DNA of 64,000 nucleotides from Octopus sinensis. Taxonomy: Eukaryota. Both the position numbers and the translations under genes were made by a program. This document shows positions 1 through 64,000 of this stretch, piece after piece (the first letter of the stretch is position 1; each line of letters starts with the position of its first letter). The stretch spans positions 54,498,001-54,562,000 of the forward strand of contig NC_043000.1 of NCBI RefSeq assembly GCF_006345805.1. The letters run 5' to 3'. The notes under the pieces are model-generated. The model searched no databases. It saw nothing but the letters and a program-made list of their open reading frames with translations, and was not told the DNA's origin.

Positions 1-85
1 ACACACGAACATGTATGCGTACAAAAAAACATGTATGCAATAGGTATGCGCGAGTATATGTGTGTGTGTTGCCCATATATATATA

Positions 86-440
86 GGGAGAATTCACGAA
101 AAAACAAAAGACGAAGAAATGTGGTGTAGAAAAAAAACACATGTATTAGTATAACGTTCGGGGATTGAAAAAGTATTTAACGTTTCGAGCCTACGCTCTT
201 CCACAGAAAGGAACACAGAAAGAGAGAAACAAGGAGAAAGAAAAAATGTGTGTAGTGGTTACCGATCTATCATGACAAATGGTAAAGCGGGGAGAATGGG
301 AGAAGATGAAAAGAGAAAAGAAATAGATGGGGAGGGAGGGAAAGTAACAAGTGCAGATTAGAGAAAACCGAGTAAGAACATCCAGAGTAGGAAGACACGA
401 CAAAAGGAAAGAACAGAATGTACAGGAAAGTTTAGATAGT
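86..440 (-). mobile_element. Short non-autonomous PLE-pLTR-like repeat (family A) carrying a variant hammerhead motif
   Basis: Similar in reverse orientation to 18215-18385, shares the GAAGAGC..GCTYGAAACGTTAAA motif and abuts a short (TA)n run. Confidence 0.55.
176..209 (-). ncRNA. Minimal type I hammerhead-like motif, variant core (CUGUGGA plus extra A)
   Basis: Minus strand reads UUU-CUGUGGA-A-GAGC-GUAG-GCUC-GAAAC-GUU-AAA. Helix I is UUU/AAA, helix II GAGC/GCUC, helix III the palindrome ACGU. A6 is mutated to U. Confidence 0.5.
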
Positions 441-449
441 ATAAAATAA

Positions 450-513
<64 letters not shown>

Positions 514-528
514 GTAATAATAATAATG

Positions 529-583
<55 letters not shown>
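450..583. repeat. (TAA)n microsatellite
   Basis: Direct reading of the sequence. Confidence 0.95.
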
Positions 584-585
<2 letters not shown>

Positions 586-743
586 GTTTTACGTAAAGTT
601 TAAATATATGTATATATAAACCAATTACAACGGATTTCGCCCAAATTTGACGTCGCTGTTACTTAGTTTGGTTTGAAATAAAGAACCTGATTAGCTTAAT
701 AATCCTAACTTAATCTCGAGAAAAGCCGGGTTATACTGCTAGT
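584..743 (+). mobile_element. Non-autonomous Helitron 3' end
   Basis: Imperfect GC hairpin CTCGAGAAAAGCCGGG followed about 8 nt later by CTAG|T (739-743), the typical Helitron terminus. Confidence 0.5.
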
Positions 744-3059
744 GAATAATAAACTGAAATTGAGTTAATATACCGATACTTTCTGTTCTTAGGGGGCCTC
801 TTGAAATTATAAGTGCATGAATTGCATTTACGCTGGTGCGTATGAATAATAATAGTTTTAATTCAAAATACGGGATAAACCGCTTAGTATTCCTGATGGA
901 TAAAACGCTTGCACCTGTGACTATATTCCTGGGATTATCTAATATATGAACACACGCTTCGAATTGTTAATACTATTTGTAAGCAAATCGAATTGTAATG
1001 AATATGCAAAACAATCCCTAGCAACCTATGATGAACTAAATAAAAAAATTCTATGACAATTTACAAACTTTTACCTAATGGATATCAAGAAGTGATTAAT
1101 CACTCTAGCTGTAATATTGTTTAAACTTACAAGCTTTTATATACTTACTACTTTCGATTGTCAAATAAATTGCCATGAAATATACAAATAAATCCAGTGC
1201 TATTTTGAAACATATCTATTACAAATTCTTACTTTCCATGAAAATTTACTTCATCCGATATAAAATTTAATGTTTTCTTCCAAAATATTATAGACGCGAA
1301 TGATTAGAGCTATTACTATTTTAAGTAAATCTGAAAATCTGACCTTGTTCCACAAACTGTTTTTTTTTATGCAGCAGCTATTTAAAATCTTCTGGCACAG
1401 GAATCAATGTTTACGTTATACAAAATATGATAATACTGATTGAAATAATGATAATGTTAATGAAAAGAAGTGGAGATGGAAAGAAAAAGTGTGAAATATC
1501 CAAAATAATAATTTCTAGAGGGCACTCTCTTGTTAGCCTTTAAAGATTAGACTAAATTGGGAAAAAAGTTTAATGACATACTTTGATCTGTTGCCAATGC
1601 AAATTTTAAGTTCCGGTTGTAATTTTTGTATGATCTTATGAAGCATGCCAAAAAGAAATTGGCATGAAATATTTTCAGTACGTTTAATTCTACGTAAAGT
1701 ATCTAGTGTATTTCGACACCATTAATCCTGTTCACCTGATCAAGCTGTATTTGTAGCATGTAGTCATTCACAATATTTAATGACTTTAGACAACTTCCAA
1801 CTTAATTATGTCTACAGTTCTAAATATCTTAGAGACAAATAATTCGAACCTAAATGTATGTCACACTGTTGTAAATGTAGGGGAGAGGGTGAGAGAAAAC
1901 TAATATATATATATATTTATATATATAAATATATATATATAAGACGTCCAATACATTCATATGATCACTTGATGGTTATTAATGTCTGCGTCATACTGTA
2001 ATAAGTTGCTTAGATAACTGCTAATACCCTCGCAACTTAAACGGTAGCGTACGGAGTTGTACTGCCTTATGGACATGCGCTATTAAATGATTTATTTACC
2101 TATCTATTTATCTGTATATGTATATATATATATGGAGAGAGAGAGAGAGAGAGAGAGATAGATAGATAGATAGATAGATATATGCATACATATATATACA
2201 TATATATACATGTGTATATTTATGTATGTGTATTTGTGTGAGTGAGTGTGCCTATATGTATGCGTATTGTGTATGTATATATTCGATTAGCTGAATTTGG
2301 GTGGCCTAGTTATTTGTATTATAGACTCGCGATTGAAATTTCATAACTTTAAACGCAGTGCGTTGCATTCTTGAGCACCATACTTCATTTGCTCACGATG
2401 CAGGTCTTATTATTTCATGTCTTCACGCAGGTAATCTCCCAGAAATTATAGAACAGAACATCAATTTTGAAGAAATAAATAAACTCTGTTACGTGCATGA
2501 AGCACACTGCATCGCATTCGAACATCCATGTGCTGTCACACTCAAGTACAACCACAATAACCACGCATATAAAACATATATCCTCAAGCGTTATAGATAT
2601 TCAAGATCATTCTGTTTTTCTGGTTTATTTTCATATTCTTAATTTAGTATCACTCACGGACATAGGCAAGAAGAAAGAAAAATATATTTTACGGTAGATA
2701 TTTCTTATAAACGTCGTGCAAGGACAAATCGATGCAGTTCATCCAACACCTTTATTGATTATTACCGAACACATATGTTCATGAAGTTAATTTAAATGAA
2801 TCAATTTAATTTACTATCATGCTACAATGATAATGGCGTAAATTAGAATTTCTGAGCTCCTGATATCTTGTTAAAAAAGGGTATAGATAATAGTTTATGC
2901 ACAGCAACACCACATGTCCAAAATACATTGACTGTAACTTAATTTATTTCGATTTCTGTATGATATCATACACCGCGTAATATAATTTCTATGCAGATGC
3001 CCATATTAGTGTTACCATTTTAACCCCTCTGCAAAAAGATCTCAAATTTTATTTGATTT

Positions 3060-3345
3060 GCTTTTCGCAGGAAGGAAAGTTTCTATCGAAGATATGTCTC
3101 GCCTTCACGTTCGAAACGTAGAGTAGATGAAACCATGGCGACTGAAGAAGGGGTTTTTCCTTGTGCAATTTGTCCCGTACTCTATTTTTGTTGTTGTTTA
3201 AGAAAAATGTCCAGTTCCTTGGATTTTTGTCTATGTTTTCGTTTCTCATTGTGGTCGACGTTTTTTTGGTATCCTGTACTCATAAATGCGTGTATATATG
3301 CATGTAGAGGTAGGTACGTACATATATGTATATATATATGCATAT
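3060..3345 (+). mobile_element. Short interspersed repeat (family B, PLE-pLTR-like)
   Basis: Colinear with 29993-30230 (CTGAAGAAGGGG...TCCTTG...GTTTTCGTTTCTC...GGTATCCTGTAC). Contains a decayed GAAGA...TTCGAAACGTA hammerhead remnant and ends in a TA-rich tail. Confidence 0.6.
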
Positions 3346-3495
3346 CTTTTATTTATTAATATATTATATGACGGAACGCACGCATCCCTTTCTAAGTAAG
3401 ATTGTTATATATATATATACATATATAGAGAGATAGAGAGATATATAGATAGAGAGAGAGAGAAAGAGATAGATGATAAAGAGAGACCAAGAATA

Positions 3496-3987
3496 CGCAG
3501 ACAAAGGAAAATCTTATTGTTTAGCTCAACTTATAGCATTAGTGTAGCCGCTAACATAGCTAGGAAATTCTAAAAATTAATAGACAATCACTTCCAACAT
3601 TCACACAAATACCAGATCTTCAACATACACACAGTTGAAGTTAGCTATAGTTGCCTTCCCAATATAGAGTCCATGATACGCAACCACAGTAAAAATAAAT
3701 ACAGTGGAAATACCTCCTAAAGGCAATGTAACTGTAGATGTCAAAGTCATTGTCCGCTAAATAACAACTATCTCGAGAAAGAAATTATATACAAGGCCAA
3801 AATCACGGATCCCGACAGAGTAGCAAAGACGTATATCAGAATGATAGACAACCCGTTGAGAGAAGCGTGCACACAAATCCTGGCAACTTTCAAAGACAAA
3901 AATAAAAGTCATGTACCATCCCTATCTAATATGATATGGGCATTGGAAGAAGACGATATGAAATGGAAATACAGACGACCGACTTGA
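3496..3987 (+). pseudogene. Penelope-like retroelement C-terminus: RT thumb/linker plus GIY-YIG endonuclease
   Basis: One frame with 2 internal stops: RRQRKILLFSSTYSISVAANIARKF*KLIDNHF...IFNIHTVEVSYSCLPNI...CNCRCQSHCPL...IIYKAKI...TYIRM...SLSNMIWALE. This matches the PLE motifs (IWFNPP, VKVSYSC, CNC..CPL, VIY..YIG, LS..IW). Confidence 0.88.
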
Positions 3988-4141
3988 ATAAATATTAAGA
4001 TATTAAGATATTTTTAACATCCAACCAAGTGTAGCATTAATAACCAAATAAAGATATTCTTAACAGTAATGCAGCATTGAACACTCATTCTCATCGTTCG
4101 ACTTTTCCGTGTATATATATATATGTGTGTAAGAGTTTGTT

Positions 4142-4185
<44 letters not shown>

Positions 4186-4599
4186 TGTGTGTATGTGTGT
4201 GTGTGTGTGTGTGTGGTTTGTGTGTGTGTTGAAACCCAATTCTTCTTTAGTGAAACTGGAATTTTCAATTATCAACATAAGCTTGCTTGGACTTAATACA
4301 TTTTACAATATTTATTACTGGTTTCTAGTCCCCACAAATTAGTCAAATATGATTTATGAGACTACACCATAAGTTAAGTTTCTCACATTTCGAATTAAGG
4401 TGTTCCTTTTACCGAAGACAAAATCGGATTTGTAAGCTATGATGATTCATGTTTCCCTGAAAATTAATATATTACATCAATACATGATATTGGATGCTGT
4501 TTTTCTTTCAGGATATTTGACGCTGCTATGTTGCTCCGTCTATTTCATATATGTATATTTGTATGTTTGTGTGTTAATAGGCAAAAATACGAGATGATA

Positions 4600-4900
4600 T
4601 AATTCGAAAACGAAGAGGAGGGAACGATGTGATCACTGAATAGTGAAATTACAAGTTCTCCTGGATCTGGGATATCACAAGATTCACAGACAAGAGGTGA
4701 ACTCGCACAGTTACAAGAGATCAGGAAAGGTCACTCAGAAGGCCTCATTACAAGGGACTAAAACTTTGAGCGAAGGGGAGAAATACGAGCGTGGTTAGGG
4801 ATCAATTGCAAGCGCAGTATGACGAACAAGGTATAACAACCTCTGATAATCTGAATGAGGTACTTAAATTGAGGCAATAATTTACACGGAGAAAACAATA
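4600..4900 (+). mobile_element. Very decayed CR1/L2-like LINE 3' end
   Basis: Fragments GHSEGL and ITTSDNLNEVL resemble the CR1 C-terminal RGH...V.A.SLN.FK. Confidence 0.3.
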
Positions 4901-6356
4901 ATATGTAAAGATGAAACTTGATAAGGTACGTAAGTACTGGCTGAATGATATTCTTGCGGTGTTTGTAGACAATTAGACCCAGCTGAGTGACGAAATCTGT
5001 TCTTGTGCTATTCAGACATTAGATATATGGTCCATAATATTTACGAAGGGCAGATTCCGAGACAGGTGAATAAAATATGAGTAACTGTAGAAATGTAGGT
5101 GTCAAACTATTACGGCCGTTTCTAACGACTTCTTTTATTGATTAGTGAAAACATTACATCGTTATAAAGAAACTATTTTCGTCATATGAATTCATGAACT
5201 TTCGAAATGATTAACATAGTTTAAGATCCACGGAGCAGAGACATTTACAGTGATTCTTCTACTATTTCAGTTGGGTCTAATTATCTACACACACTGCACG
5301 CCGCAAGAATATCATTCGACCGGTATTTATGTATCAACTGCTATATTTACATAATATTTTTGTGTGTATATATTATTTCAACCTATCGAGATGCCTCTAT
5401 TTAAGTACCTAATTCATTTGAGTCTTACTTATACGCACACACATACACACATGTATATATGCATATGCTTGTGTATGTGTGTGTTTGTGTGTGCGTGTTT
5501 GTGTTGTGTGTGTGTGTGTGTGTGTTTGTGTGTGTGTGTTGTGTGTGTGTGGTGTGTGTGTGTGTGTGTGTGTGGTGTGTGTGTGTGTGTGACATAGCAT
5601 CTCTATATTTGAGATGCGAAACATTTATTGACATTTCTGAAGAAAGGAAGGATTTGATGAAAAATGAGTACTTGAAATGACTATATGACCTTGAAGCAGA
5701 AAGGAGTGTTATTTGAATGACCGTGCTATTCAGCCAACACGAAATAAAGAACATAATAAAAGGTTTGATTACTAACAAGCATTTTTTACATCACCAATGT
5801 TAAATGAATTTAAATATCTGTATACATGGAACAAATCCAAATAAATATATCCTAAGCAACTGGTTTGCATTAGTTGCTTCTTTGGTTGAGGTGCACTGTA
5901 AATATACATCATGAATAAACACAATAATTTTGCTGATAATGTTCCTTAATCGCTTTTCAAGTATAGAAGAGGAACGTTAGTGTAGTTATCATGCACATAT
6001 ACGAAATGGAGTCGAGTAGATTGTTCAGGAGATATAATCAAACGGATTTGTCTGTATAACATTAAAGCAGAATTTGAATTCTTTTATTCTTTTGTTTCAA
6101 CATTTAGAATGCGGTCATGCTTAATAGTCATGATGAATAGCGACAAAATCAGTTTTAATACCAAAACGGAAGCGTATATCCAAATTAACGTGGATCTTGC
6201 GTTAGAATATCGAATACACTGTCAAACATATTTATATCGTTTGCCAACAACATAAATATGAATGCTTTTATGCAACATCCATCCATATGGAAGGTTCTCC
6301 TCAACAGTATTCGGTGTCCTAACACAACACCCATGCTAAGCTGGATATCTATCTAC

Positions 6357-6496
<140 letters not shown>

Positions 6497-7195
6497 GAAA
6501 TAGTGGCACAACAGGGTGTCAATCTTTGCTGGAAATAGTAGTCAATAATTGTGTGACGATACGTAAAGCTTCACTGAATGTGTAGAGGCAAAGGTGCGTG
6601 CTGGCGACGAATACAAAAAAAATATCCGCCTTACCTCTAGGAAGAACGCCAGAGAAATGGACAACCTGAAACCTGAGTTTCGAACTTCTCAGAATACGTT
6701 TGTTATCGTTAAAATGATGGCCCTTGTCAGCTATCTCCACCGAAAAGACTAGATATAGAATATCTGCTACATCAATGCCTGTATACTTGGCCAATAACTG
6801 CAGCTATAAACAGAACAGAGATCAGTGAAAAAGTTTTAAATAAACAAATATAAATTTTATTACAATACAATAATAATATTTTCCAGCGAAATAAAGCAAC
6901 GTAAAGGTAGAATTATAAATAGGAAATAGTGGCACAACAACGTACCAGACGAACAGTAGTCGATAATCATTCGATCCTAGGTAAAGCTTCACTGAATGTA
7001 TAGATACAAAGATGTGTGCGGTCGGCGAATATAAAAAAAAAATTATCTTACTTCTCGGAAGAACGCCAGAGAAATGAACAAACTAGTACTCGAGTTTCGA
7101 ACTTTTCAGTCAAGTTTATTGCTTGGGCTATTGACCGAGTATGCAGGCATTGATATAGTCTCTTCGGTGGACTTAGCTGACGATGCGGTATGAAT
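6497..7195. mobile_element. Two diverged tandem units of a PLE-pLTR-like repeat (family C); the second has an inverted segment
   Basis: GAAATAGTGGCACAAC...GTAAAGCTTCACTGAATG...GGAAGAACGCCAGAGAAATG...GAGTTTCGAACTT occurs at about 6497-6692 and 6923-7109. Segment 6724-6798 reappears reverse-complemented at about 7127-7183. Confidence 0.75.
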
Positions 7196-7582
7196 GAATT
7201 TCAGTAGTTGTTAACATAATTTATTTTAAGGTATGAACTAACCTCTCATTCTTATAAACACCTAGTAGCTATTTAACTTGCATTGTGATCTTGAGTGCAC
7301 CAAACCACACGTGTGTGTATGTTAACATTTTCACCGATGCTTGTATGAGCGCGTGTACACGCGCCCTGCAGTTTGCGTGAGGGTATTTATACATCCATAT
7401 TTGTTAACAGTTTTTTAAATACTTTTCTCACTGTATTGCGTGTTCATTTCTTTTTTGTATCTAGGATTTTATTTTTGATCTCCTATACAAATGAAGACAT
7501 TTCCTTCGTTTTGCTGCTTTTTCTTTCTACGAAATAAGAAGATACAGTGCACAACTGTTATTTTAACGAGTTGTATCTGTTT

Positions 7583-7652
7583 ATCACCCGATAAGACACA
7601 CCTGCACTATCGGATGCTCCTGAATGAGTTGTGTTGAAACAATTGTCGTTAT
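7583..7652 (+). ncRNA. Degenerate type I hammerhead motif (family D)
   Basis: AUCAC-CCGAUAA-GACAC...GUGUU-GAAAC-AAUU-GUC-GUUAU. Helix III is the palindrome ACAAUUGU with a GUC site; AATAAA and (TA)n follow. The core has 2 changes from CUGAUGA. Confidence 0.55.
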
Positions 7653-7693
7653 TAATAATAAATTGTCATATATTTCATCTTCCGGCGTTCATT

Positions 7694-7771
<78 letters not shown>

Positions 7772-8047
7772 GAACATTGCAGGGTCACAATTGTCTCGAC
7801 ACCCTTTCCCTTTAGTTCGAATATTATCTAGGATTTACTTCTGTGGAATATATAAATTACTATCTAAATCCCGTCTGTTATAGACATACATTTATTTAAA
7901 TGTCCTAAATACGCTAAAACACCAACATTCCGTGGATAGCGATATAATTTATAGAACTCACCTGTTCTGATGCATTGAAAACGATTAGAATATATAGTCA
8001 GGAAAATAGAAGCCTCCGTGCAGATGCTTAACAATGACATATAAATT

Positions 8048-9294
8048 TAGAAGGTGCGTCGTATAGAATTCACGAATAATTTTTAGTTATAATTTTTAGT
8101 AAAGGGCATAAAAACAAACGTTTTTAGGATTTAAATATGGCCATGCACCATATTAGTTGCATTCAATATGTTCCACTTTAGACTTTACAAACGCCTGAAC
8201 ACGTCCGAAAACCAAGTCTCACGGACACCGGTCGATTTTTCACTTATAATCCCCATGACACGACTCATTCTTTCTTCAGAGAAGTGATATTTTGTGGGAA
8301 ACTCTTGAAACGTCACTCTCTAGAATGGACCAAATACTGAAGTTTGCCGTCTGGGATGGAGAGGAACCACACAATCTTGTCCCAGAACCACTGAAATGGA
8401 TCCTGATCTACTGCTGTGTCATATTGGACGTATGAGAAGAGCAGCGTTTGTGTGAACACGTGGTAATCTCCAAATGCTTCGGTCACCCGTGGCAAACTAT
8501 CATCCTCTAACATTTTCATGTAAATTGCCGAACTCAACTTCGTCCCTCTCTAATGAACACCAGAGGAGACTTTCAACTTTCGGATGACACTGCTGCTCAA
8601 ATCAATCATCACTCCAGCGGGTTTCATTCGGTGAAATACCTTAAGGGTGCCTTCGTAAACAGCATCTGACCTCATGACCAAAATCCTGTCAATCTGGGTG
8701 TTTGATACATCTTCCACGGTGAATACGTTTTGCTTGACTAGATGAAGTCATTTCCACTGGCGCTGTGAATCTCCTCCCCCATTTTTGACACTTATCCAGT
8801 TGTTTTGCTTTGGATGATTCAGAAATTAAATGTCAGCGTTGCAGCGTTAATGACTTACAGCTTAAATCTTTATACATAGCTGTCTGGGAAATATCGACAC
8901 TTTTAGCCATTTGCTTCATGCTCCACTGTTGCTTTCGTGATACTCTCTTTTGGACAACCTCCACCAATTGTTTCGTTTTTGCAGAAATGGTCTTGCTGAC
9001 GAATGAACTTGTCTCACTGTAGTGTTTCATGACGCTGTAGACCGCTTCAGGATGAACACAAATCTTTGAAGCGATGTTTCTGTTGCTATATCCTGCTTTA
9101 TTCAGAGCTACAATCTCACTTCACCTCTTAGCTGCCATACAGAAACCTTTTATTCGCCGAACGTACACACACAATGGAGTGTACATGAACAATTCAATGT
9201 CGAGGAGCGCATTTTGATTATTTTTGTGCGATTACAAACTAAATTTAATTAAAAAATATTTAAGTAATCGGAAATTTTCAACAGCGTACCCTTT
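8048..9294 (-). mobile_element. Tc1/mariner superfamily relic, maT (DD37D)-like transposase pseudogene
   Basis: Minus strand from ATG at 9138: MAAKR*SEIVALNKAGYSNRNIA (HTH), VFTVEDVSNTQIDR, KPAGVMI*AAVSSES*KSPLVFI and FWDK. Degenerate TIRs read TAGAAGGTGCG / CGTACCCTTTA. Confidence 0.82.
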
Positions 9295-9689
9295 ACAGTT
9301 CATGCCAAACCGGGAGGCAACAATTTTCAAACAATTATTTAACATAGCTTTATTTGAATTTGATTCATATATCTACATATTTAAAATGGTTTACCATGAA
9401 TAATGTAAGAAAACGTTTTAGTAATCAATGCTCTTATCATGTTCCTATTCTACGATTGGTGGCATGATAATCCATATACCACTCTTCTCGGCTTGATGTA
9501 GACATGGACAAAATAAATTCTCATTTTCTATATATAACACTTACATACAAACATAAATACCCAGACACGTATATATCCACATGCGCGCGCACACACATAC
9601 ACACACAAACAAACACACACTACATATACATAATTGTGTACTAATAATTTGCAGTAGATTCCTGCCTATTTCCTCAAGTAAGAAGTTTA

Positions 9690-11075
9690 CTATTCACTTA
9701 GACAGAATCATCTTTTCACCATTTTATGATTGTTGACCATGTGTCTTTTCAGATATGACGTGTTCACAACTTAAGCGGTTCATCTTACGTTCTGAGGTTT
9801 AGATAAAACTTTGTTGCACGCTAAGTCAACGCAGCTATTGAGAGTTATTGCTTTAGTTCCCTCTCAACATAATCTCCCTGATTGTGTACAACACGTGGAG
9901 GTATTTCTACATCTTTTTCCAACTGATATCTCTAGTATAAACCGTTAATAGTTCCTTTCAAAATTTGGTTCAAAGCATATATCATCTGATTTCATGAAAC
10001 ATTCTTCCCTAACGTACGATTTGTTGGGGATATTAGAAAAAATAAAGAGCTTAAATGTGGTTACTGGTTCATATCCCACGTACTGTACCCAATGTTTTGT
10101 AGTCTGCCAAACGTTGTAGATGCTATTCATGAGTTTATTTCCTGGAAACACTGACAGGAGTTTGCATTTCATGTCATTTATTTACAGGTCCTGGTTTTAA
10201 ACTCTTCATCTTTTGACTGTTTAGTGAATACTTTTAATTTGTCCTGAATAGCGTTAATCAGAATTTTGTCATCAACCTATAGGTAAACCAAAAATTTTTC
10301 CTTAAAAATTCCTCAAAAAATTTCCATAATTTTTGCCAGAAAATTTCAGCAATGGGGTCAACCATGTGTTTTAAATTCAGGTAATCTTTTCATAGAACTA
10401 GGCCTACTTCAATTGCAGGCGTCAAGTGACTATTCAAGACCAAGTTACCCCGGGTTGTATAACACACTATACATCATAGTATGTCGGGGTTTACATGTAT
10501 ATCTGTCATGGTCTTTTATTAAACATTTCTTCGGAACTTGTAGAAGACTGGATGAGAGTTGACAAATTTAAAGCGCAAGTGTACATAAATCTTTTAACCA
10601 TTGTCTCTCTGATATATAAAATAAGCCTCTATCTTATTAGGTCGAAATACAAATCTCCTTCCCTTATTTCTTCGGTTTTACTTTTGATTCTCTCGAGAAC
10701 GATGGAAGAAAAATTCTTGCTATTGATAAAAGAAAGGTTGCTTTCTAATTTTCGTTTTTGCTGTCATTTTTTTTCCTAAGAAGTATTCACAGATTACTGA
10801 TTCAATCATTTAGTTGATTTTTGATTTCAGCACTATGTTGAACATTCCGTGTAACATATTAAGCTTGTCATTGCGGTTTTTATTACTTCGGTAATAATAG
10901 CATTTATACCGACCTTGTAAATGTTTCGTTATTTCTATTGCCTCTCGAATTTCCTCTTTTGATATTTCTGCATGAGTTCTCGCAACAGGAGAAAGATCTA
11001 AAATCTTTGATATTGCACCCAGGTCGTGTACGATTTTACAGTTAAGTTATTGTTTGAATCGATCATTCCATCACT
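9690..11075 (-). pseudogene. RTE-like non-LTR reverse transcriptase relic
   Basis: Frameshifted minus-strand motifs in RT order: ISKEEIREAI, GINAIITEVIK, SKNFSSIVLERIKSKTEEIREG, VDDKILINAIQDKL (YADD region), INDMKCK, EPVTTFKL. Confidence 0.7.
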
Positions 11076-11109
11076 GATGGGCCACAGCCTTTTTCTCTCA
11101 TTACACGCA

Positions 11110-11342
11110 TACAAAACTACAAACGCATATACATATCTACATATATACATACATACACATACATACATATGCATACACACACAGACACAGACACGCATAT
11201 ATATGTACACACATATATATATGTATGTGTGCATGTATGTATGTATGTATGTATGTATCTATCTATTTATATATCTCACACTTTCTCTCTTTCTCTCTCC
11301 CTCTCTCTCTATATATATATGTATGCATATATATATACATAC

Positions 11343-11411
<69 letters not shown>

Positions 11412-11412
11412 G
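11110..11412. repeat. Compound (TACA)/(CA)/(TC)/(TA)n microsatellite
   Basis: Direct reading of the sequence. Confidence 0.95.
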
Positions 11413-11759
11413 TAGCTCCTGAAAGCAAATATGATAAAATAATAGGGGTACAAAGTCTCATACTGGATATATATATATATAATATTTACCACAATTTGCT
11501 TCATGGTATATGTTCTGAACCTATTGTTTAACACCAAATTTGCTGCGATCGAAAAGATATACGATCGGAACTACTAGAACTCACTCAAACCCACCGGTTA
11601 TTTTCGTATGCAAATGAATGAACAGTTCTGATATTATGAAACTGAAGGAACATTTAGCAGCAATTTCTAGCAGATTATTTGAATGTATACAGTCTGCCTC
11701 ATTGGCTCACAATATAGTGTACACATGTGGATACAACATTTTCACTTCACTGTATTTGC

Positions 11760-12420
11760 GGAAGTACTTCAGGGAGATTCCTCATACTTCTCGAACGATT
11801 GAATATAGTATTAATCGGTGAGTAATAGTTCGAGTTTTGTTTGTTTTTTATGACATATAGATTTGGCAGTATTTTGATTCTTACTGCTATGAGAATTTCA
11901 AGTTTTTGTGTACTTGTGCGAATGCAGCATATGCGTGCAGAATACGCTTACGTCTTGTACACTAGCGCATATTTGGTACCATCCTAAAGAGGTCCGTTAT
12001 AATATCTGAATTTTCAATTTTTTCTCGACTTAATTTGTCTGCATGAGACTATTCTACGACATTCATAGAAAAATATATCTGAAATGAAATTTCAGTGTTA
12101 TGTTTGTTAGGTTAAACGGTTGCCATAATTTAGTATGCTAACCGCTTAAGTGCTTCAATTTACCAACTTAATATCTCTTTTTACATTGAGAAGATAGTTA
12201 AATTCATGTGTAACATCAGAAGTTTATTTTTATTTCTGTTATAGACAGCATTTCTGTTATACTGTTTTTCCAATTCTTATTTAGAGAATTTATACTTGAA
12301 AACAAATTTTAATCGTCTGTAATCTAGAGACAACTATCTCTTCCCAATTTCGTTCAACTATTCGCTAGAATCATTTCACTGAAAGATAAGCTGGATAAAA
12401 TTTATATTGAAAACTTAACA
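11760..12420 (+). mobile_element. CR1-like LINE 3' relic
   Basis: YANRLKCFNLPT (about 12134-12167) resembles CR1 YEERLKxLNLPTL, and SLESF...KLDK near 12360-12400 resembles the CR1 terminal motif. Confidence 0.5.
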
Positions 12421-12966
12421 CAAATTTTCCAAGAATTTGTTGTTCACTTTTGTATTTTTAAATCAACACCTCCTCTGCATGACGTGCATGTACGTAACTA
12501 ACTAATTGCTTTTTAGTTAAGCGAAGATAACTAAATCAAATTTCCCTAAACTTTAATAAATGATATTTATGTAATTCGACATAACACCTGGGTAATGTTG
12601 CAACATGCAAATCTGATTCATGAGGAAGATTCCCTGTCAGAGAATCTACAGTTTGTTTTTATACTAGACATACTAGACAATCAGGTTTAGAATTGGTAAA
12701 CTGATTTTTTATTACTTTGATCATTATGTAATATCAGAGTTGGCTTTTATCAAGATAAAATACTTGCTGAGTTGATGAGATTATGAGGTAAATTTTCCAC
12801 CAACATTATGATGAGCAAAATATATAGACACATACACTCATGCACACACACATGCTCGTAAACACATACATACATATCTATATATTTATATACTGACATA
12901 TCTATATACATACATATCTATATATTTATATACTGACCCTAAATATGTAGGTGGTGTGTGAGGTGT

Positions 12967-13006
<40 letters not shown>

Positions 13007-13806
13007 ATGTTAAGGAATGACAATATGCATACAGATTCTTTGAGTCCCATGTTAAACTCTAGCAGTAATCTACCAATATATGCAATAGAAAAGGAATTAT
13101 ATGCTAGTACAATTAAGTATTGACACCTCCTGTGTCAGGCTTTATAAACATTAGTGCACTGACATTTCGGATAAAGTCCGATGTTAACGTGTATGCTCCG
13201 TATGACAGTATTCCTAATTAAATCGCACTAACAGTAATTAACGTCCAGTAACATATGCTTGTTCTCAGGTAATATATATATATATCTAATTCAACATGTA
13301 TGTTTTTGTGCGTGTACATGTGCGTGTGCGTGTCTGTATATTTTATACAGTAATATTTATGTACGGCGCTAACCATACTTATAAGGAAAATATCAGTTAA
13401 AATTCTATAGTCTTATAGTTACAACCCTAATATGTCTCATGAAACAAGTTTCTATCCCTTGTATCTATTGAAGCACTTTACAAAAAAATCTTTACATATA
13501 AATACGGCAGAAATTTTATGGTGTTTCAACCACGCATAAATTCATCAAGTATATTTTATATTAAGAAAAAGGTATACAAAAACACCCATCATAAATCTGT
13601 AGGGGATTCAGAACCTTCAAGGTCGTTCCAGATGGGTCTCATGCACGAATACGCTCAATCTTTCAATCCTAGATCATCGGCACACAAACTTTTCTGACTA
13701 GCTCTTATCAAAACGGTAGATGCTTTCTAGTGATTGTTTATAAGTAATATATTTCTGTGTCTCTATTGAACTTGCACACACAGACACACATACGCACACA
13801 CACACA

Positions 13807-13849
<43 letters not shown>

Positions 13850-14177
13850 TATGCAGACATATAATACCTGTGTCATTACCAAAACTGAAGTCAGTCATTC
13901 CCCGTCATAGGTAAATTAGAATTCTTCTCTCAGATCATCTTAAATCGTTTAAGGTTTCTTGAATGGTTTCCTGGTTAGTTTCTCCTCTAATAATCCACTT
14001 TCATATATGTACTTCAAATTCGAAGCAATGGTCAGGAAAGAAATAGATTAACGGAAATAAAGTACATGTGAAAGACAACTCCACCTTAAAGCAAGAACAT
14101 TGACTATAAAATCGCATTTGGTTGAAAGTATTTTAGCCAACCGATCTAGAAATGCCTAAAATCCCTTCAAAGGACAT

Positions 14178-14197
14178 CATAATAATAATAATAATAA

Positions 14198-14236
<39 letters not shown>

Positions 14237-14239
14237 GTT

Positions 14240-14273
<34 letters not shown>

Positions 14274-14274
14274 C

Positions 14275-14316
<42 letters not shown>

Positions 14317-14439
14317 GTGGTGATGGTGGTGGTGGTGATGGTGGTGGTGGTGATGATGGTGGTGGTGATGGTGGTGGTTGTGGCGCAGGTGGTGGTGGTG
14401 GTTTTCGTGGTGATGGTGGTAGTAGTGGTAGTAATATTT

Positions 14440-14479
<40 letters not shown>
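14178..14479. repeat. Compound trinucleotide array (TAA)-(GAA)-(TAG)-(TGG)-(TAG)
   Basis: Direct reading of the sequence. Confidence 0.95.
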
Positions 14480-15002
14480 ACTTTCTTGCATTTCATAAAT
14501 ATCTTTGAATTCTTAAAATTAATTATGCTTTTCAAAATTTATCTTGCCAATACTTACCAAATTAATTTAACATTAAATATAACTTTTCTCACTCAATGCA
14601 CCTTATCCTATCCACCTGTCACTGTATTCACTAGAAAATATGACCGGTCGAACGTCAATGAATTTATGAAAGAATTACTTAGTAATTTAATTTTAACACG
14701 AATTAATAGGAAATCACATAGTGCATTACAATTAAACAACTTAAAATCCATTTACAAATATTGCATTTATATCGTCCTTCACAAAACCAGATTTTATATA
14801 CAGTTTTATCGAATTCATCTGTCATTGCCATTCGTTGACGGATGTTGACGGATTTCGGTACTAGAGCAAAAATCTTACTTTGCCAAACTATAAGTTTTAT
14901 TTTGAAATTTGATCGCCTAAAAAATTTAGAAAACTTACATTTGCATGGAGATTTTAATCTTAACGCACACACTCTCTCTTTCTCTATCTATCTATGTAGC
15001 TA

Positions 15003-15044
<42 letters not shown>

Positions 15045-15524
15045 TATACTTATATATACACATATACGTATGCATCATTTACACTTGCCAATAGGTAATG
15101 GATGCCAGTATGATTAATTTCCCTTTCCACGCAACTCATATGTTATCATCCCAACAACGAAATTTATGCATTTTAAAACTGCTTCACTTTTTTAACAAAT
15201 ACTCCATTTACACTCTGGTTACACCTTTTCCAATTACAAAAATAAAGTATTTCACTTACATGTCTCCTCAAAAATTACGATATTCAAAATCTAACACTTT
15301 TTAAAGTTATTTACTTCCCCGCTGCAAAATATCCCATTCCTTCTCCGCTTCTTTTTGTTCTTCCTCCCGTACTTCAGTGTCTACCTCTTGTGATTTTGTG
15401 TACGAAAGATGTTCATCTTATTGGTTATTTTATTACAAATTGCTGAAAATTGAACATAAAGTTCTTGCCAAAATGACTCACAGATGTTCTAAATTATACA
15501 CCCACACACACACATGTATTACTT

Positions 15525-15556
<32 letters not shown>

Positions 15557-15575
15557 GCAAATATATATATGTGTG

Positions 15576-15607
<32 letters not shown>

Positions 15608-15611
15608 GTTA

Positions 15612-15740
15612 CATACCAAATCCACTCGGTCGGCCGAGTGTATAGCAGAAGACACTTAGCGAAGGTGCCACGATGTGAGACTGAACCCAGAACCCTGTGG
15701 TTGGGAAGCAAGATTCTTCCCCCATAGCCATGCCTGTGCT
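15612..15740 (-). mobile_element. tRNA-derived SINE, 5' head and core
   Basis: The minus strand has an A-box-like GGCTATGGGG, a B-box GGTTCAGTCT and the core GCACCTTCGCTAAGTGTCTTCT. Same family as 47160-47322. Confidence 0.75.
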
Positions 15741-15802
<62 letters not shown>

Positions 15803-15810
15803 ATATATAC

Positions 15811-15851
<41 letters not shown>

Positions 15852-15852
<1 letters not shown>

Positions 15853-16036
15853 TAATATTAGGGAGTATATCCAACTTACAGGAAAAAATTAGATTTAGGA
15901 TTAAATCAAATTTCACGGTATTTTATATTTTTAATATATATATTGCATATTATATTGATTATATTTATATTTTGTTTTTTATGTTTTGATATATGTCTAT
16001 CACTGTTTGAGTTGCCTAATAGTGGTTTTATCTCTA

Positions 16037-16040
<4 letters not shown>
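15852..16040 (-). mobile_element. Fragment of PLE-pLTR-like family E within (TA)n
   Basis: AATATTAGGGAGTATATCCAACTTACAGGAAAAAATTAGATTTAGGATTAAATC is the reverse complement of the tail at about 47055-47110. Confidence 0.65.
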
Positions 16041-16079
<39 letters not shown>

Positions 16080-16087
16080 GAGAGGTG

Positions 16088-16157
<70 letters not shown>

Positions 16158-17346
16158 CAGAAGCTAAGAGAAATAATTCGAGCGTCCACCAGCAAAGGAA
16201 CAAAATATAAATAATATTAAATACTATAACGAAAATTTCTTTTCTTCAGGGAAATATTAAATGAATTCTTCGTAAAATTTCGATATACACCGAAGGAGAA
16301 CGAGAGACAATCTAGAGAATCAAAATTACTAAGATAACGTTAAATGTATTCTGTTAGTCTGGAGACAAGATGACGCCTGCGGACATGTATTTCTCGAAGA
16401 ACAGGCGCCGTCATCAGCACAGATATTATCCAACTTTCGATCAAACAGATGAGAGTGTTTGTTGTATGCAAAGATAGTAAATAAATTTACGACTACGCGT
16501 AATTTGCATAAAACAAAATAAACTGAGAAAAATAGTTCAGAGTGGCCGGTGGCAATAATTTAAAGAATACATTCTTGATTTGTTGTAATTAACTATCATT
16601 CGAGGGGACAATATTAAAAAGTTTCTTGCAATTACAGTCAACTACAATTCAGAAAGAATTGATGCGCACACCAAAAGGGTAAAGGAGATAAGGAGAGGGG
16701 AGAAAATCCCTTTCAAATAGAATACCGTGACAACGTGTTTGTGTTTAGTGTAACCATATATGTTTAGGGGTTTTTCACATTCCTTTTCTTACAAATATAT
16801 TAAAATCATTTTTTGTAGTTGAGAATGAAAGATCATAGCAACAATGCAGTAACTCAGAAATTTCGTTGTTTTCCCTCTTTTCACATATAAATGTATGTGA
16901 GTGTGTGTATGTGTACGTGTGTGTGTGTGTGTGTGTGGCACTGAGTGTTTGTGTATTTAGATTTCTATTAAAAATTCAGATGGTATGAGAGGTGAATATA
17001 TATATTTTAACACGACACTTTCACAGCCTTCATCGTGTAGTAGTAATTTCCCTGTGGAAGAAATTAATATGCACCATCGTCATATTACAAATATTGCATT
17101 TATAGTGTCTTTCGCAAAACCAGATTTCACCTACGGTTTTATTGAAATTCCTTTATCGTTGTTATTTGGAGACTAATTTCGATATTAGAGCGAAAATCTT
17201 ACTCTCCCAATCCATATTTTATTTTGACTACCAGTCCTTGGAAAAAAGTTTAGAAAACATACATTTCCATGGACATTTAAAACTTAAAAGTCTCACTCTC
17301 TCTCTCCATCACTCGCCCACCTTCTCGCTCTCTCTGTATATATATA

Positions 17347-17441
<95 letters not shown>

Positions 17442-17461
17442 ACGTACATACATATACACAT

Positions 17462-18211
17462 ATACGTGGTCTGATGAATAGGTATCCGTACTGTTGGTAT
17501 AGTAACGATGCTAGAGCACGCAGAGTAAAGCCGCTTCGCACGCACAGATTGACCTTGAACTCCGATGTGCATGCATGCTCAGAGGCCTACGTAAAGTTTT
17601 CAAATAGTTTTCCTCGGTTTTAACACAAACAATGAGATCTATGCAACTGAAACCTAGGTGTCTTTTCGGTCAGCTTAAAGCAATTTTGGCACAAACTTGG
17701 CACACACGTGTCAAAACCAAATCTTCAGTAATAATGGACTGAACTGAACTGAACTGCAACTAATCTGCCCGTCCTCTGATAACTCACGGATGGTGATTCA
17801 ACGATTTTTCCTCTCAGCTGCACACACATCTACGATGTTTTCCTCAGTTCTTCTGGTTGCGGATCTCCCAGAACATTCGTCAATATCGACATTTTTTCGG
17901 CCGTCTTGGAAATGTCTGAACCACTTGTACACTTGTGTGCGGCGCATACACTCCTATTCATACACTTTCTGAAACTTTGCGTAGGCCTCTAAGCAGGTCT
18001 CCCCGTGACAACTTTCTCTATCGTGGTCAATGTAATGCTACACACCTTCCTTCCAAGCTCTGCTGTAAACAGCGAAATTGGTCTAGAACGTTAAATATTG
18101 GTGTGCTTGCACAGCAGAGCATAAGATCAATTTGTGTTTTGTGGCTTCGCTTTGCGTTCTTAAGCTTCGTCAAAATGGCAACAGTGTAGATACTTATTGA
18201 TCAGACCTCAA
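17462..18211 (-). mobile_element. Internally deleted mariner element
   Basis: TIRs are TACGTGGTCTGATGAATAGGTATCCGTACTGTTG / CAACAGTGTAGATACTTATTGATCAGACCTC. The minus strand encodes RTQVYKWFRHFQDGRKNVDIDECSGRS...ITIRELSED and RVCAKFVPKLL (WVPHEL-type motif). Confidence 0.88.
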
Positions 18212-18250
18212 ATGTGACCGCGTGTGTACCGTTGGCGATTTTTTTCCTCT

Positions 18251-18285
18251 GTTTCCGAGGAAGAGCTCCGCTTGAAACGTTAAAT
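18251..18285 (+). ncRNA. Minimal type I hammerhead-like motif, variant core (CCGAGGA plus extra A), family A
   Basis: GUUU-CCGAGGA-A-GAGC-UCC-GCUU-GAAAC-GUU-AAAU, inside repeat 18215-18385 that ends in (TA)n. Confidence 0.55.
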
Positions 18286-18473
18286 CCTCCTTCTTTCCTT
18301 CTTTCCTGAGCGTCCAATAATACTATATTTGTTCCACGTCCTCGCGATGTTGTGTTTTTTGTGCTTTCTTGTTTGGATCAACTATATATATATAATATTT
18401 GTCTTTTATAGAAACAAAAGGGTTTATAGGACTGCAAAAGAAGTGCTCAAATATAAGAGACGAAGATAAAGAA

Positions 18474-18510
<37 letters not shown>

Positions 18511-18740
18511 TAGATAGATAGATAGATATATATTTGAGTAGTTGAATTAATTATCTTATTAAGGATAATTCGAAAGATAACCGATACCTGGGTAGCAAAT
18601 TCACATCAGAAAGAACACGGTTGAAGCTACGTCCCTAGGGCATAGACTATGTGTCTTCGTGCGGAAATGTGTATGTTTATTTTAAAATTATAAGTATATG
18701 AAAGAATGGAGTTGATCGACTAGTTAACAAATATCCTTTA

Positions 18741-18823
18741 TTCTCGACATATGTTTCGAAGGCTGCATATTCCTAATTCCGAAGGAATAAGGAGTACATT
18801 ATGCAGATTTCTCATCAGGAAAA
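18741..18823 (-). ncRNA. Intact type I hammerhead ribozyme with a long helix II
   Basis: UUUUC-CUGAUGA-GAA.CUGCAUA..UCCUUAUUCC-UUC-GGAAUUAGGA..UAUGCAG.UUC-GAAAC-AUAU-GUC-GAGAA. All core nucleotides are present, the site is GUC and helix III is the palindrome ACAUAUGU. Confidence 0.88.
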
Positions 18824-18908
18824 TCAAGGAACTTATGTCGACATGAAAATGCACAAAAAGCTTTTAGCTGACCGCTCTCAAGGAGCCCATGGCGATAATG
18901 AGTGTCTC

Positions 18909-18927
18909 TTTATAAGGAGTGACGTCA
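18909..18927 (-). promoter_or_regulatory. Candidate CRE (TGACGTCA) plus TATA box upstream of the hammerhead
   Basis: Minus strand reads TGACGTCA-CTCCT-TATAAA, about 85 nt upstream of the ribozyme. Confidence 0.45.
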
Positions 18928-19075
18928 GAGTGGCTGAATGTAGAAGAATCTAGAAGGTTCTAAAGGTTCAAGGGTTCAAACCAAGTGGGAGGAGGGAGGC
19001 ATAAGAAAAGTAAGGTGAGAGAGTGCAGGTCAAAAGAATGGTGGGTTTAAATGTTTTCTTTTATGAATGAGTGCC

Positions 19076-19118
<43 letters not shown>

Positions 19119-19124
19119 GCTTCA

Positions 19125-19863
19125 AATTAGGGTTCAGCCAAAAAATTCACTTTACCACACACCGAAATTTTAGAAATAGCAGCCAAAGAATTTAGCTATT
19201 TCCTCTACTATAAGAAGAGTCTCCCAGACAATGTATATTCAAAAACAATTCACGTAGGCATAGAGGGAAAAATAACGAAAGATCACTTGTACATCGATTA
19301 CATGAGAACGCCGTTTCTGGGTTAGTTAGATATAGAGATTCTAGAAATACATACCTATATCAACATTCCTGGCATCAGCCCAAGATTTCGTTCAGTTTAA
19401 ATTTGAGAGCACTAAAAATCGAACATACCTGTCTGATTTGAGTAATCCCAGACGAAACCCCTTCGACCATTAGTACTAACGAATTCAAAACGTGAGAATG
19501 AGGCTTTGCATCCTTCCCCGTCCACCCACGTGAGTTATAGAGCAACAATTACCTACAGAGAGATCTGTAGTTTATTATCAGGGATGGCATTATATTGTCA
19601 ATAATAATAAGGGTAAAATTAATTAATTATTAATTAATAATTTTACCAAGCAGTGTTCAGTATGTAAAAAGACCATTTACGGTATGTTTAAAACATTACT
19701 TTATATAATTAGGGTTCAGCAAAAAAATTTACTTTACCACACACCGAACTTTGTGTGGTAAAGTATTTTTTTTGCTGAACCCTAATTATATAAAGTAATC
19801 TTTTAAACATACCGTAAATGGTCTTTTTACATACTGAACACAGCTTGGTAAAATTATTAATTA
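19125..19863. mobile_element. PLE-pLTR-like family G: partial direct repeat plus terminal fold-back palindrome
   Basis: ATTAGGGTTCAGC..ACTTTACCACACACCGAA occurs at about 19126 and 19708. Arms 19631-19742 and 19753-19863 are inverted. Homologous to 46307-46462 and 49795-50073. Confidence 0.75.
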
Positions 19864-19865
19864 CT

Positions 19866-22800
19866 ATATTTATATTTACTAATCTTGTCAAATTCTTTCG
19901 CCGCTATATTGTGATCACAAGGGATACTCATGTCAATTAATAAAGACATGTTTTTGTCTGATCTTTTATAATAATATCCGGTTTATTAGCTTTTATAGTC
20001 TTGTCGGTCTGTACGGGAAAGTTCCATAGAATCGGCACATTTTCTCCCTCAGTCACAGCTTCAAGATGTCGTTTATACCATTTGTCAGCGGTTTTGGTTT
20101 TATAATACCGACATATTGTCCTATGTAAATACTGGCCGACTCTGTCATGTCTTGCTTTATATTCTGCAGGTGCTAAGGCTCTACACCCTGGGATTAGGTG
20201 GTCAATTGTTTCAATCTCATCGTTACAGAATCGGCATTTTGGGTCAGCTCCATTTTTTATCACATTGGTTAGGTAGTTCCGGGTTAATAAGCTTTGGTCT
20301 TGAGCAGCTAATATGAAACCTTCACTCTCTGCTTTTAGCCCTGAGCTTCGTAACCATTGGTGCGTGTGTTTCTGGTCGACGTCAGCTTGTTTGCTACAGG
20401 CTACATACTTGCCATGGAGAGGTTTCTGTTCCCATCTGCTAGCTAAATTTCATGTGCTTTTGTCTTTGCAATTAACTTCATTTTTTTTTTGCAGCTGCAG
20501 TTGGCGCATCTCCTTCAGCCTGATCAATCTGGTGGGTAGCTAAGAGATCAGCAGCGAATTTTTTGCTCTCTTTCAGTTTTTTAGGTCTTTCATGTTTTTT
20601 AACAAGTTTTAGCATCCAATCGTTGGAAAACTTCACTCTATTCTGAAAGAGAGCAAAAAATTCGCTGCTGATCTCTTAGCTACCCACCAGATTGATCAGG
20701 CTGAAGGAGATGCGCCAACTGCAGCTGCAAAAAAAATGAAATTAATTGCAAAGACAAAAGCACATGAAAATTTAGCTAGCAGATGGGAACAGAAACCTCT
20801 CCATGGCAAGTATGTGGCCTGTAGCAAACAAGCTGATGTCGACCAGAAACACACGCACCAATGGTTACGAAGCTCAGGGCTAAAAGCAGAGAGTGAAGGT
20901 TTCATATTTAGCCAGTCCGATTGTGGTGGTTTTGTATGTAAGTTCAAGCTGGATCAAACCTCGACCTCCCTGAGCTCTGGGAAGGTAAAGGCGATCCACG
21001 TCTGCCTTTGGATGGTGCATCTTATTACAAGTCAGTAGCTTGCGGATTTTTCTGTCAATTTTCATTATTTCACTGGTATTCCAGTTAACCACATTGAAGC
21101 TATAAAGAACAACTGGTACTGCTAAGGAATTTATGACTAACACCTTATTATATGCATTCAGCTCAGACTTCAGGACTGCTCGAACTCTTCTATAACATTC
21201 CTTCCTAACCTTCTCTTTCATGCTTGCATGCTTGTTACGAGAGTCTTGATTTATTACTGTTTCGAAATCTAATTCGATTGAACTAGACTTTACCAATTTC
21301 CCTTTCTTAAAAGTGGCTTTGGCACACTTTTCAAGGCCAAACTCCATACCGATATAATCACTGAATCCTTTCACGGTATGTAATAATCCTTCAAGCTCTT
21401 CATCATTTTTGCCATATAGCTTTAAATCATCCATATAAAATAGATGGCTTATTTTCCTGTTGTCAATTTTGTAGCCATATCATGTACTATTCAGTTCATT
21501 TGAGAGTGGTATTAGTGCTATGCAAAAAATTAGTGGTGAAAGTGAGTCACCTTGGAAAATGCCACAGTTTATGCTAATGTTGTTTGAGCGCAATACCCCA
21601 TTAGAATGATATAATTGGAGCTTCGTGTTCCATAGTGACATATTATAATTTAAAAAATCTGAAATCACAGGAGAAATTTTGAAAATGTCCAGCGATTTCA
21701 GAATCCACGAATGCGGTATGCTGTCAAATTCTTTTTTTATAATCAATCCATGAAGAGCTGAGATATCTGCGCTTGTTATTGCAGTTCTCAAGGATCATGC
21801 GATTAATTAGGAGCTGATATTTGCATCCGTACGAGCCTCGTCTGCATCCTTTTTGTTCAGTGAGAAAGAGGTTATTCTCTTCCATAAATGTATGTTTTCT
21901 CTACTAGAATAGAAGTCAAAAAATCTTATAGGTGGTAGATAAACATGTTATAGGCCGGTAGTTTTTTGGGTCTTTCGTTTTGTTATTTTTGGGGAGGAGG
22001 TAAGTAATACCATTTGCCATCCAATGAGGTGTTTTTTCCTGGTCTTTCATAATACTATTAAATAGTATTACTAACATTTTGTGTGCAGACCAGAGTGATG
22101 AAAGCCAGAAATTTGGTACTCTATCAATACCAGGGGATTTCCACTTATGGGCCTTCGTTAGTGTCCTCCTTAAGTCGGTGATCGAGATGTCTTCCCATAC
22201 CTTTTCTTGTAGATTTTTGTAGGTATCTTGGGTGCGTTTGATCCAGTCTGCATTTTCATTGTACGGTTTCTCATCACTCCAGATCCCCTTCCAAAACTTT
22301 TCAACTTCTTCCATTAGGAGTGGATTTTCAATGGTTATTTTTTCTTTCCCTATTTCCCTGTAAAATGATTTGACATTATATTTGAACAACTTATTTTGTT
22401 TGTAGAATTTGTTTAAGTGTTTCTTTCGCTGACATTAGTTTTTCTCTTGTTGAGTGTCCATATTTTCTCACAATCTTGCTGCCTTTTCTTGATCTTACAT
22501 CATTTCCAGAGATTAGCTCAGTTAATATTGATATCTCCCTTCGCAATGATTCAATTTCAGTTTCAATTCTACTCCTCCAGTTTGATTTTCGTTTCGAATT
22601 TGGTATTGTTGACTTTTTGGGTGTTAAACAGTGTCTTTCGATTACCTTAGCGACAGAGTAAATAATTACATTTAATTCATTAAGATCGGGTTTTAGTTGG
22701 TGTATGATTTCTTGTGTAACGCAGTTGCCAATTTTTATTTGTGTTTTATGTTGGTGTGCATTTGAGAGTTTATGGAGTGGTTCCCTATCATTCATAGTTG

Positions 22801-23600
22801 TATGTCCTACAACTGCAAGCTCATTCAAAACTTCTTGCTTCATTTCAATGATAGATTTTCTGTGTTGTTCAACAAACATGTGGTCTTCAAATTCTGTTTC
22901 GACATCATTTTCCGGGCTGTTTTTTCTAGGGTCATTATATTTTCCTTTTTCTTCAGGATCTTGAGTCGTTTCGGCAGACGGTCGCCTTTCAGTCAATGCT
23001 TTTGACCCAACTTTCCTTTCCTCAGCTTCGTTATTTCTATCCTGACTTACATTTAGGTCATTCTATACCACTTTTTTAATAGAGGTTAAATCTGCATCTG
23101 TGAGTCTGGTATTTCTGAAGATATCTCTTCTAACATTTGGTAATCTGTTTTCATCCAGGTTTGGTCTGCTAGCTGGATTCCGGCTCCTCCAAATTCTGTA
23201 GGAGTTTGCGGTGTGTTTCTCTTGGGTTGGCCTACTTAATGCAAAGTAATAAGCATATATTACTTCTTTATATTCTTCCCGGTTCTATTTAGTTCTTTTA
23301 CTTTTTGATTTTTTGGTCGTCGTGGCGGTGAATTTTGGGGGCTTAATTTGGGACAAATACCGTTTAAGTGACCTTCCAGGAAGATATTCTGCCATTTGAA
23401 AATTTTTCGCCATCAGGCTGGCAGCTTCCTAACGGGCGCGCTTCCTGTATAACCATTGGACAAGCGATTTGGTGTACTGTTAGAAATTTTCTTTTCAAGT
23501 AAAGTTAAATATTTATTAAGTTTTCATTAAAAAAAATACCACTAATCTTCGTACAGGGGCCTCATTTATCATCATCAGCAGCAGCACCCCCAGTAGCTGT
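19866..23600 (-). mobile_element. Near full-length Dong/R4-clade non-LTR retrotransposon (RT plus restriction-like endonuclease), pseudogenised and 3'-truncated
   Basis: N-terminal EEYKEVIYAYY..IWRSRNP; RT motifs KSPGIDRVPNFW, NYRPITCL, FDSIPHSW, GIFQGDSLSP, (Y)MDDLKLY; CCHC knuckle CRFC..ETIDHLIPGC; RHD; KPDIII; IDMSIP. The 5' end abuts (TTA)n. Confidence 0.95.
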
Positions 23601-23601
23601 T

Positions 23602-23728
23602 TATTATCATTATTATTATTATTATTATTATCATTATTATTATTACTATTATTATTATTATTATTATTATTATATTATTATTATTATTATTATTATTATT
23701 TATTATTATTATTATAATTATTATTATT
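23602..23728. repeat. (TTA)n microsatellite (insertion target and tail)
   Basis: Direct reading of the sequence. Confidence 0.95.
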
Positions 23729-24284
23729 GAGTGAGAAAGCAGTTCATGCCATCAAAGTGACACTGGGGTAAAATATACGAAGCCCAATATACCTATCATG
23801 ACTACCCGTCTGATAAAGGTACACCAGGCACATGCATCACAACCATATGTGCGCGACATGGTGATCTCATATCAAGATGAACAGCACATGACCTTGCAGG
23901 TGGGGCCCAGTTAGAATTTTCTTCAGGTTGAGTAGCCCATCCCGCTCAAACGGACCCTGAATAAGGGTTGTTTAAGGATGTTGAAAGAACCACCCATGTT
24001 TCCAGAGGTGACTATTCAAATCCCAAAGAATCCCTCTCAACACTTGGTTATGATGCTCCCCCACTACTTCTGCTCGTGATCAGAGATGCACATATCATCA
24101 GCCACTAAGGGACATGCTCAACTGGTTAAGGTCAAACAACTGACAAGCAATCTGTGGTATTGAGCAGAATATTTGCTGTAGCCCATCTTTTATACCAAGA
24201 CAAAACAATGTACATGATACCACTTCCAATCAGTTAATATCAGAAGCCATGAGAGCCACTGCCTGGTAATGCATCAGGGCATTT
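23729..24284 (-). mobile_element. About 555-bp non-coding retroposon inserted in (TAA)n (family H), copy 1
   Basis: Highly similar to 31377-31934 and more diverged from 62913-63460. Flanked by (TTA)n, with no ORF and no obvious tRNA head. Confidence 0.9.
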
Positions 24285-24300
24285 ATTATTATTATTATTA

Positions 24301-24333
<33 letters not shown>

Positions 24334-24335
<2 letters not shown>

Positions 24336-24795
24336 TATGTTTGACTTTTACTTTATATTTGTACAAGTTGGCTCCAAGTCTCACCCAGAGACCTCAAGAG
24401 ACAGCAGGTTGGAATTTCACGTTGTTGTTATGCCTAGTGTGCCATACATTTAGGGTTTTTTGGGTGTTGTATCAGTGAATGTCTAATAAAAAAAATTAAA
24501 TAAATAAATAAAAATTGTTTGTTTTAAACCTTGAGATTACATAGAAAGTATTTTGCGTTGGATATGAGCAGTTCCCATGAGGACTATCTTTTGAATTTCT
24601 GACATTTTGGGGTTTCCTGGTATCTGAGTTAGGTAGCAATCAGCCCCTTTCGCTATCTTCCCAGGGCACCTATGACAACATGTATTGTTTTAGTCTTCAG
24701 GTTCCACATTTTGCTGATTTCTATTTCAAGATCTTTATATTTGCTCAGTTTTTGGTAGGTCTTGACAGATAGGTTTATATCGATTGGGACAGTCC
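24334..24795 (-). mobile_element. 5'-truncated Dong/R4 LINE 3' end
   Basis: TVPIDINLSVKTYQKLSKYKDLEIEISKMWNLKTKTIHVVIGALG...EIQKIVLMGTAHIQRKILSM*, then a 3'UTR and (TAA)n tail. Confidence 0.9.
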
Positions 24796-24812
24796 ATTAT
24801 TATTATTATTAA

Positions 24813-24876
<64 letters not shown>

Positions 24877-25213
24877 TTATGTTGATTTATGATACATGTT
24901 TAGATATAATATCTATAAATATAGAACTAAACCCCCACCCAGTAGTAAATCTAAATAACAAATTAAAATCAATGATAAGCAGTGTCTTTCTGTGAAAAAA
25001 TAACAGTTAAAACTATGATGTTGATGATGAAACTTGCTCTTTGTCTATCTACTTATCCTCTTTGTGATTTTGGTTAATAGAATAACTATACAAATGAATC
25101 CTTTGAATTCAACTAAATTCTATATTCTTGTGCAACTGAAGATTGCTCTACATTTTAAAACTGATGTAATATTTGCATTGTAATATTTGCTTTTTAATAT
25201 ATTTTTAATATTT

Positions 25214-25256
<43 letters not shown>

Positions 25257-26001
25257 TTCTATATATAAACCATAAAGTGTCAGGTGTGAGAGAGGTGGAT
25301 ATATTTATTTAACCACTTGGCATCTTTAGGACTACGGACCCACAGCCTTCATCATGTAGTAATAATTTCAGGGTGGAAGAAATTAATGTGCTTTATACAT
25401 TAAAATGACATATTAACAAAAACATGCAGATAAAGAAAGCTAACTCATCAGAACATCAGAATATGATGGTTACACCAACGATGTGTATGTGTGAGGAGTG
25501 CGTGCCTCTGCTCTTGTGATTGGGTGAGATAGTGTTTGCGAATCATTGCGTTCTGGATTTCGCACAATAAGCACTTATTCTCTGATAACAGCAGTAAAAG
25601 GAAAATCATATTCTATTTACAAAATAAAACAAAGAAAAAAAATATATTATATCTGAGTGCGTATTATATAAGACAGAACGTAAGCTGATAATTGCCTTTA
25701 GAATTCACTGGCAAATCTTGAATAATAGAATTTGCCTACAATACCGAATATGTTTATATATATAGCTTATATTACTTATATTAATTAGGGAATGTAACTA
25801 TACTTTGCCGAAAGATATGTTTCTTTTATACAATATATGTAAACGGAATATTATTTCTTGCAACGAATTACTCTGAAGGCTGACATAAAAAATTTAGCAT
25901 GTTTGGATTTTTTGTTTCTTAGTTGTTACTTTCATATCCTATAGTAAACAGGTATTCGATTATATCGTCGGAAACCGACGTACATACTTTTTAAAAGGTT
26001 G

Positions 26002-26377
26002 GGTACACTTTGGTTATCTCACCCATATTAAAAAATGCCATTAAAAAACTGGGTTATCTCCCTACAAAAAAATGTTAATGTGGTGACAACAGATTAGATT
26101 AAAAGAGTTAGATCATTTTGATTCAGTACTTCAAAACATTGTTGACGTTTAGCCTCCCCAATAGGCATGGTATGATGTGTTATTAAAGTATTACCAGTTT
26201 CAGTAAGGTGTTTATTTTTTTCAGTTTTCATGATTATTAAATTTTTTTAGTTTTTTTGTTATTGAAGGTTAAATGAATTTTTCAGTTAAAGGAGATAACC
26301 AAATGTACCGATATTTCTCGTAAAACCGGAGGAAATAACCCAATTTTTTAATGGAGGTGAGATAACCAAAAATTACC
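26002..26377. mobile_element. MITE with terminal and subterminal inverted repeats
   Basis: TIRs GGTACACTTTGGTTATCTCACC / GGTGAGATAACCAAAAATTACC, inner repeats ATTAAAAAACTGGGTTATCTCC / GGAAATAACCCAATTTTTTAAT, possible 8-bp TSD AAAGGTTG/AAAGATTA. Confidence 0.75.
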
Positions 26378-26624
26378 AAAGATTAGGAATCTATCCATCT
26401 CTCCACTCTCGAATTTGCTTTTGATACTTCAGTGCTCAATTTAAATAAGCACTAAGGAAGAAGTGACAGCTGATGCCATAACTATACCTTTCACCTAATC
26501 ATTCTAGTCAGTCTAAATGTTGAGAACCGGAATCATTTCGGTGGTTTTGTTACAAACAGCATAATTATATGGCTCGTTGTTCAAAGAAATCAACTCTGAA
26601 TTAGTAGAATATATCTCTACAAGC

Positions 26625-26820
26625 ATAAGGCCTGATATTTTCTACCGTTTTTGTGTTAGAGTTCTAGTTCGTTACATCGACCCCCAGAACTCAGCTTGTA
26701 CTTATTCTATCGATTCCAAAAAGATGAAAGGTACAGTCGGTCTCGGTGCCTTTTGAACTCAGAATGTAAAGAGTCAGAATATATGCTGCTAAGTGCCTTT
26801 TCCAGCGTGGTAACGCTTAT
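26625..26820 (-). mobile_element. tRNA-derived SINE with a Nin/Deu-like core, degenerate
   Basis: Reverse complement of TTCTGAGTTCAAA...CCTTTCATC..TCGATAGAATAAGTAC...CTGGGGGTCGATG. Confidence 0.65.
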
Positions 26821-28649
26821 ACAAATAATCTGTTTAATATGTCATTCTGTTTTCTTTCAGTACCGTGGTTTCTCATTTGTAGATTTGTCACCTATATGTA
26901 ACAAGTCCAGCTTGTAAAATATTTACTGGCATGAAATTATTTGGATATAATTTAAGATCATTATCATTCTTTCAGATTTATATCAATGTTTCAGATGCAT
27001 ATAATTCTGCCATTTTTGCGTCGAGCAAAATTTAATCCGGTTACGACAAAAGATATTTACGCATTGTAATGTGTAAGCCACCCCGAGATACATTTGTATG
27101 ACTGGGATTGACCTGAGGTTAAACAATGTTATAAACGAACTTAGAATGCGTCTACAAATATATTTTCCTTTCTGCTTCCAAATTAACTTGGAATAAATTT
27201 GCATACAAATAAAAGAATGATTTCAAAGAGAAATTCTTGTGCCCAAATATGAATTTTCTTTATCATATAGGTATAAAAAGAACTGTTACATCTCTTTTAT
27301 TCACTCTATATAGTTTTGCGAGATAATCCAATTCATATAGCAGTGTAAGGGATGCTTTTATATAAATAGAATAGCTGCCGAAATAAAAATTTGATATAAA
27401 TAGACTAGCAGCTAAAATTAAAATTTGATAGAAATTTCCGTAGAAATAACACGTTTATTAAAACAAAAAGAAAAACACACTGAAAGGCTTATACGAGAGA
27501 ACGAAAGAATACACATATTCGTACATGCATACGTGATTATGTTTACAGCAAGATTATGTGCTCACGCATCTCCCCTAAACCCGACTCACAATCAAAATCA
27601 AAGCATCTAGCCATTCCCCAAATCTCTATCAAAACACCCCGCATCAAAGCAGTCTCTGGCATGTATTTTCTCTTATCTAAGGCAGCAAGATATAACAAAA
27701 ACATAAGCAAAATCAGCAACCCCGGCACGAATCTTTCCACTGACTCGGGAAAGCGAAGAAATTCAATACGAGCACGAGCAAATAAACAACCAACAATATT
27801 GACAGTGTAATTTCAATCGCAAAATTCTCATTAACCAGGTAAATTCGTTTTTATCCATGGCAAAGAAGAGGGAGAAAAGCACCTTAGGTATCAAACAGTA
27901 CCAACCTCTGTTTTAACCCTTGAGCAGAAACTACCCTCCTTGCTGTCAATAAGCCATTATTCTCTTTGGTGCACTACTCCAGTCTCAGCACTTTTGTTGA
28001 ACGCACAAGGCATCAGGCCATCCTTTAATTGAAAAGGATGGACTATTCAGTTCATTCAAGATTGGGTTGTCGACAACCCACACCTCATTCCTTTCATCGA
28101 CCTTCCTAAGACTCACATTAACTCTTACTAGGAAACTTAAATAAAGGCGAGGAATTAAACACCGTTCGCGCAGACCGCACTGCCAGAAGAAAGCGAGCAG
28201 TCGCTATTTTCCTATACGATACATTTATTTGTCTCATTCTCCAATGGCTGTTTTGAATGAGCGTTTGTGTATAACAAATCAAATGATTTTGCAATAATTG
28301 GGATCTACAGGCCACCACTGTGTTTCAAGGAATGCCTCACGAATATTAACTCTTTGTCATATAACTTTAGATGTATACATTTGCCACCATAAGTAATATT
28401 AGGAAATACGCTATATATTATTAAAATTATTTTTATCAAATTTCTTAATGCTTCTAAATATAAAAATGAAGAAATTGATGAATACTAATTTTTGAAGGAA
28501 AAGTATTTATGACCTTAAAATAAAATTTAATAAAATAATAGTCTAGACATAAAAGATGAAATTACGTGGTTGTATGTTATGGAATGAACATACATATACA
28601 TGCAAACTCACTCGCTCTCTCTCTCTTTCTGTCTTTGTATCTCTCTTTT

Positions 28650-28684
<35 letters not shown>

Positions 28685-29992
28685 GAATCTAGAATGGGAA
28701 ACGTAAATGGAGAAATTAAACAAAGAAGCAACCAATCAACTAACGTAATAACATATATTATTATATAGCGATTAAAATGTCCAACGTAATTATGGCATAT
28801 TTATACGTACATAAATGCACACGCACACACATACACACACTCATACACACAAGCACACACACTACATACATACATACATACATACATACATACATACATA
28901 CACACATACTTACATACATACATACATACGTACATACGTACATACATGCATGCATATATTCATAAACTAGTATTTTTTTTACGCTACTGAAAACGAATTG
29001 TTACGTGCAATATTTCGAACTACAAAATTTTGTTTGATATTATTCACACTGCTTTATTTGAGGTCTCTGTAGTTATACAAGTGGAAATATAAAAGATCTT
29101 CAAACTCACTGATGTGTGTATGCGTGTTTAGGAGAGAGAGAGAGAGAGAAAATAAAGAGAGAGTGGGGAAGTGAGAGAATGGGAGAGAAAGAAAGGAAAG
29201 AGATGGGGCAGAAGAAGATAAAGAGTATAAGAGAACATTCCCCGAGAAATAAATTTTGATATAAACAGCGTGACGAATTCTGAATTATTTATTTTTGGAG
29301 CAAATCTAAGGCAAAATAGCGGAAGAAGGGAGAAAAAACTTGAAGTAATCTATTTCCGATTTGGAAATAATATGATGACTTGTATTTGCGTTTATCATTA
29401 AGGAACAAATACAAGTTTGCTCGGCGTTATTTATGTTGTTCAATGGACCTAAAGCATATCTCAATTTATATTTAAAAATAAGATAGGCAATGTCGCAAAT
29501 AATCAGAATGTTATCTTTGTCTCACAAAAGGAAACAAAGCTAGTGTCAAACTCTTTGAATGCATCATAACCGAATTCGATTTGTTATATTTGTATAACCA
29601 TTGTAAATGTTAGGGTACAGACACGTCAAGCGATGAATGCATTTGATTGCAAATAGAATATACTTATATGCATTACAATTGCTACAATACATTATCTAAA
29701 GATTGAGTGGTAGGTGGAAACTTCAAATGGCAAAAGTTCTCAAGCGTTGTAACAAAACATCACGAATTGCGAAGCTGAACCTGTCTACAAATATTACTGT
29801 TCATTTGAGCAGAATAATTTCCCACCGTAGATAAGCATAACAGGTAGGTGTTATTAAATAAACGTACTTATGCATATAACAAGTTACTTGTCCTCTCAGT
29901 CTTCGTAGCTATCTAGCTATTCATCTATCTGCATACACATTATTTTAATACAGGAGTCCACTTTCCCCATATATATATATATATATATATAT

Positions 29993-30230
29993 ATCGAAAC
30001 ACGCAATGAGTCGAAACGGGGGCAGCTGAAGAAGGGGAATGTTCCTTGTGTTGTTTGCCTTGTACTCTGCTTTTTCGTTGTTTAAAAAAAAGTCCGTTTC
30101 CTTGTTTTGTTTTTGTTTTCGTTTCTCGTTGTGTTCTACGTTTATTTGTGGTATCCTGTACCCATATAGGCATATATATATATACATATAGGTGTAGGTA
30201 TGTACATTTATGTATGTATGTATGTATATA
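29993..30230 (+). mobile_element. Family B repeat, second copy, within (TA)n
   Basis: Colinear with 3110-3345. Confidence 0.6.
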
Positions 30231-31139
30231 TATATACACATATGCATATATTATGTATATATATATATATATGTGTATACATGTATTATATATATATATA
30301 TATATATGCATTTATGCATATTTATATAATGTAGATATATATGTGTAAATATATATAAGTACATATACATATGTGTGTCTCTCTCTATATGTATATATAT
30401 AAAGAGAGAGAGAGAGAGAGAGAAAGAGATGAATAAATGAGTTAAACGCAGGTGTTATTTAAAATCTTTATACTTCCCACATACATTCCGAAGAAAACAT
30501 CGGTATTACTCTAGAGGGAATGAAATGATGTAATACAATGCGATCTGCTCATCAGGGGAAAAAGAGAAACAAAACATATCACTAAGCCATTTTACCCGAA
30601 TGCGGTAACTGCGTATATGATGAAGGGAACGTTTGCAAGTTATTTTCTTTTTAAAAAACTGTTAATGGATTTAAAGTCAAATGCAATTTAAAGAAAGGGA
30701 AGTAGGAGAATAAAACAAGAAATTAGCAGAAAAGCAAGAGTGGAGAAATGTAGTACGATAGATGAATGGGAATAAAGCTTAAAGGCGTGGAAATAGACAT
30801 ATTTAGTTAGAAGACATTTAAATGTTGAATTGTATAGATTGGTAGAAATTATTTATAGGAAATAAAGTTACGTTTTTGCCAATATTTGCAACGTTAAACG
30901 CGTTCCTTAAACGTGCTTACAAGAGAATTCTCTGAGAACAGGATGAGACAGAGTTCTTCGTTAGAGAGCGGACAAGAAGAATTACCTTTATCATATGGAA
31001 AGGACCTAGATAGAATATTCCATTCCAATCAAATTGTATATTACGTTCCTTCAGAGACCAAATTAATTTACGCAGTTCAGTATTGTTGGGTTTATTGATA
31101 TGTCTAAATTAGCCTCCCCATTTTTGCTTATATAAAAGA

Positions 31140-31345
31140 TAAGGCAGAATCGTTAGCACCCTGGACGAAATGCGTAGCAGTATTTCGCCCGTCCCTACGT
31201 TCTGAGTTCAAATTCAGCGGAGGCCGAATTTGCCTATCATCCTTTCGGATTCTTTAAAATAAGTACAGTGAAACACTGGGGTTGTTGTAATCGTCCCCTC
31301 AGCTAAAATTTCAAGCCTGGTGCCTATAGTAGAAAGGATTATTAT
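31140..31345 (+). mobile_element. tRNA-derived SINE with a Nin/Deu-like core
   Basis: GGCAGAATCGTTAGCA (A box), GAGTTCAAATTC (B box), GCCTATCATCCTTTCGG core and an (ATT)n tail. Confidence 0.8.
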
Positions 31346-31376
31346 TGTTGTTGCTGTTATCATTATTATTATTGTT

Positions 31377-31934
31377 GTGTGAGAGAGCAGTTCATGCCAT
31401 CAAAGTGACACTGGGGTAAAATATACGAAGCCCAATATACCCATCATGAGTACCCGACTGATAAAGGTACACCAGGCACATGCATCACAACCATATGTGC
31501 GCGACATGGTGATCTCATATCAAGATAAACAGCACATGATCTTGCAGGTGGGGCCCAGTTAGAATTTTCTTCAGGTTGAGTAGCCCATCCCGCTCAAACG
31601 GTCTCTGAATAAGGGTTGTTTAAGGATGTTGAAAGAACCACCCATGTTTCCAGAGGTGAACTATTCAAACCCCGAAGAATCCCTCTCAACACATGGCTAT
31701 GATGCTCCCCCACTACTTCTGTTCGTGATCAGAGATGCACATATCGTCAGCCACTAAGGGACATGCACAACTGGTTAAGGTCAAACAACTGACAAGCAAA
31801 TCTGTGGTATTGAGCAGAATATTTGCTGTAGCCCATCTTTTATACCAAGACAAAACAATGTACATGATAACACTTCCAATCAGTTAAGATCAGAAGCCAT
31901 GAGAGCCACTGCCTGGTACTGCATCAGGGCATTT
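31377..31934 (-). mobile_element. Family H retroposon, copy 2
   Basis: Near-identical to 23729-24284 and flanked by (TTA/TTG)n. Confidence 0.9.
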
Positions 31935-31942
31935 ATTGTTAC

Positions 31943-32025
<83 letters not shown>

Positions 32026-32191
32026 ATATTATTGTTATTATTATGATTGTGACAAACACGCAAATTAAAAGTAAATAATAACAATGATGATGATGATAAT
32101 AATAATAACAATAATAATAATAATACTACTAATAATAATAATAGTAATAATAATTATAATAATAATAATAATAATAATGATAATAATAATA

Positions 32192-32258
<67 letters not shown>

Positions 32259-33578
32259 GAAGAATAAGAAGAATGATGAAGATAGTTTTATATATATATA
32301 TATATAGAGAGAGAGAGGGAGAGAGGGGGAAGGGAGGGAGAAAGAGAAGTAAAGAAAAAGTGAAAGAAAAAGTGAAAGTGTTTTTTTGATTTGTGTATAT
32401 GTTGGATGATGTAACTTTAATAAACTTTGGATAAAATATATTTTGATAACTATCTTGCTTAAAACATTCGTTCCATTGCATTACATGTTTAGCGCATTGA
32501 CATATAGATTCGCATGCCAGTGCTACTTTTGATTCTGATAAGTTAATTACCAAATAAGAAATCCCTATTCTCTGTCCGGAGTAATAGCCTGAGCTAAACA
32601 GCATACGTGACACATCATTATTACTCATTGTTGGTTTAGAGTGTTTCATATTTGCTAACAATATATGACTATTCATAACATGCTCTTAGAATCGATGAAA
32701 CAATCAGCGTGGGCTCGTGATTCCTTGCATCGACCGAAACCTTCCGAGTGAAAACGGATTGATGGAAACTTTGAGAAAGACGTTTGTGTAGACTCCACAA
32801 AATATCGGGCGATAGACGTAACCAATTACGTTTTACCATCACCATCTCTTTCTTGGGTGGATTTTCGTAGAGCTTAACGTACTCTATTTTCTCAAATTTC
32901 TTTCTAAAATGTTATGTCCTTTAATATGACAGGTCACACTAAATCATACAAATAAGATTACAAGCAATTGAAATATTCAGTATATTTAATGCATTTTCAT
33001 ATTTGATTAGTAAGCCTTAAAGTCTTGGCTGCTTTTTTTTGTATATTTAGTGAGATCGCTGGAGTAGGCAAGCACAAAATATATGCGTTGACCCTCGAAA
33101 ATACGTTAATTGTTGTAAGGTTAAATTCTCTATCGACTGTTTCTTTGCTTGGATGTTTGACTTCGTATACTTTTCCACATTTGATTTTATCAGATCTGGT
33201 GTGAGCTTTAAATAAATCTCAATATGCAGGAATACAGCATCGTAGTATGTATATGCTAGCATATTTCCCATAAGCCACACGTTACACAACTATTTCTTAG
33301 TGGTTGCTGAGAATGATAGAAATAGCAACCGAAATTTCTGAGATCACAGGAACTTTTTAGAAAACTACATTGGAGAATATGGTCTACATGATTTTCGTGG
33401 ATTAAATAGCTTTGCATAACATTTATTTTAAACATAGTTTGCTCGGCAGTAATGACGATAACTAGAATGTGAAAACAAACAAAAAATCTTTAGTATTAAC
33501 ATGAAATATATGTGTGTGTATATGTTTGTATATATATATGTATGTATATATATATATATTTATACACACACACACACA

Positions 33579-37270
<3,692 letters not shown>

Positions 37271-37283
37271 TATATAATATATA

Positions 37284-37382
<99 letters not shown>

Positions 37383-37429
37383 ATAAATGGTGGGGTTGTG
37401 TTGACCGCACGTGGAGAAATGATAAGCAA

Positions 37430-37690
37430 GGAAAAATTGTAAAAAGGCAGAATGCTAAATTGAAGGAAAATTTTATTAAAAATGGGTGTATGGAAAAAGT
37501 TTTTGAAAAATTGATAAAATATATATATATATATATTAATTCAACCGGTTTTCGTCATAATGTGACTTTTCAAGAATTGTAAAGAAAAAAAAAATTTAAT
37601 GTGAGGAGGGGGAAAGAAGCAAATTACATTGTTTTTTTCTTTACAAATTTTTTTGTTTACAATTCTTCAAAAGTCACATTATGACCGAAT
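37430..37690 (-). mobile_element. PLE-pLTR-like family I with a partial fold-back
   Basis: Reverse-homologous to 42540-42770 (AAGGCAGAATGCTAAATTGAA..AAAATGGGTGTATGGAAAA). Segment 37554-37582 is inverted at 37657-37685. Confidence 0.7.
37538..37578 (-). ncRNA. Type I hammerhead motif with a compensatory U3-A8 core
   Basis: AAUUC-UUGAAAA-GUCA-CAUUA-UGAC-GAAAACCGGUU-GAAUU. Helices I and II are perfect and helix III is the palindrome AACCGGUU. Confidence 0.7.
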
Positions 37691-37923
37691 TTGACCAAAT
37701 GCGATTTTTCAATATGTATTTTTGTTTACAATAGCAGGTTCTTTCGCTAAAAATGCCGTATCTCCAGCTGCTTCAGATGACAAGATATAAAAAAATTGTC
37801 AAAGTGTAGTACAAGGGAATAGTGAAACGGAATAGCACAATGGAATGGTGAAACTATTTCGTTTTCTGAAAAAAGCAACTTTTTGGACTTACGACATTTC
37901 TCCATAAAAGCACAATATATATA

Positions 37924-37962
<39 letters not shown>

Positions 37963-38482
37963 CATACATGCATACATGCATGCATACACACATACATACA
38001 TACATACATACATACATACATACATACATACATACATACATACATACATGCAAATATATAGGAGTGTTTATTCGTATAAGCACGTTACATACATATGAGT
38101 GTGAAGTTTGGAGAAAATACAACCATATTATCGAATACTTTTCAGCAGCTTGTATATATGAGATTCATACCAAGCACAATTATGCGTTTATTTGACCATA
38201 CACGATATATTAATTAGTATAAATAATAGTCACTGATCTGAATTTAAGTTCGGCATAGATTTTAGGAAAGTTGCCAAATAAATGAAGGTAAGACGCTATA
38301 ACTATAGTAACTACTTTTTGAAGAATGTAATTAAATGTTTTAGAAAATAAATGATTTCTACACTCTAATACACGCATAGAAATACTTATGCGGCATGTCT
38401 ATAAATAAAGATGTGTATGCGTATAAGCATACATATATTATACATATACATATATATATATATATATTATATATATATATAT

Positions 38483-38547
<65 letters not shown>

Positions 38548-38818
38548 CACCATATCTGTAAGTATGTTTATGTGTGTATTGTGTGCGTATAAATGAATAA
38601 ATATAAATAAACGTCGGAATAAATATATTGAATGGCTTTTTGAGAACCGAGAAAAGAGTGTTGATTATTGTGATTATACCGAACTGTCTGGTACATTGTT
38701 CATCACCAAACTATTTTCACGCCTTGTCTACTTCGATTCTTATATTCCTTAAAGACAGCTGTCAGATTCCGTTAGCGGATGTGTTATTTTATCTTCAACT
38801 CATCTTCTTAGAAACACA

Positions 38819-38892
<74 letters not shown>

Positions 38893-40399
38893 CACTCACA
38901 AAGATACACACACACGCACTCACAAGGACACACACACACATAGACACGCATTCAAACACGCATACACGCATTCAAAACACATACACGCATTGAAACACAC
39001 ACCTACGCGCACATAAACACACAGAGACATAGATATATTTATAGATACAAAATTTATCGAAGTCCCGCGCACCCCTGTTGACAATGACCCAACAACGTTT
39101 TCGTTTTTTGTTCGACATTTTCTTTTTCTTTCGGAAATGATTGTGAATTTTCTTTCTTTTCTAAAATCGCTCGAAAACTAAATTACAAGTATTATATACC
39201 ATTAAAAGACACGAACTGACATATATATAATACATTCAGATAGCGTGTCCCTTTTTCAATATTTCTCTTTAATTCCCTTTACAATTTTTTCTTTTTTTTC
39301 CTGAAATATTTAGTTCAAAGCAATGCTGGTGTGTCAGTCATTCCGTCTTCCTTCATTGTTATATGTCTCGCATTCTTTCTTTATTTCTTTCTGTGATTCG
39401 TTTTCTGTCACAGTTCTATTCTTTATTTCTCTACTCGTTTTATTCTTCGATGTTTTTATTTCATCTTTCTCTTCCGTTTTTCTTTTTCTTTTTCATTTCA
39501 TTCTTTTCTATACTTTTTATTACTTCCCTTCTTTCATTTTAGACTCCTCTCCATTTTCTTTCCGAATTCCTCTTTACATTCTTTTTCTTCCTTCTATGTT
39601 TACTTCTTTTTTTATTTATTTTTCTGTATTCCTTTATTCCTTTCTTTCTTCACTACTTTATCATTGTCATTTAATTTTTTACCTCCCCTTTTCACTTCCT
39701 GTCTGTCTTTGATCACCTTCCTATCTCAAAGAGTTGTTCAACTATATTTATTTTACGTGCTCTAAATACTTACAGTTAGATAAAGGCAGAACATCATATT
39801 AAACGAATGTGAAATGATGTTGCTGGATAGTGTCCAGTATATTTTAGATTGATAAAGATGTCTATATAAGCACACACAATCACAAACAAAAATATGCACA
39901 CACACACACGCAGACAAACACACGCACATACACACTCATGCAACACACACATACATAGGACGCGAGACAGAGGAAATTTCCATGTGGCCATTCAAACTGC
40001 TAAAAATAGCAATCGCAAAATAAAAATAGTAAAATATTACAACCTCCTGTCAGGAAAAGAGCGGGACAGATTGGTTAAGGTACTCATATATATGTACAGT
40101 GTACAATGACATAAACTAGATCGGAGTTCGCTTTCATCGAGAGCTAAGCAACAATACATAGTCACATACGCACACATAAATTCGCATACAGACACAAATA
40201 CGTGAAAAAAGTCTTAATTACTTCGTTCATTAAACAAGTAGAAATATTTGGACGAGAAAGCAGCACCTGATAGACTAACCCCTTTTACTTTTTGTTTACC
40301 TGTCAACAGATGTTTTATAATATCATGCGCTTCAAACGTTTACATTCGTTAACATGTTATAGAACTTCCCTGGAAGTTCGAGGAGTATTTTTACGAATT

Positions 40400-42240
40400 A
40401 TAACACATATTTTCATAATGTGATCCACATTCATTATCGGGATTCAGAAACTCTTTCCAGCTACTCATTCAACATTAGAGTATTCTCAGTAAAAGTTAAT
40501 ATTACTTTCTCGGTTGATGTCGATATCACGTTTGTATATCATTAGTAAGGCGTCCTTTTAGTCTCTTCTGTTATACATTTCTGTAACATTTTCTTACTGA
40601 TCTCATAGTTGGAGATTTGTTTCGGTTTTCATCCGAAAATCATGACCAGTTCAAATAAGTCGGTATTTGATGACAGTGACTTCAATGTTTGTTGTTATCC
40701 TTTCAACTCGCTAACGTCGTTTTCCTTTGTCTTTCCAGCTGACATTTAGGATGATTAGAAGGAAATATTGATAGAAGCTTTTTTATGCCTTCAGAATATC
40801 GCAATACTATATCAATGTTTAAAATGCGTACAGGAGCCGTGTAACCAAACATTTAAAACAGTTGGCTAAGCACGCGGCATCCTTGTAAATGCAATGCAGG
40901 TTGCAGATGGCCTTGTCATTCAAACTGAACTACAGCCGCATTAAGCAGCATGAATTTTCATCCATTGAAACGCGTTATAAATTTACGATATTTTGCATGT
41001 AGTTCACTCACCGTAAATATCATCCCGTATAATTCTATAGCACCATTTTTACTACCTTTCAAACATACAGTAAACGTATGTTTAAGGAGAGGTAACATCC
41101 AAGGCAGTAAAATTGTTTCACTTTGGTCGGGGTCGATGTACAAACTCGAATTAATGAAATTAACTATATTTTCTTAGAGTCGGTTTGATGATAATCTTGG
41201 TTTTTTTTTAATGATAGTAAACTTTTCGTCTGTGCCCAGTAGCATGTAGTTAGGTAGGAAATAATTAGCAATATTGTTGTCATCTATATACTTAAAGTCT
41301 GTACTGGAAATCATAGACCATTTGTTTTCGACTTAAAAAGCAGCTTGACTCTATAGTCGGTCATGTGTTTAGTTGACAATTTCTGTTTCTGGAGGTAAGT
41401 TGACATTGTTGATGTAAGTTGGCATTGATAACCTTCGGAATAAAATAGTGAACAGTGCTAAAGCACCACGTGTTTTACTACTGATTTTACATGAAACAAC
41501 TCGCTCATAGCTTTGTAGTGGATGTGAATTTGTAAATGAATTTTTAAAACATCCATAGATGCATAGGTCATACTATAAGTTTACGATATTCTGCATATAG
41601 CTCACGCACCGTAAATATCATCCCGTATAATTCTATAGCACCCTTTTTACCCCTTTTCAAGCCCAACCCGTGAAGAATGGAACTTGAATAGTTTTGTTGA
41701 GATCTCGATACAAATGTCCCATACTCGTTATTTTCGAAAATTGTACGACTGAATCATGTATGTAACGCCACCATACTGATTCATGTTTAGTTGCTTCCAG
41801 CTTACTCGACTGATGTCGAAGACGCATCTATAAGCTGTAACGATTCAAGGAACAGAAACTCTTGTAAGCGCATGGTTTCGTGTGTTGCCTGACGTTCTTC
41901 ATCATTGATTAACCAGCTTACTCCAATGGTATTCGCGTTCATAGATGTTGAGTTCTAACTGAATTCTTCCACGCCATCTACGGTTGAAGTCTTGTATGTA
42001 GGATAGTTCTTAGTCTCGCTTTCATCTATAACCTTACTAATTGTACTCTGGATATCAGGAGGTGCTACTTCCAAAGAAAGGCATTTTAGAATCATGAGGG
42101 GCTGCGTGTGAGTGTGTTTGTGCAAAGGAGAAATGCAGCACTGTGATTTCATGTAGGAGAGGTTGGATTTAGTTTAAAGTTGATTTCCAGTGGATCCTAT
42201 TAACTGGAGGCATTTTTTTGGAAAACGACACCAATAACCG
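40400..42240 (-). mobile_element. RTE-BovB-like LINE relic, highly decayed
   Basis: Minus-strand fragments IKKTKIIIKP, QFYCLGCYLS, IILNVSWKDK and NIEVTVIKYRLI*TGHDFRM. Confidence 0.65.
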
Positions 42241-42539
42241 TGATGTGTTCTCATCTATCACTATAGGTTTAGATTTAAATTAGGGTATGTATATATTATG
42301 AATGTGTGTGCATGTGTGTTTGTATGTAGTATACTTACATGCATATATATGTGTGCGTATATACATATATACATAAATACATATGCATATATATATATAT
42401 ATATTTATATATATGACTTTAAACTAAGCACTACATTTAAGCACATGGATCCTAATCGTCCAAAGAAGTTTTTCCAAGGACTATTATTGAACTCTAAAAG
42501 CATAAACATTCTACAATGTATTGGTATACTTATTTATTA

Positions 42540-42770
42540 ATTTTTTCATATATGCATTATTATCTTTTTGAAAAAAACAATTGTAAATTCCTTTTTTCCC
42601 CTTCCTCAATTTAAAAACAAACATTCTTTTCCTCTTCCCAATCTTGAAAATTTGCCTTGCACTGAACACCGGTTTGATTTATTATTTTTTCTTTTTTAAT
42701 TTTCCATACACCCATTTTTATTAAATTCTACTTTCAATTTAGCATTCTGCCTTATTATAATTGTTTCTGT
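42540..42770 (+). mobile_element. Family I second copy with a decayed U3-A8 hammerhead (42640-42679)
   Basis: AAUC-UUGAAAA-UUUGC-CUU-GCACU-GAACACCGGUU-UGAUU; the flank is homologous to 37430-37500 and the copy ends at (CA)(TA)n. Confidence 0.6.
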
Positions 42771-42775
42771 CCTAT

Positions 42776-42859
<84 letters not shown>

Positions 42860-43252
42860 GCATACATATACATATATAAGAAAAGAAAGAAACGTAAAAG
42901 ACACAGAAAGTTTATATAATACAATTTATGGTAATATTAGGAACATATTACACGATCAACGATTGTCAACTTATATAGAGAGAACATTTTTGCTGTCAAT
43001 AGGACGCCATCTTTGAAAAAAAGTAAACTGAGATGAAGCAGTATGTCAAGGGAGCAACTCGTATTTTTACATGAAGCACTTCAGCGTTTTTGGCAAGCAT
43101 ACAGTTACAGGATTTATTTCATTTTATACAGTTAATTATATTACCGTACTAGGTTTTCAGGATTAAGCAGTCATGTGTGAATGAGTCTATATGCATATAT
43201 TTTATGCTCTTACATCTCATTTGCTCTCTTGTAATATCTATCTATCTATCTA

Positions 43253-43287
<35 letters not shown>

Positions 43288-43346
43288 TTTTCTTTCTATC
43301 TATCTATCTATCTATCTATCTATATATCTATCTATCTATCTATCTA

Positions 43347-43394
<48 letters not shown>

Positions 43395-43629
43395 TAAGTA
43401 CGAATAGTAATTTATACCTAAAAATTGTTGTTAGCATACATATATAACTTTTTTGCCTATGTTCAAATTCCAGTAATGAATAAAATAAATCAGTCCAATA
43501 TAAAATGAAAATGAACGATAAAGCAATTGGCAATGTATGAATACTTTCTCCATAAGAGTCATGTCGGAACTCTCATGATTCAGGTTTGAGTATGAATGTA
43601 TGAGCAGGAGTCAAGTAATTAAGTGACAA

Positions 43630-44562
43630 TTAAAATGAATTGGTGTTTATTTCCGGTTTAATTGATTCAATGACGAAGGTTTTGTTTATTTATTCTGGTA
43701 TTTCCTCTAGATTTAGTTCTAGCCAGAATAGAATCGCTTCCATTCCATAATCATGTGGAATGTTGCAGTATATAACATCGAAAGGAAACCATGAGGGATT
43801 CTTCCCCGACCTGTTCTGGGAGATGGTTCAGCATGTCTAAATCATATCTGATGTAGCTTCTAATATGATTTAGATATGGCTTCATGAGAATGTCCACGAA
43901 GTAAATTAATCTGTGTCTTACAGGATGAGCCAGCTATGATAGGTTGTAATTTTAGGTCTTCTGGTGTTGGTATATGTATGTGGTAAGTTGTTGATGGCTT
44001 CATTGATGGTTAGGGTTTTGTGTATTTTGAGGAGGCCATAGAAAAGACTGGGTTTGTTTTTGAAATTTCTTAGGGAATCTACTTCCTTTTTTGTGAGGTC
44101 TTTCCCGTGGGTATGTATTAGCGAAGAGAGGATTTTCATTATTTGATGGGGATCGTACTTGTTGATTTCTTCATAATACTCATTGTTTTTTAGTAATGAC
44201 ATGACTAGATTTCTGTATTATGATGTGTCCATAATTACCACTGCGCTGCCTTTGTCCGCTTCTTTGATTGTAATTTCTTTATTGTTTGTAGTTCATTAAT
44301 TTCCTTCCATTGGATTTTGTTGAGGTTTGGGATGTTTTTATTTTTGTTTGTGCAGGGTGTGAAAGGGAAGGTTTACGTTGTGTTTGTAAAATTCATCAAG
44401 GCTTTTGTTTTTTCTTTGTGGGGAGTGTATTGGCTTTTCTTCTTAAACAGTCATTCATCGTGATCATCAGAGTCGGCATCTGCAAGTCTTAATTTCCTGC
44501 AGAACTCTGAGACGCTGTCTTTAATTTCACTTTGATTGGCTCTGCGGGGTGTCGGTGTGAAT
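43630..44562 (-). pseudogene. Penelope-like reverse transcriptase, N-terminal half
   Basis: FTPTP..EFCRKLRL, ITIKEADKGSAVVIMD (DKG motif), FYGLLKIHK, LQPIIAG, DLDMLNHLP. Confidence 0.9.
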
Positions 44563-45597
44563 ATATACATACACACACACGTGTGTGTCTGCGTGTGTGT
44601 GTTTGAGTGTGTATTGTAATGTAAACTTAGTTGAGTCCTTAAAAGGAGCTTTCTGTGATGGTCACTCAATCCTCCGAATCCTATGAAATTGTATGTATTT
44701 ATATAACTATACATATAAAAACAACTTTAAAATACAAAGATAAATGATGATTGGTAGTAAGAGTAGAGATACTGAGGTGTGGGTATTAAGGGTTTAGCTT
44801 ACTGCATATACGTGATATGACAATGTGAATATTAAAATCAGAGCTCCTTGGTGCGGGAGATATTCGACAGGGCATGAGAGAATATGATTAACGAGAATTG
44901 CTTAGGGAGGTAGTAGAATGTATAATGCTTTAAGGGTGATAAGGATGGAAATATTTCCATGAAATTCACATTTATTACAACGTTAGTGTATATATCGGTA
45001 TACCTTGGATAGTCTCTTGTTTGGTGAGGCTTCTTCAGTAACGAATTTACAGAGACTCCTGGAGCAGAAACTCAAAACAGAGAAATGAAATCAATGCTCA
45101 AGAATCAATAGCTTGTGAATATATATGAAAATACCTGCCTGTAATGAAGTTAACTTTAATAATCCTAACTGGGAATGTGGTAGTAACACATCAATTGCCA
45201 ATATCAAGCTGGGAATAACATTTCAAAATATGCACAAACAGTCATAGCAACCTATCACCAAGCTTGTTACACTTTCATATTTTAAAGCTTATACGGGATT
45301 AACTGCATCTCCATCAAAGACACTAGTTTCGAACAGTATTTGGGGATTTACGGAGCAGATTGCTTACATAGTTACACTATTTCGTCCGCAGAGATGATGA
45401 CACTTCTGCTACTATAAACAAACATTTTAATGCTATGAAATAATTGTAACGTCATATTCCATTCACTTCCTAGCTAATCATGTGATCAACAAGTAATTGA
45501 AGTGCCGGATTAGATACTGCACTCTCCAGAGAGTTAAATACCATGAACTTATAAAGTGATGGTTTAAAAGGCTTGTAATACCATGATGTAAGAAAAT

Positions 45598-45819
45598 ATG
45601 AGAGGGGTGCCGAAAAGTTCATGGCTTTGGTTAAAAGAAAATGCAAGAAGATCGGATGATTATGATTTTATTCAACATATTCCTCGTTCAAATTCACACA
45701 CTTATTGCAGCAATCCTGAAAGATTTTTAAAGTCCTGTAAAAGAACTCGGAAGTTTAGGCCTCCAGTTAGACCATTCGCGACGCCTTTACAACCATGGAC
45801 ATTTCAGCACCACATAGTA
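45598..45819. mobile_element. Mariner-derived MITE
   Basis: Degenerate TIRs GAGGGGTGCCGAAAAGTTCATGG / CCATGGACATTTCAGCACCACATAGTA. Confidence 0.65.
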
Positions 45820-46277
45820 TGTACACCATAAATATTATATTGACAGACATCTCTACAATTTGAATACTACTCTCGGACTATTTTTACCAATGAGAAATTA
45901 TACAAGATCAAGATGACTGGTGGTTTTATATTAGTTAAATTCAAGACTTTATAGCCAAAGGAGTTTTTTGTTTTCCATAAAACAGGCGGATGTACTGAGT
46001 AGTCAGTTCCTTTCACTTAGTTGTATTATTGTGTGCTCGGTCACGATTATTTCTGTCCTCCTATATTAAGATCATATGTATCGTTTTGACTGTTCTTGTC
46101 CCAACAATTTTCACTGTGGATTAGCTTTTAATGCTATGAGAGCACACGCAAGCAGTCTTTGTAAGACTAGTACTTATTCTATCGGTTTCTTTTGCCGAAC
46201 CGTTAAGTTACGGGGACGTAAATACACCAACGTCGGTTGTCAAGCTATGGTGGGGGACAAACACAGATACACAGACA

Positions 46278-46306
<29 letters not shown>

Positions 46307-46314
<8 letters not shown>

Positions 46315-46462
46315 AAAGGGCTTAGTAAAATAAATTACTTTGCCGCATACTTATTTTACTAAGCCCTTTTATATAATGTAATAATTTGAATTTGCCTAAA
46401 TGGTCCCTTTGCATACTGAATACTTGGTGAAATTGATTAATTAATTAATTAATTTTACCCTC
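46307..46462 (-). mobile_element. Family G fragment with a short fold-back (27-bp arms)
   Basis: ATTATATAAAAGGGCTTAGTAAAATAA, a 17-nt spacer, then its reverse complement. The terminus GGGTAAAATTAATTAATT is shared with about 19611 and 49799. Confidence 0.7.
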
Positions 46463-46597
46463 AATTGTTGAAATTATATATATATATATATAATATATAA
46501 TATATATAAAATATTATTCGAGACAAAACCACTATTTTGCAAAACAACAAGGAAAGACTTAATCAATACATAAATTTTAATAAATAGTCAAAAAACG

Positions 46598-46638
46598 CCA
46601 CTACAATCGTTTCTTGCTTGATCGACATCTTCAGGTGG
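46598..46638 (-). ncRNA. Type I hammerhead motif (left arm; core intact, helix II weakened)
   Basis: CCAC-CUGAAGA-UGUCGAUCAAGCAA-GAAAC-GAUU-GUA-GUGG. Confidence 0.65.
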
Positions 46639-46899
46639 ACTTCCAATAATTCAGTGTCAAATATCCTGTAAAAGAACTCGGAAGTTTAGGCCTCCAGTTA
46701 GACCATTCGCGACGCCTTTACAACCATGGACATTTCAGCACCACATAGTATGTACACCATAAATATTATATTGACAGACATCTCTACAATTTGAATACTA
46801 CTCTCGGACTATTTTTACCAATGAGAAATTATACAAGATCAAGATGACTGGTGGTTTTATATTAGTAAATTCAAGACTTTGACACTGAATTATTGAAGT

Positions 46900-46942
46900 C
46901 CACCTGAAGATTGTCGATCAAGACAAGAAACGATTGTAGTGG
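46900..46942 (+). ncRNA. Intact type I hammerhead ribozyme (right arm)
   Basis: CCAC-CUGAAGA-UUGUC-GAUCAA-GACAA-GAAAC-GAUU-GUA-GUGG. Helices I and II are perfect, the core is complete and the site is GUA. Confidence 0.85.
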
Positions 46943-48334
46943 CGGTTTTTTTGACTATTATTAAAATTTTATGTATTGATTAGTGCTTTCCTTGTTGTTT
47001 TGCAAAATAGTGGTTTTGACTCGAATAATATTTTATAATATTTTACTATAAAATCGATTTAATCCTAAATCTGATTTTTCCCTGTAAATTTGGATTTATT
47101 CCCTAATATTTATTATTATATATATATATATATATATATAATATATTATATATATATTATGACGGACTTCTTTCAGTTTCCGTCTACCAAATCCACTCAC
47201 AAGGCTTTGGGCGGACCGAGATTATAGTAGAAGACACTTGCACAAGGCGCCACGTAGTGGGACTGAACCCAGAACTATATGGTTGGTGAACAAGCATCTT
47301 ACCACACAGCCACTTCCGCGCCTATACACACACAGACACACAGACACACACACACACACCTATATATATATATATTTATATACATATATGCATATAAAAA
47401 GGTACACACACAAGAACGCATGCAAAGCTTCGATGCTCAGTGTTAAGTTGGTTCTATTTCAGAAAAAAGATGATAATCTATCCTATACAGTATCTTTTAA
47501 AGAACTAAACGACCAAATATTCAAATTTCCTCTATATTTTAATTCCTCTTTCTATTTGGTAAAATCAACGTTTCAAGGAAATTCTAATCTGTGATATTAC
47601 ATGAATAGACAGTGATAATACGCTTCCTTCCGATATGTGATTACGAATATTGCAGTTTTTTTAATCTTTTCAACGGCATTGGATACATGGAATTAATTTT
47701 TCCAACTCACATGTCATTATCATCATCTGTGTTTTTCCTATATTTTCATGCCAATACAAAACCATGTAAAAGACTGATGATAACGTCGTTCTCTGTTAGT
47801 TAGTATGGTTTACCGAGCATTCAAGCTATCTGATGTTAAATCCAAGCTGAGGAATGTGATATAACTAATCTCAAATGAAATTATTCTAACAAAGACGCGT
47901 GCCTTAAAGCCAATTTTGTCAACTACCTTCGATTCACGTTGAAACCATTTTTAAATGTCTACATAACTTCTGATATCGGTACCCATACTTCATATTGGGG
48001 TGTTTGTTCGTTTGGTATCGTATATAGAAGAATGGCTAGTAACTTTTTGAAGGCACCTGCAACCACATTGTGTAGGTTTCTTGACTATTTTAGCAGAGAA
48101 CGGACGGAATGTGGGCCTTTAAAACCTAAGCTATTGCAATACCTTGTCCTCACCTTAGGTGGGGTGAACAAAATTTAGAAAAACTCAAAATTTGCAGGCG
48201 TTTCTATGTTATTAGAAAACTTTTTGGGCCTCTGACCACTGCACTATTACAAATATTTTAGTATAATGACATCGGGTTGTTTCATGCTCTGCTGTTAGTT
48301 TGATTCTATGTTGCGACTACAGCTGAGAGCAGTA

Positions 48335-48790
48335 GTTCGGGCATGTGAGAAAAAATGTCGTCTATAAGTCAACATGACTTCTTGGTCTCTTAGCATCCAT
48401 CTTGCTAAATGTCTGCTGTTTGTTGCCATCTTATTAATGTGTATATGATATGATGGATCACTATACATAGGGATCGCCAATTCTCTCGCTGTCTAAGACT
48501 CGAGTATTGCAGCGCCTTCAAGTGCACTATATTCAGGCTGTGGTGCATTGAACAACATGCTATTTTGTTAAGCCCACTTGTATTTTGCACTTAGTTCCTC
48601 CTGCAAACTTAGGGCATCATTAAGGTTCTCTACTGCCTCATCATTCGTTTAAATAGTGACAGTCGCTGTCTGAGAGAGCTTCTATAAACAGTAACAACCC
48701 CAAGATAGTACCCTGCAAGTTGCCACTCAGAACACAGAATTACTGTGTCCTTAAACAAGCCAACATCGGCTGCAACTTCCTCGCGTCATT
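48335..48790 (-). mobile_element. CR1(-Zenon)-like RT relic
   Basis: SGNLQGTILGLLLFIEALSD and DALSLQEELSAKYKWA*QNSMLFN resemble SGVPQGTVLGPLLF and LQ.DL..IY.WA..N.M.FN. Confidence 0.75.
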
Positions 48791-49539
48791 CTTGCAGGAA
48801 ATCATATCGTCACTCTGTAACTTTTCTTTTCTACTTCTTTTCATAGCCGTTCTTCAAATCCCTATCCTTATACACGTATATGGATAAAATTTTATCTTAA
48901 TCCATTTATGTGAGAGTCTTCTGTCCTTCAAACCTCTGACGTCGTTTCCTACATACGTTTATGCTTTCTTCTTGGGTAATTATTTGCTGTGAACATATTT
49001 AAATGTAAACGCTTAACCAAATCAAATTGCACTTCACTTCTGAAGCTCCGCTGAAGCTATAGGTTGATACACTAGCATTCGACTACGAGTGCGTTGCATC
49101 TCATAGTGGAAACAGCTGTGAGGTAACGAATTTCATCATGTCAAGCGACATTTCCATATGCTGAGTATCCCGTCATCGGAGACAGATAGGTTAAAATTAT
49201 GTAACGGCGGGAGAAATTTCCTCATCAGTGATAGTTGTCATAGTGAATAATGTTTAGAAAGGGAGGAGAAATTCAATTAAATCCAGTTAGATAGGATATT
49301 TCTGAGATCAATCCATGACCAAAAAGAATGACAAGGGAAAAAAAGGATGCTAGTAGTTCCAAAGAACTTTGGGGCATATGGAATCATCGCTCGACACGAT
49401 GTTCTAATAGATGGGATATCTTAGAAACTGTTTAATATTTAGCTAAAACTGAAATGTCTTTGTCACGTCTTGCCAAATTGTTTGTTTTCCTTTCTACTTT
49501 AATGTTTATATATATATATATACATATATGTGTATGTAT

Positions 49540-49730
49540 ATGTGTGTGTGTCGTGCTGCTTGACAACTTGCGTAGGTATGTTTACTTTCCCGGCAAAAAG
49601 AGCCGACAGAATAAAAACCAGGCTTAAGAAAATTTTAAACGCACTCAGGTCGATTCATTTTACCAAAAACCTTGAAGGCCGTGCCCCAGTAAAGCCGCAG
49701 TCTAATGACTGGAACTATTAAAATTACAAA
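49540..49730 (+). mobile_element. 3' half of a SINE (same family as 46160-46277)
   Basis: GCTTGACAAC...CGGCAAAAAGAGCCGACAGAATAA...GGCCGTGCCCCAG..GCCGCAGTCTAATGACTGGAAC. Confidence 0.65.
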
Positions 49731-49733
49731 AGA

Positions 49734-49794
<61 letters not shown>

Positions 49795-49799
<5 letters not shown>

Positions 49800-50073
49800 G
49801 GTGAAATTAATTAATTTGGAATAATCATTAATTTCACCAAGTAGATTTCGGCATGTAAAAGCCCCATACAAGGAAGGTTTAAGTAATACTGAGTAATTAA
49901 GGGTTTAGCAACGATTTGCCTCACCACACACCGAATTTAGAAATAGCAGTCAAAGAGTTATGGCCATTCTTACTACTTTTAAGTAGAAAGAATAGCCATA
50001 ACTCTTTGACTGCTATTTCTAAATTCGGTGTGTGGTGAGGCAAATCGTTGCTAAACCCTTAATTACTCAGTAT
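49795..50073. mobile_element. Family G copy ending in a near-perfect palindrome
   Basis: Arms 49886-49978 and 49981-50073 with a 2-nt spacer, and (TA)n on both sides. Confidence 0.85.
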
Positions 50074-50529
50074 ATATATATATATATATATATATAGTTG
50101 TTCACATACGTATGTCTTGTGAATACTATTGTTTTGTATAGTCTTCACTTTACCACTCTAAATGTCAATCAGGATTTATGTTTTAAATAACGACAATATT
50201 GTTATCAAATAATAACATAATCTTATTTCTTGTGATACCAGCAGTGTTCGTTATGAAATTTAATCTTTTTCTACATATTCATTGTGTGCTAGACTCCATG
50301 CTGTGTGTTTTTTAATCGTCTGAGGAGCTCCAAGGAATTATTTTTGAAGCTCCAACTTGTAAAAAATATTTTGTCTTTCTGATTTTGATAGTGCTGACCG
50401 TGATTTTTTGTGCGTGTTTTGATATTTATATATACACACTTTCTCACGCACATACACTAAAATATACATACATGTATACATATGCACACACAGACACACA
50501 CACACACACACACACACATCTTCCAGCAG

Positions 50530-50590
<61 letters not shown>

Positions 50591-50601
50591 CATATATATG
50601 C

Positions 50602-50651
<50 letters not shown>

Positions 50652-50676
50652 CTGTGTCTGTCTGTATATATAATAT

Positions 50677-50715
<39 letters not shown>

Positions 50716-51222
50716 GGTATATTTTAACACGTTCAGTGTTAAGAATACTTAATGCTTGAAACAGTAAATCTATATTTTTATTATTAGTGAAACAATTTTC
50801 AAGATAAACAAAAGAGACAAACGAAGAAGGTCGTGGGTGAAGATGTCAAGTAATTTTGAACACTACACAGTTTGACTTATTGTAAGTACAAATTATTGCG
50901 TATTTGAAAAAAATATGTAAGCAAAAACATAAACGCATTAGTACAGACGAATCGCAAGACAAAATAATATACCGCCCAAAGAGCTTATGCCCTTATCAGC
51001 AGTATTTCGCATCGACAACAAGCTGTTATATTTACATTTGATATTTTATGTGATGGTTATAACTCTCTGTTTTTTTTCCGTGACAATATTATAAGAAAAT
51101 ATATTGAGTTCTTAACATATATTTTTGTAGACATATTTTGAGCTTGATGCTTATAAGAAGTTCAAGAATAGATAATTTATTTAATTAACAATACTTTCGC
51201 GTATAGTATAGCTTAGTATGTG

Positions 51223-51605
51223 GAGGCGCGTAGCTTAGTTGTTAGGGCGTCAGCAGCATGATCGTAAGATTGTGGTTTCCAATCCTGGACCGGGCGACGC
51301 GTTGTGTTCTTGAGCAAAACACTTCATTTCACGTTGCTCCAGTCCACTCAGCCGGCAAAATTGAGTAACGCTTCGATGGACTGGCGTCCCATCCAGCTGG
51401 GGAACACAGATGTCACGGAAACCAGGAAACCGGACCCAAGAAATGCTTAGTGGTATTTCGTCTATCTTTACTTTCTGAGTTCAAATTCTGCCGAGGTCGA
51501 CTTTGCTTTTCATCGTTTCGGGGTCGATACATTAAGTACCAGTTGCTTACTGGGGTTCATTTAATCGACTGCCCACCATCCCCCGCCAAAAAATTCAGAC
51601 CAAAA
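51223..51605 (+). mobile_element. Composite of two tRNA-derived SINEs
   Basis: A box TAGCTTAGT(T/G)G, B-box-like GGTTTCCAATCC and CORE-like GTGTTCTTGAGCAAAACACTT, joined to a 5'-truncated Nin/Deu-core SINE (GCTTTTCATCGTTTCGGGGTCGATA). Confidence 0.8.
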
Positions 51606-51694
51606 CAGAGAAATTGTAACTTATATATATATGTAATATATATACATATATATACACACACACACACACACAACACACACACACACCTTCCAAC

Positions 51695-51731
<37 letters not shown>

Positions 51732-51753
51732 TATACATTTATATACATATATA

Positions 51754-51815
<62 letters not shown>

Positions 51816-51834
51816 GTGTGTGTGTCTGTGTCTG

Positions 51835-51910
<76 letters not shown>

Positions 51911-52414
51911 TATATTTTAACACGTTCAGTGTTAAGAATACTTAATGCTTGAAACAGTAAATCTATATTTTTTATTATTAGTGAAACAATTTTCAAGATA
52001 AACAAAAGAGACAAACGAAGAAGGTCGTGGGTGAAGATGTCAAGTAATTTTGAACACTACACAGTTTGACTTATTGTAAGTACAAATTATTGCGTATTTG
52101 AAAAAAATATGTAAGCAAAAACATTAAACGCATTAGTACAGACGAATCGCAAGACAAAATAATATACCGCCCAAAGAGCTTATGCCCTTATCAGCAGTAT
52201 TTCGCATCGACAACAAGCTGTTATATTTACATTTGATATTTTATGTGATGGTTATAACTCTCTGTTTTTTCCGTGACAATATTATAAGAAAATATATTGA
52301 GTTCTTAACATATATTTTTGTAGACATATTTTGAGCTTGATGCTTATAAGAAGTTCAAGAATAGATAATTTATTTAATTAACAATACTTTCGCGTATAGT
52401 ATAGCTTAGTATGT

Positions 52415-52800
52415 GGAGGCGCGTAGCTTAGTGGTTAGGGCGTCAGCAGCATGATCGTAAGATTGTGGTTTCCAATCCTGGACCGGGCGACGCGTTGTGT
52501 TCTTGAGCAAAACACTTCATTTCACGTTGCTCCAGTCCACTCAGCCGGCAAAATTGAGTAACGCTTCGATGGACTGGCGTCCCATCCAGCTGGGGAACAC
52601 AGATGTCACGGAAACCAGGAAACCGGACCCAAGAAATGCTTAGTGGTATTTCGTCTATCTTTACTTTCTGAGTTCAAATTCTGCCGAGGTCGACTTTGCT
52701 TTTCATCGTTTCGGGGTCGATACATTAAGTACCAGTTGCTTACTGGGGTTCATTTAATCGACTGCCCACCATCCCCCGCCAAAAAATTCAGACCAAAACA
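52415..52800 (+). mobile_element. Duplicate of the composite SINE at 51223-51605
   Basis: Part of the tandem duplication. Confidence 0.8.
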
Positions 52801-52839
52801 GAGAAATTGTAACTTATATATATATGTAATATATATATA

Positions 52840-52919
<80 letters not shown>

Positions 52920-53268
52920 TAATATAAGTACGCATTATGTATATACTGGCTCAATTTTACGTAATGGGAATCAGTTTCATCTTGATTTTGAGATATTTAA
53001 TATATTTACTTATTGTAAGTATTATTCTTGTCTAAATTCATATGATAACGAAAAGTTAAGCAAAATGTAGTATCTTCATAGTTGTAAAACAAAGATGCAC
53101 ATACGCAGAAATAGTAAACCATAATAGTATCGTAAGAGAGGAGTGGATAAATATCATTACGCAATATGTCATATAACAGTCATGAATTTCTTGAAAATTT
53201 GTTTTTATACATTGAAGTTTGTAAAGAGTTAAACTATTATTTCCTTGTGTGTACCTAATGTTACATAC

Positions 53269-53614
53269 CAGTCGTTCTCAATCGCAGCCCATATGAACCC
53301 TGGGGTACAACATAAGACTGTTGGAGATCCACGCAAGCAAAAGAATAAATGGGGGGGGGTCCACAGTGTTATTTTAAATACCCATAAAAAAAAAACATTT
53401 AGTTTCATGTACATTTATTGCAAGACTCAGTTAGGTTTGTGTCGCTAACGCTTTACAAAGTTCATCTTACACAAGTTAATATGTGAAAACTAAAATAAGA
53501 CGTTTAAAAGAAGTTTCCATTAAGCTTGTGTTTAAACATCGAATAGGTACCGGATCCACCAGAGTAAAATAGTAATTTTAGGTGCTCAAGGGCAAAAATA
53601 GTTGATAAGCACTG
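53269..53614. mobile_element. hAT-type MITE
   Basis: TIRs CAGTCGTTCTCAA / TTGATAAGCACTG and an 8-bp TSD TTACATAC / TTATATCC (6 of 8 match). Confidence 0.75.
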
Positions 53615-54150
53615 TTATATCCCTATCAATATATCTAAGTACCTTTTGGATCGTAATGTGTTAAATTCTGAGCAAATTACGCACAAGGGCTGCTCCATTC
53701 TCAATGAATATAGTTGCTAAAATTATATTGTCGTTATGAATTAGTAGAAATTAGTTTCATTTAAAATATGGCATGTAATTACAGAGATTTCATGCCGTCC
53801 TTATAAAGATTAACGAGTTACTGATAATTGTGAAGTCCACTGCCGCCTAAAATCTTCTAAAGTGCTAAATTTGTATTAGTTGTGTATTTAATTTAATTGC
53901 AATATATGCTGAGTGCAATTGGGAGTGAAGTATCTCTAATGATTCATATATGAGAAATGAGCTAAAATTTCTGTGACTATCTGGGCTGCTAAAACATTTT
54001 TGTTATTCATTTTTATGTCGAGTAGAAAACAGTATATTAAACCAATGCAGGTCTTAAAATATATTTCTGTTCATATCGATCGATGAAGTATTACTTAAAA
54101 TAGTATTATTTTAAGCAAATATTGTATTCGCATTCATAATGAGCATAATG

Positions 54151-54520
54151 ACTTGCTTAATATGAAACATTATTCATCATGTTAGTTCACGAGCAGAACT
54201 ATTTATTCACGAGCAAACAACTATGTTAGTTTATCCATCTGCATAATTTGTATATCCAATGGGCTAATATCTACTTCCGGTTTCGAAAATAAGTTAATTT
54301 TGCATTTTCGGGTTTTTCTACTGGAGTTAAAATAATCACTTGCTTAATATAAAGCATTATTCCTCTAATTATTTCACGAATAGAAATATTTATTCAAAAT
54401 CAAACAACTACGTTAGTTTATCCTTCTGTATATCATGGATATCCAATGGAGCAACGTCTGCCTTCTGTTTCGAAGGTTTATTAATTTTATATTTTGTCAT
54501 TTGTTTACTGGAGTTAAATA
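54151..54520 (+). repeat. Diverged two-unit tandem repeat, period 187 bp
   Basis: ACTTGCTTAATAT occurs at 54151 and 54338; the units share CAAACAACTA.GTTAGTTTATCC, ATATCCAATGG and TACTGGAGTTAAA. Confidence 0.8.
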
Positions 54521-55409
54521 TCAACGTTATTGAATGCCATAATGAGAGCCATCTGGTTTCACATTAATTAATCTTAGATAGCTTGCTGGAAATAAAATGT
54601 AATTAGATACATAATATACCCGTTGATGTCCAGACACTAAATGTTAAGATATCTGCTGTAGAAGCAAACTCTATCAATTTTAATAATTATTGTTCGAGAT
54701 AAATATTATTATAAAATAGTATCATACTAGGGTAGACAATCCATTGAGAATTCTGTTTCTCTTTTCTTCAAAAGAAATTGCGTGTTATCAAATATTTACC
54801 CAATGCAAATTTACTAGTTGCTCTTCTTTTATATCATGAGTACCGTTTTCATAGGGCTCTGAATGGTAAATTCGGTTCTCGGGGCTGATGAATCGTACGA
54901 ACGCATGTTGCCTAAGAGCAGAATTATCTTCGCACAGTGTGTTCACAAAGAAAGGCGTTCCCAAGATTCAAGTGTACTGGAACGTATTATTTATCATTGT
55001 ACTTGTATGTATTTTATAGAGCTCTACTTCGCATGATTCTAATTATCTACAACTTGACCACAGATTATACACACCAATAAGTTTATCATATGATGTCCTT
55101 ATGTACCAGATCTGTCGTTCAGATAGTTCTAGGAATACTGAATTCAGTATTGCTGGGTGAAGACGCGTAACAACACAAACACATGGATTCCGTATATAAA
55201 AGAGTGAAGTTAGAACTCGAAGTTGATAAAGCTATAAATAATATTGTGCAGAATATTGAGGGAAATATACATGGTTGTAATAAAGTTGAAGACCGCATTT
55301 ATACATACATACGTACCTACATACACACACGCGCACGCGCACACACACACACACACACACATATATATACATATATATACATACACACACTCGTGTATAT
55401 GCATGTCAC

Positions 55410-55852
55410 TTTCAACCATTTGTCTATATCTTTGCTTACAGTTACCAATGCACCAATTATTATAGGCATAACCTTTACAGTCTGCATATTCAAAATACTT
55501 GCAATTTCAAATTTTAAGGGGTTGTAGGTTTTTCGATTTTCGATTTTGTCTTTTTTCTTTACGATCCTGGAATCAAACGCACATGATGGATCAATTGGAA
55601 TGCAACTACGTTCTTTCTAGTGAATTATTTTTGTGTGATCTATTATTTTCTAACTTCTTATCCGTTTGAATAGGAAAGTCCCACAAAATCTCAAATTTCT
55701 CCGACTCCAGCACTCTTTCGACCCAACGTTCATACCATGTGCTTCCAGTTTCAAATACCCAATTCTGGCAAAGCTTCCAGTGTAAAACTTTTACAACTTA
55801 GTCATTTCTCCATCTTTTATATTTTTCCTGTGACAACCTGGGATGTTCTGCG
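55410..55852 (-). mobile_element. R4/Dong-type RLE endonuclease fragment (distinct subfamily)
   Basis: LSQEKYKRWRND*VVKVLHWKLC..WYE..VLESEKFEILWDFPIQTDKKLENNR..PIIIGAL. Confidence 0.8.
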
Positions 55853-55854
55853 GT

Positions 55855-56652
55855 CGATGGTAGTTCTACTCTAGCATTCTATAGAGGGCTAGTGGAGGCG
55901 ACTACTGCGAAGACGTTCTCGGGGAAAATCTGGGCGCCGATGAAGATCAACTAACCGGTCTGTTCCGAAGAACATTCGGGCCACGGCCTATTAATAACTT
56001 CCAGAAATCCCTTCCCTGGTGGTGCTACCATGGGGCGCTGCCTGTTTGGGATAAAATTTACAGGCACGGAAGTACCGTCAGCCGGGCCTGTCCGAGGTGC
56101 GTCCAGAACGATGAAACCGTTCTGCAGTGCCCGAGCATTGCTGACTTGTGGGTTTATGTCGAACACCTGGTGTCGCGTATGAGATGGATCCGGCAATCAG
56201 GTGAATCCTCTTTTGGCCTTGAGGGGCAAGCAATTTTTATTTGTCTAGTGGCTGTAGCGAAAGAGGTAGTATGGTTGATCCGTTCGAAAGGGCTAAAACA
56301 GACACGTTCCTCTTTGGCCAATCCGTCATAAACTTTTTCAAGTTTCACCTGGAAAGGAAGTTGAGGGTGGAGAGGGAAGTGTTCCCTTGTAGCAAGTTTG
56401 TTGAAAGGTGGGTGAATGTTGGAAGAATGGTCAGTATGAAAGGACCAATTTTGAGTGTGCTCTTGCCCTGTTGTTCATTTGAGGGTTTTTCCACGGTTCT
56501 TAAAATGCCTTTTCTATTGGAAGTTTTAAGTTGTTTACTTATTAATCGTTATTTATATTGTTTACACGTTGTAACCTATTGTATCGTCCTGTTTTTATGT
56601 TGTTGTATGTCTTTTAATGTAATTTTGTATGAGCCCTTGTAACCAATAAAAC
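55855..56652 (+). mobile_element. L1/Tx1-clade LINE 3' end (zf-RVT-like C-terminus plus 3'UTR)
   Basis: AFYRGLVE..FQKSLPWWCYHGALPVWDKIYRHG..CPRCVQNDETVLQCP..LW..VAKEVVW..R; ends in AATAAAA. Confidence 0.82.
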
Positions 56653-56774
56653 AATGAATTATTATTGATTTTGTAGTTGTTGCTGTTATTATCACCAACA
56701 TCATCATCATCATTATCATCATCATCATTATTATTATTTCTAGTAGTAGTAGTAGTAGTGGTAGCGGTTGTTAA

Positions 56775-57150
56775 TAATTGCACCTGGCAACTTCCGATGG
56801 ATTAATTTTCTAACCTGGATTCCGAATGCTAGGCCCGCCAGGAAAGAGGCGGTCAGCTTCTAATAGCCGGCGCCCTGCCTATAGATACTCTCTAGGAAAA
56901 CCGTGCACATCACAAATTTTTGATTTGCGTAGCCGATGACTTTTAATTGTAGACATTTAATGCTACTTCTATCTACTGGATGAGATAATATCCTATCTAG
57001 AGAGGATATTCTTTGATCATGTCTACATTGATGCATTCAGGAAATCCACTTGGTACCTGTCAGTCAGTTGGGAGAGACTAAGCAGGTTTGTGGGGCTTTT
57101 ACACCACCTTCTCTTGTCGATTAGTCCCACCCTATAAAGTCTTAAATAAA
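56775..57150 (-). mobile_element. Probable 5' end fragment of a Dong/R4-type element
   Basis: ATAGGCAGGGCGCCGGCTATTAGAAGCTGACCGCCT resembles ATACAGGAAGCGCGCCCGTTAGGAAGCTGCCAGCCT at the 5' end of the element at about 23415-23450. Confidence 0.5.
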
Positions 57151-57990
57151 GTTTTCACCCCGACGAACTGCTTTGCCTTCGATGTATGACCAATGTCCTC
57201 CGATATATTGTGTAGGGCTCTATCTATTTCGATTTACGTTTGATATTTTTCTAGCTGAAGCTGCTAACGACTCCGGTGGTGGAAACAGCTCTGCCCTGCT
57301 TCCATCGATTTTTCTCAATTTAGTTGCGTTCGCCAATTTGGAGGCTTTGTCCTCAAGAGAGACGGCAAAGAGAAATTTTGAGGCGGCGGCGCCGGCGAAA
57401 AAGTCTGATTATTATTGGTGATGGCGGTTGTAGTGGTGGTGGTTGTGGTGGTGGAGATGCAGTCGCTTCCACTGTTTCTGCTATCACTAATACTACTGCT
57501 GACCATCGTTGCTCTTGCCACCGCCGCTTGAGTTGCTGTCAATGCCATTGTTATTACTGTCGCTGCTACTGCTGCTATTCTTCCGGCTGTTCATGATGTG
57601 ACCACTATCATCACTGTCTGTTGCTTCCACTACAACCACTGTTCCTGTCGGTACTGCCAATGCTAATACTGCTGCTATTCTTCTCGCAATCACTTTTACT
57701 ACCACCGCCATCTTGCTTCACTCGACAGGTTAGATTTGGTCTGCTTACATCTCTTTTATATCCTCCCTTCTCCTGCATCATTTTTAGTGAAGGAAGATCA
57801 AGGAAGTATTCAGCTGTAAGAAGGATTCAGCTATAATTACTTGGGGATATTGGAGTTGGATAAATATTTTCCCTTTTGTTTTAAGGTGGTCGCCACCATC
57901 TTGTTCAAATTGCTGTTTTTAAACGCTTTTTGAGCGATTTTTCAGGTGGGCCGAAAAACCGAGAACCCCGTTAGAAGTACCTCCATTTTT
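57150..57990 (-). mobile_element. Possible LINE (L1/Tx1-like) 5'UTR and low-complexity ORF1 relic
   Basis: GC-richer, frameshifted Ser/Asn/Thr-rich coding-like text among LINE fragments; no diagnostic motif was seen. Confidence 0.3.
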
Positions 57991-58129
57991 CAGTAACAAC
58001 TTGGAACGAATATTCTACATGAAAAGCAGTAAAGCAATACCCAACGGGTGTAATCAATGAATATAATGAAGCCTTTCTTAAAGCGTTCAAAAATGCATCC
58101 GACCTATATAGCAGGAAATAATACTGATA

Positions 58130-58347
58130 ATAATCCTTTCTATTATATGCACAAAGCCTGGAATTTCGTGTGAAGGGGACCAGTGGATTATATCGACCCC
58201 AGAGTTTTACTGGTATTTAATTAATTGACGACGAAAAGATGGAAAGCAAAGTCGGCCTCAGGGAAGTTTATGTTCAGAACGTAGTGACTGGCGAAATACC
58301 GCTAGACATTGCATCCTGCGAGCTAAAATATTGCCAGCTCGCCGGCT
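58130..58347 (-). mobile_element. Nin/Deu-core SINE
   Basis: Reverse complement of GGCGAGCTGGCA...GCGGTATTTCGCC..CGTTCTGAAC...GAGGCCGACTTTGCTTTCCATC. Confidence 0.75.
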
Positions 58348-58419
58348 TAACAACAACAACAATGATAACAATAATAGTATTAATAGTAATGATGATGATG
58401 ATGATGATGATAAAAATAC

Positions 58420-58725
58420 TAGTACCAACAGATGGCAAAGTTTCTCTGAAAGAAATGGAGAAACCTGGAAATAAACGTAACTCGAATGTGCAATCTAAAG
58501 ACAGGAACAATTCATAGTGGGCGCATTAGGTATGACCAAAAATATTCAGACAGATACATAACAAAAATACTATGACTATCAAATATATATATAACATGCA
58601 GAAAATAGCACCATTAGGCACTACACACATTCTACGTAAGACACTTTCAATACACTAACCATAAAAGCATCACAGCAAATCACAGAATATAACAAGGCAC
58701 ACACGTTATAAAAATATGACTACTG
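58420..58725 (+). mobile_element. Dong/R4 LINE 3' end fragment
   Basis: VSLKEMEK, IVGALGM and MQKIAPLGTTHILRKTLSI; the 3'UTR ends ACTACTG-(AAT)n as at 61673 and 62814. Confidence 0.85.
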
Positions 58726-58764
58726 AATAATAATAATGGTGTTGATAATAATGACGATAATAAA

Positions 58765-61673
58765 AACTGTACTTATAGAGTGCAACATGAGGAAAACTAA
58801 CTTAGTCATGTCGTGGATCGATTATCCTAAGGTATATGATATGTTCCTACATTCTTGGATTCTGGAATGTATGAAACCATTTAAAATATGGTCGGCGAAG
58901 GAACAACCTCAGCAAAAATCTATCAAAACAACAAATACAGCCTCTGAACAACTCTGGATCCCTATAACAACTGAAGAGGGGACCCAGGCCCTGCAAAGAT
59001 TTAACAAATGAAAGGCAGCCTGGCACGACAAGATCCTCAACTTTTGGTTAAAAGCAAGAACACATAAAAAGTTGGCTGAGAAATTTAATGAATGGCTTAT
59101 GGAAGTGAAGACTATCCTAATTCCTAAATCGACTGAAACGGCAAACCCACAGAATTACATACCTATAACACGTCTCCCAACTATCTTGCAAAGCCTTTAC
59201 CGCAATAATATTGCAGAGAATAAGCAAACATCTGGAAGAAAACACCTATTTCCAGAAGAGCAGAAACGATTATGCAAAGGCTCATATGCCTGTAAAGATC
59301 AGTTACTGATCAATTAATAGATAACTAAAGACAGCTGCAGAAAGGAGAAGAGTGTCAGTATGGCCTGGATCGATTATGAAAGGCTTTTGATAGTATTCCC
59401 AACACATGTATCCAAGAAACACCAGCCATGAACAAAGAAGCACCAATAATCATAAAATATATAAAACATTCCATGAATAAATGGCAGACAGAGCTACAAC
59501 TCCAGACACATAGTGACTTATAAAAATCAAACCCATCTTCACTAGAAGAAGAATATTCTAGGGAGACATGCTCTCTCCACTTCTTTTCTGCTTTACACTG
59601 AAACCTTTATCTGACATGCTAAATGCTAAACAATTGGATGTGGATACAACTGTTGCGGCAAAACAATCAGCCACCTCTACAGGCAGTATATGGATTTACC
59701 AAAGAAATAAACATTAAATATGGCTTAAAAAATGTGCCATAGCAACCTTTAAAAGCGGAAAGCTAGTTAAGAGAAGCAACATCAGAGTACATAAAACAAA
59801 TCAAATAAGAGAATTAGACCAAATCCAGACATACAAGTACTTAGGAATCAATGAACTAGATACGATACAATATGCACAAATGAACGAGAAGATAAGAAAA
59901 GTCTACTATAGACACGTTAGATTAATACTGAAACCAGAACTCAATGCGAAAAACAAGATAATAGGTATCAACACTCTAGCCGTCCTCGTTATAAGTTGCA
60001 GCTACAATATTCTTAACTGGACACTAAATGAACTAATCAGAATAGACAGGAATAGAAGAAAAATAATGAGAGGATTTAGGATGCACCACCCAAAATTTGA
60101 CATAGAAAGGTTATATATAAAACGTATCGAAGGTGGTAGTGACCTTATACAGCAAGAAAACTATTACAAAATAACCACCGTAGCACTACAGAAATATTTA
60201 CTTCAGAAGCAAGGAAAATTAATACAAATAGCCACAAAACACGAACAAAACAAAAAACTGTTTTCAGTCTTTAGGAAAGCTGACAAATACAAAACATGAT
60301 GACATAGTTCCGAAAAACTATGAAGGAGAATAATGGAACAACGAAAGCTGTAAAACAACTGAAATCGACACTAAAACTGGAACAGCGACGGATCATCATA
60401 AAAGGAAGGCAAGAATGGACCCTTCATGGCAAATACTGGGTTAACTAAACAGAAAAGAAATAGACAAAGCAAAATACCAGCAATGGCTGGAAGTTCAGGA
60501 CTCAAAGCAGAGGCTGAAGGATTTTTAATTGCCCCACAATATCAGAAAGTACCAAAACCAAGTAATGAAAAGAAATACAAGAAACTGAAGAGATGTGATA
60601 ATGAAGTAGAAGCAATAAATCATATTTTCTCTGGCTTCCCACTCCTGCCTAAGAAAGAATATATTCACTGACACGACTGGGTTGGGGCCTATATACACTG
60701 AAAGCTATGCCAATACTAAGGAATAACAGCAGGAAAGAGATGGTATAAGCACACGCCAGAAAAGGCCACAGAAAATGAGAAAGCAACAATACCATGGGAT
60801 ATACCAATACACACAGGTAGAGAAAGTAAAGCCAATATGCCGGGTATAGTTGTCTGAGATCACAAGAAAAAATGCCTTCTAATCGGCGTATCAATACCAA
60901 CAGATGACAATGTTTCTCTAAAAGAAACGGAGGAACTTTCAATATACAAGGATCTGGAAATATCAGCAACTCGATTGTGGAGTCTAAAAACAGAAGCAAA
61001 TCCTATCATAGTAGGTGCATTAGATAAAATAAAAAAATGTTCTGACAAATACATAACAAAGACACCAGGATTAACAAGTATATATATTTTCTACTCTAGG
61101 CACACGGCCCGAAATTTCTGGGGACGGGGCCAGTCGATCAGATCGACCACTGTACGCAACTGGTACTTAATTTCTCAACTCCGAAAATTGAAAAGCAAAG
61201 TCGATTTCGGTGGAATGTGAAATCAGAACGTAAAGACACGTAATCCGATTAAGCATTTCACCCAGCGTGCAAAAGTTTCTTATTTCTTTACTGCCCACAA
61301 GGTTTAAACATAGACGGGACAAACAAGGACAGATAAAGGGATTATGTCAATTACATCGGCCTCATTGCGTAACTGGTACTTAATTTATCGACCCCGAAAT
61401 GATGAAAGGCAAAGTCGACCTCAGAACGTAACGGCAGACGAAATACCGCTAGGCATTTCGCCCGGCATGTTAACGTTTCTGCCAGCTCGCTGCCTTTTAA
61501 CAAATATATATAACATACACATGATAGCACTACTAGGCACCACACACATCCTACGTAAAACACTTTCGATACAGTAAAAATAAGAGCGTCACACCAAACC
61601 ACAGCACACATCCAAACGCACAGAGCAGCATTCCGTAACGTAGTGAAATCACGTGAAAAATATAAGACTACTG
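58765..61673 (+). mobile_element. Decayed Dong/R4 LINE (RT plus RLE), interrupted by SINEs at 61090-61497
   Basis: NYIPITRL, PEEQK..CKDQLLIN, AWIDY..FDSIP, GDMLSPLLFC, LNAKNKIIGIN, MHHPKFDIERLY, GLKAEAEGFLIA, IIVGAL; (TAA)n tail. Confidence 0.92.
61090..61497 (-). mobile_element. Two stacked Nin/Deu-core SINEs inserted in the LINE
   Basis: The motif CTGGTACTTAATTT..CCGAAA..TGAAA.GCAAAGTCGA..CAGAACGTAA occurs twice. LINE text (GGATTAACAAGTATATA / TTAACAAATATATA) flanks both sides. Confidence 0.8.
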
Positions 61674-61686
61674 AATAATAATAATA

Positions 61687-61721
<35 letters not shown>

Positions 61722-61736
61722 TAATAATAATAATAA

Positions 61737-62814
61737 TCACACCACCTAATAAATATGAAGAAGAAGAAGAAGAAAAAGAAGAAGAAGAAGAAGAAGAAGA
61801 AGAAGAAGAAGAAGAAGAAGAAGAAGAAGAAGAAGAAGAAGAAGAAGAAGAAGAAGAAGAAGAAGAAGAAGAAGAAGAAGAAACAACAAAAGCTATAAAA
61901 CAAATGAAATCCAAACTAAAAATAGAACAGCAACGAACCATGATAAAACGATGGCAAGAAAAGCCCCTTCATGGTAAATACTGGACTAAACTAAACGCAA
62001 ATGAAATAGACAAAGAAAAACCCCAGCAATGGTTGAGAAGCTCAGGACTCAAAGCAGAGACAGAGAGATTTTTAATTGCAGCACAAGACCAAAGCCTCCC
62101 ACCAGAAATTACCAAAAATATGTAATGAAAAGAAATATTACAAGTAACTGCAGAATATGTGGTGATGGACAAGAAACAATAAATCATATTATCTCTAGCT
62201 GCCCAGTCCTGGCTAAGAAGGAATATTTTCACAGACATGACAGAGTTGGAACCTACATACACTGGAAGCTATGCCAACATTATGGAATAGCAACAGAAAA
62301 AAGATGGTATAGGCACACACCAGAAAAGGTCACAGAAAACGAGAAAGCAACCATACTCTGGGATATGCCGATACACACAGATAGAGAACTTAAGGCCAAC
62401 AGACAAGATATAGTTGTCAGAGATCATGAAGAAAAAAATGCTTTCTAATTGATGTATCAATACCGGCAGATGACAACGTGTCTCTAAAAGAAATGGAGAA
62501 ACTTTCAAAATACAAAGACCTGGAAATAGAGGTAACAAGAATGTGGAATCTAAAAAGAGAAACAATTCCTATCATAGTAGGTGCATTAGGCATGATAAAA
62601 AAATATTCAGACAAATACATAACAAAAGCACCAGGACTTACAAACACATATAACATACAGGAAATTGCACTACTAGGCACTGCACACATCCTACGCAGAA
62701 CACTTTCCACACAATAACCATCAGAGCATCACAACAAATCACAGCACATACCTAAGGCACACAGAGCTGCGCTCGGTAGTGAAGTGAAAGCACGCTATAA
62801 AAATAAAACTACTG
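61737..62814 (+). mobile_element. Younger 5'-truncated Dong/R4 LINE containing an in-frame (GAA)n expansion
   Basis: WQEKPLHGKY, GLKAETERFLIAAQDQ, CRIC..ETINHIISSC, RHD, ILWDMPI, KYKDL, IQEIALLGTAHILRRTLS; (TAA)n on both sides. Confidence 0.93.
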
Positions 62815-62832
62815 AATAATAATAATAATAAT

Positions 62833-62867
<35 letters not shown>

Positions 62868-62880
62868 CAACAATACTAAT

Positions 62881-62911
<31 letters not shown>

Positions 62912-62912
62912 T

Positions 62913-63459
62913 ATGCAGTACCAGGCAGTGGTTCTCATGGCTTCTCATATTAAAAGATTGGAAGTGACATCATGTACATTGTTTTGTCTTGGTATAAAAG
63001 ATGGGCTACAGCAAATACTCTGCTGAATACCACAGAGTTGCTTCTCACTTCCTTGACCTTAACCAGTTGAGCATATCCCTTTGTGGCTGATGATACGTGC
63101 ATCTTTGATCACGAGCAGAAGATGTGTGGGTGCATCATATCCATGTGCTGAGAGGAATTCTTTGGGGTTTGGATAATTCACTCTTGGAAACATGGGTGTT
63201 TCGTTCATCATCGTTAAACAGAACTTATTAAGGGACCTTTTGAGCAAGGTGGGTTACTCGACCTGAAACAAATTCTATCTAAGCCCCACCTGCAAGGTCA
63301 TGCGCGGTTTATCTTGATATAAGATCACCATGTCGCGCAAATATGTTTGTAATGCATGTGCCTAGAGTGCCCTTAACAGACGGGTAGTCATGATAGGTAT
63401 ACTGGGTTCGTATATTTTACTCCAAGGTCACTTTGATGGCATGCACTGTTCTCTCACTC

Positions 63460-63460
<1 letters not shown>
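62913..63460 (+). mobile_element. Family H retroposon, copy 3 (more diverged)
   Basis: Reverse complement of 23729-24284, flanked by (AAT)n. Confidence 0.88.
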
Positions 63461-63556
<96 letters not shown>

Positions 63557-63695
63557 GTTATTATTATTATTATAAGACGAAGAAGAAGGCGAAGAAGAAG
63601 AAGAAGAAGAAGAAGAAGAAGAAGAAGAAGAAGAAGAAGAAGAAGAAGAAGAAGAAGAAGAAGAAGAAGAAGAAGAAGAAGAAGAAGAAGAAGAA
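63460..63695. repeat. (AAT)n-(TAT)n-(GAA)n compound microsatellite
   Basis: Direct reading of the sequence. Confidence 0.95.
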
Positions 63696-64000
63696 AACTT
63701 GTTGCTACTTATGTTGGTGTTGCTGCTCCTGCTACTTCTATGCTGCTGGTTTACGACATACTGCTAGAATGATTAATATATTTCTTTAAATTTCTTTTTA
63801 CGTTCAAACATCTATCATCTGTCAAAATTTCTTTTTTAGAAATTCAATACCACTCTTTTCAAATATATTATACCGATGTAGGTAGTTGTGTTTCAGATAA
63901 ATCTTGCAGTAATATGTTTATACAATAGAACTGTCTGTTGATAGGGCCATGAAAGTAACACTATTTCAGAAGCTATCAATTTTTTTTTAATACCAATGGT

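What the first reader, a model, noticed from the sequence alone, without database searches (positions are those of the whole stretch)
18530..19065. Compact CRE-TATA-hammerhead-polyA cassette with an intact ribozyme
Seen on the minus strand in order: TGACGTCA (18920-18927), TATAAA (18909-18914), a canonical hammerhead (CUGAUGA, GAAAC, GUC site), then AATAAA 3 nt after the cleavage site. Helix II is unusually long (about 54 nt, two stacked stems). Inference: this is a self-contained Pol II unit, possibly cAMP/CREB-responsive, whose RNA would be cut just before its polyA signal. It is the best candidate for an active ribozyme in the window.
Basis: partly seen in the sequence, partly recalled or inferred. 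Interest (0 to 1): 0.7.

Follow-up and report, generated by a model that had tools for sequence, protein, structure and literature searches.

The report
Long-armed hammerhead in Penelope retrotransposon end
This is the broken-off end of an abundant Penelope-like jumping gene, not a stand-alone gene: it carries a hammerhead motif with an unusually long side arm that is predicted to cut RNA only weakly and in pairs, and the element's RNA likely starts just after the 'TATA' word, at the same place in relatives that lack both 'promoter' words.

Summary
Window 18530-19085 (minus) is the terminal repeat (pLTR) of a 5'-truncated Penelope-like retrotransposon between (TA)n tracts. It matches at 542 of 556 bases a repeat flanking a telomerase-like RT plus GIY-YIG reading frame. 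The genome holds 7,344 such hammerheads, control 0. The 54-nt helix II covaries. Stem III is a self-complementary 8-mer, which predicts dimer cleavage. 5' ends of copies pile up at 18895-18904 (23 of 50 at risk), a likely capped start 10-15 nt after TATAAA, not 25-30. A subfamily lacking CRE and TATA uses the same site (6 of 30). Copies run through the cut site and past AATAAA; about 1% start at the cut, so templates are mostly uncut. Cleavage and CREB response are untested. Penelope hammerheads are known; the long arm exceeds the published Hydra-clade motifs I saw. This scan noted the same design earlier on other DNA. Verdict: a new variant of a known kind.

The parts
18530..19085 (-). pLTR (3' end plus tail) of a 5'-truncated Penelope-like retrotransposon; its 5' end lies in the element's own CA tract
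   Evidence: 542 of 556 identical to the 5' pLTR of full-length L031 and 540 of 556 to the 3' pLTR of L054; flanks
19092..19118 (.). (TA)n target tract, 5' side
18476..18533 (.). (TA)n/(TATC)n target tract, 3' side
   Evidence: sister copies join (TA)n at the same base
18920..18927 (-). TGACGTCA (CRE-like), -28 to -21 from the inferred start; dispensable in the family
   Evidence: perfect in 3 of 11 diverged pLTRs
18909..18914 (-). TATAAA, -15 to -10 from the inferred start, not at a canonical TATA distance in this subfamily
   Evidence: present in 2 of 11 diverged pLTRs
18895..18904 (-). inferred transcription start (mode A18899, TC-A-TT; minor A18903)
   Evidence: 23 of 50 copies at risk end here; 7 at 18899, 5 of them after a G where the template has C; same site in the CRE/TATA-less subfamily
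18874..18891 (-). conserved CATGGGCTC...GAGC motif (possible GCTC/GAGC hairpin or internal promoter element)
   Evidence: kept in all 12 aligned pLTRs that cover it, better than CRE or TATA; function untested
18735..18829 (-). type I hammerhead: stem I 18829-18819 with 18745-18735 (10 of 11 pairs), core CUGAUGA 18818-18812, GAAA 18757-18754, predicted cut after C18746
18758..18811 (-). 54-nt helix II: basal 3 bp, 7-bp stem, internal loop, two upper stems
   Evidence: 8 of 12 lower pairs show two-sided changes across 17 variants; z -3.3
18747..18754 (-). stem/loop III palindrome ACATATGT, predicted to pair between two ribozymes
   Evidence: duplex -7.0 against monomer hairpin +2.4 kcal/mol; variants stay self-pairing
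18737..18742 (-). AATAAA inside the 3' arm of stem I
   Evidence: AATAAA within 9 nt of the cut in 13 of 17 variants, AGTAAA or TATAAA in the other 4 (by eye)
18530..18700 (-). optional tail: copies end at 18663-18700 (short) or 18528-18545 (tail), inferred to be two reverse-transcription start zones
   Evidence: 53 short and 44 tail of 100; 17 of 21 inverted pairs have one of each

Best explanation
The stretch is the terminal repeat of a 5'-truncated copy of an endonuclease-bearing Penelope-like retrotransposon inserted in (TA)n, and its long-armed hammerhead is predicted to cut only weakly and only when two copies pair through their palindromic stem III. Shown: identity with repeats flanking an RT plus GIY-YIG reading frame, (TA)n junctions, two 3' end zones, head-to-head pairs, covariation of helix II, and a self-pairing stem III in all subfamilies. 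Inferred: in a full element Pol II starts at the base matching 18899, set by the initiator or downstream sequence rather than by CRE or TATA. The RNA would run through the hammerhead, AATAAA and the tail into the reading frame. The element's protein would nick (TA)n and start copying inside the uncut RNA at two places, giving pairs with one short and one tailed arm. Copies that reach the capped 5' end stop at 18899. The window copy reaches 186 nt further upstream, so it likely came from the downstream repeat of a read-through RNA. As a lone copy it could cut only with a second RNA in trans.
For: L031 is pLTR - RT frame - GIY-YIG frame - pLTR, repeats 3,251 nt apart; relatives keep single 896-908 aa frames between repeats. 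The AlphaFold model (pLDDT 80) matches telomerase RTs best (E 3.5e-9). DKT, KDHK, Y.DD, YIG and CxxC..E/CxH are in 4 of 4 own proteins. 7,344 hammerheads; 599 with the window's exact 34-mer. Helix II: 12 of 28 pairs with two-sided changes, 0 of 500 shuffles as high, slid controls 3-8. The loop-III dinucleotide is TA, CG or TG in 98 of the first 100 matches (by eye). About ten unrelated hammerhead families met by chance have self-pairing tetramers, bar two single-copy variants. 5' ends: 5.9 per 100 copy-nt at 18895-18904 against 0.45 downstream and 0.14-0.30 upstream. Cut-site starts: 11 real junctions against 2,127 intact. Literature: pLTR hammerheads do not cut as monomers and cut weakly as dimers (PMC4209133); uncut RNA is the main substrate and RT starts at two internal sites (PMC11167929).
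Against: No cleavage, CAGE or expression data: the runs were contigs only and not on record as RNA. The cap-G sign is thin: 7 G's, of which 3 could come from the partner arm by microhomology (by eye); the 23 ends include one internal deletion and one duplicated pair. A weaker cluster of 6 ends at 18876-18885 (1.0 per 100 copy-nt, no G sign) lies where a TATA-directed start would be. In the sister subfamily a 13-nt insertion puts TATAA at about -28, so a TATA role is not excluded there. Cut-site starts are about twice background (about 0.9% after correcting for the pattern, against 0.45%), so some cutting may occur. The 17 aligned variants are related, so covariation counts few events. Pfam gave no RT or GIY-YIG hit for the element's own proteins; only 4 and 3 of 77 alignment members hit.
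Confidence: 0.82

Rival explanations
1. One reading: a self-contained, CRE/TATA-driven Pol II unit making a short RNA that the ribozyme cuts just before its poly(A) signal, possibly under cAMP control.
For: Motif order is real. The CRE is perfect in two pLTRs only about 70% identical to the window (L044, L059). AATAAA or a variant follows the cut in all 17 variants. The window copy keeps the whole promoter region, which only 25 of 100 copies do, so it could be transcribed alone.
Against: It is a retrotransposon repeat. The inferred start is 10-15 nt after TATAAA and is shared by a subfamily without CRE or TATA; that subfamily's ACACGTGT type makes up 44 of the first 100 matches. Copies pass the cut and AATAAA and carry no poly(A). 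Stem III cannot form stably in a monomer.
Confidence: 0.07
2. The hammerhead cuts well in cells, with the two repeats of one RNA pairing or with help from the element's protein. It releases a unit-length or circular RNA, or an uncapped mRNA; cut RNAs are simply poor templates and leave little trace in DNA.
For: Core and cut triplet are kept across subfamilies with pLTRs 66-70% identical. The palindrome is conserved. The Anolis ribozyme cuts once its protein is added (PMC11167929). Cutting would remove 6 of 8, 4 of 4 and 2 of 5 upstream AUGs in L031, L044 and L047. Ribozyme cleavage can start cap-independent translation in viruses (PMC13725137, abstract).
Against: Cut-site 5' ends are at most about twice background. 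L047 keeps 3 upstream AUGs after the cut. Frangieh et al. saw no reads ending at the cut in Anolis (PMC11167929). No circular joint was seen in contigs, which cannot show absence.
Confidence: 0.3
3. The motif no longer cuts; the long helix II and the palindrome are kept as a binding or dimerisation signal for the element's protein.
For: Helix II is the best-supported part of the fold. No clear cleavage footprint in DNA. Ribozyme mutants did not impair insertion in vitro in Anolis (PMC11167929).
Against: All catalytic positions are invariant in 17 variants, and only the free core position and the cut base vary (A, C or U, never G), as expected of a motif kept for catalysis.
Confidence: 0.12

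Closest known systems
Hydra clade of C-terminal-endonuclease Penelope-like elements, e.g. Hydra-1_Obim (Craig et al. 2021, PMC8557442; seen: abstract, passages, section 11, supplement search rows and part 2 of 59)
   Same: RT then GIY-YIG; DKT and KDHK motifs; no CCHH; CxxC and CxH around the conserved E and N; (TA)n targets; hammerhead in the pLTR with a short self-complementary stem III. The RT reads alike to Hydra-1_Obim by eye.
   Different: No CxCX5C linker finger (0 of 4 own proteins; 12 of 23 long homologs have it); RW but not RWK; two low-complexity linker insertions; unit 3.25-3.67 kb rather than under 3 kb; 54-55 nt between the core halves against about 11-26 nt in the listed Hydra motifs (by eye); tail about 150 nt rather than 30-40.
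[quoted passage not shown]
   Same: Type I topology in both repeats, palindromic positions 15.2-16.2 and loop 3, mostly lone copies from truncated elements, inverted neighbours 100-700 bp apart, predicted dimer cleavage.
   Different: Their 'larger than usual' helix II is 7-8 bp; here it is a 54-nt multi-stem arm. No bulged base between core position 9 and 10.1. Long helix II has a precedent in two spike-moss PLE-X elements.
Poseidon PAc of Anolis (Frangieh et al. 2024, PMC11167929; seen: parts 1-2 of 4 and passages)
   Same: Two internal RT start sites that define an optional tail; AT-rich targets; uncut RNA as template.
   Different: There the ribozyme overlaps the start codon and RT starts inside the reading frame; here the cut is 263 nt upstream of the ATG and both end zones lie in the leader.
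Drosophila virilis Penelope promoter (PMC2377424, passages) and Adineta Pen2a pLTR (PMC3846280, passages)
   Same: Transcription starts inside the pLTR; Penelope uses a TATA-less internal promoter; a TATA plus initiator-like word was already noted in a rotifer pLTR.
   Different: No conserved leader intron found here; a CRE-like word in some subfamilies.
Clec2 3' UTR hammerhead (as reviewed in PMC6765202, passages)
   Different: That is a single host-gene ribozyme; this is a mobile repeat whose copied RNA reads through both sites.

Membership tests
Penelope-like elements, C-terminal EN+ | Telomerase-like RT followed by a GIY-YIG endonuclease in one frame | tested here: met
   896-908 aa frames, Y.DD and YIG in 4 of 4, best fold matches are telomerases; Pfam weak
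Penelope-like elements, C-terminal EN+ | Direct and inverted pLTRs, optional tail at one end | tested here: met
   direct repeats in L031, L044, L047, L048; 17 of 21 inverted pairs have one tail and one short end
Penelope-like elements, C-terminal EN+ | Hammerhead in the pLTR | tested here: met
Hydra clade | DKT in place of DKG; no CCHH; CxxC and CxH beside E and N | tested here: met
   4 of 4, alignment A1
Hydra clade | Insertion into (TA)n | tested here: met
   3' junctions
Hydra clade | RWK motif | tested here: inconclusive
   RW kept in 3 of 4 (the fourth frame starts downstream), K/R lost in all
Hydra clade | CxCX5C linker finger | tested here: not met
   0 of 4 own proteins against 12 of 23 long homologs; filed as a Hydra-like lineage, not as a member
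Hydra clade | Length generally under 3 kb | tested here: not met
   repeat spacing 3,251 nt (L031) and 3,674 nt (L044)
Hydra clade | RT groups with named Hydra families in a tree | not tested
   the named reference proteins were seen only as supplement text; compared by eye
Naiad/Chlamys | N-terminal endonuclease, no canonical hammerhead | tested here: not met
   endonuclease is C-terminal; hammerhead present
Type I hammerhead ribozyme | Core CUGANGA...GAAA...UH with stems I and II | tested here: met
   invariant in 17 variants; stem I probability 0.93 alone, 0.26-0.81 in longer contexts
Type I hammerhead ribozyme | Stable stem III in a monomer | tested here: not met
   +2.4 kcal/mol as hairpin, -7.0 as duplex; fits the dimer class
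Type I hammerhead ribozyme | Self-cleavage | not testable with these tools
   indirect only: about 1% of copies start at the cut
Non-LTR retrozymes | Head-to-tail tandem units each with a hammerhead | tested here: not met
   single copy in the window; neighbours are inverted pairs or 3-kb elements
TATA-directed Pol II promoter | Start 25-30 nt downstream of TATA (rule recalled) | tested here: not met
   inferred start 10-15 nt after TATAAA; indirect, with a weak second cluster at 18876-18885

The most novel reading that the evidence does not exclude
The long-armed, dimer-only hammerhead is a switch in the element's 5' leader. When two element RNAs meet, cutting removes the cap and most upstream AUGs and commits that RNA to cap-independent translation, while uncut RNAs are kept as templates. 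The 54-nt arm is the platform that the element's protein or the ribosome binds, in a lineage that targets (TA)n without the linker zinc finger thought to do so.
Probability: 0.12. Interest if true: 0.7.

Novelty: new variant of a known kind. Interest (0 to 1): 0.35.

Why it matters
The role of hammerheads in Penelope-like elements is still open (PMC8557442, discussion passage). This family offers thousands of young copies, subfamilies with compensatory changes, and a start site, cut site and two RT start zones that can be read from DNA junctions, so cutting, dimer dependence and template choice can be tested directly. The long arm escapes Rfam and exceeds the 7-17 nt spacer of one published core search (PMC8557442 methods), so ribozyme counts in such genomes are likely too low. 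The cAMP-responsive cassette reading is unlikely. Interest is moderate because the element class, its ribozyme and the dimer model are published, and this scan has already noted the long arm on other DNA.

Tried and rejected
Rfam scan of the window: 0 hits. Pfam on the element's own proteins: no RT or nuclease family. PDB sequence search: 0 with 8 sequences, one weak retron RT hit with 77. First AlphaFold run on 8 sequences was unusable, pLDDT 33. Run search: no RNA holder listed on record; rows were guesses and contigs. Laying 4 runs on the window copy and 4 on the L031 repeat-ORF junction showed cover but cannot show starts, ends or strand; no GT-AG or back-spliced joint appeared; not used as evidence. 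Leader intron: a conserved CAG|GTATCG looked like a donor, but the TTAACAG before the ATG is TTAACCG or TTAACCA in 9 of 11; unsupported. An upstream TCGACATA can pair with the cut-site strand and lowers stem I to 0.26 in one context, but it is absent from diverged subfamilies; not taken as a designed switch, though it matters for construct design. Naiad membership and tandem retrozyme were rejected (membership table). CRE conservation among young copies was rejected as a test, since it equals background and 30 loci were chosen by likeness to a query holding the CRE. The first 5'-end pass gave false clusters from a sister subfamily and was redone with three references. Lunse et al. 2017 was not held; known to me only through PMC6765202. 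Literature searches that found no description of this long arm in Penelope elements of such a genome; subscription papers, Repbase/Dfam entries, 58 of 59 supplement parts of PMC8557442 (seen only as search rows) and other papers' supplements were not read and may bear on novelty.

Full report
Observation. Every motif is at the stated place on the minus strand: TGACGTCA 18920-18927, TATAAA 18909-18914, CTGATGA 18812-18818, a 54-nt helix II, GAAAC 18753-18757, GTC 18746-18748 and AATAAA 18737-18742. Helix II folds better than 198 of 200 shuffles. Rfam does not detect it. The promoter words are common: one TGACGTCA, 145 TATAAA and 176 AATAAA in the window.

What the stretch is. A search of the own genome G000 (2.72 Gb; organism not determined here) returned 40 scored copies at 97-100% identity out of 1,895 candidates. 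Shared sequence runs from 19085 to 18530, between (TA)n tracts. [quoted passage not shown] The window copy matches the upstream repeat at 542 of 556 bases. Relatives keep single frames of 896-908 aa with repeats on one or both sides. An AlphaFold model on 77 sequences (pLDDT 80) matches telomerase RTs best. Pfam gave nothing for the own proteins and only 4 RT and 3 GIY-YIG hits among 77 alignment members. The motifs DKT, KDHK and CxxC..E..N..CxH and the (TA)n targets fit the Hydra clade as described in PMC8557442 (section 11), and the RT reads like Hydra-1_Obim by eye. The CxCX5C finger is absent (0 of 4; 12 of 23 long homologs have it) and the unit is longer. I file it as a Penelope-like element of a Hydra-like lineage, not formally in the clade.

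The ribozyme. A degenerate pattern finds 7,344 long-armed cores, control 0; 599 carry the window's exact 34-mer. Across 17 chosen variants the catalytic positions are invariant. 12 of 28 pairs change on both sides, 8 of them among the 12 lower pairs of helix II; no shuffle of 500 reaches this and slid controls give 3-8. The variants are related, so this counts few events. The stem III 8-mer is ACATATGT, ACATGTGT or ACACGTGT, all able to pair with a second copy; the duplex is -7.0 kcal/mol and the monomer hairpin +2.4. In the first 100 genome matches the free dinucleotide is TA 42, CG 44, TG 12, other 2 (counted by eye). About ten unrelated hammerhead families met by chance in the loci also have self-pairing tetramers, bar two single-copy variants, and most have arms of 43-85 nt. 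This is the dimer design of PMC4209133 (parts 1-2 read), where monomers did not cut and dimers cut weakly. The Hydra motifs listed in the supplement of PMC8557442 have about 11-26 nt between the core halves; two spike-moss elements have long arms.

Where the RNA starts. I took the first 100 of 599 copies by position. With three references, 23 of 50 copies at risk end at 18895-18904: 5.9 per 100 copy-nt against 0.45 downstream and 0.14-0.30 upstream. The 23 include one internal deletion and one duplicated pair. Seven end at 18899, five after a G where the template has C, and both ends at 18903 also follow a G. An extra G is the expected mark of a copied cap (recalled); three of the seven G's could come from the partner arm. 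TATAAA then lies at -15 to -10. Six ends at 18876-18885 form a weak second cluster without the G. In the sister subfamily a 13-nt insertion moves the CRE away and puts TATAA near -28, and the mode is unchanged. In 49 cores from 40 regions that I chose from the subfamilies mostly lacking both words, 6 of 30 at risk end in the equivalent 10 nt, while 3 of the other 24 end in the next 190 nt (counted by eye). A start fixed relative to the conserved CATGGGCTC...GAGC motif fits an initiator or internal promoter, as shown for Drosophila Penelope (PMC2377424, passages).

CRE and TATA. Among young copies the CRE is intact in 34 of 40 and TATAAA in 37 of 40, but CRE divergence equals background (1.9% against 1.8%). 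In 11 diverged repeats that cover the site the CRE is perfect in 3, one mismatch off in 3, lost in 5; TATAAA is in 2. Its survival in two repeats about 70% identical leaves room for a modulating role.

Where the RNA ends, and whether it is cut. Of 100 copies, 53 end at 18663-18700 and 44 at 18528-18545, joined to (TA)n without poly(A); 3 were unresolved or other. These copies were chosen by a pattern spanning the cut, so they cannot count cut RNAs. A separate genome-wide count gave 14 matches lacking the two bases before the cut against 2,127 with them; 11 of the 14 are real junctions. Corrected for what the pattern can see, that is about 0.9% against a background of 0.45% per base. Templates are therefore almost all uncut and read 40 to over 200 nt past AATAAA. 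17 of 21 inverted pairs have one short and one tailed arm, as expected from two internal RT starts (PMC11167929, parts 1-2 read); the tail here is about 150 nt. AATAAA or a variant still follows the cut in all 17 variants, so it may end some mRNAs; this is untested.

Mechanism. Shown: repeat identity, targets, end zones, covariation, palindrome. Inferred: capped start at 18899, read-through into the frame 416 nt on, copying from uncut RNA at two internal sites, weak cutting in dimers. The window copy extends beyond the start, so it likely derives from the downstream repeat of a read-through RNA. It keeps the promoter region, but whether it is transcribed is unknown (searches gave no usable evidence). 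The leader holds 8 upstream AUGs in L031, 6 before the cut; 4 of 4 in L044; 2 of 5 in L047. With the report that ribozyme cleavage can start translation (PMC13725137, abstract only), this gives the bolder reading, at low odds.

Novelty. The class, its hammerheads, the dimer model, the tail and the pLTR promoter are published. I found no paper on this long arm in such elements, within the limits of the library. The preprint 10.64898/2026.07.22.740005 (part 1 of 5 read) links animal retrozymes to pLTRs. Notes of this scan already describe long-armed hammerheads in Hydra-like elements on other DNA; they are leads, not support. Verdict: new variant of a known kind, interest 0.35.

Noticed in passing
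window 46520-47100: Head-to-head pair of another repeat family between (TA)n tracts, each arm with a short-armed hammerhead (cores at 46634 minus and 46904 plus; stem I CCAC/GTGG, loop III GATT); the plus copy looks intact.
   Followed up: partly
window 16417 (minus): Decayed hammerhead-like core with a broken helix II.
   Followed up: no
window 19613-19799 and 19125-19170: 188-bp near-perfect palindrome just upstream of the element, with a 46-bp copy of one arm next to the (TA)n tract; perhaps a hairpin MITE.
   Followed up: no
window 19114-19123 and 18471-18480: The flanks beyond the (TA)n tracts are short inverted repeats (GAAGC / GCTTC), with no direct target duplication; may be chance.
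   Followed up: no
window 17800-18100 (minus) and 18232-18398: Sequence resembling a mariner transposase start (by eye, recalled, untested), and a short repeat shared with 6 loci.
   Followed up: no
window 20310-20450 / 20768-20908: 141-bp, 99% inverted repeat inside what reads as a LINE reverse-transcriptase relic at about 19940-23060 (label by eye); possibly an inversion within the relic.
   Followed up: no
window 30858-31028 (minus): Relic of the C-terminal end of a related Penelope endonuclease, 42% identical over 57 aa.
   Followed up: no
L044 and relatives, protein residues 490-557 and 632-760: Two low-confidence, Asn-enriched (17% against 10% overall) linker insertions and loss of the CxCX5C finger, yet (TA)n targeting is kept; this weakens the proposed link between that finger and (TA)n targeting.
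   Followed up: partly
L007, L027, L034, L044, L054, L085, L087, L119, L141, L163, L190: Unrelated hammerhead families with arms of 43-85 nt, some branched, nearly all with self-pairing loop III.
   Followed up: partly
window 18578-18595 (minus): TTTGCTACCCAGGTATCGGTTA is among the best-kept stretches of the tail in all subfamilies; a splice donor was not supported, a protein-binding site is possible.
   Followed up: partly

What the first reader, a model, noticed from the sequence alone, without database searches (positions are those of the whole stretch)
45733..47115. Two outward-facing hammerhead arms enclose a 218-bp copy of neighbouring genomic DNA
Seen: the inverted arms of about 157 bp (46505-46661, 46878-47037) each contain a hammerhead. 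The spacer (46664-46880) is an almost exact direct copy of 45733-45950, about 930 bp upstream. The copied DNA spans the right end of a mariner MITE and its flank, so it is local sequence and not part of the element. The right junction shares TTT microhomology. The whole structure is nested in the internal (TA)n of a SINE. Inference: a template switch onto nearby chromosomal DNA or RNA occurred during PLE integration. This would be a way for PLEs to capture host DNA and form a TIR-like cassette whose transcript is a long hairpin with a self-cleaving site on either strand.
Basis: partly seen in the sequence, partly recalled or inferred. Interest (0 to 1): 0.75.

Follow-up and report, generated by a model that had tools for sequence, protein, structure and literature searches.

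The report
Local DNA patch inside Penelope junction
A young, protein-free jumping-gene copy carries a 218-base copy of neighbouring DNA where its two mirror-image halves meet; a few percent of the family's copies carry such patches, likely repair filler laid down while the insertion was being sealed, a kind of scar already known from other retrotransposons.

Summary
The anatomy is confirmed. The arms are the normal form of a young, non-coding Penelope-like family (1,196 exact arm matches) whose coding partner has Hydra-clade motifs: 155 of 159 pairs are one short and one tailed arm, head to head in (TA)n. The spacer is not family sequence; it occurs twice in the genome, here and 931 bp upstream. 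It is not a one-off: 3 of 114 pairs in an unselected sample hold unique host DNA (two local, one from another chromosome), a targeted search gave another local case, and all five host patches share 3-5 nt with an arm's inner end. Most likely an arm's cDNA end primed on nearby DNA before the two ends were joined. Not supported: a mobile TIR-like cassette (no second copy) or self-cleavage of the hairpin transcript (the antisense arm is made first and pairs with the ribozyme). No read spanning the junction was seen. Templated insertions are known for L1, capture between pLTRs for rotifer Penelope, and this scan noted single cases in other genomes and the two-arm form elsewhere in this one. New here: a rate, distances and junction signature within one young family.

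The parts
45605..45822 (.). Old dispersed repeat with decayed inverted ends (MITE-like; superfamily not tested); its right part lies in the copied segment
   Evidence: 72-77% to 5 other fetched loci; weak inverted match of its ends
45733..45950 (+). Source of the patch; the original, ending 555 bp before the left arm
   Evidence: 217/218 identity; contigs of runs X1, X3 and X4 run on past the matched part
46156..46276 (+). Left half of a SINE-like repeat
   Evidence: found with the right half in many loci
46309..46474 (.). A second, unrelated short-arm/long-arm repeat in the same (TA)n
   Evidence: self-inverted 46304-46374; relatives at 19598-19879 and 49798-49867
46475..46508 (.). (TA)n target, left part
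46501..46662 (-). Short arm (family positions about 174 down to 8)
46598..46638 (-). Type I hammerhead motif, two 1-nt deletions in stem II
46664..46880 (+). Templated patch, direct copy of 45733-45950; last 3 nt (TTT) shared with the long arm; one extra A at 46663
46878..47119 (+). Long arm (family positions 9-253), with a tail of about 78 nt that the short arm lacks
46900..46942 (+). Type I hammerhead motif, intact core, predicted cut after 46938; identical to the commonest family variant
   Evidence: 186 counts in overlapping loci
47106..47157 (.). (TA)n target, right part
47161..47326 (+). Right half of the SINE-like repeat

Best explanation
This is one insertion of a short non-coding Penelope-like element, two arms head to head in a TA microsatellite, with a 218-bp direct copy of nearby DNA in the seam that was likely synthesised while the insertion was being closed. 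Shown: the two-arm architecture, a variable seam, a coding partner with the same arm, and the patch and its source. Inferred steps: (1) the partner's GIY-YIG nuclease cuts both strands of (TA)n; (2) each 3' end primes reverse transcription on the same kind of RNA, one at the internal site (about 174), the other at the tail end (about 253); (3) normally the two cDNA ends anneal through their near-palindromic 5' sequence and are joined; (4) here the long arm's end (AAA-3' on the bottom strand) instead paired with TTT at 45948-45950 on the top strand, plausibly exposed by resection of the left end, was extended 218 nt, came off, and was joined to the short arm with one untemplated base. The template was probably DNA. 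The polymerase is open: host end-joining polymerase about 55%, the element's RT about 45% (my estimate). The product is a dead scar, not a new mobile unit.
For: 155 of 159 distinct pairs are one short plus one tailed arm (tandem duplicates with different errors can count twice). Arms within a pair share diagnostic alleles (discordant 0 of 81, 1 of 97, 3 of 141; random pairing predicts 40, 35, 70), yet either arm can be the more truncated (34 versus 19), so one arm is not simply a fold-back copy of the other. Seams differ from copy to copy. Coding partner: an 859-aa open frame with RT motifs and a C-terminal nuclease region next to a 96% identical arm (L210), and an 88% arm directly upstream of the ORF in L211. 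The patch occurs only here and at the source. Other host patches: L179 (about 247 bp, ending 582 bp before the left arm), L166 (55 bp from the left flank plus 26 bp from the right), L184 (91 bp, 32 bp right of the element), L031 (547+64 bp from contig C28). All 5 of 5, this one included, share 3-5 nt with one arm's inner end; chance per junction 0.034, 0.009 and 0.015 for the three with their own null. The copy has no substitution against the source while runs X3 and X4 differ at 6 places each, so the copy is young, like the insertion. PAc protein cuts and extends both strands and starts at two internal sites in vitro (PMC11167929).
Against: No contig bridging either junction was listed in six runs; in X1 one 447-nt contig passes the fork point unbroken (contigs cannot show absence). 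This copy's arms are among the most indel-rich (4.3 and 2.5 gaps per 100 nt against a median of 1.2), so the local consensus is weak. L166 has each arm joined to a piece of its own-side flank, which the simple 'resected opposite end' geometry does not explain; duplex or sister-chromatid invasion would be needed. No empty or unfilled allele was seen, so timing at integration is inferred. This locus and L184 came from selected searches, and five events are few.
Confidence: 0.68

Rival explanations
1. An ordinary two-arm insertion came first; its palindromic centre broke later and host repair filled it with local DNA.
For: Ordinary copies are near-perfect palindromes of 150 bp or more per arm; fragility of palindromes and templated filler at repaired breaks are general knowledge (recalled; polymerase theta papers seen as a search listing only). 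Microhomology fits equally.
Against: Both arms still reach family positions 8 and 9, within the range of ordinary seams (101 of 155 pairs have both arms complete to position 20 or less). Other seams hold pieces of related element sequence (L058/L059, L265), which points to synthesis while element RNA or cDNA was present.
Confidence: 0.16
2. The element's reverse transcriptase jumped from its own RNA onto a nascent host transcript of the locus, so the patch is a cDNA.
For: Patches from related element sequence and from another chromosome (L031, with a second piece from about 40 bp upstream of the first) look like template jumps. PAc RT starts without homology (PMC11167929).
Against: No spliced junction or poly(A) in any patch. 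The two pieces in L166 would need transcripts of both strands if each arm primed its own piece. No RNA data were available.
Confidence: 0.1
3. The structure is a long-read chimera or consensus artefact.
For: High indel load in the arms; no bridging contig listed. Polishing with reads from the source could have raised the spacer's identity.
Against: The element has the family's proper short/long architecture; four other loci show the same kind of patch with microhomology; a contig of an independent sample, X2, is 214 nt long and stops exactly at 46880, where source and cassette fork (a weak hint, since an allele there would do the same).
Confidence: 0.06

Closest known systems
EN+ Penelope-like insertions with an inverted 5'-truncated copy and a one-sided tail; Hydra clade (Craig et al. 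2021, PMC8557442; passages and section 11 read)
   Same: Inverted arms, tail on one side, (TA)n target, canonical hammerhead; partner ORF has WK (in RIKWK), DKT, CxCx5C and a C-terminal nuclease region without CCHH.
   Different: Tail here is about 78 nt against 30-40; the element is non-coding and about 250 nt; host DNA in the seam is not mentioned in the passages read.
Adineta vaga Penelope elements capturing host DNA (Arkhipova et al. 2013, PMC3846280; parts 1-3 of 5 read)
   Same: Unrelated host sequence between pLTRs; 5' junction by microhomology.
   Different: There the captured gene lies between direct pLTRs and was moved to a new place; here the patch lies between head-to-head 5' ends, comes from the target's own flank and has not moved.
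Templated insertions and twin priming of human L1 (bioRxiv 10.1101/2024.08.27.596794; PMC11702581; passages read)
   Same: Both DNA ends prime cDNA; cDNA ends join by microhomology; 22 templated insertions, typically under 250 bp, copied from nearby DNA.
   Different: L1 templates lie typically within 15 bp of the site; here 32-580 bp away, on either flank, or on another chromosome. L1 twin priming copies mostly non-overlapping parts of the RNA; here both arms copy the same 5' part.
Dual hammerheads on opposite strands in truncated PLEs (Cervera and de la Pena 2014, PMC4209133; part 1 of 4 read)
   Same: Pairs of type I hammerheads 100-700 bp apart on opposite strands; short stem III with palindromic loop.
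   Different: The sequence between them was not described in the part read.
PAc (Poseidon, Anolis) in vitro (Frangieh et al. 2024, PMC11167929; parts 1-2 of 4 read)
   Same: Both strands cut and extended; two RT start sites define the tail; uncleaved RNA is the template.
   Different: Other clade; joining of the two cDNAs and filler were not examined in the parts read.

Membership tests
EN+ Penelope-like element (non-autonomous derivative) | pLTR shared with an RT + GIY-YIG coding element | tested here: met
   L210 859-aa and L211 762-aa open frames beside 96% and 88% arms. RT and nuclease motifs were read by eye; Pfam gives no significant hit.
EN+ Penelope-like element (non-autonomous derivative) | Inverted 5'-truncated copy and tail on one side | tested here: met
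   155 of 159 pairs
EN+ Penelope-like element (non-autonomous derivative) | Target-site duplication | tested here: inconclusive
   Hidden in (TA)n; no empty allele seen
Hydra clade (partner) | RWK, DKT, CxCx5C linker, CxxC/CxH, no CCHH, (TA)n target, canonical HHR | tested here: met
   RIKWK (not exactly RWK), DKT, CTCRDKSNC, CYLC in L210; CRH in L038; criteria from PMC8557442 section 11
Hydra clade (partner) | Placement in an RT tree | not tested
   No reference set fetched
Type I hammerhead ribozyme | Core CUGANGA / GAAA / NUH with stems I-III | tested here: met
   Right arm intact, -5.4 kcal/mol for the imposed fold; stem III loop self-dimer -7.8. Left arm's stem II damaged. The free fold is not the hammerhead.
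Type I hammerhead ribozyme | Self-cleavage | not testable with these tools
   Needs an assay
MITE / TIR cassette | Symmetric TIRs and several copies with the same interior | tested here: not met
   Arms asymmetric; interior occurs only here and at its source
Non-LTR retrozyme | Tandem direct units each with a hammerhead | tested here: not met
   This copy is an inverted pair; tandems seen elsewhere repeat the whole pair (L005, L028)
Templated insertion at a retrotransposon junction | Insert copied from DNA near the target, with microhomology | tested here: met
Templated insertion at a retrotransposon junction | Formed in the same event as the insertion | not testable with these tools
   Needs alleles or de novo events

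The most novel reading that the evidence does not exclude
The seam of two-ended Penelope integration is a routine capture point: the element's own enzyme jumps from its cDNA end onto flanking DNA, other chromosomes or sister RNAs in about 1 of 40 events, and the filled units can be remobilised, which would be the origin of the host genes found between Penelope repeats and of new fold-back elements.
Probability: 0.1. Interest if true: 0.72.

Novelty: new member of a known kind. Interest (0 to 1): 0.4.

Why it matters
How Penelope-like elements form their inverted structures is called undefined in PMC8557442. Local DNA in the seam means the seam was open at the target site, which favours two cDNAs primed from both ends of one break over an inverted unit made beforehand. 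With hundreds of young, 250-nt copies, this family lets the rate, distance, orientation and microhomology of such patches be counted in one genome. It also gives a small, steady source of local duplications (about 18 genome-wide by extrapolation, range about 4-51). The single locus is a scar with no sign of function.

Tried and rejected
Rfam: no hammerhead match in the window at E up to 1 or in 46480-47120 at E up to 10. Free folding of the hammerhead stretch gives no unusual stability (z -0.6 to +1.1). Sequencing runs: no RNA holder listed; no bridging contig listed in X1, X2, X3, X4, X5 or X7; these are contigs, so this is not evidence of absence. No empty-site test was possible, as both lays were used on the cassette. 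Pattern for complete subfamily-A arms 30-60 nt apart: 0 matches. Longer seams could not be searched in one pattern, so the rate rests on a sample. Widely spaced pairs on C1: 7 of 8 were longer family members, not captures. L145, L068, L100-L103, L157, L172, L174 seams are family-derived; L171, L178, L214, L264, L274 seams are microsatellite-like and were not counted. L055/L181 sits in a tandem array where deletion and duplication cannot be told apart; not counted. L263 (46 nt, no match within 1.5 kb or in the family) was not traced. Fold-back of one arm as the general mechanism rejected (either arm can be the shorter). Pfam on the partner ORFs gave nothing significant. Paper searches listed no study counting host patches in Penelope seams; the library lacks most subscription journals, and no supplements were read (those of the L1 preprint, which hold the template sizes, are closed).

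Full report
Observation. The arms, the spacer and its source are as described. The arms align at 93.2% over 162 columns, nearly all differences being small indels; the spacer matches 45733-45950 at 217 of 218 columns. Both arms hold a type I hammerhead motif facing outwards, the only two hits of my scan in the window; the left one has two deletions in stem II. Rfam misses both. The right arm continues for about 78 nt that the left lacks. The unit sits in the internal microsatellite of a SINE-like repeat, beside a second two-armed repeat.

The family. The hammerhead core has 3,262 exact matches in the 2.7-Gb genome; the two short subfamilies have 493 and 703 exact arm matches. Of 159 distinct head-to-head pairs in fetched loci, 155 are one arm ending near position 174 and one ending near 253 (tandem duplicates may count twice). 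Seams vary from copy to copy, mostly small overlaps or a few extra bases around a near-palindromic 5' end. The two arms of a pair share diagnostic alleles (discordant 0 of 81, 1 of 97, 3 of 141, against 40, 35, 70 expected), yet the long arm is the more truncated in 34 pairs and the short arm in 19. That fits two cDNAs made from one RNA species and joined on the spot, not one arm copied from the other. Longer members carry an ORF; L210 has an 859-aa open frame and L211 has the arm directly upstream of the ORF. The motifs, read by eye, fit the Hydra clade as defined in PMC8557442 section 11; Pfam gives no significant hit and no tree was built.

The patch. The non-repeat part of the spacer occurs at two places only, here and at the source, so it is neither family sequence nor a cassette that has moved. 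The source is the original: it continues the old repeat and its flank, and contigs of three runs run on beyond it. Runs X3 and X4 differ from the window at 6 places each in this stretch while copy and source show no substitution, so the copy is recent, with the caveat that polishing could have evened them out.

How common. The first 100 listed matches of each subfamily (200 of 1,196; C1, C2 and part of C3) make 136 elements: 114 pairs and 22 single arms. Fifty-nine pairs were judged from coordinates alone (0-34 nt between motifs); the other 77 elements were read. Three of 114 pairs hold 35 nt or more of unique host DNA: L166 (55 bp from the left flank, 2 extra nt, 26 bp from the right flank), L088/L179 (about 247 bp ending 582 bp before the left arm, later or artefactually doubled as a 940-bp tandem) and L031 (547 + 64 bp from contig C28, 98-100% identical). 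That is 2.6%, 95% interval 0.5-7.5%. Two more hold TA-like filler and three hold longer family sequence; these were not counted. Searches aimed at odd junctions added L184 (91 bp from just right of the element), L054/L200 (about 280 bp of the adjacent flank, inverted, with a third arm), L058/L059 and L265 (pieces of the long relative) and L263 (46 nt, source unknown).

Junction signature. All five host patches share 3-5 nt with the inner end of one arm: TTT here, ATAA in L179, CTT in L166, TTTGA in L184 and TTTG in L031; the other arm junction shares 3 nt in L184 and none in the other four. Chance values from local sequence are 0.034, 0.009 and 0.015 for the first three. All four local patches between two arms are in direct orientation. 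This locus, L179 and L184 fit an arm end pairing with the exposed strand of the opposite DNA end; L166 does not and needs invasion of a duplex.

Mechanism. Best reading (0.68): both ends of a cut in (TA)n primed reverse transcription, as PAc does in vitro (PMC11167929); the long arm's end paired with TTT 555 bp away, copied 218 nt, and was joined to the short arm. The cut, the priming and the timing are inferred. Rivals: later repair of the palindrome centre (0.16), RT jump onto a host transcript (0.10), artefact (0.06).

Is it real? Not proven. No bridging contig was listed in six runs, X1 passes the fork unbroken, and these arms are error-rich (4.3 and 2.5 gaps per 100 nt; median 1.2). Against an artefact: the proper architecture, the parallel cases, and an X2 contig that ends exactly at the fork.

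The hairpin idea. Either strand would fold into a long hairpin (-257 and -271 kcal/mol), but the antisense arm is transcribed first in both directions; in the nascent + transcript the ribozyme stems have predicted probability 0.0. Self-cleavage from this cassette is unlikely; no RNA data were on hand.

What is known. Inverted copies, tails and (TA)n targets: PMC8557442. Opposite-strand hammerhead pairs: PMC4209133. Host DNA between pLTRs: PMC3846280. Templated insertions at L1 sites: bioRxiv 10.1101/2024.08.27.596794 and PMC11702581. This scan noted single seam patches in other genomes and the two-arm form in this genome; those notes are leads, not support. The verdict is a new member of a known kind; its value lies in the family-level counts.

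Noticed in passing
window 46309-46474; relatives 19598-19879, 49798-49867: A second, unrelated repeat with a short arm and a long arm head to head sits in the same (TA)n; probably another Penelope-type family.
   Followed up: partly
window 15854-16038: An older, diverged relative of the arm and tail (74-87%), without the hammerhead part, between TA runs.
   Followed up: no
L100 2040-2070; G000 listing: The 5' end of the short family occurs 775 times, often repeated every 0.8-1.2 kb inside the long elements' non-coding part; short copies usually start at or just inside this fixed point, which follows a UUC triplet. What fixes that end (promoter or a second ribozyme) is unexplained.
   Followed up: no
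L054 649-1744 (G000:C7:67312332): Three-armed insertion with an inverted copy of about 280 bp of the adjacent flank; the two short arms differ at a diagnostic site, so the middle arm was not copied from the left one.
   Followed up: partly
L145 2017-3175: Four tandem 267-bp units that extend about 120 nt past the usual tail into the ORF start, suggesting a third start site and repeated copying.
   Followed up: partly
L005, L028, L096, L100-L103, L183: Whole two-arm units repeated in tandem with their TA flanks; unequal exchange or assembly, not tested.
   Followed up: no
L210 2988-5564, L211 3098-5383: The partner ORF has an asparagine-rich stretch between RT and nuclease, recalling the N-rich inserts of Adineta Penelope ORFs (PMC3846280).
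   Followed up: no
L058 and L059 (G000:C12458, 38 kb apart): Two copies of one element whose seam holds about 155 nt of the long relative; the flanks look shared, so probably a segmental duplication rather than remobilisation.
   Followed up: partly
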